Below, piece after piece: positions 1-25,629 of a stretch of DNA of 25,629 nt; the stretch's first letter is position 1, and the number at the start of each line of letters is the position of its first letter. The position numbers were made by a program, and so were the translations under genes. The stretch comes from Flavobacteriaceae bacterium. Its GTDB lineage: Bacteria; Bacteroidota; Bacteroidia; Flavobacteriales; Flavobacteriaceae. The notes beneath the pieces were generated by a model that was not told where the DNA came from, ran no database searches, and saw only the letters and a list, made by a program, of their open reading frames with translations. The DNA lies in NCBI GenBank assembly GCA_040830145.1, contig JBFOLQ010000318.1:1-25629 (forward strand). The letters are read 5' to 3'.

Positions 1-20
1 GTAGCGAGAGGGAGACTCGA
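1..20 (-). mobile_element. att-like site: displaced 3' fragment of a tRNA (T-loop to acceptor stem) marking the prophage left end
   Basis: The minus strand reads TCGAGT-CTCCC-TCTCGCT-A-C, i.e. T-loop remnant, 3' T-stem, 3' acceptor strand, discriminator A and C74. Similarity stops abruptly at base 21, where the 5' T-stem is missing. It resembles Bacteroidota tRNA-Met 3' ends, but the isotype cannot be read from this fragment. Confidence 0.75.
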
Positions 21-346
21 TAGACGAATTTCCATTTTCTTAAAAAAATGATAATCAGTTGTTTATGTTTTTCTATTTCTATATTTTTCAATTCATTTTG
101 CGAGAATTTAACACGCGTTTTAGGTCAAAAAAAACGGCAATATAAATGCCGAATACCTTGGCTTACAGTAGCTTTTAATTAAAAACCTTAAAAAAAATAA
201 GGTTTTCATATAGTGAGGATTCAAAAAAAAATTACTTTTTTTGTCACCTCCTCCTGTAGATAAAAACTTGATAACTTGTGCGGACTTTCCCCGACAGGCC
301 GCCGTACCCTTTTTAATTTCATACTGTTAACTTTAAATATAGCAGT

Positions 347-508
347 ATGAAAAAAGTGTTTATTGGCCTTTTGGCCATCGCGGCATTGAGTTTGGGATCC
401 TGTAGCAAGGATGATGATGATCAAACAGAACTTTACCAAATCGACAAAGGTGACCCACCCCCAAAAAACGGTATTGAAAAAGGCACGCCTCCGCCCCCTA
501 ACGGGTAG
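347..508 (+). CDS. Small lipoprotein/peptide precursor, 53 aa, not in the ORF track: MKKVFIGLLAIAALSLGSCSKDDDDQTELYQIDKGDPPPKNGIEKGTPPPPNG
   Basis: Translated by hand from ATG347 to TAG508. It has a basic N-terminus, a hydrophobic core, lipobox LGSC, an acidic linker and two tandem 11-aa C-terminal repeats. Confidence 0.88.
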   Translation: MKKVFIGLLAIAALSLGSCSKDDDDQTELYQIDKGDPPPKNGIEKGTPPPPNG

Positions 509-983
509 ACGCTCACACTTCTTGGCAGGGGTGGTCTCGTGCGTCTTACTATTGGCCACCCCTTTCATTTTTTATTCGTACAGGTTAATTCCAGAAACAC
601 TTACTGAAACCAGTATTCTGGGCCTTACCATTGAGGCTGGGGCACATGGAAACCTTAATTACTATGCCTACTACTTCATTACCAAGGTAGTGTTTGCGGT
701 GTGTTTTATAGTTTGGTTCCTAAATGCAAGGCAATGGTGGCGATGGGCCATCTTAGTACCCATTTGCATGCTCCTGTTCCAGATTATGGGAGTGGTGAAC
801 ACCTCAATTGACTATATTGATGAATTTGATTTCTGGTATTCCCTTCCTGTGGTGCTGCCTATTGCAGCCATATTGGTAGGTGTGGCACTACGCTTATATA
901 ATAAAGTCCGTTTTCTTGACATAAGGGAACGAGTAGATGCTGAAATCAACACAGTTAAAAAGGGCCAGGATGAAAACCAATAG
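411..983 (+). CDS. Four-TM membrane protein with a C-terminal helical tail (start uncertain: ATG411, TTG474, TTG522 or GTG531)
   Basis: Four hydrophobic segments (FLAGVV..FYSY, YAYYFITKV..FLNA, WWRWAILVPICMLLFQ, FWYSLPVVLPI..LY). The WW.WAILVPI.M..FQ motif recalls an uncharacterised Flavobacteriaceae membrane family (from memory). Confidence 0.8.
   Translation: MMMIKQNFTKSTKVTHPQKTVLKKARLRPLTGRRSHFLAGVVSCVLLLATPFIFYSYRLIPETLTETSILGLTIEAGAHGNLNYYAYYFITKVVFAVCFIVWFLNARQWWRWAILVPICMLLFQIMGVVNTSIDYIDEFDFWYSLPVVLPIAAILVGVALRLYNKVRFLDIRERVDAEINTVKKGQDENQ
440..505 (+). repeat. Two imperfect 33-bp tandem repeats encoding IDKGDPPPKNG / IEKGTPPPPNG
   Basis: 440-472 versus 473-505. Protein consensus I[DE]KGxPPPxNG is kept despite synonymous changes. 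Confidence 0.85.
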
Positions 984-1161
984 GTACATACACATAGTAC
1001 GTGAGTTCAAGGCGCTTAAGGCTCGAAAGGCTCAAATTTCAAGTGAACAATATTTGAAAGAACTTGAACTATTGAAACAGGATATAGATGCCCAGCTGAC
1101 TTCCCCGGCGTTAAATGCTAATGAAATTAAAAGTTTGCGGGGACTGTTGAAGGCAATTTAA
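970..1161 (+). CDS. Small helical/coiled-coil protein, 63 aa (MKTNRYIHIVREFKALK...)
   Basis: ATG970 overlaps the end of the membrane-protein gene. The protein is amphipathic and charged. The track start at 937 is probably over-extended. Confidence 0.6.
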   Translation: MKTNRYIHIVREFKALKARKAQISSEQYLKELELLKQDIDAQLTSPALNANEIKSLRGLLKAI

Positions 1162-1580
1162 TGCGTCCCGTTTTCTTTGGCCCGTATGGTGGCACGGGTC
1201 TTTTTTATCTCTTCATCTATTTGGTCGGCTATCAATTCTTTGATAACCTCTGTGATGTTCCCAAGCCGTGAGTCCAGGCCGTTACTGATTTTTTGATCTA
1301 TCAGGGCGTCAATGGTGTTTGATTTGCCATACGAGATGCTCTCTTCCATTAAAATGTCTGAGCTAGACTTTTTTCTTTCTCCTTTTCCTGTTAAAACCCA
1401 CTCAATGTTATACTGAGGGTAGTTTTCCAATATTCCCGCAATGACTTTTGAGGAAGGGTAGCTGTTCTGTTTAATAAGCTTGGTTATGTATCCACTTTTA
1501 ACTCCAAGACTTTCCTCAAAGCGCTTGTTATTGCCTCCAAGCTCTTCCACAATCTCCTGCATCCTATCTCCTATTCCCAT
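1158..1580 (-). CDS. CI-like XRE helix-turn-helix repressor without an S24 peptidase domain
   Basis: N-terminal HTH ending in the Bacteroidota XRE signature YPQYNIEWVLTGKG. Divergent from the early operon. C-terminal half helical, with no Ser/Lys autopeptidase motifs. Confidence 0.82.
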   Translation of the reverse strand: MGIGDRMQEIVEELGGNNKRFEESLGVKSGYITKLIKQNSYPSSKVIAGILENYPQYNIEWVLTGKGERKKSSSDILMEESISYGKSNTIDALIDQKISNGLDSRLGNITEVIKELIADQIDEEIKKTRATIRAKENGTH

Positions 1581-1617
1581 ATTAAATCACGTGTTAGTAA
1601 AAAAAATAACTAAATAC

Positions 1618-1648
1618 TTGCATTAATGACTTGGTAGTGATATTTTCG
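1618..1648 (+). promoter_or_regulatory. Rightward early promoter (Bacteroidota sigma-70 type)
   Basis: TTG(1618-20)-N20-TATTTTCG(1641-48), one mismatch to TAnnTTTG, upstream of the cro-like gene. Confidence 0.6.
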
Positions 1649-1715
1649 TATACAGATTTAAACAAAACCACACAAATATAACCCAAACAGGGGAAAAAAT
1701 GACTTTTAAGTCGAT

Positions 1716-2018
1716 ATGATTACTAAAGAAGAGATAAAAAATTATAAGGATATCATCGGGAAAAACTGGTCTCGCAAGATCTGTGACTTTTTAGACGAAA
1801 AAGGCTATCGCAGAGATTCCAATGAAAAGTACACTCCCCAAGACGTCATTAATTTTTTCAATGGCCGCTATTCCCTGCAAATGCATCTAAATGTGCTTAA
1901 GGCCGTGGAGTACTACAAGAATCTCAATGAGCAAATGCAAGAAGAGATTCAAAAAATGCACAAGAACTTATTTAAAAACAAAAAGCCCGAAGCGGCTACT
2001 TCGGGCGATAATCCATAA
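1716..2018 (+). CDS. Cro-like small DNA-binding protein (putative)
   Basis: First gene divergent from the repressor. Helical, basic, 100 aa. Assignment is positional. Confidence 0.55.
   Translation: MITKEEIKNYKDIIGKNWSRKICDFLDEKGYRRDSNEKYTPQDVINFFNGRYSLQMHLNVLKAVEYYKNLNEQMQEEIQKMHKNLFKNKKPEAATSGDNP
1985..2006 (-). terminator. Intrinsic terminator-like hairpin oriented for leftward transcription
   Basis: GCCCGAAG-cggcta-CTTCGGGC preceded by an A-tract, which is a U-tract on the minus strand. Confidence 0.55.
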
Positions 2019-2033
2019 CTAAAATCAGTAAGC

Positions 2034-2753
2034 ATGAATCATGACAACAAATTTAATGAAAAACCCCAGAGTCGGGAAATGACACAGGCTGAAAAAAACG
2101 TGATTTTAAAAAAATTACTTGAGGATCCAGTATGGTATTCACGGTTGAAAACCCATCCCTTTAGTTCCGCTATTTCGTTATATGCGGCCTATTTACACGG
2201 CCCTTTGGAATCTAACTTTAGGGATAATGCGGCCCGTGTTGATCAAACACTGACCAAAATAGAATCTCAACTGGGCGCCATTATAGATATGCCTACCTTA
2301 AACGAAACTGAAAGGGATGACCTTATTTCGGTTCTTTCCCATCAAAAGGAAAGACTTCAGCATTTACGCAGACTTTTTAGCAAGGATAAAACCCCCAACA
2401 CCATTTTTGGTTCTGTTGATAATGAACGGGAAGTGCGTGGTCGGTCCATAAAACTGGGTGAGGCCCTTGCGGTAACTGAAAAACTGGCTGATTACTATGA
2501 TGCCCTTAAAAATGGAACTCCACTTCCCCAACGTCCTGACAGGCGATTGCCCTACCTATTGCGATGCAACGCCATCACCCACTTGCACTACGAGACTGGC
2601 AACAGGTCCTTAAAAGGTATTAAGGTAAAGAATTGGGCATTGACAGAGGTGCAAGTGGTCTACGCCTGGTTGCATGCCCACCATAACAATACAGAGCGGC
2701 CCATTCTGACCTTAAATGGGGTGAGTCTGAATTTTAACATTTTACAACGATGA
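2034..2753 (+). CDS. Hypothetical early protein, 239 aa
   Basis: Long ORF in the operon, with an ATGA overlap to the next gene. No motif recognised. Confidence 0.75.
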   Translation: MNHDNKFNEKPQSREMTQAEKNVILKKLLEDPVWYSRLKTHPFSSAISLYAAYLHGPLESNFRDNAARVDQTLTKIESQLGAIIDMPTLNETERDDLISVLSHQKERLQHLRRLFSKDKTPNTIFGSVDNEREVRGRSIKLGEALAVTEKLADYYDALKNGTPLPQRPDRRLPYLLRCNAITHLHYETGNRSLKGIKVKNWALTEVQVVYAWLHAHHNNTERPILTLNGVSLNFNILQR

Positions 2754-2911
2754 TTTTATTTCTACAGCGACTTCTGGCGGTGTGCATCTTCTTCTGCATT
2801 TTTCTTGGGATACCCATTGCCCTTGAATCCTGGTGGCACCTTCTATGGACCTGGTTAATGGCACTTGCCACCATGTACTACTTAGATCAACATATCAAAC
2901 CATCAAATTGA
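2750..2911 (+). CDS. Small two-TM membrane protein, 53 aa, not in the track (MILFLQRLLAVCIFFCIFLGIPIALESWWHLLWTWLMALATMYYLDQHIKPSN)
   Basis: Translated by hand. ATGA overlap with the upstream stop. Two hydrophobic helices. Confidence 0.65.
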   Translation: MILFLQRLLAVCIFFCIFLGIPIALESWWHLLWTWLMALATMYYLDQHIKPSN

Positions 2912-2935
2912 CATTAACTTCAAAATTCAGATACA

Positions 2936-3142
2936 ATGATTCAACAACAAAGAAAACCTCTTGTAAAGAAAGTTATGGAGACCTTTGGAAAGGTTACTGA
3001 AACGGATGATTCCCAAGCGGTGACCACCAAGGCCATCCTGGGCAACGAAGAAATTTCCAGACTAAACAAACTGGCAGTGGAAGAAGGGGCGACCATAGCT
3101 TTAAAACGAAGTGGTGCTGGGATAAATATTTCGGTACGGTAA
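2936..3142 (+). CDS. Hypothetical small protein, 68 aa
   Basis: ORF in operon orientation, AT-rich upstream region, followed by a hairpin. Confidence 0.7.
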   Translation: MIQQQRKPLVKKVMETFGKVTETDDSQAVTTKAILGNEEISRLNKLAVEEGATIALKRSGAGINISVR

Positions 3143-3148
3143 AAAAGC

Positions 3149-3168
3149 TCCCGGCCTTCGGGCCGGGA
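3149..3168. terminator. GC-rich hairpin with a TTCG loop (terminator-like; U-tract on the minus strand)
   Basis: TCCCGGCC-ttcg-GGCCGGGA preceded by AAAAAA. Confidence 0.55.
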
Positions 3169-3299
3169 CTTCCAAAAGGATGGTACGCAAGACCACTACA
3201 GAAGGCTATTACCTGTTAGGCAATACCTTCCTGATCAAGTTCAAACACCTTACTCCTACAAACAATTTCCTAATCATTTTAAACTGACCCAGGATACCT

Positions 3300-6200
3300 A
3301 TGCCTAGAATTCCCGATGATATCAAGGCCCAAATACTAGACAGGGCCAGCCTTCATAACGTATTGAAGGAATACCATGGTCTCCATAAAAAGAAAGGGGC
3401 AAGTTACGTGATGGACTGCCCCAAGTGTGGTGTTAAGGACAAGCTGGAGTATTCAGAGGCCAAGGAAATAGCCAAATGCTTTAAGTGCGATATTGGTGTA
3501 AAGACACCCGCCAACTACCTTCAGAAGTTCCAGGGGTTGACCTATGGACAATCCCTAGAGGAGTTAGCACGTATAGAGGGGGTGGTTATTCCCAAGGGAA
3601 AACTGAACGAAAAGCGCAAGGCTTCACACCAAGTACCATATATCCAGGATTTTTTGGGGGGTTCTGGGCTTAACACAGGTGATATCACCGGCCCAGTATA
3701 TGTAGATGAAGAAACACGAAAGGAGGTGCCATCCTACGTGTCAGGTACGGTGGATACGGCCTTTGAGATTGTCCCGGGTGACGATGTGATCATACATTAT
3801 TATGATTTGGATGGAAGGCCCATGCAATACTACCGGAAGGACAAAAAAGGCAACCCGGTAGGAAAAAAACGAAACTTCTATCGGGTACGGTACCAGAATC
3901 CGGAACTGCACAAGGACAAGAATGACAACCCCATAAAATATCGTTCCCCCTTCGGCAGTGATACCAAGATTTATATTAACAAGTGGATCCGGGAAAAATA
4001 CAAGAAGAGTAGTAAGATACAGACGCTGTATATCCAAGAAGGTGAAAAAAAAGCGGACAAGGCGACCAAGCACGGCCTTATCTCAGTGGGCATCATGGGC
4101 ATACACAACATTGCCTACCAAAAACGTTTGCCGGTAGAGTTTGAGGCCATCATTAAACGTTGTCAGGTTGAGAATGTGGTGTTTGTCCTGGATTCTGATT
4201 GGGACCAATTGGGAAACCGCATTGATAGTAACCACTCCGCAGACCAACGCCCCAAAAGTTTTTTTAGGGCCGTGGTGAATTTCCGTAACCACTTCTATGC
4301 CTTTACCAATAATGACATATACCTGAACATCTATTTTGGGTATGTAAAGCCCAACCCCGAAAAAGACAAGGGTATAGATGACCTTTTGGTCAACTCGCTC
4401 CGGAATAAGGAGACAGAGCTTAAGCCCCTTTGCGAGGCGGCCCTCAAAGAACCCAAGGGTGATGCCACCTGGTTGCAGTTTCACAACATAACTTCCATGA
4501 GCGAATATAAGATCATGGGGTTTTGGCATTTGGGGAATGTAGATGATTTTACGGCCCACTACCGTGAGCGGTTACGTACCCTGCCCAAATTTAGGTACGG
4601 TAGTATTGAATGGCGGTACAACGATAAGGGCGCCCGTGAGTTGGCACAGCCCTTGATGCCACAGGATACCTTTTGGAACGAGGATATCAGAAAAGATGAC
4701 CACGGCCGTATCATCAGTAAAAAATTAAGCTTTAACCATCACCGGTGCTACACTTTTTTAAGGAACCGCGGGTACTATCGCCTGGGCCAGCCCAACAATA
4801 GTTTTATCTGGATAAAGATTGAGGGAAACATCGTCACCCGGGTAGAGCCATATCAGATCAAGGACTTTGTCATTGATTTTACTGAGCAATTAAATAAGGA
4901 GGACGTGCTCAATATGCTCTACCGTGGGGGACGTATGTACTTAGGGCCAGAAAGCTTGGGAAACCTTCATTTTACAAACCTGGCACTCCATTCGGCCAGT
5001 AAGAACACCCAATACATCTATTTCAATAAAAATTTCTTTAAGATAACTGATGAGGGCATAGAGCTAGAGGAGATAAAGAACCTTAATGGCCAGGTGTGGC
5101 GCGACAACATTATTGACTTTTCACCCATAAAGACAGAACCGCTGTTGAGCGAGGTACATCAGATCAATGAAAATGATATCCGGGCCAATGAGAATCTGGC
5201 CAATTTTAAGGGGGAGTACTCTGTGGGTTTTTCTGAAAGTGGAAATCGCTGTCACTTTCTCAGCTTTTTGCTCAATACAAGCACCTTTTTTGGGAAGGAC
5301 AAGAGCTTTGAGGATGCCACTTTTGAAGAGCGCTTTGAGACTACCCGTCATTTACTGTCAAAACTTACCGCCTTTGGTTATATGTTGCACAGGTACCGTA
5401 ATGCAGCTGTTGAAAAGGCCGTTGTGGGCATGGATGGCACCATGAGTGAAGTGGGCAAAAGCAATGGTAGAAGCGGCAAAAGTCTTTTTGGTCTGGCTGT
5501 AGAGCAATTGATACCCACAGTGACCATTCCCGGGAAAAAGCGAAATCTGCTAGAGGACCAATTTTTGTTCCAGGAAGTGGACCAACGTACAGCTGCCATT
5601 TTCTTTGACGATGTACGTTCAAATTTTGATTTTGAGTTTTTGTTTCCCTACATCACCGGTAAGTTCACCTTGGAGAAAAAGGGAATGGGCAAAATGACCC
5701 TGCCCCGTGATTTTGTCCAAAAATTCTACATCAGCACAAACCATGCCCTACGTGGTGATGGGGGAAGCTTTGAGGACCGCCAGTTTATGCTGGGCTTCAG
5801 TAATTGGTACAATGCCAGGCACAAGCCCATTGATGACTTCAAGGTCATGTTTTTTGACGAATGGGACGAAACCCAATGGAACCTCTTCTATAATCTGGCA
5901 GCCCTATGCCTTCACCTGTACTTTAAACACGGCTTAATACCGGCGCCCAGTGAAAAGCTTATCAATCGTAAGCTGCGCCAGGAAATGGGCGAACAGTTTC
6001 TGGATTGGGCAGAGGAATATTTCAGCAACCCCCAGAACGTACAATGCCAGATTTATAAAGACACCATGTACCAAGCTACCCGCGGGGAACAGGATCACAT
6101 GCAGCATGGCGATGGTTTTGTGACCAAATACCCAGGGCAGCGAAGGTTTACCCCCATACAGATTTTTAAGACCAAAGTAAAGCTCTATTGCAAGTACAAG

Positions 6201-6338
6201 GGCTTTGACTTTAACCCCTCTAAGAACGGGGGCGATATCAAAAAGGGCGGCAAGGAATACCTGGCCGTTTTTATTCCGGAAGAAGACTATGAACAAATTA
6301 AGGCAGAGCTACCGGTTGAGGATGAGCTGCCCATTTAA
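3300..6338 (+). CDS. Phage DNA primase-helicase (Zn finger + TOPRIM + SF3-type P-loop helicase)
   Basis: CPKC..CFKC zinc finger, TOPRIM motifs IQEGEKKAD, DSDWD and KGIDD, Walker A SNGRSGKS and Walker B AIFFDDV. Confidence 0.9.
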   Translation: MPRIPDDIKAQILDRASLHNVLKEYHGLHKKKGASYVMDCPKCGVKDKLEYSEAKEIAKCFKCDIGVKTPANYLQKFQGLTYGQSLEELARIEGVVIPKGKLNEKRKASHQVPYIQDFLGGSGLNTGDITGPVYVDEETRKEVPSYVSGTVDTAFEIVPGDDVIIHYYDLDGRPMQYYRKDKKGNPVGKKRNFYRVRYQNPELHKDKNDNPIKYRSPFGSDTKIYINKWIREKYKKSSKIQTLYIQEGEKKADKATKHGLISVGIMGIHNIAYQKRLPVEFEAIIKRCQVENVVFVLDSDWDQLGNRIDSNHSADQRPKSFFRAVVNFRNHFYAFTNNDIYLNIYFGYVKPNPEKDKGIDDLLVNSLRNKETELKPLCEAALKEPKGDATWLQFHNITSMSEYKIMGFWHLGNVDDFTAHYRERLRTLPKFRYGSIEWRYNDKGARELAQPLMPQDTFWNEDIRKDDHGRIISKKLSFNHHRCYTFLRNRGYYRLGQPNNSFIWIKIEGNIVTRVEPYQIKDFVIDFTEQLNKEDVLNMLYRGGRMYLGPESLGNLHFTNLALHSASKNTQYIYFNKNFFKITDEGIELEEIKNLNGQVWRDNIIDFSPIKTEPLLSEVHQINENDIRANENLANFKGEYSVGFSESGNRCHFLSFLLNTSTFFGKDKSFEDATFEERFETTRHLLSKLTAFGYMLHRYRNAAVEKAVVGMDGTMSEVGKSNGRSGKSLFGLAVEQLIPTVTIPGKKRNLLEDQFLFQEVDQRTAAIFFDDVRSNFDFEFLFPYITGKFTLEKKGMGKMTLPRDFVQKFYISTNHALRGDGGSFEDRQFMLGFSNWYNARHKPIDDFKVMFFDEWDETQWNLFYNLAALCLHLYFKHGLIPAPSEKLINRKLRQEMGEQFLDWAEEYFSNPQNVQCQIYKDTMYQATRGEQDHMQHGDGFVTKYPGQRRFTPIQIFKTKVKLYCKYKGFDFNPSKNGGDIKKGGKEYLAVFIPEEDYEQIKAELPVEDELPI

Positions 6339-6347
6339 AACTTAAGC

Positions 6348-6497
6348 ATGGAAGAAGACTTCTTAGAGGCTGTTAGAGCGATGCGCAAGGCCCAGAACAG
6401 CTATTTCACCACTAGAAAACGAGGGGCTTTGATTAGGAGCAAACAATTGGAAAAAAAGGTTGATGCCATGATAGATGCGCATGACAAAACAAAATGA
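6348..6497 (+). CDS. Small phage protein, 49 aa, not in the track (MEEDFLEAVRAMRKAQNSYFTTRKRGALIRSKQLEKKVDAMIDAHDKTK)
   Basis: Translated by hand. ATGA overlap with 6494. The MR.AQ..YF.TR..SK.LEK.VD pattern is recalled from Bacteroidota phages. Confidence 0.75.
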   Translation: MEEDFLEAVRAMRKAQNSYFTTRKRGALIRSKQLEKKVDAMIDAHDKTK

Positions 6498-6712
6498 CCG
6501 CTAAAGATTTCTGCCTTCATCATGGGTTTACGGTGATTAGCGAGGAAGTTGATGGCCGGTTTTTGATCCATGTACGGGATGCCAACAGACGCATTTTTCC
6601 AAAAGGGGAACGTAGGGGCAAAATTAGAATTAGGCAAGAAAGGTTAGAGGACCATATCAAAAACGCGTATCAGCGAATGATGGACATGATTTTGGACAAA
6701 ATTTATAAATAG
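6494..6712 (+). CDS. Hypothetical protein, 72 aa
   Basis: Coupled ORF: overlaps the upstream gene and abuts the downstream GTG. Confidence 0.7.
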   Translation: MTAKDFCLHHGFTVISEEVDGRFLIHVRDANRRIFPKGERRGKIRIRQERLEDHIKNAYQRMMDMILDKIYK

Positions 6713-9265
6713 GTGGATTACCAGGATTTTCTTAAAAACAAAATAAAGCTTTCCAAGCCAGTAGGGTTCAAGGTAACCCCTGCAGAGATATCCCCCTATT
6801 TAAAACCCCACAATCGCTTAATGGTCCAATGGTTGGTAGAGGGGGGCAAAAGGGCCTGTTTTGCAAGTTTCGGCCTCCATAAGACCGTAACCCAATTAGA
6901 GGCCGTTCGTGTCATTCGTGGCCGGGTCGGGGGTAAGGGACTCATTGTTTTGCCATTGAATGTGAAACAGGAATTTCAACGTGATGCCCTTGATATCCTA
7001 AAATGGCCAACTTCACCCAAGTTCATCCGTCATTCGGAACAAGCCACAGAGGACACCATTTACCTGACCAATTATGAAAGCATACGGGACGGCAAGCTTG
7101 ACCCACGTTTGTTTTCCGTGGCTAGTCTTGATGAAGCTTCTGTACTTAGGGGCATGGGCGGCACAAAGACCTTTAGGGAATTTATGAGATTGTTCACGGG
7201 CGATGAAGGCCCAAAAGGTGCGCGTAGAAATGCTGATACGGTCCCATATCGTTTCGTCGCCACAGCCACCCCTTCGCCCAATGACTATATAGAGCTATTG
7301 GCATATGCTGACTTTTTGGGCCAGATGGATGTGTCACAGGCCAAGACACGCTTCTTTAAACGGGACAGTACCAAGGCCGATAAGCTTACCCTACATGCCC
7401 ATAAAGAAGAGGAGTTTTGGCTATGGGTGGCTTCTTGGGCCTTATTCGTCTCAAAACCATCTGACATTACCGGTGACCCAAAGGATGATACGGGCTATAT
7501 ATTACCCCCTTTACAGGTGAACTGGCATGAAATCAAAACAGACCACTCCAAGGCCGGTACCGAAAAAAATGGCCAGGCCAAGTTGTTCAAAGATGCGGCC
7601 ATGGGCCTTCAAGATGCTGCCAAGGAAAAAAGGGAAAGTTTAGAGGATAGGGTGGCCAAGATGATGGAACTGCGACAGGAGGACCCGGAAGCCCACAGAA
7701 TACTGTGGCATGACTTAGAGTCAGAGCGCCGGGCCATAGAAAAGGCCATACCGGAAGCAGTAAGTATTTACGGCTCACAGGACCATGAAAAAAGGGAACG
7801 GGCCATTCTTGATTTTTCAAACGGACATATTAAAGAGCTGGCCGCAAAGCCTGTAATCGCCGGTTCTGGGTGCAATTTTCAGCGGTATTGCCATTGGGGC
7901 ATATACCTGGGCATAGGGTTCAAATTCAATGATTTTATACAATCCGTACACCGTATCCAACGGTTTTTGCAGGGGCATCCGGTGCGCATTGATTTGATTT
8001 ATACAGAGGCCGAACGGCGCATACGCAAACAACAGGAACAAAAGTGGCACAACCACGATAATCAAGTAAAGAAAATGGTTGAAATAGTAAAAAAATACGG
8101 ACTGAACCATCAGGCCATGGCCAAAAAACTATCCCGAAAAATGGGGGTTGAGCGGGTGGCCGTTGAAGGGAAGCTGTATACATTGGTGAACAACGACAAT
8201 GTGTTGGAGTTGCCCAGGATAAAAAGCAACTCCGTAGGGTTGGTACATACCAGTCTACCATTTACCAATCAATATGAGTATTCCCCCAATTATGCCGACT
8301 ATGGACACACTGAAAGCCCTGCCGAGTTCTTTCGCCAAATGGATTATTCCACTCCGGAAGTGTTCCGGGTACTCATGCCCGGTCGTATCGCTGCCATTCA
8401 TGTTAAGGACCGCATTGTCCCAGGAGGTGTAAATGGCCTAGGGTTTCAAACCGTATACCCATTCCATAAAGATTGTATTGAGCATTTCACAAAGCACGGT
8501 TTTGCCTATATAGGGGAAAAGACAATCATTACAGATGTGGTCCGTGAGAACAACCAGACGTATCGTCTGGGATGGACTGAACAGTGCAAGGATGGTACTA
8601 AAATGAGTGTGGGCATTCCCGAGAGGTTGTTGTTGTTCAGAAAGCCCCAGACAGATACATCAAAGAGTTATGCCGATATCCCCGTGGTCAAATCAAAGGA
8701 AGACTATTCCCGCTCACGCTGGCAATTTGATGCCCATGGTTTCACAAGGTCTTCTGGGAATCGTTGTTTAAGACCAAAGGAACTGGCCAAGTTGCCCCAT
8801 GAAAAGATATTCAAGGCATTTAAAAACTACTCATTGAATGAGGTGTTCAATTTTGAGCATGTGGTAAAGATTGGGGAGACCTTGGATGCATCCGGTAAGC
8901 TGCCAACCTCTTTTATGTTATTGCAACCACAGAGCTGGTCTAATGACGTGTGGACAGACATTACCCGTATGTTGACCCTGAATAGTGCACAATGGAGCAA
9001 AGGGAAAGAAATGCATCTGTGCCCCCTCCAGTTTGATATTGTGGACAGGGTCATAGCACAAATGAGCAACCCTGGCGATATCGTGCTTGATTATTTCAGT
9101 GGCATAGGCACCGTGCCCTACAGGTCCATTTTGTTGGGCCGGTACGGGTATGGCATTGAGTTGGCCCCAAACTACTTCCTGGATGGCGCCCATTATTGTA
9201 AAGCTGCAGAGGCCAAAGTGACCATGCCCAGTCTATTTGACACCCTAAAAGAAGAATTAATATAA
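6713..9265 (+). CDS. SNF2-like helicase fused to an N4/N6 DNA methyltransferase
   Basis: Helicase motifs FGLHKT, LDEAS, TATPSPND and HRIQRF. The MTase part has catalytic-type TSLPF first and SAM-binding LDYFSGIGT near the C-terminus (beta-class order). Confidence 0.88.
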   Translation: MDYQDFLKNKIKLSKPVGFKVTPAEISPYLKPHNRLMVQWLVEGGKRACFASFGLHKTVTQLEAVRVIRGRVGGKGLIVLPLNVKQEFQRDALDILKWPTSPKFIRHSEQATEDTIYLTNYESIRDGKLDPRLFSVASLDEASVLRGMGGTKTFREFMRLFTGDEGPKGARRNADTVPYRFVATATPSPNDYIELLAYADFLGQMDVSQAKTRFFKRDSTKADKLTLHAHKEEEFWLWVASWALFVSKPSDITGDPKDDTGYILPPLQVNWHEIKTDHSKAGTEKNGQAKLFKDAAMGLQDAAKEKRESLEDRVAKMMELRQEDPEAHRILWHDLESERRAIEKAIPEAVSIYGSQDHEKRERAILDFSNGHIKELAAKPVIAGSGCNFQRYCHWGIYLGIGFKFNDFIQSVHRIQRFLQGHPVRIDLIYTEAERRIRKQQEQKWHNHDNQVKKMVEIVKKYGLNHQAMAKKLSRKMGVERVAVEGKLYTLVNNDNVLELPRIKSNSVGLVHTSLPFTNQYEYSPNYADYGHTESPAEFFRQMDYSTPEVFRVLMPGRIAAIHVKDRIVPGGVNGLGFQTVYPFHKDCIEHFTKHGFAYIGEKTIITDVVRENNQTYRLGWTEQCKDGTKMSVGIPERLLLFRKPQTDTSKSYADIPVVKSKEDYSRSRWQFDAHGFTRSSGNRCLRPKELAKLPHEKIFKAFKNYSLNEVFNFEHVVKIGETLDASGKLPTSFMLLQPQSWSNDVWTDITRMLTLNSAQWSKGKEMHLCPLQFDIVDRVIAQMSNPGDIVLDYFSGIGTVPYRSILLGRYGYGIELAPNYFLDGAHYCKAAEAKVTMPSLFDTLKEELI

Positions 9266-9275
9266 AACTACAACT

Positions 9276-9695
9276 ATGAAAATTGTCATCAATAAAGACA
9301 ACGTCAAAAAGCAGTCCATTGTGCTCCAGTTTGGCAAGCACAAAAGACCATTTTTAAGGGTTTCAAGAAATACCATCTACATATCCACCATAGCCGTGCG
9401 TGAGCTTGGGTTGGAAAAGGAGGATACTGTAGAATTTGTTTTGAACTATACTGATGAGCAACGTGTGTGGTTACGAAAAACCAAAGCAAAGAACGGATTT
9501 AGGAGTGTAGAGCATCCAACACACGGGCGCAAGTATCACCGAGTGATTTCAAATCCAATGTGTAGGCTTCTCAGGTACTTTTTTAACCAAGGGGACAATG
9601 CTCCTTTTCTGATTGGGCTTCGTTCTGGCGAAACCAAAAACCATATGCTATTGATTAATGACCCATTAGTGGAACTTAACTCGGCAACCAAATGA
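9276..9695 (+). CDS. Hypothetical basic protein, 139 aa
   Basis: Coupled ORF in the early operon. Confidence 0.7.
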   Translation: MKIVINKDNVKKQSIVLQFGKHKRPFLRVSRNTIYISTIAVRELGLEKEDTVEFVLNYTDEQRVWLRKTKAKNGFRSVEHPTHGRKYHRVISNPMCRLLRYFFNQGDNAPFLIGLRSGETKNHMLLINDPLVELNSATK

Positions 9696-9889
9696 AACTC
9701 ATACGGCGCATAGGGGCCTTGGTCTTTGGGGTTATTTTCTTGATATCCCTGGTATGCACTTTGCCGGTGGCGGCGCTATTGATACTGAACCATTTTTTAC
9801 ACAGAATACAAATTAAAAACCTGATATCATGGAAAGATCAGCACGGAAAAAAATTGAGTGCAACGGCCAGTGGGCCTTCATCTACGTAA
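9692..9889 (+). CDS. Small membrane protein
   Basis: ATGA overlap and one long hydrophobic segment. Confidence 0.55.
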   Translation: MKLIRRIGALVFGVIFLISLVCTLPVAALLILNHFLHRIQIKNLISWKDQHGKKLSATASGPSST

Positions 9890-10128
9890 ACCTAAACGCC
9901 AAAAGGGAAAGACGTCCTCATGGAAAGACCTATCACCATATAAAAGTCAGTGGCCCCTATAATGGATATTTCTCGGAGGCCCTGGCAGATGCTAATGGTA
10001 ATTTAGAAGACCATGTTGTGAAGCAAGAACAACTGTTTTATGACTGGGCATCGGATCCAAAGCGAAAGAGTGCTGAAGAAAAACTGTTGGAAAACTTAGG
10101 TTTTGAACTGGAAAAGGAAAGGATATGA
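9829..10128 (+). CDS. Hypothetical protein, 99 aa
   Basis: Natural-looking composition and an ATGA overlap with the next gene. Overlaps the previous ORF by 61 nt. Confidence 0.6.
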   Translation: MERSARKKIECNGQWAFIYVNLNAKRERRPHGKTYHHIKVSGPYNGYFSEALADANGNLEDHVVKQEQLFYDWASDPKRKSAEEKLLENLGFELEKERI

Positions 10129-10757
10129 CTCTACCGTTTATGACCCATTGGGGTGAGGACATGCCAGAACATATGGCAGGGGGGTCAACGTATTTTGTTG
10201 AGATGGTTTGGTCCTCAATTGACGAACAACTGTTAGATGAATTCTTTTGGGACAACCACCATATCAGCTTTCATAACCGTGAAGAAATTTGGAGGCTTTT
10301 TGAAGCTGTGGATTATAAAATAGATTGGGATGCCTATGACTGTTTAGTTCGGGATGATGAAGGTAAAATCCACACTATCCGTTTTATGACACCAGAACGG
10401 GCAGCACAATGGGCCAAGAAGGACCGTGAGATTCATTTCTACATCAACAATAGAACACCAAGAGCATTTCGGTTTGCGCCCTTGATTAAAAGGAAAGGGT
10501 TTCAGAAAATCGAGATAGAGCACTCATTATCTAATCCTCCTATAGTAAGAGTTAAAATAGAAGGTAAACAACTGTGGACGGGTAATCCTTATGACAAATT
10601 TATGTCCGGGTCTTTTCCAATGGTGGATTTGGCCATTAACGACGGATTCGAGGCAATAGAAGACTTCTTCGCCTACTTCAGGCCTGAAAGGATAGCAAAG
10701 GCCCAAAAGGCCGGTAAAGATCCATATATCATTCATTGGACTGGAAAATTGTACTAA
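10125..10757 (+). CDS. ASCH/PUA-like phage protein (putative)
   Basis: Motifs KIHTIR, LAINDGF..IEDFFAYF and IIHWT..Y, recalled from ASCH-like phage proteins. Confidence 0.55.
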   Translation: MTLPFMTHWGEDMPEHMAGGSTYFVEMVWSSIDEQLLDEFFWDNHHISFHNREEIWRLFEAVDYKIDWDAYDCLVRDDEGKIHTIRFMTPERAAQWAKKDREIHFYINNRTPRAFRFAPLIKRKGFQKIEIEHSLSNPPIVRVKIEGKQLWTGNPYDKFMSGSFPMVDLAINDGFEAIEDFFAYFRPERIAKAQKAGKDPYIIHWTGKLY

Positions 10758-10760
10758 AAG

Positions 10761-11399
10761 ATGAAGGTTTTAATTACACATGAAGCAAGTCAGACAGTCT
10801 GTCGTGCTTTTAGAGAATTGGGCCATGAGGCCTTTTCAAACGACCTGAAGGATTGCTACGGGGGACATCCTGAATGGCACATGAAAATGGATTGCTATAA
10901 AGCGGTTAGGTCGCAGAAATGGGATTTGATAATTGCACATCCAGAATGTACCAAACTTGCCGTTTCAGGGAATGCCACCTATGCTTTGGGTAAGGCAAGG
11001 TACAATGAAAGAAGGGAAGCGGCTAAATGGACACAGGACTATTGGAGCTTCTGTACAAGTAATTGTCAGAAGGTTTGTTTTGAAAACCCAATAGGGGTCC
11101 TCCCCAGAATGACCAATTTACCCAAACCTACTTACATACAACCTTTTCAATTTGGGCATCCGGAACCAAAAAAAACAGCCCTGTTCTTATTTGGATTACC
11201 CTCTTTAAAACCAACCAAAATAGTTTCACCTAAATATATTGTTGGGAAAGACGGGAAGAAATATTCCCGCCTTCATTACCTAACAAAACACTCGGCAATG
11301 AAATATTATGGACAGGATAGGGCCACCGTTAGAAGCCAGACCTATCAAGGGGTTGCCAAGGCAATGGCCCTACAGTGGGGCAAACACAATAACATTTAA
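10761..11399 (+). CDS. Short phage DNA cytosine-methyltransferase-like protein
   Basis: MKVLI.HE.SQ.V..AF...GHEAFS.DL...GGHPEWH, WDLIIAHPECT (PC-motif variant) and FENPIG (ENV-like). Confidence 0.7.
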   Translation: MKVLITHEASQTVCRAFRELGHEAFSNDLKDCYGGHPEWHMKMDCYKAVRSQKWDLIIAHPECTKLAVSGNATYALGKARYNERREAAKWTQDYWSFCTSNCQKVCFENPIGVLPRMTNLPKPTYIQPFQFGHPEPKKTALFLFGLPSLKPTKIVSPKYIVGKDGKKYSRLHYLTKHSAMKYYGQDRATVRSQTYQGVAKAMALQWGKHNNI

Positions 11400-11409
11400 A
11401 TACACCATC

Positions 11410-11745
11410 ATGATTAGAACCTATGAATATCAATACAACTGGGGCGAGGCCCAAGTAAAAATGCAGATTGACGATGAAAAATTGTCAAAAGATGACTGTA
11501 AGGATCTATTGAATTTTTTTACATGGAAATGGGACAAAGAGGCTGACCCCTATGATGAGCTGGCCCGGTTGTATTGCCGTACCGCTATAGTTTTTGCTAC
11601 TGCCAATTTTCACAACACATATGGGGTGTTAAGGGACTTTGAAGAAGCCGAAGGCTACCCAAACCTGGATGGCACCTACGGGATTACCTTGGTTGATGTT
11701 GAAGGGATAGACCTTCATGAAATAGAACTTGAAAAGGTTGAATAA
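11410..11745 (+). CDS. DUF2528-like phage protein (start trimmed to ATG11410)
   Basis: NTYGVLRDF..AEGYPNLDGTYGITLV motif. The track start at 11308 overlaps the MTase gene and is unlikely. Confidence 0.6.
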   Translation: MIRTYEYQYNWGEAQVKMQIDDEKLSKDDCKDLLNFFTWKWDKEADPYDELARLYCRTAIVFATANFHNTYGVLRDFEEAEGYPNLDGTYGITLVDVEGIDLHEIELEKVE

Positions 11746-11900
11746 TGTCAGCAGTACACAATTTGGGCCATTTCACGGTACAATGGATCCGGGCGGTAAA
11801 CCGGTATCTTATAAAATCAAAAGAGGGCACGCCCTACTACACCAGCAATTTTAAGATTGTAAGGTGGGAATACAATAGGCGGAATCAAAAAAAAGAATGA
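11745..11900 (+). CDS. Hypothetical protein, 51 aa, not in the track
   Basis: TAATG overlap upstream and ATGA overlap downstream. Confidence 0.55.
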   Translation: MSAVHNLGHFTVQWIRAVNRYLIKSKEGTPYYTSNFKIVRWEYNRRNQKKE

Positions 11901-12067
11901 CCATGACACTTTGGGAATTTATGAAAGACAGGTGGGTGATAAAGAAATCACGTATTAAGGAAATGGGCATAGACCCTAACAAGGCGAGTGGAGACACCAC
12001 ATGGGACGAACTTGAGTGGTTGGCCAGTGAGCTAGATGTTACCGTAGGGGAACTAATTGAATATTGA
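11897..12067 (+). CDS. Small Cro/C1-type HTH-like protein, 56 aa, not in the track
   Basis: C-terminus TTWDELEWLASELDVTVGELIEY matches the tail of XRE/HTH_26 domains. ATGA overlap. Confidence 0.55.
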   Translation: MTMTLWEFMKDRWVIKKSRIKEMGIDPNKASGDTTWDELEWLASELDVTVGELIEY

Positions 12068-12075
12068 TTCTAAGC

Positions 12076-12234
12076 ATGGAGGGAAACAAAAAATACCCAC
12101 GACCGAGGTTGGCCAAGCGTAACGCGGCGGATTGGAAAAGGGTTGCCGAAAAGGTAGCCGAATCATTTCCGGATAACAAAGTTATCGTTACGGGTTATGG
12201 CCAACGTATTAAGGGAAAGAAAAAATCGAAATAG
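12076..12234 (+). CDS. Small basic protein, 52 aa, not in the track
   Basis: Translated by hand: MEGNKKYPRPRLAKRNAADWKRVAEKVAESFPDNKVIVTGYGQRIKGKKKSK. It fills the intergenic gap. Confidence 0.5.
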   Translation: MEGNKKYPRPRLAKRNAADWKRVAEKVAESFPDNKVIVTGYGQRIKGKKKSK

Positions 12235-12273
12235 CTTCTAAACAGGAGTTTTTGAACTAATAAAATAGAATTT

Positions 12274-12459
12274 ATGAAAGCTGCTATCAACTTGTTGAAA
12301 AAGGAAATACACGATCTTAAGCAACGGCTGGACTTCCCAGCGCCCAACCCGTATGGCAACCCTGAAATAAATAGGATAAACCGGGTGGCCAACGAACAGA
12401 TATCCGGTGAAATAGCTGACCTAGAAGAAGCACTGGACTATTTGAAAAAGAAGCCATAA
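12274..12459 (+). CDS. Hypothetical coiled-coil protein, 61 aa
   Basis: Heptad pattern, operon orientation. Confidence 0.65.
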   Translation: MKAAINLLKKEIHDLKQRLDFPAPNPYGNPEINRINRVANEQISGEIADLEEALDYLKKKP

Positions 12460-12493
12460 AACAGCCCGGTTTCTGGAGCTAAAAAGTTATTTG

Positions 12494-12501
12494 TATGTTT
12501 G
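12494..12501 (+). promoter_or_regulatory. -7 promoter element TATGTTTG preceding a structured leader
   Basis: Exact match to TAnnTTTG. The -33 element is weak. Confidence 0.55.
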
Positions 12502-12505
12502 TATC

Positions 12506-12644
12506 GAAGCAACGATTTAGGAGCAATCCGAAATCAATTATTTACGATAAGCCGCTGCCCAAGGTGTTTCCTAAGTGGTAGCAGATTAAACCGAAAGGCT
12601 GCACTCCGATCCTAGATCGTTGCTTCAGCCCTAAAGGCAGCGGC
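12506..12644 (+). ncRNA. Structured cis-regulatory/antisense-type RNA leader with crossing complementary segments
   Basis: 17-bp helix 12506-22/12610-26 (one G-U), 9-bp helix 12551-59/12636-44, and two GNRA-capped hairpins. Confidence 0.7.
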
Positions 12645-12664
12645 GCATACAAACACTTTTCGAG

Positions 12665-12925
12665 ATGAAGCAAGAAAAGGTAATCACCGTGGGCGGTACC
12701 ACCTATTGGGCCGTAACCCCCGCACAAAAAGAATTGTTAGAGCTTTTACGGCACAACAATGCCGAGCGCCACTACCAGGCATTAAAGAACGTACACCACC
12801 TGGCCACCTATTTTTCGGACAAGGACCTTATGGTACTATGGCAGCACGGTTTTGTACAAGATTTGTTAGATGCCATTGGTAATATCAAAACAGAGCATTT
12901 TATACACACCTTAAAAGAAGCATGA
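12665..12925 (+). CDS. Hypothetical protein controlled by the structured leader
   Basis: ATG 21 nt after the last helix. 86 aa. Confidence 0.7.
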   Translation: MKQEKVITVGGTTYWAVTPAQKELLELLRHNNAERHYQALKNVHHLATYFSDKDLMVLWQHGFVQDLLDAIGNIKTEHFIHTLKEA

Positions 12926-12926
12926 T

Positions 12927-13157
12927 ATGCCCATTAAAAAAGAACGCCATAAGGCCATTGTGGCCTTTTTGTCCCAGTTTGGCCCGGTAGTTGCCAGTGG
13001 TATTGGCAATGTAGACCAGGAGGTGGCCAACCTATCTGTGACCACCGACCATTTGCCTTTTCAAGCACTGGAGAACATAGCCGCGTTTGCCAAGGCCATG
13101 GGCCAACAATATGAGATTGCGGCAGGGCGCTCAAAGCTCACCCTCCGCTTTCTTTAG
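12927..13157 (+). CDS. Hypothetical protein, 76 aa
   Basis: Coupled to the previous ORF and followed by a hairpin cluster. Confidence 0.7.
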   Translation: MPIKKERHKAIVAFLSQFGPVVASGIGNVDQEVANLSVTTDHLPFQALENIAAFAKAMGQQYEIAAGRSKLTLRFL

Positions 13158-13177
13158 TCCGTAGGACATTGCTGCCA

Positions 13178-13234
13178 GACCGCTTTTGCGGTCGAAGTTA
13201 ACCCCAAGCCCCGCACCGCGGGGCTTGTCCTTTT
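13178..13234 (+). terminator. Double hairpin ending the early operon
   Basis: GACCGC-tttt-GCGGTC (13178-93) and AAGCCCCGC-acc-GCGGGGCTT (13206-26), followed by gtcctttt. Confidence 0.6.
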
Positions 13235-13374
13235 AGTACTTTTTACACTCTCCAATTTCCTTATTTCCCCCTGTACCCCCTTTAAAATATAGGAATTAAG
13301 TGGTGCAATCATGCGGGACATAGATATATAGTCTCTTTTTTTAAAGTATACTTATTAAATAATTACAAGGGGGC

Positions 13375-13595
13375 TGTGCATTTGTGCACTTTTAGTGTAA
13401 CAATCTTTTAACTAATGAGTTATGGCGCACGATTGGCGCACGATTGTGCACGATTTACACAAAAAACGCACGATTGATTTAGTTGTGCGCCCCTAGGCCC
13501 AATCGTGCGCCGTTGTGCATTAATCGTGCACACTAAAACCCCTGTATTTACGGGGTTTCCGCAAGTTTTCTTTAACACTTTGCACAAGTGCACGG
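13375..13595. repeat. Iteron-like array (putative replication origin): 4 direct + 2 inverted GCACGATT copies
   Basis: Direct copies at 13427, 13438, 13448 and 13468. Inverted AATCGTGC at 13501 and 13522. Further GTGCAC/TGTGCA variants, an AT-rich tract at about 13320-13365, and a hairpin at 13536-58. Confidence 0.75.
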
Positions 13596-13653
13596 CTTAT
13601 TTGTAGGTTTTTGGGAACCCTGTTTTCCCTCTTTTTGGTTTCAGAAAATAGTC

Positions 13654-13689
13654 TGTCCTTTTAAGCCCATGGCCGTGCGCCTATACTTG
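13654..13689 (+). promoter_or_regulatory. Putative late promoter 1: TGTCCTTTTAA-N16-CTATACTTG
   Basis: Same boxes and spacing as 22350-22385. Both copies head structural operons. Confidence 0.7.
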
Positions 13690-13693
13690 TGGT

Positions 13694-14170
13694 ATGGATT
13701 TGGCCACAAAGAACCACCACATTATCAATACCATTTGTAAGGTGCGCATTCGCTCAGTTGATAAGGTGGTGGCGCTTCCTTCCCTGGCAACCCTCTACCA
13801 TACCCCTTCCAAGATCCGGCTCTCAATCCGTAGCAAGCGTACTGCCAATGGCAATCTGCACAATAAGTCCCTGCGGTTGACATACCCGGGCCTGTCACAA
13901 ACAGACTTTGCCCAGTTTGATGCTTTGATAAAGGGTGTGTACCAGGTGATGGTACAGTTAGAGAATGGGGAGGTGCATGAGCTGGCCTCCTCACAGTTTC
14001 CCATGACCGTCAGCAGCAGCTTTAATATGGATGGGGGGCATGAGCTTACCTTCAGTGTGTCGGCGCCCTTGAGCATTACATTCATAGGTACAGATTCTGG
14101 GAACCTGGCTGGGAAGCCGGGACTGTTAGATGAACAATTTGATTATGATTTTGATTTTAACCTTGCATAA
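13694..14170 (+). CDS. Putative virion structural (neck/tail-type) protein
   Basis: First late gene, beta-rich, with the C-terminal FDYDFDFNL motif typical of phage structural proteins. Confidence 0.6.
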   Translation: MDLATKNHHIINTICKVRIRSVDKVVALPSLATLYHTPSKIRLSIRSKRTANGNLHNKSLRLTYPGLSQTDFAQFDALIKGVYQVMVQLENGEVHELASSQFPMTVSSSFNMDGGHELTFSVSAPLSITFIGTDSGNLAGKPGLLDEQFDYDFDFNLA

Positions 14171-14859
14171 TGGCATCTAGGCGCGTCACATATAAGTTTA
14201 AGACCAACAACCCCGCAGACCCAACCGATGTTCGCAAATTCTTGGCAACAGAGGCCAATGAGGTAAAAGAGGCCATTAATGGGCATGCGGAGGATATTGA
14301 TCGATTACTGGCCGCTTTGGGCATCAATGAGGGCACCAAGAGTATTGGGGAGTTTGAGACCTTGGCCGTACTACAGGCTGCCTACCCAGATGGGGCCGGG
14401 GATTCATACGCCATTATCAATGATGGTATTGGCACCCCCCAAGTGGCCACATATAACAGTGGTACGGGGCAATGGGAAGTGGCTACCCCAGATGACCCAT
14501 TGATTTGGGTCGCAGACCACGCCTCTTTGCCCAACCCGGGTACCGCAAACCGTTTGTACGTAACCTTAGATACCGGCGCCATGTATTATTGGGCTTCCGG
14601 CAACTATACGGTGGCCGGCGGCACGCCTCCGGAAAGTAAGATAAAATGGATTGCCAACAGCGGTCGTAACTGGCGGGTCTTTAAGGCAGAGGCCAACAAT
14701 GGTGCCGGCCTTGAGATAGGGGACGAAGTAAACCACCGTATGGTGGCAGAAAAAAGATTGGTGGTCGGGTATATCCTTGACCCATCCCTTACCCTCCCAG
14801 CTGACTTTACGGATCCTGCAAAATTTGAACGCTACATAGACACCAAACCCATGTTATGA
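14170..14859 (+). CDS. Tail-fibre/tail-associated protein (putative)
   Basis: Gly/Thr-rich, with an LP..G...LYV..DT..MY.W motif seen in fibre proteins. TAATG coupling. Confidence 0.55.
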   Translation: MASRRVTYKFKTNNPADPTDVRKFLATEANEVKEAINGHAEDIDRLLAALGINEGTKSIGEFETLAVLQAAYPDGAGDSYAIINDGIGTPQVATYNSGTGQWEVATPDDPLIWVADHASLPNPGTANRLYVTLDTGAMYYWASGNYTVAGGTPPESKIKWIANSGRNWRVFKAEANNGAGLEIGDEVNHRMVAEKRLVVGYILDPSLTLPADFTDPAKFERYIDTKPML

Positions 14860-15050
14860 CAGCAATTGTAATCACCATTATCAATATTGCCTTGGTAGGG
14901 TTGAATTTTCTCATCTACCGGCGCACCAAAAAAGTAGGGGTGAACCCCAATTTACATTCACTTCCAGTGCATACCCAAGATGGTCATGGGGTGGTCATAG
15001 AGAACAAACAGGGAAAACCTGTGGCAGAATTTAAAAAAGAACTACAATGA
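14856..15050 (+). CDS. Small single-TM protein
   Basis: N-terminal hydrophobic anchor followed by RRTKK. ATGA overlaps on both sides. Confidence 0.65.
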   Translation: MTAIVITIINIALVGLNFLIYRRTKKVGVNPNLHSLPVHTQDGHGVVIENKQGKPVAEFKKELQ

Positions 15051-17170
15051 AAAAACTGGTACTATGTATTGTTTTGGGCCTATCAATGCTTGCGGGCCAT
15101 GGGCAGTTTAAACTAGATGCCCTAGAGTGGCAGGGAAAGGTCACTACCACCGTACGGGATGCCTATGTGGTGCCCACTGGTGGGGTATACCTCATATGGC
15201 ATACCAATGCCGCCCAATTTGAATATGCCCAGGATGACCAAGTGTGGAAGGCCTTGGCACTTAGTGCGGCGGACCGCACCAAACTCAACAACATTCTGAT
15301 TACCCAAAACGTGGACCTAGATCAGTTAGAAACTGATGTGGCCGGGAAAGAAGATGCATTGGGCAACCCCAGCGCAGATGGCCAAGTACTTTCTAGTAGT
15401 GCTGCAGGGGTCCGTAGTTGGGTAGACCCTTCAGGGGGAGGTGGTACTGATGACCAAACCATTTCCTTGGTCGGAAGCACATTGACCCTTGAGAATGGAG
15501 GTACGGTTGACCTATCAGGATTCCTTGATAATACCGATGGGCAGACCATTACAGATTTGAGCCTTTCAGGCAATACCATGAGTATTTCATTGAGCGGTGG
15601 TAACACGGAAACTGTTGATCTTTCTGGCCTTGGAGGCTCCGGTAACGTATCTGCATCCTCGGACTTTGGGGCAGATAAAAGAGTAATAATATCCAAAGGA
15701 ACTGGTAAAGAGGTTGAGGCTAGTTCTGTTACCGTCAATGGCAACAACTTATTGGTCCCTGGAAATATAAGTGCTTCATATGCTAACCTGTCAAATGACT
15801 TAAACTTCGTCAGCAGCGACCCGCTCCGGAGGGATATAAATGGAGTGAATAGACTTGCGGCCAGGTACCTTGACCTGAACCCCACCACTGATTTTTCAGG
15901 AGAAACGGAGGGGGATATAGGGTTCCACTCAACCACAAAAAAATTTAGAGGTTATGACGGAACGTCCTGGAAGGATTTTGCCCAGGATGCGGATGTGGTA
16001 AAGCTGACAGGGGACCAAGGAGTAGACGGAAAAAAGACTTTTTTTGAGGCGGTACGTATTGACCAAAGTCAAGGCTCCAACAACGTAAACCCGTCGAAAC
16101 TTTTGGTTCGGCTTGGATCCTCCAATTGGGCCGGGGTTGCCCCCGATATAGGCTATGGCGGCTTTTACTTCAATAATGACGGTACATTTAGGCTTATGCG
16201 GTCCACTGATATTGCTAGCACTACCGTAAATCTTGGTATAAATTGGAATGCCATGACCACAAGTAAAAATTTGATTTTTAGTGACAGTGACATTACTTGG
16301 GGTGGCCAAAGTCTTTTGGGGGGGTCGGGTGGCGGCTTGACAACCGAGCAATCCGAGCGTATCAATAATGCTGGACATTACAAGATTTTTAACAAGACAG
16401 GTAACAATGCCATTAGCCAGGAGGATTTTTACCCCACTTCCGTAGGTGACCGTGGAAAAAAGGGAAAAATATACCATGGGGCTACTGTGACGGATACTAT
16501 CCAGGTGGCCGACTTTCCGGGTATCGGCGATATTTTGCCAATATACCCAAATGGTCACGGTGGTAAGATTGTCATTGATTCAAACGAAAGTACAGTGTTC
16601 AAAAATTCCAGTGGTGAAACTGGGGACGAAATTACATTGAGTTTACATGCTCCAGTAATCTTGGAAAAGACTGCTAATGATACTATTTCGGTATGGAGCA
16701 AAGGGTTTACTTTGGGCACACAAGTTACTGAGCTATATACTGTAGCAAATTGGCTATCTACTTCAAGCTATGAAGCTGATTCCAACACCGGGCTTGGTAC
16801 TGTGGGTGTCACAGTGGCCAGTGAAACAACGATAGTGGGGGAAGGTTCATATTCGGTTGCCATAACATCCACTGACGGTGCTTCCGATAGGATGGAGGTT
16901 GACATTACCCTTGAAGCCAACACAACATATGAAATAAAATTTTATGGGGCAGAGGGCGCTAATGCAAACCTTACCACAAATGCATTTGTTGGATTTACAA
17001 ATAGTAGCCCATCTTGGACCCCTGCCATTTCAAATTCCAATGGAACTATGCAGGAATTTACGGCCATTTTGACCACTGATGGCACTACTTCACAAAAACT
17101 GAGATTTTACAATAATGGCACCGCCGCCACAACCGTATATGTAGGTGGTCTTTCAATCACAAAGCAATGA
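15047..17170 (+). CDS. Signal-peptide-bearing adhesin/tail-fibre-like protein with TDDQT repeats and a C-terminal CBM-like beta-sandwich
   Basis: MKKLVLCIVLGLSMLAGHG|Q signal peptide, TDDQT.SL.G..L.L..G.TVDLS repeats (about 15446-15627), fibre-like DADVVKLTGDQ.V.GKKTF motif, and a C-terminal LEANTTYEIKFY..QEFT..LRFY domain. Confidence 0.65.
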   Translation: MKKLVLCIVLGLSMLAGHGQFKLDALEWQGKVTTTVRDAYVVPTGGVYLIWHTNAAQFEYAQDDQVWKALALSAADRTKLNNILITQNVDLDQLETDVAGKEDALGNPSADGQVLSSSAAGVRSWVDPSGGGGTDDQTISLVGSTLTLENGGTVDLSGFLDNTDGQTITDLSLSGNTMSISLSGGNTETVDLSGLGGSGNVSASSDFGADKRVIISKGTGKEVEASSVTVNGNNLLVPGNISASYANLSNDLNFVSSDPLRRDINGVNRLAARYLDLNPTTDFSGETEGDIGFHSTTKKFRGYDGTSWKDFAQDADVVKLTGDQGVDGKKTFFEAVRIDQSQGSNNVNPSKLLVRLGSSNWAGVAPDIGYGGFYFNNDGTFRLMRSTDIASTTVNLGINWNAMTTSKNLIFSDSDITWGGQSLLGGSGGGLTTEQSERINNAGHYKIFNKTGNNAISQEDFYPTSVGDRGKKGKIYHGATVTDTIQVADFPGIGDILPIYPNGHGGKIVIDSNESTVFKNSSGETGDEITLSLHAPVILEKTANDTISVWSKGFTLGTQVTELYTVANWLSTSSYEADSNTGLGTVGVTVASETTIVGEGSYSVAITSTDGASDRMEVDITLEANTTYEIKFYGAEGANANLTTNAFVGFTNSSPSWTPAISNSNGTMQEFTAILTTDGTTSQKLRFYNNGTAATTVYVGGLSITKQ

Positions 17171-18702
17171 GGCGAATAATTCAATTCTTTCTGGTATTTC
17201 CCTTTTTGCTACATGGGCAAATTGTACTTGACAATGAATATGCATTTCATGGCGCAGTAGGCTATGGCCGTAATGCAACGGTAGGTCAACCTGCCAGGAC
17301 AATATACAAGGTCACAAACTTAAATGCGAGCGGCCCAGGAAGTTTTGCCGATGCCGTCAGTGCTTCAAATAGGGATGTAATTTTTGATGTTGCTGGCACA
17401 ATAACTGTTCCCAATATAAATTCATCGGCCCCTAACATAGTGATTCACGGCCAAACTGCCTATAGAAATGGCGGTCAGGGAATCACTTTAAAAACGGACG
17501 GTACCACTGGGGCACAGGTTCTTTATATGTCTGGAGACCATGTAGCGATTCGCCATGTACGCATTAGGCGCGGCACGGGGCCTGTAAATGAATCATCGGG
17601 TGATTGTCTCAATGTCACTGGTTCTAATGTTATTCTTGACCACGTAAGTGTAAGCTGGGGAACCGACGAAAATATAGGAGGGCAGACCACCAAAAACTTT
17701 ACAATGCAACATTGCATAAGCAGTGAGGCTCTTTATTTATCGACTCATATATATACAAATGATTCCAATCACGATGAATATCAAACTGGACATAGTAAAG
17801 GCGCATTATGGGGCAATGCAAATGACAAGCTAACGATTTACAATTCCATTTTTAGTCATAATGACGGGAGAAACCCCCAGATAGTAAGTGATGGAAGGTT
17901 TGAACTGGTCAATGTGATTTCTGCGCTAAACCAAGCGTACCACATTGGGAGTTTAAAAGGCATCACTGCCAATGGCGCGGAATTTAACGTTGTAAAATGT
18001 CTTACGGTCCCTGGGGCCGGATATAAAAATGGCCGCCATGAGATACACACATCAGACCATTCAACGGCGAAGTTTTATTTACAAGGAAACATAGGCCATA
18101 AACGGACAAGCGACTCTCAGTCGGAGTGGGACGCTATCGGAAACAATACCAGTGACATTCCTACCAGTGCACAAGCCACTACTCCATTTACAACCAATAT
18201 GAGCGGAGACTACGCGGCTCTCCCTGATGCTAATGAATTGCTTAGTGCTGACAACATGGCCCAAATGGGGGCCTATCTATTTAGGGACTCTGTGGACGAA
18301 ACTATTATAGATGAAATCATTAATGGCGGTAATACCACGGCCTTAAATGTGTCTGATGCGGCCGGGTATGATGGTCCAAATTATGTCGGTCAGGCGACCT
18401 ATTACGATTTTGTCAATTCTGTGACAGAAGCCGGGGGCTGGCCAACATTAAGTGGGATGTCATCGGTGCCTGTAGATGTAGATAATGACGGAATAGAGGA
18501 TAATTTTGAAGTGGCCCATGGTATTTCGGATGCTACGGCCACCAAAGTTAACTGGACATTTGGCGATGTCACAATAACCAACAATGCCGGCTACACCAAT
18601 TTTCAAATGTACATGATGTTTTTGGCAGGGGACTTCGGAGGCCAGGGCGAGACCAATTCAAATAATGAAGAAGAATTTTTTAACCTAATCATTGACCACT
18701 GA
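17167..18702 (+). CDS. PL1-family pectate-lyase-like beta-helix enzyme with a signal peptide
   Basis: AFHGAVGYG, IYKVTNLNASGPGSF, VIFDVAGTI, ILDHVSVSWGTDEN, FSHNDGRNP (catalytic Arg motif) and DVDNDGIEDNFE. Signal MRRIIQFFLVFPFLLHG|Q. Confidence 0.85.
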   Translation: MRRIIQFFLVFPFLLHGQIVLDNEYAFHGAVGYGRNATVGQPARTIYKVTNLNASGPGSFADAVSASNRDVIFDVAGTITVPNINSSAPNIVIHGQTAYRNGGQGITLKTDGTTGAQVLYMSGDHVAIRHVRIRRGTGPVNESSGDCLNVTGSNVILDHVSVSWGTDENIGGQTTKNFTMQHCISSEALYLSTHIYTNDSNHDEYQTGHSKGALWGNANDKLTIYNSIFSHNDGRNPQIVSDGRFELVNVISALNQAYHIGSLKGITANGAEFNVVKCLTVPGAGYKNGRHEIHTSDHSTAKFYLQGNIGHKRTSDSQSEWDAIGNNTSDIPTSAQATTPFTTNMSGDYAALPDANELLSADNMAQMGAYLFRDSVDETIIDEIINGGNTTALNVSDAAGYDGPNYVGQATYYDFVNSVTEAGGWPTLSGMSSVPVDVDNDGIEDNFEVAHGISDATATKVNWTFGDVTITNNAGYTNFQMYMMFLAGDFGGQGETNSNNEEEFFNLIIDH

Positions 18703-18740
18703 CGGCCTTGGGAACGTGGTGCTTGAAAAACTAGAAAGGT

Positions 18741-18989
18741 ATGGTGAAAATTAAAGAAGGAAAGACCGAGTTTGCCGGAATTGAAGTTGAAAACCGTGTG
18801 ATACGGAGATTCCTGCGCACACTTGCCGCAATTGTAATTTTGTTTGTCTTGGGCCTTACAGGTCACAGTCGGGCAACTACCGGTGACTGGAATTTTACCG
18901 CTGATGATGGCGTGGTAATTGGGTTGTCTCTTGGGCTTTTGTTGACGATTGAAGGAGTACGTGCATTTGTAACCAGAAAACTAAGCTGA
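18741..18989 (+). CDS. Holin-like two-TM protein
   Basis: Two hydrophobic helices and a basic C-terminus. First gene of the lysis cluster. Confidence 0.55.
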   Translation: MVKIKEGKTEFAGIEVENRVIRRFLRTLAAIVILFVLGLTGHSRATTGDWNFTADDGVVIGLSLGLLLTIEGVRAFVTRKLS

Positions 18990-19060
18990 TGGTATTCACG
19001 ACCGTTGTATTGTTTGTGGTGGTTTTGGGCATGGCCATAGCTAAACTAAGGCGTATTTAA
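18989..19060 (+). CDS. 23-aa single-TM micropeptide, not in the track (MVFTTVVLFVVVLGMAIAKLRRI)
   Basis: Starts in a TGATG overlap, and its TAA ends one base before the next GTG. Clean TM plus basic tail. Confidence 0.55.
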   Translation: MVFTTVVLFVVVLGMAIAKLRRI

Positions 19061-19603
19061 GTGGTGTTCAAGATTCCCAATTGGGTGGATTTCATAATCC
19101 AAAAACAATTGTATTTGCTTGTTCCCCTGGCATTATTAACTGGGGCAAATTACTATAAGGACTATGAAATAAAATCCCACAAGGCAGAAATGGCTTATCT
19201 GCGCAAAGCCAATGAAATATTGGTCAATCAGCAAAATTATGCCGGTCTTGACATTAACAAACTGGAGCTTTCCGTATGGAAGAAGCTTAAGATAGGTGGT
19301 GATTTTGTGATGGTGTGGCTATCGAGTAAGTATGACAGCCGGTTTTTGCAAATGTTCGGGATTCCAGCAAATAATTACCTGGGGCAGACAGACTATCATA
19401 TTTGGCCGGAAAAACTGGCCGATGAATTTTGGGAAGAGGATATGCAGGTTGCGCTTACCGGTGAGGATCTATACGGCATAGGAAATAGCCCAGACGGGAA
19501 AAAGCTATTGATACGAAAATGGCGGGTGATTGAAGGCAACAGTGTTTATGTGATGGGGATGGCCATAGATAAAGATGAAGCTAAAGATTGGTTTAAAAAA
19601 TGA
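19061..19603 (+). CDS. Single-TM protein with a C-terminal PAS domain, in the lysis cassette
   Basis: TM LYLLVPLALLTGANYY, a coiled linker, and the PAS_4-like signature FGIPANNYLGQTDYHIWPEKLADEFWEEDMQVALTGE...KWRV...VMGMAID. Confidence 0.78.
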   Translation: MVFKIPNWVDFIIQKQLYLLVPLALLTGANYYKDYEIKSHKAEMAYLRKANEILVNQQNYAGLDINKLELSVWKKLKIGGDFVMVWLSSKYDSRFLQMFGIPANNYLGQTDYHIWPEKLADEFWEEDMQVALTGEDLYGIGNSPDGKKLLIRKWRVIEGNSVYVMGMAIDKDEAKDWFKK

Positions 19604-20031
19604 AGACAGTATATATCATCCGAGACACTATTGGAAGAAAACAGAGCACGGGTGCTCATTTGGTCATCAATGAAAAAGGTGATGTGGTCTATGATGGTCA
19701 AATCTTAGAACTTGGTTGGCTCAATAACAGGCGAAACATTAGTTGTATCCCAGAAGGGATATACGAATTAAGATTAGAACGGTCCCCAAAATTCAAAAGA
19801 AAACTTTGGGAAGCATACGGCGTGCCAAATAGGTCTGAGACAAAATTTCACAACGGGGTTACATATAAACATTCCAATGGATGCTTTATTCCAGGAAAAA
19901 CCCGCTTTGATTTAAATGCAGACAACCTTGACGATATGATTAACAGCAGGGATGCTCTTGAAGAGTTTCATGATGCAATGGGGGAAGATACCAGGGCAAG
20001 ACTTGTGATTATAAACGATAGGCAAAATTGA
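19600..20031 (+). CDS. DUF5675-like endolysin candidate (YkuD-like His/Cys motif)
   Basis: LELGWLNNRRNISCIPEGIYEL, SPKF, VPNRS and FHNG....SNGC. ATGA overlap with the PAS gene. Confidence 0.8.
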   Translation: MKTVYIIRDTIGRKQSTGAHLVINEKGDVVYDGQILELGWLNNRRNISCIPEGIYELRLERSPKFKRKLWEAYGVPNRSETKFHNGVTYKHSNGCFIPGKTRFDLNADNLDDMINSRDALEEFHDAMGEDTRARLVIINDRQN

Positions 20032-20034
20032 ATT

Positions 20035-20325
20035 ATGAAGGATAATCCAAAAAAATCTAAAGGCCAATTAAGCAAGCACCCGGTTAATAAAAAAGTACCG
20101 CTCAATAGGAGAGCTGTAGTTGTCATTGAGCCTGATTCTGAAATGAAAGTTGAGATACAAACAGGGAGCGTTTCAGACTTGGAAATGTATATGTATTTAA
20201 GGGATATGACCCAACATTTTGCTAGCACCCTATGTGCAGATGCCAAAGAGGCCGTTGGTGATAGTCCCGAAGAACAGATCAAATATTTAAACTGGAGGAT
20301 TAAACAGTCGGGGCTCAATAATTGA
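20035..20325 (+). CDS. Hypothetical soluble protein within the lysis cassette
   Basis: 96-aa ORF tightly spaced between the endolysin and spanin genes. Confidence 0.65.
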   Translation: MKDNPKKSKGQLSKHPVNKKVPLNRRAVVVIEPDSEMKVEIQTGSVSDLEMYMYLRDMTQHFASTLCADAKEAVGDSPEEQIKYLNWRIKQSGLNN

Positions 20326-20326
20326 G

Positions 20327-20776
20327 ATGGTAAAAAATATTTTCATATCCATATTGATCCTTAGCTTTCTGGGGAGTTGTAGGATGCTCCGAACGGCGGA
20401 CAAGCACAAAACTGCAACTGAGGCAACTGAGCAGATAGTGACCAAAACAGCCAGAAAGGGCGATACCGTAACATTCTACGTACCAAGAGTGCGGTATAAG
20501 GATACAACGATTAGAACTGTCAATAGAGTGGGCAGCGTCATTGAAACACGCTATGACCAAGATGGTAATATTGACCTTATCAACTGCCTTACTTCGACGG
20601 TTGATGAAATGAGGGAAGAAAACCGTCGATTGTTAGAGGCGGTGTCTCAAAAGAATGTTGAATCTGAAAAGGAAACCCAAGGAATCAATATTAATATAAT
20701 AGCGATTGCCGCAATGGTCTTGATTATGTGGTTTCTTGACAAACGTATTCCTAGCGCAAAGGGGCCAACAAACTAA
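20327..20776 (+). CDS. Unimolecular spanin (u-spanin) candidate
   Basis: N-terminal lipobox FLGSC plus a C-terminal TM (IIAIAAMVLIMWFL). Lies after the endolysin. Confidence 0.78.
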   Translation: MVKNIFISILILSFLGSCRMLRTADKHKTATEATEQIVTKTARKGDTVTFYVPRVRYKDTTIRTVNRVGSVIETRYDQDGNIDLINCLTSTVDEMREENRRLLEAVSQKNVESEKETQGININIIAIAAMVLIMWFLDKRIPSAKGPTN

Positions 20777-21006
20777 AGATACCCCACGGCCTCCCCTTGG
20801 GACCACTTATTTTCCCACGACATTTTCTCTGGGCTTTTTTTAGAAATATGGAGTAGTAGGTATCTGTTTAGATTCCATTTAAAAAAAGCTCGACTAGAGG
20901 TCTTAGACCGGCGCGGGTCGGGTTTCCATATCTTTTTTAACCGCACTGTCTTGCTGTAGAGCGAATCGGCGTAATCCTCAAACTCTTTTTGGTTTTTGAA
21001 TGTCAT
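20773..21006 (-). CDS. Hypothetical basic protein (reverse insert)
   Basis: Its stop overlaps the spanin stop. AT-rich upstream region. Confidence 0.5.
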   Translation of the reverse strand: MTFKNQKEFEDYADSLYSKTVRLKKIWKPDPRRSKTSSRAFFKWNLNRYLLLHISKKSPEKMSWENKWSQGEAVGYL

Positions 21007-21035
21007 GGGGTCAAATTAATAAAATTTCTGAAATG

Positions 21036-21060
21036 AAAAACCCCGCTAGCTAGACGGGGC
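21036..21060 (-). terminator. Intrinsic terminator for the leftward insert genes
   Basis: The minus strand reads GCCCCGTCTAGCTAGCGGGG-TTTTT. Confidence 0.6.
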
Positions 21061-21097
21061 CACTCACTCTGTAAATCCAAAAATTTAAAAAATGAAA

Positions 21098-21406
21098 CTA
21101 TTGTCCTATGCTTTTTGGGACAAACCCGTCTTTTCTGGATGGGTCCATGGGGTTCTTCCAAACTTTGTAACCGAGATTCAACATCTTGTCCGCATCACCT
21201 CCATGAACCAAAACACTGGCCATACGGTCATTGCTATGTCCACAACAACAGCCCTCTGTACGGACGCCCATTGACCATAGGCACTTGATTTCCTCTACTA
21301 GACATTTGTCAATACAAACTGTCTCCCTCTTTTTGTGGCCAGGGGCATTGTACCTTAAGTCAATTTCCGGTGGAACGCTTATTACAACTTCTTTGCACTC
21401 ACACAT
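21098..21406 (-). CDS. Cys-rich phage protein with a CIDKCL..EI..LW..G..T.GCCCGH motif (TYW3-like fold suspected)
   Basis: 8 Cys residues. The motif pattern ID.C..I..L...G..T..CC.GH is recalled from phage TYW3-like proteins. Confidence 0.65.
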   Translation of the reverse strand: MCECKEVVISVPPEIDLRYNAPGHKKRETVCIDKCLVEEIKCLWSMGVRTEGCCCGHSNDRMASVLVHGGDADKMLNLGYKVWKNPMDPSRKDGFVPKSIGQ

Positions 21407-21417
21407 AATGGTAATTT

Positions 21418-21591
21418 TTAATGCCCATCCCCTCCTTCAAGGATGATGGGTAGGAACCTGTCCACAAGTTCATCTAAAGCCTTTTCATATGTTTCCTCCT
21501 TATCTGGGCTTTCACTCCTTTGCCAAATCATCAGAAAGTTCTCCAATGATCTCGCAAACCGTTTTAGTGCTGCTTTCTGTTTTTTTTCCAT
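21418..21591 (-). CDS. Small helical protein, 57 aa, not in the track (MEKKQKAALKRFARSLENFLMIWQRSESPDKEETYEKALDELVDRFLPIILEGGDGH)
   Basis: Translated by hand. Ends 11 nt before the Cys-rich gene. Amphipathic. Confidence 0.6.
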   Translation of the reverse strand: MEKKQKAALKRFARSLENFLMIWQRSESPDKEETYEKALDELVDRFLPIILEGGDGH

Positions 21592-21656
21592 GGGACCAAA
21601 GTACAGGGAAGATTTCAGGATTCCTTACGGGATTCCGTAATACAGATTGAAAACAA

Positions 21657-21687
21657 TTGTTACTTATAAGTCATTTTGATAACTTTG
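21657..21687 (+). promoter_or_regulatory. Consensus host-type promoter TTG-N20-TAACTTTG for the activator-like gene
   Basis: Perfect Bacteroidota consensus and spacing. ATG at 21693. Confidence 0.7.
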
Positions 21688-21692
21688 AGGTA

Positions 21693-22262
21693 ATGAAATC
21701 AAGCTATCAAATGATTCCCTTTCCTGTTCAGGAATATCTGGGCCAGTACTTGGCTTTTGTCCTCAATCAGAAAATGATATCGGAAAACGGAGTTCAATCT
21801 ATTGTTGTTGATCGACACACCGAATTGGGCCGGATTATTTTGCAATCCCTAGAGGTGTCGTACAAAAAACCAGTGCCACTAAAGGGAGTACTACATATAC
21901 AGGTAAGTCCGTTTGCTGGTAACAATTACAATGACACACCCAATGGGCGTAGATGCTTTTACACTATAGGTCCAAAAGCGTACCGGTCGTTGTCTGATTG
22001 GCTTAAACTGGATTTTGAGGAGGCCGTTTTCAATTACAGCCAAGGTGCTGAATTCGCCCACAAGGTCAACGGATGGACCCCTGACCAAAAACGCAAGGGC
22101 ATTCGCAAACGCGCCATTCTTGAGTTTTGCAAACTCCATGGTGTTTCACCTGATAAACGAAGCTTTGATTCACTCTTTAAGATGGTGCAACGCCGGTTAT
22201 ACAGGCGTAAAAACAATAGGACTGCGGGGCTTTCTCTTTTCGCCCAAGGTCTGTCCTATTAA
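21693..22262 (+). CDS. Candidate late-transcription activator (helical DNA-binding C-terminus); start trimmed to ATG21693
   Basis: Lies just upstream of late promoter 2. Basic helical C-terminus KRAILEFCKLHGV...FDSLFKMVQRRLYRRK. Function inferred from position. Confidence 0.55.
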   Translation: MKSSYQMIPFPVQEYLGQYLAFVLNQKMISENGVQSIVVDRHTELGRIILQSLEVSYKKPVPLKGVLHIQVSPFAGNNYNDTPNGRRCFYTIGPKAYRSLSDWLKLDFEEAVFNYSQGAEFAHKVNGWTPDQKRKGIRKRAILEFCKLHGVSPDKRSFDSLFKMVQRRLYRRKNNRTAGLSLFAQGLSY

Positions 22263-22349
22263 AACAACCCCTTTTCAAGTTCACTTTTCTCTTAGCGAAA
22301 CGCGCCTATTATTTGTTAAAAGTCGCCATGAAATAATTGTTCTACTGCC

Positions 22350-22385
22350 TGTCCTTTTAACGAAATGGGGTTAGGGCTATACTTG
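22350..22385 (+). promoter_or_regulatory. Putative late promoter 2: TGTCCTTTTAA-N16-CTATACTTG
   Basis: Identical boxes and 16-nt spacer to 13654-13689. Precedes the protease-capsid operon. Confidence 0.7.
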
Positions 22386-22407
22386 CCTTAAACTTCAACA
22401 CCTCATA

Positions 22408-23289
22408 ATGTCCCAAGAAAGGACCATTGCAGAGATTCAGAAAGGATTGTGGATGATTGTTCCCCACATGGCGGCCAAATATCTGAAGTACGCCGGCGAA
22501 ATCCTATCTCAAAAACCATCATTGATCAATAGCAAGGAAGTTCAAGGCGGTTTTGTTCGTGACGTGATAGATCCAGATGGTAATGTGGTGAACATTAACC
22601 AGGATGAGCTGCCTCGGGACAGTGTGGGCATCATACGCTGTGTAGGCCCTATGTTTAAGTATGGGGGCTGGCGACATTGGGGGAGTGATGAACTGGTAGC
22701 CTTTGCTAGGGAGTTTGACAACCATCCTCACATTGTGGGCCAGGTGTGGCAAGACGATTCCGGAGGGGGTGTCATAAGCTCGGTCCCACCGTATCATGAA
22801 TTTTTACGGACCAAGAAAAAACCCGTGGTAAGCTTGGTTGATACCTGTGGGTCTGCCAACTACTATAAGAACTGCGGCACGGACCATATTATGGCCGAGA
22901 ATGATATCAGCTGTATGGTCGGTAGTATTGGTGTCATGATCGTGCTGCATGATTACTCCAAAATGTTAGAGGAGTATGGCATTGTTGAACACATCATTAA
23001 TGCGGACCCCAGCGACCACAAAAACAAGGCGTTTGAATTGGCCCTAAAAGGGAAGTATAAGCTCATTAAGCAAGAATACCTAAACCCAGCGGCCATAAAG
23101 TTCCAGGAATATGTAAAGACCAATCGGCCCAATTTGAACCTGGACGTGGAGGGAATCATTTCAGGAAAAATGTTCTATGCCGAGGAGGCCATAAAAGAAG
23201 GGCTTATTGATAGTATAGGCAACCTTGAAGAGGCCATTGATAGAGTAAAGTTCCTTGCTTCGGCAAGATCTTTTATAGCGACCCCTTAA
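22408..23289 (+). CDS. S49 (SppA/ClpP-like) prohead maturation protease
   Basis: DSGGG, CGSANYY, VGSIGV, SDHKNK and GKMFYAEEAIKEGLIDSIG motifs. Directly upstream of the capsid gene. Confidence 0.9.
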   Translation: MSQERTIAEIQKGLWMIVPHMAAKYLKYAGEILSQKPSLINSKEVQGGFVRDVIDPDGNVVNINQDELPRDSVGIIRCVGPMFKYGGWRHWGSDELVAFAREFDNHPHIVGQVWQDDSGGGVISSVPPYHEFLRTKKKPVVSLVDTCGSANYYKNCGTDHIMAENDISCMVGSIGVMIVLHDYSKMLEEYGIVEHIINADPSDHKNKAFELALKGKYKLIKQEYLNPAAIKFQEYVKTNRPNLNLDVEGIISGKMFYAEEAIKEGLIDSIGNLEEAIDRVKFLASARSFIATP

Positions 23290-23315
23290 ATCAATTATTA
23301 ACTAAAAACACAAAG

Positions 23316-25502
23316 ATGAAAAAGTTGTTTTTAAAACTACTGCCCATAGTGGCGGTACTGTTCCCAGACTTAAAACTGGAGGAGGGAACCCAAAAATTAG
23401 AGCTGGACGAAGAGGCCAAGAAAAAGCTTGATGCCGAAGCTGGTCAAGATGGCTTTGCAGAGGCCTTCATGAAGTACTATAATGATGAGTACTTACAGAC
23501 CAATGCAGAGGCCAACGAAGCATTTTCCCAGTTTATGGAAGCCTTGAACCAAGATGGCCCAACAGTGGAAACTGCGGATGCCAATGCAGAGGACATTGAG
23601 GTAAATGACCCACAGGAGGTCCCAACAGCAGATGCCAAAACCTGGGCGCAAAAACTGAATGCGGTTGTTAAAAAGGCAGATGCGCTCTTAAAGACCAATG
23701 CCCAGTTGGCAGCTGATAATGAAAAGTTGAAGGTGCTACCAGAGGAGGACGAACCCGAGGCCGTTATAAAGATTAATACATCAAAACAGAACACTGTGCC
23801 ACATTCTAAAACACATTTATTCTCAAGCGGAAAGTCTTGGGATTCGTTGGATAGACCTTGGAACGAACGTGCCGCGAAGGCCAAGCCCGGACAGATTAAG
23901 GGCGCTACCGTTTGGAACAAGGTGAACATTGATAAGCTCAACGAGGACCTAGGGGCGTTTGCCCGTAGGAACCCCAGCGAAATAATGTCCCTGTTGATGG
24001 ACGGTTACTCTATCCCCAGTAACTGGAGAATTGTTAGTAACGTACAGGATGAGTTTGTGTTTGCAAGCATTGTTACTGGAGAAATAACCCAGGGCTTTAA
24101 AAGAGGATGGTTACCAAAGAACAACCAACGATTTGTACCCATCAAAAACAAGATATTTGATAAGCAAATTGATATTACTTGGGAACCCAGTGAACTAAAA
24201 TCTATTGAAAAGACCTGGTTGAACATGTTCTTCAACGAAGGTTCAACGCCTTATAAAATGAGTTTTGCGGGATATCTGTTGAATGAACTGCGCAAAAAAG
24301 CCCGTAAGGAAGATAAGATTACCATTTTTAAAGGGGTGCACTATGATAGTGCCTTGTTGCCCGAGGGTGTGCCTGGCGCTTTCATGAATTCAATGGACGG
24401 CTTTTTAAAGCTCATCTCAAAATATAGGGATGTGGCGTATAAGTCCCACTCCTTGGGCAAACCAACTGAGGAAAATATTTATGACTATGTGACCAACTGG
24501 GTAAAACAATTACCTTATGACTTTAGGATTCTACCGGGGTTGCGCCTAGGGCTATCAGGTGATTGGCACCGTGCCTATCACAATGCCCGTGAGGCCAAAA
24601 AGGGTACGAACACGGATTACGATGCCAATAATGTATCCGTAGACCAGTTTGAGAATATCAAATTCCAACCCTTAGAGCAAATCAACGGCAGTGATTTTAT
24701 GTATATCACCACTGACGATAATATAGGGTTGATGGTTGACGTGCCTGGGGAAGAAGATGTGTTTACCATTGAAAAGAGACGTAGGCTCATTGATGCCTTT
24801 GCCGACTATAAAATTGGGGTATACTTCAAGGCGCTAGGCGCAGCAGTTGACCCTAATGCGCCACTTGATTATGAAAACCAGATTTTCTTCAGTAATGATG
24901 TGGAAGTGGTCACCGATGTATATGTACCTGTGGCCTCTAATGATGCCACCCCTACAGTGGCCGACCATAGCGCATTGATCATAGGCGCCAATAACACGGC
25001 GGCGACCAATATTACCCAGTTAGATGACGTAGTGGCCGGTGAGTTCTATTATCTATATGGGAACAGTGATACCAATATTAGTACCGTGGTGAATGGCGCC
25101 AATATTGTGTTGGATGGTGCTGCAAATTTTGCGCTCAACAAAGGCAATCTGTTGGTGTTGATAGGGCTTGCCGATGGTAAGGTGATTGAATATTCCAGAA
25201 CCTTGGCCGGCGAAACCCCTGAACCAATTAAAGTACAATTGGCGGCTGATGCTACTGTGGCAGATGCCGCAGAGGGCACTTGGTTTGTAACCCAAGATAA
25301 TACCGCTGCCACGGCCATTACCACTATTGACAACGCCCTTGAAGGTGAAGTGTATACCATTGAAGGTGTAAGCGATGCCAACAGTACCACTATTGCGAAT
25401 GGAGGTAATTTCTTGTTGACGGCTGATTTTACGGCCAGTGATGGCGCGTACTTAAAAGTGCGATATAACGGCAGCAAGTTCGTAGAGACCAAACGCGGAT
25501 AA
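23316..25502 (+). CDS. Major capsid protein with an N-terminal scaffold-like region and two C-terminal repeat domains
   Basis: Follows the S49 protease. Acidic/coiled N-terminal region of about 150 aa, a capsid-sized core, and two NT.AT.IT..D-containing repeats at the C-terminus. Confidence 0.75.
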   Translation: MKKLFLKLLPIVAVLFPDLKLEEGTQKLELDEEAKKKLDAEAGQDGFAEAFMKYYNDEYLQTNAEANEAFSQFMEALNQDGPTVETADANAEDIEVNDPQEVPTADAKTWAQKLNAVVKKADALLKTNAQLAADNEKLKVLPEEDEPEAVIKINTSKQNTVPHSKTHLFSSGKSWDSLDRPWNERAAKAKPGQIKGATVWNKVNIDKLNEDLGAFARRNPSEIMSLLMDGYSIPSNWRIVSNVQDEFVFASIVTGEITQGFKRGWLPKNNQRFVPIKNKIFDKQIDITWEPSELKSIEKTWLNMFFNEGSTPYKMSFAGYLLNELRKKARKEDKITIFKGVHYDSALLPEGVPGAFMNSMDGFLKLISKYRDVAYKSHSLGKPTEENIYDYVTNWVKQLPYDFRILPGLRLGLSGDWHRAYHNAREAKKGTNTDYDANNVSVDQFENIKFQPLEQINGSDFMYITTDDNIGLMVDVPGEEDVFTIEKRRRLIDAFADYKIGVYFKALGAAVDPNAPLDYENQIFFSNDVEVVTDVYVPVASNDATPTVADHSALIIGANNTAATNITQLDDVVAGEFYYLYGNSDTNISTVVNGANIVLDGAANFALNKGNLLVLIGLADGKVIEYSRTLAGETPEPIKVQLAADATVADAAEGTWFVTQDNTAATAITTIDNALEGEVYTIEGVSDANSTTIANGGNFLLTADFTASDGAYLKVRYNGSKFVETKRG

Positions 25503-25507
25503 TAAAT

Positions 25508-25559
25508 GCCCGGCCTTCCCCGGGATTTTCCCGGGGGATAGGCGGGTAAAAGTTTTACC
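25508..25559 (+). other. GC-rich hairpin plus an adjacent palindrome after the capsid gene
   Basis: CCCCGGG-atttt-CCCGGGG inside GCCT/AGGC arms, then GGTAAAA-g-TTTTACC. No U-tract directly after the stem. Confidence 0.5.
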
Positions 25560-25570
25560 TTAAAAAAAAA

Positions 25571-25629
25571 ATGATGACATACATTAAAACAAGTATCATA
25601 AAGAAAGGAAAGGGAGCCGCGGAAACCAA
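25571..25629 (+). CDS. 5' part of the next structural gene (MMTYIKTSIIKKGKGAAET...), truncated by the window edge
   Basis: ATG after an A-rich tract, open to the end of the window. Confidence 0.55.
   Translation, partial: MMTYIKTSIIKKGKGAAET

What the first reader, a model, noticed from the sequence alone, without database searches (positions are those of the whole stretch)
347..1161. Unannotated repeat-bearing lipopeptide + 4-TM protein + small helical protein next to the repressor: candidate peptide-signalling or exclusion module
Seen: a 53-aa lipoprotein (lipobox LGSC), missed by the ORF track, whose mature part is an acidic linker plus two copies of I[DE]KGxPPPxNG. It is co-transcribed with a 4-TM protein and a 63-aa helical protein, and the cassette runs tail-to-tail into cI at the prophage end. 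Established: peptide-precursor/receptor pairs control lysis-lysogeny in Bacillus phages (arbitrium), and lysogens also express small lipoproteins for superinfection exclusion. Inference: the duplicated C-terminal unit looks like a processed signal peptide read by the membrane protein and relayed to a repressor that lacks its own autoprotease. Exclusion is the main alternative. The membrane family also seems to occur in non-phage Flavobacteriaceae loci (from memory), so it may be captured host cargo.
Basis: partly seen in the sequence, partly recalled or inferred. Interest (0 to 1): 0.82.

Follow-up and report, generated by a model that had tools for sequence, protein, structure and literature searches.

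The report
Exported peptide, membrane protein, repressor module
Next to the repressor of a marine Flavobacteriaceae prophage sit three real, unannotated genes (a small exported repeat peptide, a four-helix membrane protein and a small helical protein). Together with the repressor they form a conserved, undescribed gene set also found on host chromosomes, and it may couple a cell-envelope cue to the phage's lysogeny switch.

Summary
The 53-aa lipoprotein ORF (347-508), the 4-TM ORF (frame 411/522-983) and the 63-aa helical ORF (970-1161) are real genes under purifying selection. They run tail-to-tail into a 140-aa HTH gene that has no protease domain.

Comparative work changed the picture:
- The 4-TM family occurs in 286 of 401 Flavobacteriaceae genomes and was not found in 373 genomes of other Bacteroidota families.
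- Nearly every type I (mutS-linked), type II (tsaE-linked) and phage-type copy is preceded by a small exported peptide. The peptide carries one to six tandem copies of an [IV]-[DE]-K...P-x-x-G unit.
- The helical protein is a split-off form of a cytoplasmic module that is fused to the 4-TM C-terminus in many chromosomal paralogs.
- The repressor belongs to a rare HTH family. 26 of its 30 best genomic loci lie tail-to-tail with a 4-TM gene, often in a conserved chromosomal locus (response regulator, HTH, 8-TM array, tsaE, peptide, 4-TM).
- Related prophages in at least three other genera carry the same block between int/attP and the repressor.

No database family, solved fold or defence model matches any part.

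Best reading (about 0.4): a peptide-liganded membrane protein that controls the repressor through the helical module. Superinfection exclusion is the main rival. Arbitrium membership is not supported. The scan had noted a similar island once before on other DNA (e1-3599372, unchecked).

The parts
317..352 (.). 18-nt inverted repeat (TTTCATACTG...CAGTATGAAA) that overlaps the peptide start codon. It could be an operator or an RNA hairpin. Function unknown.
   Evidence: the repeat finder pair I5, 83% complementary. Its conservation was not tested.
347..508 (+). Gene for a 53-aa exported lipopeptide precursor. Signal peptide and lipobox span residues 1-19 (Cys19 at nt 401-403), followed by the acidic stretch C-S-K-D-D-D-D and then two tandem units.
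   Evidence: ORF listing. N-terminus matches lipoprotein signal models only (LPAM_1 E 0.007, PG1828-family lipoprotein E 1.5e-6). Homologous ORFs lie upstream of 4-TM genes. Codon-position constraint falls in this frame.
440..472 (+). Repeat unit 1, I-D-K-G-D-P-P-P-K-N-G.
   Evidence: Read from the sequence. The unit consensus [IV]-[DE]-K-x(4-8)-P-x-x-G is shared across the family.
473..505 (+). Repeat unit 2, I-E-K-G-T-P-P-P-P-N-G.
   Evidence: Same as unit 1. Sister phages L079 and L081 also carry two units, while L078 and L082 carry one.
522..983 (+). Gene for the 4-TM inner-membrane protein (153 aa from TTG 522; alternative starts at 411, 474 and 531). It has a periplasmic beta-hairpin, an invariant Y-I-D-E-F-D-F-W-Y-S-L-P loop and a long cytoplasmic helix.
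   Evidence: Family alignment A1 with 20 invariant residues. AF2 model with pLDDT 84. 286/401 family genomes carry a match. 518 clusters at 50% identity.
970..1161 (+). Gene for a 63-aa cytoplasmic helical protein. It is a split version of the C-terminal module F..LK..K......EYL..L..L of the 4-TM family.
   Evidence: Alignment A2. As a separate gene it was found only in 4 of 401 genomes, always next to the 4-TM gene. The profile matches the segment just after the 4-TM domain in 34 of 149 family representatives and in chromosomal loci.
1158..1580 (-). Gene for a 140-aa XRE-type HTH protein with a C-terminal helical domain and no S24 protease domain. It sits at the position of the prophage repressor, and its stop codon overlaps that of the helical gene.
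   Evidence: Only weak hits to HTH_19/HTH_3 and to repressor PHROGs. Alignment A3. The family is rare, 1-3 per genome, and lies tail-to-tail with 4-TM genes in 26/30 loci.
1179..1210 (+). Terminator-like hairpin plus T-run on the cassette strand, embedded in the last codons of the HTH gene.
   Evidence: Consensus scan only.
1716..2018 (+). First early gene (100 aa), divergent from the HTH gene and conserved in the related prophages. Listed for context.
   Evidence: ORFs and homologs in L005, L021, L025 and L079.

Best explanation
The three ORFs and the convergent HTH gene form the compact, phage-borne version of a four-part module specific to Flavobacteriaceae (absent from the one large genus sampled, g173).

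The parts:
1. A small precursor is exported by a lipoprotein or Sec signal peptide. It carries one to six copies of an 11-14-residue unit, [IV]-[DE]-K...P-x-x-G.
2. A cognate inner-membrane 4-TM protein exposes a beta-hairpin and an invariant acidic/aromatic loop to the periplasm. It extends a long helix into the cytoplasm.
3. A two-helix cytoplasmic module is either fused to that helix or, as here, made as a separate 63-aa protein.
4. An XRE-type HTH protein with a helical C-terminal domain is encoded tail-to-tail.

Proposed working (inferred, not shown): the exported peptide binds the periplasmic face of the 4-TM protein. The state of the membrane protein is passed through its cytoplasmic helix and the helical module to the HTH protein, by binding, sequestering or releasing it. 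An envelope or peptide-dependent cue would then set the activity of a prophage repressor that cannot cleave itself. The peptide most likely acts in the producer's own periplasm and not as a freely diffusing signal.

Shown: gene reality, conservation, and the three pairwise genomic linkages (peptide with 4-TM, 4-TM with helical module, 4-TM/helical with HTH).
Inferred: all physical contacts, the direction of signalling, and any effect on lysogeny.
For: - Peptide with 4-TM. An exported small ORF lies directly upstream of all 29 best chromosomal and phage loci, and of nearly all second-tier loci. Purifying selection acts in the peptide frame. Unit copy number varies independently: 2 in the window, L079, L081, L083 and L073; 3 in L064; 4 in L076; 6 in L062.
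- Topology. The AF2 model (pLDDT 84) and the positive-inside distribution of K/R place the beta-hairpin and the YIDEFDFW loop on the periplasmic side, where the exported peptide is.
- 4-TM with helical module. A profile built from six split helical proteins hits the segment 5-20 residues after the 4-TM domain in 34/149 representatives at iE < 0.01. It also hits chromosomal ORFs found by a whole-genome search. The AF2 model of a fused form is confident there.
- 4-TM/helical with HTH. The HTH family has 1-3 members per genome. 26 of its 30 best loci in 30 genomes have a 4-TM gene tail-to-tail, with a stop-to-stop gap mostly under 40 nt. 14 of those lie beside a conserved response-regulator gene and 12 beside tsaE, so the locus is inherited vertically.
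- Co-occurrence. None of 74 4-TM genes without a helical module has an adjacent HTH. Essentially all HTH-adjacent copies carry the module.
- Same block in related prophages of other genera, between int/attP and the early genes.
- The repressor has no S24 domain.
Against: - No experiment or co-fold shows any contact.
- Most chromosomal peptide/4-TM pairs (types I and II, about 70% of genomes) have neither a helical module nor an adjacent HTH. The pair must therefore have a role that does not need the HTH.
- The HTH-linked chromosomal arrays (type III) have no peptide gene of their own. Only the phage version unites all four parts.
- Conserved adjacency could reflect inheritance of an 'immunity region' block and not protein contact.
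- hhalign found no significant similarity between the HTH C-terminus and the 4-TM tail.
- The fast-evolving, copy-number-variable 8-TM arrays look like conflict genes.
- RNA evidence for expression is weak and unspecific.
Confidence: 0.4

Rival explanations
1. Superinfection exclusion or another envelope-level lysogenic-conversion function. The prophage expresses the lipopeptide and the 4-TM protein (with its helical partner) to block DNA entry or adsorption by related phages. The repressor is adjacent only because immunity and exclusion genes travel as one block.
For: - The block sits between int/attP and the repressor, at the prophage end. By my own knowledge, this is where Sie genes such as ltp or sie2009 lie in Gram-positive phages.
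- The products act at the envelope.
- The chromosomal 8-TM paralogs occur in arrays of 1-4 copies with very long branches, as expected for conflict genes.
- The window peptide matches the Flavobacteriaceae surface-export optimum C-X-K-(D/E)2 (PMC5080379).
Against: - No PHROG, PADLOC or Pfam match to any exclusion or defence protein.
- The type I pair is near-invariant across more than 25 genera beside mutS, which is unlike defence genes.
- The HTH/4-TM pairing is kept in a vertically inherited chromosomal locus beside a housekeeping regulator and tsaE.
- The surface-export motif is not conserved in sister phages.
Confidence: 0.27
2. An arbitrium-like cell-to-cell communication system. The repeat units are cleaved off, leave the cell, accumulate with lysogen or infection density, and are read by the 4-TM protein of other cells to bias lysis versus lysogeny.
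For: - Multi-copy precursors with precise unit boundaries resemble precursors that yield several identical peptides, for example six copies in L062.
- The module is linked to a repressor without an autoprotease.
- Phage-type peptides differ between phages.
Against: - No protease, exporter or outer-membrane route is encoded.
- There is no consistent residue at unit junctions.
- Both Sec-type and lipoprotein-type precursors exist, and their only shared compartment is the periplasm.
- Host type I peptides are almost identical across genera, so they carry no strain specificity.
- There is no AimR-type receptor. The AimP model hit (E 0.0037, 17.4 bits against a cut-off of 35) covers only the signal peptide.
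Confidence: 0.1
3. An abortive-infection or toxin-antidote type membrane module (RexB-like logic). The 4-TM protein forms a channel held shut by the co-translated peptide, and it opens upon infection or loss of the element.
For: - Gene order is a small gene first, overlapping or abutting the larger membrane gene.
- There are several paralogs per genome, tandem duplications and a prophage location next to the repressor.
- The long cytoplasmic helix plus coiled-coil-like module could drive oligomerisation.
Against: - No similarity to RexB, holins or known membrane toxins.
- An exported antidote acting from the periplasm has no precedent that I know of.
- The core-like conservation of type I argues against an addiction module.
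Confidence: 0.1
4. Passenger envelope genes. The peptide and 4-TM pair do an ordinary, still unknown housekeeping job in the envelope, and the phage copy has no role in phage biology.
For: The family is mostly chromosomal and widespread. Types I and II function without an HTH.
Against: The same four-gene block is conserved at the same position in related prophages of at least four genera and in metagenomic phage contigs, at 35-66% protein identity. It has therefore been kept by selection in phages for a long time.
Confidence: 0.1

Closest known systems
Arbitrium system (AimP-AimR-AimX) of Bacillus SPbeta-like phages (own knowledge)
   Same: It is a phage-encoded small exported peptide precursor located near the lysogeny control region. 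The conceptual link is from an exported peptide to the lysis-lysogeny decision.
   Different: - Arbitrium uses a cytoplasmic TPR/HTH receptor, Opp-dependent re-import and a single C-terminal hexapeptide.
- Here the partner is a 4-TM membrane protein, and the peptide units are 11-14 residues in 1-6 copies.
- The host is a diderm, and most family members are chromosomal.
- There is no sequence relationship.
pCF10 pheromone switch prgQ/prgX of Enterococcus faecalis (own knowledge)
   Same: A peptide-precursor operon and a repressor gene are transcribed convergently with overlapping 3' ends. That geometry can give a bistable switch.
   Different: PrgX binds the peptides directly in the cytoplasm. 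There is no membrane partner, no helical adaptor and no homology.
Prophage superinfection-exclusion lipoproteins: Ltp of phage TP-J34, Llp of T5, Cor (own knowledge)
   Same: A small prophage-encoded lipoprotein. Like ltp, it lies between the integrase and the repressor.
   Different: - Those are folded lipoproteins that act alone on a receptor or on the incoming tape-measure protein.
- Here the mature part is a short repeat peptide, always paired with a conserved 4-TM protein.
- The pair has chromosomal orthologs in most of the family.
- No PHROG match.
Lambda RexB (with RexA) (own knowledge)
   Same: A roughly 150-aa four-TM inner-membrane protein encoded beside the repressor gene of a prophage.
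   Different: rexAB is co-transcribed with cI and needs the cytoplasmic sensor RexA. Here the cassette is convergent, has an exported peptide and a 63-aa helical partner, and shows no sequence or fold match.
Membrane control of a transcription factor: anti-sigma factors, BlaR1-BlaI, PtsG-Mlc, 'trigger transporters' (own knowledge)
   Same: The proposed logic is the same: a membrane protein's state is transmitted by a cytoplasmic segment to a soluble DNA-binding protein encoded next to it.
   Different: The 4-TM protein has no protease, kinase, anti-sigma or transporter domain. All parts belong to undescribed families.

Membership tests
Arbitrium (AimP/AimR/AimX) | Peptide belongs to the AimP family. 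| tested here: not met
   The NCBIfam AimP_fam hit scores 17.4 bits against a cut-off of 35 and covers only signal-peptide residues 1-17.
Arbitrium (AimP/AimR/AimX) | Adjacent cytoplasmic TPR/HTH receptor (AimR) that binds the peptide. | tested here: not met
   No TPR or AimR-like gene is present. The neighbours are a 4-TM protein, a 63-aa helical protein and a 140-aa XRE-type HTH.
Arbitrium (AimP/AimR/AimX) | Mature peptide is released and re-imported. | not testable with these tools
   This needs peptidomics and genetics.
Bacterial lipoprotein (signal peptidase II substrate) | N-terminal signal peptide ending in a lipobox with an invariant Cys. | tested here: met
   The motif L-G-S-C with Cys19 is present. 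LPAM_1 E 0.007, PG1828-family lipoprotein N-terminus E 1.5e-6. Lipidation itself was not tested.
Bacteroidota surface-exposed lipoproteins (LES) | C-X-K-(D/E)2 directly after the lipidated Cys. | tested here: met
   The window has C-S-K-D-D-D-D, and the optimum is defined in PMC5080379. The motif is not conserved in sister phage peptides, so its relevance is doubtful.
Known superinfection-exclusion or defence proteins | Sequence membership in a PHROG Sie/moron family or a PADLOC model. | tested here: not met
   The 4-TM and helical proteins have no hit. The peptide hits only signal-peptide regions of PHROGs of unknown function.
Known superinfection-exclusion or defence proteins | Location in the int-repressor accessory region of a prophage. 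| tested here: met
   L079 shows the circular order tail, int, small HTH, peptide, 4-TM, helical, HTH. L080 shows the integrated form. In G114 the block abuts host genes.
Lambda RexB-like | Homology to RexB and presence of a RexA partner. | tested here: not met
   No PHROG or Pfam match and no RexA-like gene.
Signal peptidase II (LspA) fold | Four TM helices with a periplasmic beta-cradle and a catalytic Asp dyad; fold match to solved LspA. | tested here: not met
   Foldseek against PDB gave nothing at E < 0.001. The exhaustive VIA search gave at best Z 7 with generic helical bundles and no LspA.
LexA/CI-type self-cleaving repressors | C-terminal S24 peptidase domain. | tested here: not met
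   Pfam shows only weak HTH_19/HTH_3 hits. The protein is 140 aa with a helical C-terminus.
New four-part module defined here (peptide / 4-TM / helical / HTH) | Exported peptide ORF with an [IV]-[DE]-K...P-x-x-G unit directly upstream of the 4-TM gene. | tested here: met
   Window 347-508, and the same arrangement in relatives.
New four-part module defined here (peptide / 4-TM / helical / HTH) | 4-TM protein with the invariant Y-I-D-E-[FY]-D-F-W-Y-S-L-P loop. | tested here: met
   Alignment A1; invariant residues D100, E101, D103, F104, W105, S107 and P109.
New four-part module defined here (peptide / 4-TM / helical / HTH) | Helical module (fused or split) and a tail-to-tail HTH of the A3 family. 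| tested here: met
   Window 970-1161 and 1158-1580. Family-wide linkage shown.

The most novel reading that the evidence does not exclude
Temperate phages of marine Flavobacteriaceae set their repressor's activity through a membrane switch borrowed from (or shared with) a host system. An exported repeat peptide gates a 4-TM protein, and the 4-TM protein's detachable cytoplasmic helical module acts as an anti-repressor or co-repressor of an XRE-type repressor that has no autoprotease. This would be the first peptide- or envelope-gated lysogeny switch in Bacteroidota, and a new class of membrane-to-repressor signalling built entirely from undescribed protein families.
Probability: 0.27. Interest if true: 0.9.

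Novelty: categorically new. Interest (0 to 1): 0.76.

Why it matters
Almost nothing is known about how temperate phages of Bacteroidota maintain and leave lysogeny. This repressor lacks the RecA-dependent self-cleavage domain, so it needs another input.

The work defines a concrete, testable candidate for that input. It also uncovers a lineage-specific chromosomal system (HTH, 4-TM/8-TM arrays, exported repeat peptides) present in a large share of marine Flavobacteriaceae, for which no function, family or structure exists.

The small peptide genes are systematically missed by annotation. In most loci read here they have no gene call or name.

Whichever reading holds (repressor control, exclusion, or something else), the module is a new piece of envelope biology in an ecologically important group. 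It also gives a genetic handle on phage-host interplay in the sea.

Tried and rejected
- **Database families.** Pfam, NCBIfam, PHROGs and PADLOC gave nothing for the 4-TM and helical proteins. The peptide hit only signal-peptide models. Long family members carry no extra Pfam domain.
- **Fold searches** of the AF2 model (AFDB clusters, PDB by Foldseek, exhaustive VIA) returned only uncharacterised relatives or generic helical bundles. An LspA-like protease idea is therefore not supported. The weak Pfam hit to SpoIIGA (E 0.059) covers only TM helices and was ignored.
- **Protein Atlas** returned only unnamed Bacteroidota clusters.
- **Translation-arrest leader peptide** (SecM/MifM-like). Rejected because a 40-53-aa product would still be inside the ribosome tunnel at its stop codon, and because the mature part is conserved as protein.
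- **Programmed frameshift** fusing the peptide to the 4-TM protein. The A-AAA-AAC heptamer at 'P-K-N' would give a -1 shift, but the 4-TM frame is +1, and the site is not conserved.
- **Bacteriocin plus immunity pair.** Disfavoured. The peptides are short, hydrophilic and not cationic. They stay in the periplasm of a diderm and are near-invariant across genera.
- **Shared motif between the HTH C-terminus and the 4-TM tail.** hhalign probability 4.6%, not significant.
- **Expression evidence.** One metatranscriptome holds a 215-nt contig exactly over the peptide ORF (302-516), but equally short contigs are scattered over early and late genes. DNA carry-over cannot be excluded.
- **IMG/VR scan.** It gave only three loci.
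- **Literature searches.** They found no description of the module.
- **Direction of transfer.** Not resolved (AU p = 0.079).
- **Peptide-receptor co-variation.** Not tested beyond noting that peptide types follow 4-TM clades. Adjacent genes are co-inherited, so this is not evidence of co-evolution.
Full report
**What is in the window.**
The window is one whole 25.6-kb contig (C318) of a 73.6%-complete Flavobacteriaceae MAG from a mollusc-associated metagenome. It is phage-like throughout: primase, helicase-methylase, head protease, and a depolymerase-like lyase.

At its left end I confirm the following:
- A 53-aa ORF at 347-508. It has a lipoprotein signal peptide (L-G-S-C, Cys19), an acidic stretch, and two 11-residue units: I-D-K-G-D-P-P-P-K-N-G and I-E-K-G-T-P-P-P-P-N-G.
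- A 4-TM ORF ending at 983. Possible starts are 411, 474, 522 and 531.
- A 63-aa helical ORF at 970-1161.
- A 140-aa HTH gene on the minus strand (1158-1580). Its stop codon overlaps that of the helical gene.

Pfam finds only a weak HTH in the 140-aa protein and no S24 protease domain.

The 'prophage end' is in fact the contig end. The first 141 nt are an assembly overlap with contig C261, which carries a host cNMP/CBS/nucleotidyltransferase-type gene.

A terminator-like hairpin for the cassette strand lies at 1179-1200, inside the last codons of the HTH gene.

**The small ORF is a real gene and always accompanies the 4-TM gene.**
- The 4-TM protein has matches in 286 of 401 sampled Flavobacteriaceae genomes.
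- It has no match in 373 genomes of 56 other Bacteroidota families. It is also missing from 15 genomes of one large Flavobacteriaceae genus.
- It forms 518 clusters at 50% identity in a 1.84-billion-protein library.
- In all 29 best loci, a 40-48-aa lipoprotein ORF ending in ...I-D-K-x-x-Y-E-[VI]-P-P-N-G precedes the 4-TM ORF and overlaps its long reading frame.
- In 40 further loci the upstream ORF is again present, with either a lipobox or a Sec-type signal peptide.
- Across 26 distinct loci, codon-position entropy is 0.63/0.33/1.03 in the peptide frame up to its stop. After the stop it follows the 4-TM frame. Selection therefore acts on the peptide, and the N-terminal extension of the 4-TM frame is not conserved (H-Q-T-D changes to L-P-T-D or P-L-T-G while P-P-N-G stays).
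- The unit [IV]-[DE]-K-x(4-8)-P-x-x-G occurs in variable copy number:
  - once in most loci;
  - twice in the window, L079, L081, L083 and L073;
  - three times in L064;
  - four times in L076;
  - six times in L062;
  - L074 has two tandem copies of the whole gene.

The repeat is thus a recurrent, independently arising property of the family.

**The membrane protein.**
Alignment A1 shows 20 invariant residues, including the loop Y-I-D-E-[FY]-D-F-W-Y-S-L-P.

The AF2 model (pLDDT 84) has these elements:
- TM1;
- a beta-hairpin;
- TM2 and TM3;
- the acidic loop;
- TM4, which continues as a long helix.

The distribution of K/R (my reading of the sequence) puts the hairpin and the acidic loop in the periplasm and both termini in the cytoplasm.

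No Pfam, NCBIfam, PHROG or PADLOC family matches. No solved or named predicted fold matches. About half of the family are tandem 2 x 4-TM proteins of roughly 400 aa.

**The 63-aa protein is a detached part of the membrane protein.**
- As a separate gene it was found in only 4 of 401 genomes, always directly after a 4-TM gene.
- The next-best whole-genome hits of its profile fell on the C-terminal ends of 4-TM homologs.
- In 34 of 149 family representatives the profile matches at iE < 0.01, always 5-20 residues after a 4-TM domain.
- The motif F..LK..K......EYL..L..L is readable in those proteins.
- An AF2 model of a fused form (pLDDT 83) shows the TM4 helix running to residue 161, followed by two confident short helices.

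**The repressor belongs to the module.**
- A profile of the phage HTH proteins (A3) finds only 1-3 genes per genome.
- It finds matches in 68 of 401 genomes at E <= 1e-15.
- Starting from the HTH side, 26 of the 30 best loci (30 genomes) have a 4-TM-family gene tail-to-tail, with stop-to-stop gaps mostly under 40 nt. At least two of the four exceptions are cut by contig ends, and one of those still shows the helical ORF.
- Fourteen of these loci lie next to a conserved response-regulator gene (73-84% identity) and twelve next to tsaE.
- The recurrent chromosomal order is: regulator, HTH, then one to four convergent 8-TM(+helical) genes, tsaE, peptide, 4-TM.
- Among the 4-TM genes I could score, none of 74 without a helical module has an adjacent HTH. 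HTH-adjacent copies carry the module, fused or split.

**Four arrangements.**

| Type | Location | Peptide | Helical module | Adjacent HTH |
|---|---|---|---|---|
| I | beside mutS | yes, near-invariant across genera | no | no |
| II | after tsaE | yes, Sec or lipoprotein type | no | no |
| III | 8-TM arrays | none of its own | yes | yes |
| Phage | between int/attP and early genes | yes | yes (split) | yes |

Only the phage type unites the peptide, the 4-TM protein, the helical module and the HTH in one block.

**The phage type in other genomes.**
The phage-type block recurs in several places:
- related prophages of three other genera, which share the primase at 66% and the helicase-methylase at 78% identity;
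- an NCBI MAG;
- two JGI metagenomes that show the same phage once as tail, int, peptide block, HTH and once integrated beside host genes;
- three IMG/VR contigs.

In a maximum-likelihood tree the phage type and type I form one well-supported clade (99/97). The best tree nests type I inside the phage grade, but a tree with monophyletic phage copies is not rejected (AU p = 0.079). The direction of transfer is therefore open.

**Interpretation.**
Three pairwise links are shown by comparative genomics: peptide with 4-TM, 4-TM with helical module, and 4-TM/helical with HTH.

The simplest model uniting them is as follows. An exported peptide binds the periplasmic face of the 4-TM protein. The 4-TM protein's cytoplasmic helix and helical module then contact the HTH protein. 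In the phage, this would give an input to a repressor that cannot cleave itself. I hold this at about 0.4.

Points against the model:
- Types I and II work without an HTH.
- Type III has no peptide.
- Adjacency may be mere co-inheritance of an immunity region.
- The fast-evolving arrays look like conflict genes.

Superinfection exclusion (about 0.27) fits the location and the envelope products. It does not fit the core-like conservation or the absence of any match to known exclusion proteins.

A true arbitrium-like diffusible signal (about 0.1) lacks a receptor of that kind, a release route and specificity. The AimP model hit is only signal peptide.

The window peptide matches the surface-export optimum C-X-K-(D/E)2 (PMC5080379), but the sister phages do not.

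Expression evidence is inconclusive.

**Novelty.**
I found no description in the searched literature and no curated family for any part.

An earlier first-stage note of this scan (e1-3599372) describes a similar int-repressor island with lipoproteins and a 4-TM protein on other DNA. It was not followed up and I did not test it.

I class the module as categorically new as a gene system, with its function still to be established.

Noticed in passing
window 1-141 and contig C261 (L002): The first 141 nt of the window are identical to the reverse complement of the start of contig C261. This is an assembly-graph overlap and so implies a branch point. C261 carries a host cNMP-binding/CBS/nucleotidyltransferase-type gene diverging from the cassette. 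attL should therefore lie within about the first 350 nt of the window.
   Followed up: partly
window 1179-1210 (+): A terminator-like hairpin plus T-run for the cassette strand sits inside the last codons of the minus-strand HTH gene. Cassette transcripts would overlap the repressor mRNA by about 50 nt.
   Followed up: no
window 302-516: A mollusc metatranscriptome run from the same study holds a 215-nt contig that exactly spans the peptide ORF. Other short contigs are scattered over early and late phage genes, so this is not clear evidence of lysogenic expression.
   Followed up: partly
L133, L134, L135 (G332, G284, G239): These loci hold chromosomal arrays of three to four tandem 8-TM (2 x 4-TM) paralogs with very long branches, between a porX-like response-regulator gene and tsaE. 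Their copy number and rapid divergence resemble immunity or conflict loci.
   Followed up: partly
L006-L033 (type I loci): The mutS-linked peptide/4-TM pair is regularly preceded by a 141-145-aa membrane protein with no Pfam family. Before that come one or two very acidic 70-105-aa lipoproteins (C-R-E-T-..., E/D/A-rich). This looks like a conserved envelope gene cluster.
   Followed up: no
L035 6030-6428 (-), G130: Just outside the prophage end lies a small ORF with a double-glycine-type leader (…M-E-Q-I-N-G-G-Q-C…), resembling a class II bacteriocin or lanthipeptide precursor. Several small membrane proteins follow it.
   Followed up: no
L079 versus L080 (two JGI metagenomes): The same phage appears once with tail genes and integrase joined to the peptide block (circular or excised order) and once with host genes on that side (integrated). 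This pins attP/attL to the roughly 600 nt upstream of a small extra HTH gene.
   Followed up: partly
peptide units in window 440-505 and relatives: The unit start V/I-D-K followed by Y and prolines resembles the N-termini of insect proline-rich antimicrobial peptides (oncocin, pyrrhocoricin; from memory). The bacterial units are shorter and not cationic, so this is probably coincidence.
   Followed up: no
window 317-352: An 18-nt inverted repeat overlaps the start codon of the peptide gene. It could be an operator or a translation-masking hairpin.
   Followed up: no
L021/L035 (G130) 2146-2931: This related prophage carries two tandem copies of the HTH gene, both convergent with the cassette.
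   Followed up: no

Follow-up and report, generated by a model that had tools for sequence, protein, structure and literature searches.

A probable c4-type antisense RNA cassette with crossing helices in a phage-like contig from Flavobacteriaceae

Results

The locus and its genes

The window, i.e. the whole stretch of DNA that was analysed, is one complete contig of 25.6 kb (25,629 nt). It belongs to a metagenome-assembled genome (MAG; 74% complete, 3.4 Mb) of the Flavobacteriaceae obtained from a mollusc metagenome. By its gene content the contig is phage-like (Table 1). The leader described here lies in a 205-nt gap that separates a 61-aa ORF from an 86-aa ORF. A scan for tRNA and tmRNA genes returned none. 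Inverted repeats based on GCACGATT overlap one another in a cluster at 13413-13532, in another non-coding gap, which lies 3' of the strong terminator-like hairpin (13205-13227) that closes the unit of the 86-aa and 76-aa genes.

The AlphaFold2 model of the 86-aa protein (pLDDT 88) consists of a β-hairpin and three helices. Neither the sequence of this protein in Pfam, PHROG and PDB nor a fold search of the model against the PDB at E ≤ 0.001 gave a match, and no family match was found for the 76-aa ORF of the window.

Table 1. Positions of genes, promoter elements and RNA elements in the window.
Feature	Position	Strand	Remarks
HTH repressor candidate (weak)	1158-1580
Primase, helicase-methylase, second methylase and DUF2528 gene	3300-11745
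Invariant box TTTGTATGTTTGT	12490-12502	+	holds the Bacteroidota-type -7 motif TAnnTTTG
TATGTTTG, TAnnTTTG -7 motif	12494-12501	+
Outer 9-bp inverted repeat	12496-12504 / 12647-12655
B, putative 5' target/decoy copy (a1b1 equivalent)	12506-12522	+	17 bp with 12610-12626
H1, local GNRA hairpin GAUUU-A-GGA-GCAA-UCC-G-AAAUC	12514-12535	+	alternative to pairing of the 3' half of B with B'
c4-2-like RNA domain, ~94 nt	12551-12644	+	C/C', stem D, GAAA hairpin, hairpin 2
C/C', outer stem	12551-12559 / 12636-12644	+	9 perfect bp
D, short inner stem	about 12577-79 / 12628-30	+
P3, GAAA-loop hairpin GCAG..CC-GAAA-GG-CUGC	12581-12602	+	corresponds to hairpin 1 of c4-2
Hairpin 2, CGAUC-CUA-GAUCG	12607-12619	+	includes the 5' half of B' (loop and 3' arm)
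B', putative antisense segment (a'b' equivalent)	12610-12626	+
Anti-address, single-stranded junction UUGCUUCA	12620-12627	+	complementary to 12506-12512 and 12666-12673
O', 3' arm of the outer repeat	12647-12655	+	within the conserved GCAUACAAA motif
Putative 3' target copy (a2 equivalent), UGAAGCAA	12666-12673	+	UG of the start codon and codons 2-3
Proposed gated gene, 86 aa, motif VTPAQKELLELL	12665-12925	+	24 representatives in the HMMER library
76-aa gene, second in the unit	12927-13157	+	no relatives found
Intrinsic-terminator-like hairpin	13205-13236	+	closes the two-gene unit; 10-bp stem with 8 G-C pairs, then a T run
Tail-like, pectate-lyase, lysis and head genes	from 13694 onward

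Homologous copies of the cassette

DNA searches with the region or with the homologous leaders gave no match in 400 genomes of the same family and in GenBank phages. Scans of viral contigs for close relatives of the proteins from the 86-aa, 76-aa and methylase genes found none, and in a word-index protein search the proteins matched only themselves. With a profile of the 86-aa family the window was the sole match when 400 genomes of the phylum were searched. In 80 phage loci that share the helicase-methylase (60-78% identity) the leader was absent and no synteny was seen 3' of the helicase. The exact pattern of the two B arms, searched for in viral, metagenome and genome collections, yielded chance matches only (L092-L097).

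A full HMMER scan placed the 86-aa ORF in a small family, and a profile scan of viral contigs with this family led to one locus, L099, which plainly carries the same leader upstream. Two pattern scans with motifs common to the leaders of the window and L099 gave L101, L102, L105, L106 and L107. A covariance model, R1, was built from the window and six homologs. It found second copies inside two of these phage genomes (L113 and L114) and matched one further copy, L122, in a bacterial genome of the same family. In total, nine homologous copies of the ~175-nt cassette were obtained from viral contigs and one same-family genome. L113 (G791:44799-44961) and L114 (G788:30931-31092) are the more divergent copies of two complete phage genomes.

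The genes 3' of the cassette differ between the copies. At L099 it is followed by a homolog of the 86-aa protein and a P22_AR_N/Ant protein, and at L101 by an 86-aa homolog, a KilA-N protein and an Ant protein. A KilA-N protein lies directly 3' of the cassette at L107 and a RadC protein at L105, and other small acidic proteins are found at L102, L106, L113 and L114. It is presumably the same cassette that controls these Ant and KilA-N genes of antirepressor type in the relatives.

A repeat or MITE was discarded as an explanation, the element being single-copy in the 3.4-Mb MAG. A CRISPR-repeat mimic was likewise discarded, as a crude scan of the MAG revealed no arrays and nothing resembling the element. 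Within the unpaired part of the leader, 21 nt (12531-12551) match two contigs of the host (G000) at 90% identity (C441:5548-5568 and C425:2826-2846). Both matches sit within a repeated AT-rich intergenic element, and with an E-value of 0.6 the similarity is probably due to chance.

Two crossing helices are conserved as plus-strand RNA

The leader contains two long-range helices, B/B' and C/C', whose arms follow each other in the order B-C-B'-C', so that the helices cross. Both had been proposed in a preliminary description of this DNA, together with the local GCAA hairpin (H1) and the GAAA hairpin (P3), and all four were recovered exactly as described there. B/B' consists of 16 Watson-Crick pairs and one U.G pair (U12517.G12615) and is the top near-perfect inverted repeat (within 300 nt) of the whole window. 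If up to three mismatches are allowed, B is found in the window only in these two arms, with 0.06 occurrences expected. Taken together, the helices go far beyond what chance would produce. For a transcript beginning at 12506, the fold closed by B has a predicted free energy of -52.6 kcal/mol and the fold with C/C' and the local hairpin one of -47.1 kcal/mol. Compared with shuffled sequences, the fold z-scores are -2.9 for the plus strand and -3.5 for the minus strand.

Covariation was counted on a MAFFT alignment of seven sequences (A5) for helices B and C and the GAAA hairpin, 28 pairs altogether. In this alignment 97.9% of the paired cells can pair, compared with 31-47% when the partners are slid by 1-3 columns. 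Double changes occur in 15 of the 28 pairs, and none of 500 shuffles equalled any of the measures. Compensatory changes affect 8 of the 17 pairs of helix B, for which RNAalifold agrees, and double changes affect six of the eight counted pairs of C/C'. Covariation is thus strong in both helices. The U.G pair of B/B' is kept in 6/7 copies. Altogether 14 paired cells are G.U and would turn into A.C mismatches if the other strand were read; therefore, the RNA is encoded on the plus strand. The conserved object is a plus-strand RNA, and each of the two crossing helices is genuine.

For a separate view of the C-C' domain, in which MAFFT misplaced the outer stem, minimum-free-energy (MFE) folds and the Rfam alignment were used. 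The MFE folds of the excised domain show the c4-2 architecture (see below) in most copies. By eye, further variation that retains pairing is visible in the smaller stems. No copy lacks H1, and in L113 (AUUCAG/CUGAAU) and L114 (GGAG-UUA-CUCC) its changes compensate each other. The lower stem of P3 varies among the copies (GCAG/CUGC, GCAA/UUGC, GCUA/UAGC, ACAA/UUGU), and the stems of hairpin 2 covary across them (CGUUC/GAACG, UGUUC/GAACA, CAGUC/GACUG). The inner stem, again judged by eye, likewise covaries between copies (GGGU/ACCC, GGUG/CACC, GAUG/CAUC).

Predicted promoter box and outer repeat

The box TTTGTATGTTTGT is identical in all seven aligned copies. TAnnTTTG, which it contains, is the published promoter consensus of Bacteroidota. 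From this consensus we infer promoter function and a transcript start at ~12506, about 5 nt past the -7 box and at the first base of B. On the plus strand of the window the motif occurs only four times (12494, 18501, 18835 and 21680). On both strands together 16 occurrences were observed and ~26 are expected; the coding strand seems to avoid the motif. At L106 a clean intrinsic terminator, i.e. a GC-rich hairpin and a T run (L106:4950-4995), runs directly into the box. Since this terminator abuts the box, the cassette needs its own promoter. At the same locus there is no space for a conventional -33 element.

The preliminary description also contained an outer 9-bp repeat that overlaps the promoter. 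The repeat and its overlap with the promoter are present in the window. The sequence of O' is conserved in six copies and absent from L106, L113 and L114, where UUUAAU replaces CAUACAA. No covariation was found. The 5' arm lies inside the invariant promoter box and upstream of the likely start site. Because the 3' arm is replaced in homologs and the 5' arm is part of the promoter box, the outer repeat is not counted as a helix and is probably not one in the RNA.

Relation to the c4-2 RNA motif

The c4-2 RNA motif (RF02944) is catalogued in Rfam as an sRNA of clan CL00128 (Weinberg et al. 2017, PMC5737381). We found no experimental work on c4-2 and no stated mechanism in the literature. The window itself has no Rfam match at gathering level and none at E ≤ 10, regardless of whether 601 or 116 bases were searched; known riboswitch families of Rfam gave no match either. 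The C-C' domains of L108, L110 and L111, however, align to RF02944 over the full length of the model with 27-30 bits, where the gathering threshold is 41. In this alignment C/C' is the outer stem, UAUGG, a 4-bp stem and CCUAA form the inner stem, the GAAA hairpin is hairpin 1, and the B' region corresponds to hairpin 2 and the unpaired junction. UAUGG and a 4-bp inner stem closing before CCUAA are present exactly in L108-L111. The counterpart in the window is UAAGUGG, a 3-bp GGU/GCC stem and CCCUAAA.

Among 150 genomes of the phylum, strong matches to RF02944 (54-77 bits) were confined to two genomes of the family to which the window belongs. Six matches are canonical, with direct repeats of 13-15 nt on either side of the RNA. 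The second of these repeats stops a few bases short of the ATG, and the loop and the junction of the RNA are complementary to both, which is the layout of a1b1 and a2b2 in phage P1. The seventh match, L122 (53.6 bits), has the whole architecture of the window-type leader and is matched by R1 from end to end (69.9 bits, E 4.5e-14). Judged from these alignments, the element of the window is a divergent member of c4-2 by transitive membership, since L122 matches both R1 and RF02944. In one of the genomes, G450, six c4-2 RNAs exceed the Rfam threshold (L116, L118-L122); they are spread over five contigs. Two of its c4-2 RNAs lie 8 kb apart; the genes downstream of them are near-identical and their target repeats are different.

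The likeness extends to the outer stem (~10 bp in c4-2, 9 bp in the window) and to the succession of a GAAA-loop first hairpin, a second hairpin and a single-stranded junction. In the same host family, c4-2 is also accompanied by a TAnnTTTG box and flanking target repeats, as is the window-type leader. Differences from c4-2 were also noted. The copy in the window has a lineage-specific insertion of 12-15 nt after the outer stem, which is probably, at least in part, the reason why the Rfam model misses it. The upstream copy of the window subtype pairs continuously over 17 bp with loop, stem and junction of hairpin 2, whereas c4-2 has two boxes. Finally, the downstream copy of the window subtype is a junction target of only 7-9 nt on the start codon, in contrast to the position a few bases upstream in c4-2. 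The inserted segment, located directly after C at 12560-12576, resembles a partial duplication of AAGGUG / AAGUGG.

A short address is shared by three sites

In 9/10 copies the first 7-9 nt of B recur at or directly after the AUG of the downstream gene, and the complement of this address is the 3' half of B'. The address reads GAAGCAA in the window, UGACCAA in L099, AUGACAGAA in L101, GCAAGAA in L102 and L105, GCAUACA in L106, UGUCCACA in L113 and UGAAAACA in L114. The match at the start codon is only weak in the L107/L111 copy. The three sites vary in concert among the copies. When the junction pairs with the start, it covers the last two bases of the AUG and a further six or seven bases. The mean energy of the duplex between junction and start is -9.6 kcal/mol for a copy's own start and -4.3 kcal/mol for the starts of other copies. 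None of 50000 permutations over the ten copies was as good as own-copy pairing; a seven-copy version of the statistic was also run.

Within helix B, variability is highest at positions 2-5 of B, and where one phage has two copies, their addresses differ. Because the address is the most variable part although each change requires two matching changes elsewhere, its variability suggests selection for distinct specificities. L113 and L114 each have an address different from that of the first copy and lie 5' of a different small acidic protein near morphogenesis-like genes, so that two orthogonal switches may operate in a single phage.

At L099, L101 and L105 the coding starts resemble each other. 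The first eight codons are alike (M-x-[EK]-[EK]-x-N-F-V) despite differing proteins (RadC in L105), and UUUGUA in codons 6-8 is complementary to the conserved UACAAA 5' of the AUG. The cassette seems to reach ~25 nt into the coding region.

Discussion

Comparison with known phage RNAs

The preliminary description compared the leader with P4 CI and P1 c4 RNA, and this comparison gained support from the homology to c4-2, from the three-site address and from the Ant and KilA-N genes in the relatives. In P1 the order of immI is c4-icd-ant with kilA nearby (PMC8198154). According to PMC5320573, c4 acts after RNase P processing; for the mechanism, both sources cite Citron and Schuster (1990, 1992) and Hartmann (1995). 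As in immI of P1 and P7 (a1 b1 - c4 - a2 b2 - icd - ant; C4, RF01695), the putative antisense RNA of the window is located in the leader of the operon that it would control. Like c4, it has one target copy upstream and another where translation of the first small gene begins, and its recognition sequences are phage-specific. The 86-aa gene holds the position of icd, and in the relatives the small ORF is followed by antirepressor and KilA-N genes, again as in immI. In contrast to P1, the operon of the window has no ant gene. The C4 covariance model (RF01695) did not match the window or seven homologous loci at E ≤ 1.

The putative target in the window also differs from that of c4 in P1, being the AUG and codons 2-3 rather than the ribosome-binding site. 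To our knowledge, Bacteroidota do without Shine-Dalgarno-led initiation, and this property of the host accounts for the different target.

The CI RNA of P4 and phiR73 (seqA - seqB - seqC) is a middle RNA that is processed from the leader and is complementary to two flanking copies. The middle RNA of the window likewise has a complementary copy on each side within one transcript. CI works mainly by premature transcription termination, whereas no terminator lies between RNA and gene in the window; a sequence or model match to CI was not found. The sar RNA of P22 is a small antisense RNA that limits synthesis of the antirepressor (ant) and is transcribed from the opposite strand across the start of ant. 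In contrast, the RNA of the window lies on the same strand and upstream of the gene.

Two other parts of the preliminary description fared less well. The proposed antirepressor or toxic function of the genes at 12665-13157 was not borne out, as no such signature was detected in the 86-aa and 76-aa ORFs of the window. A plain Rfam match, named there as the result that would remove the novelty, was obtained in part: the copy in the window has none, while its family overlaps RF02944. As far as the comparisons go, what is new is a divergent member of a known, experimentally unstudied RNA family.

Proposed mechanism

Our preferred explanation, to which we assign a probability of about 0.7, is that the stretch is a c4-type antisense RNA cassette. 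The transcript from ~12506 would contain B, then the C-C' domain and then the address copy at the start codon, with the antisense sequence carried by the loop of hairpin 2 and the single-stranded junction. If B captures the emerging B', the 17-bp helix would leave the start codon free and translation could proceed. If the domain adopts the C-C' fold with a free junction, the junction would pair with the UG of the AUG and codons 2-3 and thereby block initiation. Release of the junction may follow from processing of the domain or from occupation of B by an RNA copy that is already present. The targets of the junction could be the start codon of its own transcript (in cis) or other transcripts that share the address (in trans); c4 RNA acts in this way at the icd-ant operon of P1. 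At equilibrium B:B' amounts to -26 kcal/mol and the pairing of junction and start to ~-10 kcal/mol. Because B:B' far outcompetes the latter, repression requires an extra event, either processing or an RNA in trans. In P1 and P7, RNase P yields a stable c4 RNA of about 77 nt that acts in trans. Processing to a small RNA and action of the domain in trans would presumably be part of the mechanism proposed for the window. The leader sequence was absent from the RNA runs of the sample, all of which are oligo-dT libraries.

A more elaborate version is put forward tentatively, and we regard it as rather doubtful. Here the cassette would be a self-masking, address-coded RNA immunity switch with feed-forward shut-off, the address of which is under diversifying selection. 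During a first infection the 5' copy B would capture the antisense segment in the course of transcription, and the operon would be expressed. Once free c4-2-type RNA has accumulated, it would bind B of new transcripts and release their antisense segment onto the start codon. Diversification of the 7-9 nt address could yield two orthogonal switches per phage on different gene modules and might allow related phages to escape each other's immunity.

If the c4-type reading is correct, the window and its nine relatives would give c4-2 a concrete, testable mechanism in Bacteroidota, in which Shine-Dalgarno sites are lacking. The underlying principle would be a conserved RNA scaffold bearing a short, variable address that has its counterparts at the 5' end of the transcript and on the start codon of the gene under control. 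In prophages of the marine Flavobacteriaceae type, antirepressor-type modules would then presumably be subject to P1-like RNA control, and the address-coded switches could serve as orthogonal regulators for Bacteroidota genetics. In addition, divergent members are missed by the Rfam model, and the RNA has been mistranslated as an N-terminal extension in public gene calls.

Alternative explanations

The strongest competitor is a two-state leader that acts only in cis, similar to a riboswitch or attenuator, and is never processed. A ligand, a protein or temperature would shift it between B:B', with the start free, and H1 plus C/C', with the junction on the start codon. It would fit the modest difference of 5.5 kcal/mol between the two nested alternative folds, the high conservation of the unpaired motifs and GNRA loops, and the 3' arm of H1, which by eye mimics the 5' half of B'. 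We nevertheless consider it unlikely. The leader is homologous to c4-2, which is catalogued as an sRNA, and resembles none of the known riboswitch families. Its most variable part is the address, which differs even between two copies of one phage and fits distinct specificities, not a shared ligand. Nor do the downstream genes belong to one metabolic pathway, as those of a riboswitch would; they are phage regulators of several kinds.

Much less probable still is a site that acts as DNA, whether an operator pair, an inverton, an origin or a recombination site formed by the inverted repeats. Such repeats are symmetric by nature, the outer one overlaps the promoter box, the minus strand folds slightly better than the plus strand, and invertons are common in Bacteroidota. 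However, the 14 G.U cells would be mismatches in DNA, including the U.G that is retained in nearly all aligned copies, and the helix sequences change freely while pairing is retained. A third covarying site lies inside the coding start. Furthermore, no recombinase adjoins the leader, B-like sequence is confined to the two arms, and, against an inverton in particular, 12523-12609 contains no TAnnTTTG.

That the leader is coding, as an N-terminal extension or an upstream ORF, is scarcely credible: six family representatives are annotated as long forms from an ATG inside TATGTTTG and a 140-aa frame is open through the leader of L099, but the leaders of the window and L101 contain stops in the frame of the gene, translation of the conserved hairpin differs in frame among the long forms (FRSNPK and LGAIQN), so that conservation is at the nucleotide level, and base-pair covariation accounts for the pattern.

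The long gene calls comprise 134-140 aa (P0003, P0007, P0014, P0015, P0020 and P0022; L099:2839-3261). They start at the ATG inside the -7 motif or at the ATG of the 5' address copy and contain the RNA leader translated as an N-terminal extension. On comparison of their reading frames these extensions are best regarded as annotation artefacts, because two frames are used for one and the same conserved hairpin.

Follow-up and report, generated by a model that had tools for sequence, protein, structure and literature searches.

The 180-aa protein encoded at positions 19061-19603 of the window (the whole 25,629-nucleotide stretch of Flavobacteriaceae bacterium DNA that was analysed) is probably a signal-responsive component, so far undescribed, of the system that sets the time of host-cell bursting. 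The reading we prefer, which we judge to have an even chance of being correct, is that this PAS protein serves as an accessory sensor component at the holin step of lysis, a function assigned from the position of its gene. Lysis timing determines phage burst size and fitness. To our knowledge, the lysis of Bacteroidota phages is almost unstudied, and the well-understood cases of regulated timing (T4 RI/RIII-T, lambda S107, P1 LydB and phiKZ gp143) employ dedicated protein partners only, with no generic small-molecule sensor fold among them. With a PAS module connected to the holin step, phages could read a chemical signal at the final step of infection. Searches of the literature brought up no relevant case of a PAS protein within a lysis cassette. 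The features of the cassette are presented in Table 1.

Table 1. Features of the predicted lysis cassette, with the parts of the PAS protein, in window coordinates.
Feature	Position	Strand	Basis
Holin-like small membrane protein, 82 aa; TM segments 20-36 and 54-70, basic termini (N-in/C-in by charge)	18741..18989	+	hydropathy
Single-TMD peptide, 23 aa; TGATG overlap with the 82-aa gene	18989..19060	+	ORF list, hydropathy
Membrane-anchored coiled-coil PAS protein, 180 aa	19061..19603	+	phmmer, PHROG, Pfam of relatives, AF2
N-terminal motif M-V-F-K-I-P-N-W and short hydrophobic anchor (residues about 11-32)	19061..19156	+	homologue consensus, hydropathy
Linker helix (residues 33-66) that extends the anchor helix; coiled coil predicted	19157..19258	+	AF2
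PAS domain (residues 68-172)	19262..19576	+	AF2 fold, structure matches, conservation, VqmA alignment
DUF5675 protein, 143 aa, YkuD (L,D-transpeptidase/carboxypeptidase) fold in the model; candidate endolysin	19600..20031	+	Pfam, AF2
Soluble protein inside the cassette, 96 aa	20035..20325	+	hydropathy, family search
Unimolecular-spanin-like protein, 149 aa; lipobox LGSC (Cys18), C-terminal TMD 120-136; last gene of the + operon	20327..20776	+	

The open reading frame is considered a real gene because phmmer, run against 1.8 billion representatives, returned 279 hits at E<=1e-3, with full-length homologues of 150-240 aa at E values down to 5e-27, and because the product matches phrog_10199 (E 3.5e-7). 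A word-index homologue search recovered the protein itself alone, and a search of 400 genomes of the phylum yielded PAS repeats of long sensor proteins alone, with no short prophage homologue. In the public gene call, the frame starts at TTG 19115 and encodes 162 aa. The GTG at 19061 is preferable as the start, given that similarity with the homologues reaches N-terminally to residue 4-7 of the 180-aa product. This GTG directly follows the TAA of the 23-aa frame, and the 3' end of the gene shares an ATGA overlap with the DUF5675 frame, which supports the translational coupling to the endolysin gene claimed by the first-pass annotation. A scan of the cassette for sigma-70 promoters and terminators, a design that excludes Bacteroidota promoters, found nothing above the shuffled expectation.

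The protein had been described from its letters as a weak single transmembrane segment with a basic N-terminal side, followed by a coiled linker and a PAS_4-like domain with no output domain, and most of this description is accurate. The anchor has a Kyte-Doolittle mean of 1.6 over 15 residues and fails the 17-residue threshold. The basic N-terminal side is marginal in the 180-aa protein itself, where the charges (K4, D10 and K15) give a net +1, and is strongly basic in its close homologues, with which an [FI]-P-x-W motif is shared (A4 consensus). In the AF2 model, the linker is part of a single unbroken helix spanning residues 8-66. Pfam detected no HisKA, HATPase, GGDEF or HTH domain, and the C-terminus lies 8 residues beyond the PAS domain. 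The TM2-leucine zipper-PAS module of ArcB aligns over residues 7-179, i.e., nearly the entire protein. According to the charge rule, the family shows opposite orientations: close homologues look N-in, and distant homologues look N-out/C-in, the PAS domain therefore being predicted to be cytoplasmic in the latter.

The AF2 model (pLDDT 93.7) presents a canonical PAS fold, in which strands 71-78, 81-87, 137-142, 148-158 and 161-170, with helices between them, form the five-stranded antiparallel PAS sheet flanked by helices (beta-beta-alpha-alpha-alpha-alpha-beta-beta-beta). The best 50 PDB structure matches are all PAS domains (highest Z 13.2, rmsd about 2 A over about 97 residues), and Foldseek matched LOV, FixL and BvgS at probability 1.00. 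The domain's Pfam assignment is less clear: PAS_4 (PF08448) is matched with an E of 0.0063 and 17.2 bits, below the gathering threshold of 23.1, and 25 of 52 family members match it at E<=0.01 (best 2.9e-14). Hence, the protein is a divergent PAS member by sequence and, on the strength of the model, a clear one by fold.

Family-conserved residues of the domain comprise W73, K75, Y91, G108, D111, A120, F123, D127, K153 and G166. A direct phmmer search of the 180-aa protein against PDB sequences gave chance matches alone. The family profile, in turn, matched the PAS domain of VqmA with an E of 6e-8, as against 1e-3 for the next solved PAS domain, and VqmA of phage VP882 aligned with the family in hhalign with an E of 7e-5. 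These profile comparisons place the domain in the same PAS subfamily as the ligand-binding PAS of VqmA. In the alignment, K75, Y91, F123, D127 and K153 correspond to VqmA K23, Y36, F67, D71 and K101, and these positions (F or Y at 123) are 92-100% conserved in the family. F67 and K101 of VqmA are essential for DPO binding (bioRxiv 10.1101/2019.12.19.881847); their counterparts are F or Y in 50 of 52 members and K in 51 of 52, respectively. The counterpart of VqmA F99, I151, is V or I in 46 of 52 members, i.e., F99 is not conserved. Since 290 PAS repeats, from 79 long sensor proteins of host type, conserve the counterparts of these pocket residues as well, they may in part be structural hallmarks of the subfamily rather than proof of a ligand, and we accordingly toned down a reading of the K/Y/F/D/K set as proof of a VqmA-specific pocket.

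The neighbouring genes support the placement of the PAS gene in a lysis cassette between a holin-like gene and the putative endolysin gene. The holin-like label given earlier to the upstream gene agrees with the two hydrophobic segments of its 82-aa product, which has no Pfam or PHROG match and is related to an 81-aa gene located upstream of the PAS homologue in context L003 (BLASTP, E 2.4e-4). One-TMD peptides comparable to the 23-aa peptide, of 33-41 aa, are found in L003, L058 and phage phi18:3 (gp089). Downstream of the DUF5675 gene, the 96-aa protein has no TM segment and no family match in Pfam or PHROG; analogues of the unimolecular-spanin-like protein, each a lipoprotein or signal-peptide protein with a C-terminal TMD, are located downstream in L004, L005, L058 and phi18:3.

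The gene following the PAS gene had been called the endolysin outright. Its product matches Pfam PF18925 (E 3.8e-22) and is not annotated as an endolysin; the fold of the model speaks for that role. The AF2 model of the DUF5675 protein (pLDDT 92.8) has YkuD-fold enzymes as its best 20 PDB matches, with Z between 6 and 11.9 before values fall to 3.5; these matches include Pgp2 (Z 11.9), Csd6 (Z 10.8) and L,D-transpeptidases (Z 7-10). H84 and C95 are invariant across 33 DUF5675 homologues. Given the predicted fold and this invariant His/Cys pair, the protein is a credible candidate endolysin, predicted to be a peptidoglycan L,D-peptidase. A C82-like lysin was proposed earlier for DUF5675 (bioRxiv 10.64898/2026.04.11.717860), and the model adds structural support for the family as a peptidoglycan L,D-peptidase lysin. 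Taken together, the genes suggest a cassette model for Bacteroidota phages, consisting of a 2-TMD holin-like gene, a mini-peptide, a PAS anchor protein, a YkuD-fold endolysin and a unimolecular-spanin-like gene.

The link with lysis extends to the homologues, which occupy this position between holin-like and endolysin genes in many unrelated Bacteroidota phages, marine ones among them. In nine of the ten Bacteroidota-type contexts examined, an endolysin-type gene lies within two genes or about 1.5 kb of the PAS homologue, and at least five unrelated enzyme families are represented. DUF5675 adjoins the PAS gene in this window, in L005-7 and in L021; elsewhere the neighbour is Peptidase_M15_3/phrog_894 (L003), PG_binding_1 with phrog_181 (L019/20), Amidase_3 (L008), GH108 (phi18:3), a lysozyme (Nekkels_1 and phi19:1) or GH19, whose gene overlaps the PAS gene in the crAss-like phage phi14:2. 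A lack of linkage between homologues and lysis genes had been named in advance as evidence against a role in lysis, and the opposite was found. The family is carried by prophages and by the cultured Cellulophaga phages phi18:3, phi14:2, phi19:1 and Nekkels. Virulent Cellulophaga phages are among its carriers, making the restriction to temperate phages in the first-pass annotation unnecessary. In phi18:3 and phi14:2, neighbouring genes encode structural proteins confirmed by MS, and the PAS gene product is not among these; on the basis of these data, the PAS-family product is not a virion protein.

In the mechanism we propose, a membrane-tethered and probably dimeric PAS sensor would be produced from one tightly coupled late operon that also encodes the holin-like protein, the 23-aa peptide and the endolysin. 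A small molecule or cofactor in the PAS pocket may alter helix packing, as in ArcB-type TM-helix-PAS modules. Because the protein lacks both an enzymatic and a DNA-binding output, its signal would leave through protein-protein contacts made by the anchor and the coiled coil, within the membrane or at its surface, and the changed packing would shift the triggering of the holin-like protein or of the membrane, tuning lysis time to cell chemistry. The effect could go in either direction, i.e., a delay of lysis (antiholin-like) or an advance (trigger-like). Control of the holin step by a soluble domain has precedents in T4 T/RI and phiKZ gp142/gp143 (PMC12894885), and in the ATGA-coupled pair LysF1a (2-TMD)/LysF1b (1-TMD) (PMC13056207). 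A more specific version, with a diffusible small molecule (an autoinducer-like heteroaromatic compound as in VqmA, or a redox or energy metabolite of the host) as ligand of the PAS domain and direct gating of the holin step by that domain, is considered unlikely. A lysis-inhibition-like system had been suggested earlier; no support was found for lysis inhibition in the T4 style, by sensing of superinfection.

The main rival explanation, to which we give only a minor share of the probability, is that the PAS protein is itself the holin or a co-holin of class III-like design, with one TMD and the PAS domain as a built-in timer, the 2-TMD protein being its partner or regulator, as in the LysF1b/LysF1a pair. 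A single anchor with a globular soluble domain is also the design of T4 T and phiKZ gp142, and the order of a 2-TMD gene and then a coupled 1-TMD gene is that of LysF1a/LysF1b, in which the 1-TMD partner is the more important. Every partner endolysin examined, including the DUF5675 protein of the window, which has no hydrophobic N-terminus, is without a signal or SAR segment, and these enzymes hence need a large-hole holin. The PAS gene has no small TMD gene adjacent to it in phi14:2 and L008, so that the PAS protein, as the sole membrane protein beside the endolysin, occupies the holin slot there. The protein is also found with many unrelated endolysins and small membrane proteins, which would be expected of an autonomous holin. 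The small membrane genes upstream of it fall into at least three or four families without detectable similarity (including phrog_16200 and phrog_15401), a diversity that argues against one specific partner and is unexpected for an antiholin that recognises one holin.

The comparison of related DUF5675 cassettes points the other way, since these omit or replace the PAS gene and keep the small 2-TMD gene. In L059, where DUF5675 is 64% identical, a 74-aa 2-TMD gene, DUF5675 and a 115-aa gene follow each other and the PAS slot is empty; in L058 (70% identical), the slot is filled by a non-homologous 216-aa double-anchored coiled-coil protein. The PAS gene is therefore facultative, being present only in some otherwise similar cassettes, which is the pattern of an antiholin or regulator. 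Further points against a holin are the hydrophobic segment, which is weak and spans 12-17 residues in the 180-aa protein and its close relatives, and the lack of similarity to Phage_holin_T.

Slightly less probable than a holin, though by little, is a passenger of the late operon. It would either mimic host sensor-kinase PAS domains and, in host takeover, heterodimerise with host signalling proteins or titrate a ligand from them, or serve in superinfection exclusion or conversion. The closest counterparts of the domain are repeats in multi-PAS histidine kinases of host type, and its PAS core is related to those in Bacteroidota multi-PAS kinases. Phages commonly encode short PAS proteins that stand alone (1142 members, mostly viral, in one Atlas cluster), and the facultative nature of the gene would suit a passenger, as would the location of some relatives outside recognisable lysis cassettes, i.e., a tandem pair in the bacterial-looking context L023 and relatives near tRNA and PhoH genes in Brevundimonas jumbo phages. 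However, the slot between holin-like gene and endolysin recurs across phage families with different endolysins, and the start/stop overlaps leave no room for independent expression. The presence of the family in virulent phages indicates it is not a moron expressed in lysogeny, and a reading as a defence system was rejected since PADLOC gave no match.

A spanin-type inner-membrane component, with an N-in anchor, a periplasmic coiled coil and a C-terminal domain touching an outer-membrane partner, is very improbable: although the basic N-flank, anchor and long helix of close homologues recall the topology of an Rz-type i-spanin, and one family member weakly matches DUF2570 (E 0.0058), the family match and the partner genes tell against it, given a unimolecular-spanin-like gene is already present here as in L004, L005, L058 and phi18:3, no separate or embedded o-spanin lipoprotein gene is paired with the PAS gene (the sole lipobox gene, 20327-20776, has its own C-terminal TMD), the PAS gene is upstream rather than downstream of the endolysin, and VqmA/ArcB-like PAS domains are of the cytoplasmic type, in keeping with the N-out/C-in appearance of distant homologues.

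The preferred reading, an accessory sensor at the holin step, may be set against known systems. Mu releasin gp25 (DUF2730) likewise belongs to a lysis cassette and is a small protein with a single TMD and a cytoplasmic portion. Unlike releasin, the protein studied here has a PAS domain, and its partner DUF5675 lacks any SAR or signal segment that could be released; as there is also no DUF2730 match at E<=1, this relationship was discarded.

Class III holins comprise T4 gpt (IIIa), whose antiholins are RI and RIII, and phiKZ gp142 (IIIb), which is regulated by gp143 (PMC12894885). The PAS protein resembles them in having one membrane segment and a large soluble domain, in its location in or near the lysis cassette and in its size (T has 218 aa), and in T4 T and phiKZ gp142 it is the soluble domain that sets lysis timing. 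It differs from T4 T in its canonical PAS fold, of the type that senses small molecules or cofactors, and in the separate 2-TMD holin-like gene alongside. Kinship with T4 T was rejected: there is no match to PF11031 (Phage_holin_T), which T4 T itself matches at 1.5e-118, hhalign of the PAS family against T gives a probability of 0.2%, and T is absent among the best structural matches of the model (PDB/Foldseek). The first-pass annotation had drawn the parallel through a PAS-related GAF domain in the periplasmic part of T, for which our searches found no literature pairing 'holin T' with 'GAF'.

LysF1a (2-TMD) and LysF1b (1-TMD) of cluster F1 mycobacteriophages form a holin-like pair with ATGA coupling; both shape lysis timing, and they stand outside the classical holin classes (PMC13056207). 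LysF1b differs from the PAS protein in its length of 124 aa, in its highly charged helical tail and in the lack of a globular sensor domain. In addition, the host is mycobacterial and the gene order relative to the endolysin differs from that of the PAS cassette.

ArcB, FixL and LOV-HK kinases share the TM-helix-PAS sensor module. In contrast with these histidine kinases, the PAS protein has no HisKA/HATPase or other output, totals 180 aa, and is phage-encoded within a lysis cassette.

Finally, VqmA and VqmA_Phage (VP882) are PAS-LuxR receptors of the autoinducer DPO and represent the nearest solved PAS domain by sequence, with Z 11.2 to 7dwm. In VP882, a phage PAS receptor links a small molecule to the lysis decision. 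The PAS protein differs in that it has no LuxR-type HTH, is anchored to the membrane by its N-terminal helix and has an aliphatic counterpart of F99; VqmA acts transcriptionally at the lysis-lysogeny switch, whereas the PAS protein would act post-translationally at the lysis step. Since cultured and tractable Cellulophaga phages, one of them crAss-like, carry the family, a PAS sensor at the holin step is directly testable. If the more specific version, with a PAS-bound small molecule gating the holin step, were true, marine Bacteroidota phages, a crAss-like phage among them, would choose the moment of bursting post-translationally, minute by minute, from a chemical cue, by means of a ligand-gated lysis clock mechanistically unlike both T4 lysis inhibition and the transcriptional VqmA_Phage switch.

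The 180-aa protein encoded in the phage lysis cassette is an anchored PAS protein. It matches Pfam PAS_4 below threshold (17.2 bits vs. a cut-off of 23.1), and 25 of 52 aligned family members match PAS_4, with a best E-value of 2.9e-14. An AlphaFold2 model computed from the alignment of the family reaches a mean pLDDT of 93.7 and consists of one unbroken helix (residues 8-66) followed by strand-strand-helices-strand-strand-strand, the order of PAS domains. Running the AlphaFold and Foldseek fold check proposed in the first-pass annotation against the PDB returned the PAS domains of LOV, FixL and BvgS with probability 1.00. An exhaustive structural alignment against 48,161 chains yielded only PAS domains among its top 50 matches (Z up to 13.2), with an rmsd of ~2 Å across ~97 residues. 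Among Swiss-Prot models, ArcB aligned over residues 7-179 (i.e., membrane helix, leucine zipper and PAS domain together). Since the family search found no kinase, cyclase or DNA-binding domain in the protein, the annotation was right in describing an anchor, a linker and a PAS domain with no output domain.

The GTG start directly follows the TAA of the one-helix ORF, which in turn overlaps the stop of the 82-aa gene, and the PAS-gene stop overlaps the ATG of the DUF5675 gene (ATGA). The operon, on the forward strand, continues with a 96-aa and a 149-aa gene, beyond which lie opposite-strand genes. The public gene call starts at TTG 19115 and yields 162 aa, which halves the hydrophobic segment and drops a conserved N-terminal [FI]-P-x-W motif (19061-19115). 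Given that phmmer alignments with homologues begin at residue 4-7 and that they share this motif, GTG is the better start. In an exhaustive search, phmmer compared the protein with 1.8 billion representatives and returned 279 matches at E<=1e-3. About 75 of these are proteins of 130-250 aa aligned full length (E down to 5e-27), and the others include many long multi-PAS sensor proteins, matched in the PAS core only, several times each. Among PHROGs, the 180-aa protein matches phrog_10199 (E 3.5e-7), of which gp090 of the cultured Cellulophaga phage phi18:3 is a member (E 2.5e-102). Judged by these sequence matches, the ORF represents a real gene family.

Features of the window cassette and of related loci (L handles: other contigs with PAS-gene homologues or, for L058, a close DUF5675 relative; phi and Nekkels_1: cultured Cellulophaga phages)
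Locus	Feature or gene order	Coordinates	Strand
Window	Fibre-like (707 aa) and pectate-lyase-like (511 aa) proteins, hydrophobic signal-like N-termini	15047-18702	
Window	82-aa holin-like gene, two hydrophobic segments, basic ends	18741-18989	
Window	23-aa single-helix peptide, between holin-like and PAS genes	18989-19060	+
Window	PAS gene, 180 aa, GTG start	19061-19603	+
Window	DUF5675 protein (E 3.8e-22)	19600-20031	
Window	149 aa, last gene of operon, lipobox LGSC and C-terminal membrane helix	20327-20776	+
L058	216-aa slot protein, membrane helices at both ends, long coiled coil, Cys-rich stretch	2854-3504	
L023	Tandem PAS-anchor paralogues, 186 and 188 aa	2934-4067	
L015-L018	PAS gene, apparently anchorless; coiled-coil protein with C-terminal anchor; 417-492-aa multi-helix protein	~3300-6400 each	
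L005-7 (metagenomic, prophage-like)	Tail-fibre-size gene; 68-aa and 82-aa membrane genes; PAS; overlapping DUF5675; 135-aa gene with C-terminal helix; integrase		
L003/L004	33-aa and 81-aa membrane genes; PAS; Peptidase_M15_3/phrog_894 endolysin; lipoprotein		
L019/L020	119-aa three-helix gene; PAS; overlapping PG_binding_1/phrog_181 endolysin (E 2.4e-32); 210-aa anchored gene		
L008	PAS; 97-aa gene; Amidase_3		
L021	Three-helix 123-aa gene; PAS; 136-aa anchored coiled coil; convergent DUF5675		
phi18:3	MS-proven structural genes; 91-aa and 33-aa membrane genes; gp090 (PAS); five-helix membrane protein; GH108 gp092		
phi14:2 (crAss-like)	Structural genes; gp090; gp089 (annotated PAS); overlapping GH19 gp088; anchored gp087		
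Nekkels_1, phi19:1	Pectate lyase; two membrane genes; PAS homologue; lysozyme ~1.5 kb downstream		

The PAS gene is facultative, as is seen in contigs carrying the closest DUF5675 relatives. In L059, where the endolysin is 64% identical and lies inside a 164-kb bacterial contig, the cassette comprises a beta-helix depolymerase, a 74-aa two-helix gene, DUF5675 and a 115-aa anchored gene, and the PAS slot is empty. In L058 (endolysin 70% identical), the slot holds a protein ATGA-coupled to the endolysin that has neither similarity to the PAS protein nor a family match. Lysis of the host presumably still takes place with both cassettes, so the slot protein is taken as accessory rather than core, and mainly for this absence or replacement a regulator is ranked above the holin. 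We consider the chances about even that the PAS protein is an accessory sensor at the holin step. That it is itself a holin or co-holin is doubtful given these two cassettes, yet this alternative is kept alive by the upstream membrane genes of the homologues, which belong to several unrelated families (arguing against a classical holin-specific antiholin), and by phi14:2 and L008, in which no small membrane gene adjoins the PAS gene.

The survey of homologue neighbourhoods, a check proposed in the first-pass annotation, found the linkage to lysis genes: in nine of ten Bacteroidota-type contexts a peptidoglycan hydrolase lies within two genes or 1.5 kb of the PAS gene, and these hydrolases come from at least five unrelated enzyme families. 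Among the exceptions, L023 is a bacterial-looking contig (its other genes include MFS, Na/Ca exchanger and ClpS) that shows no lysis gene, and Brevundimonas jumbo phages carry a PAS relative near tRNA genes and PhoH. The four alphaproteobacterial-type viral contigs L015-L018 may represent a different lysis-linked type; the multi-helix protein of L016 has a weak PG_binding_1/endolysin-PHROG match. We regard it as improbable that the gene is a non-lysis passenger.

As to the other genes of the cassette, the 82-aa gene has a relative in L003, the 81-aa gene that precedes the PAS homologue there. The cassettes of L003, phi18:3 (gp089) and L058 also contain, in varying order, one-helix peptides of 33-41 aa. 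To our knowledge, DUF5675 is a family with no established function. All top 20 PDB matches of its model (pLDDT 92.8) have the YkuD fold and are peptidoglycan L,D-peptidases or transpeptidases: Pgp2 (Z 11.9) and Csd6 (Z 10.8) lead, ahead of Ldt enzymes, Tlde1a and DpaA, and the next match falls to Z 3.5. His84 and Cys95 are invariant among 33 homologues, and a hydrophobic-segment scan found no signal or SAR segment. We thus infer, with good support, that the protein is an endolysin, and the model lends structural support to the view that DUF5675 proteins serve as endolysins in Bacteroidota phages. A 2026 preprint makes the same C82-like reading of such a protein from structure, giving no activity for that protein (bioRxiv 10.64898/2026.04.11.717860). 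The 149-aa protein has the predicted layout of a unimolecular spanin; with such a gene present and no o-spanin partner for the PAS protein, a spanin-type role for the latter (i.e., as i-spanin) is highly improbable. What probability remains belongs to something not thought of. Genes like the 149-aa one close the cassettes of L004, L005, L058 and phi18:3, the L058 counterpart having a plain signal peptide cut before Gln in place of a lipobox. The pectate-lyase-like protein matches phrog_27797 (E 6e-88), and Nekkels_1, too, has a pectate lyase ahead of its cassette.

A search of all PDB sequences with the family profile ranked the VqmA PAS domain of Vibrio cholerae first (E 6e-8), followed among solved PAS domains by BvgS (1e-3). 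The hhalign comparison with VqmA of phage VP882 gave E 7e-5 over 107 columns, and the phage VqmA-DPO structure matches the model at Z 11.2. The most conserved family residues, K75 (52/52), Y91 (48/52, F in the other four), F/Y123 (50/52), D127 (51/52) and K153 (51/52), align with VqmA K23, Y36, F67, D71 and K101; VqmA F99 is unmatched, the family having I/V151. All five VqmA residues have been probed as DPO-site residues, and DPO binding needs F67 and K101 (bioRxiv 10.1101/2019.12.19.881847). Among the phmmer matches, 79 long sensor proteins keep the same five in a total of 290 PAS repeats. On this conservation, these residues define a large PAS subfamily, to which the protein belongs, rather than a VqmA-specific pocket. 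The domain likely has a ligand pocket.

Topology matters for the mechanism, and the short homologues form two groups by N-terminal layout. Some 25 of them, close relatives of the window protein among them, have a basic N-terminal part of 20-55 residues and a short hydrophobic segment (12-19 residues), which by the positive-inside rule suggests N-in. About 22 have a segment of 20-26 residues at the extreme N-terminus, with no basic residues before it and several after, which suggests N-out/C-in with a cytoplasmic PAS domain. The basic N-terminal side described in the first-pass annotation is strong in the close relatives and only marginal in the window protein (net +1), whose orientation is ambiguous by flanking charge; likeness to the cytoplasmic PAS modules of VqmA and ArcB favours a cytoplasmic domain. 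As an accessory sensor, the protein would sit in or on the inner membrane and dimerise via its long helix; when its PAS pocket takes up a small molecule or a cofactor, helix packing would change, and this would act on the holin-like protein or the membrane and shift the triggering time.

Our literature search found no description of a PAS protein in a phage lysis cassette, the phi14:2 record being annotated merely as "PAS domain-containing protein". A relation to T4 holin T was rejected, with no PF11031 match, an hhalign probability of 0.2% and T absent among the structural matches. The papers searched did not pair T with the GAF domain that the first-pass annotation ascribes to it. Mu releasin was likewise rejected, the protein having no DUF2730 match and the cassette no SAR endolysin. 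The protein would belong with single-anchor lysis proteins bearing regulatory soluble domains, and the window instance comes from a Bacteroidota branch with cultured members. The functionally relevant precedents are class III holins whose soluble domain has a regulatory role. In T4 T this domain is periplasmic; in phiKZ gp142 it is cytoplasmic and serves as the binding site of gp143, a non-essential regulator (PMC12894885). A further precedent is the mycobacteriophage pair of LysF1a, a two-helix protein of ~80 aa, and the ATGA-coupled LysF1b that follows it, a one-helix N-out/C-in protein, both of which are needed for proper lysis timing (PMC13056207).
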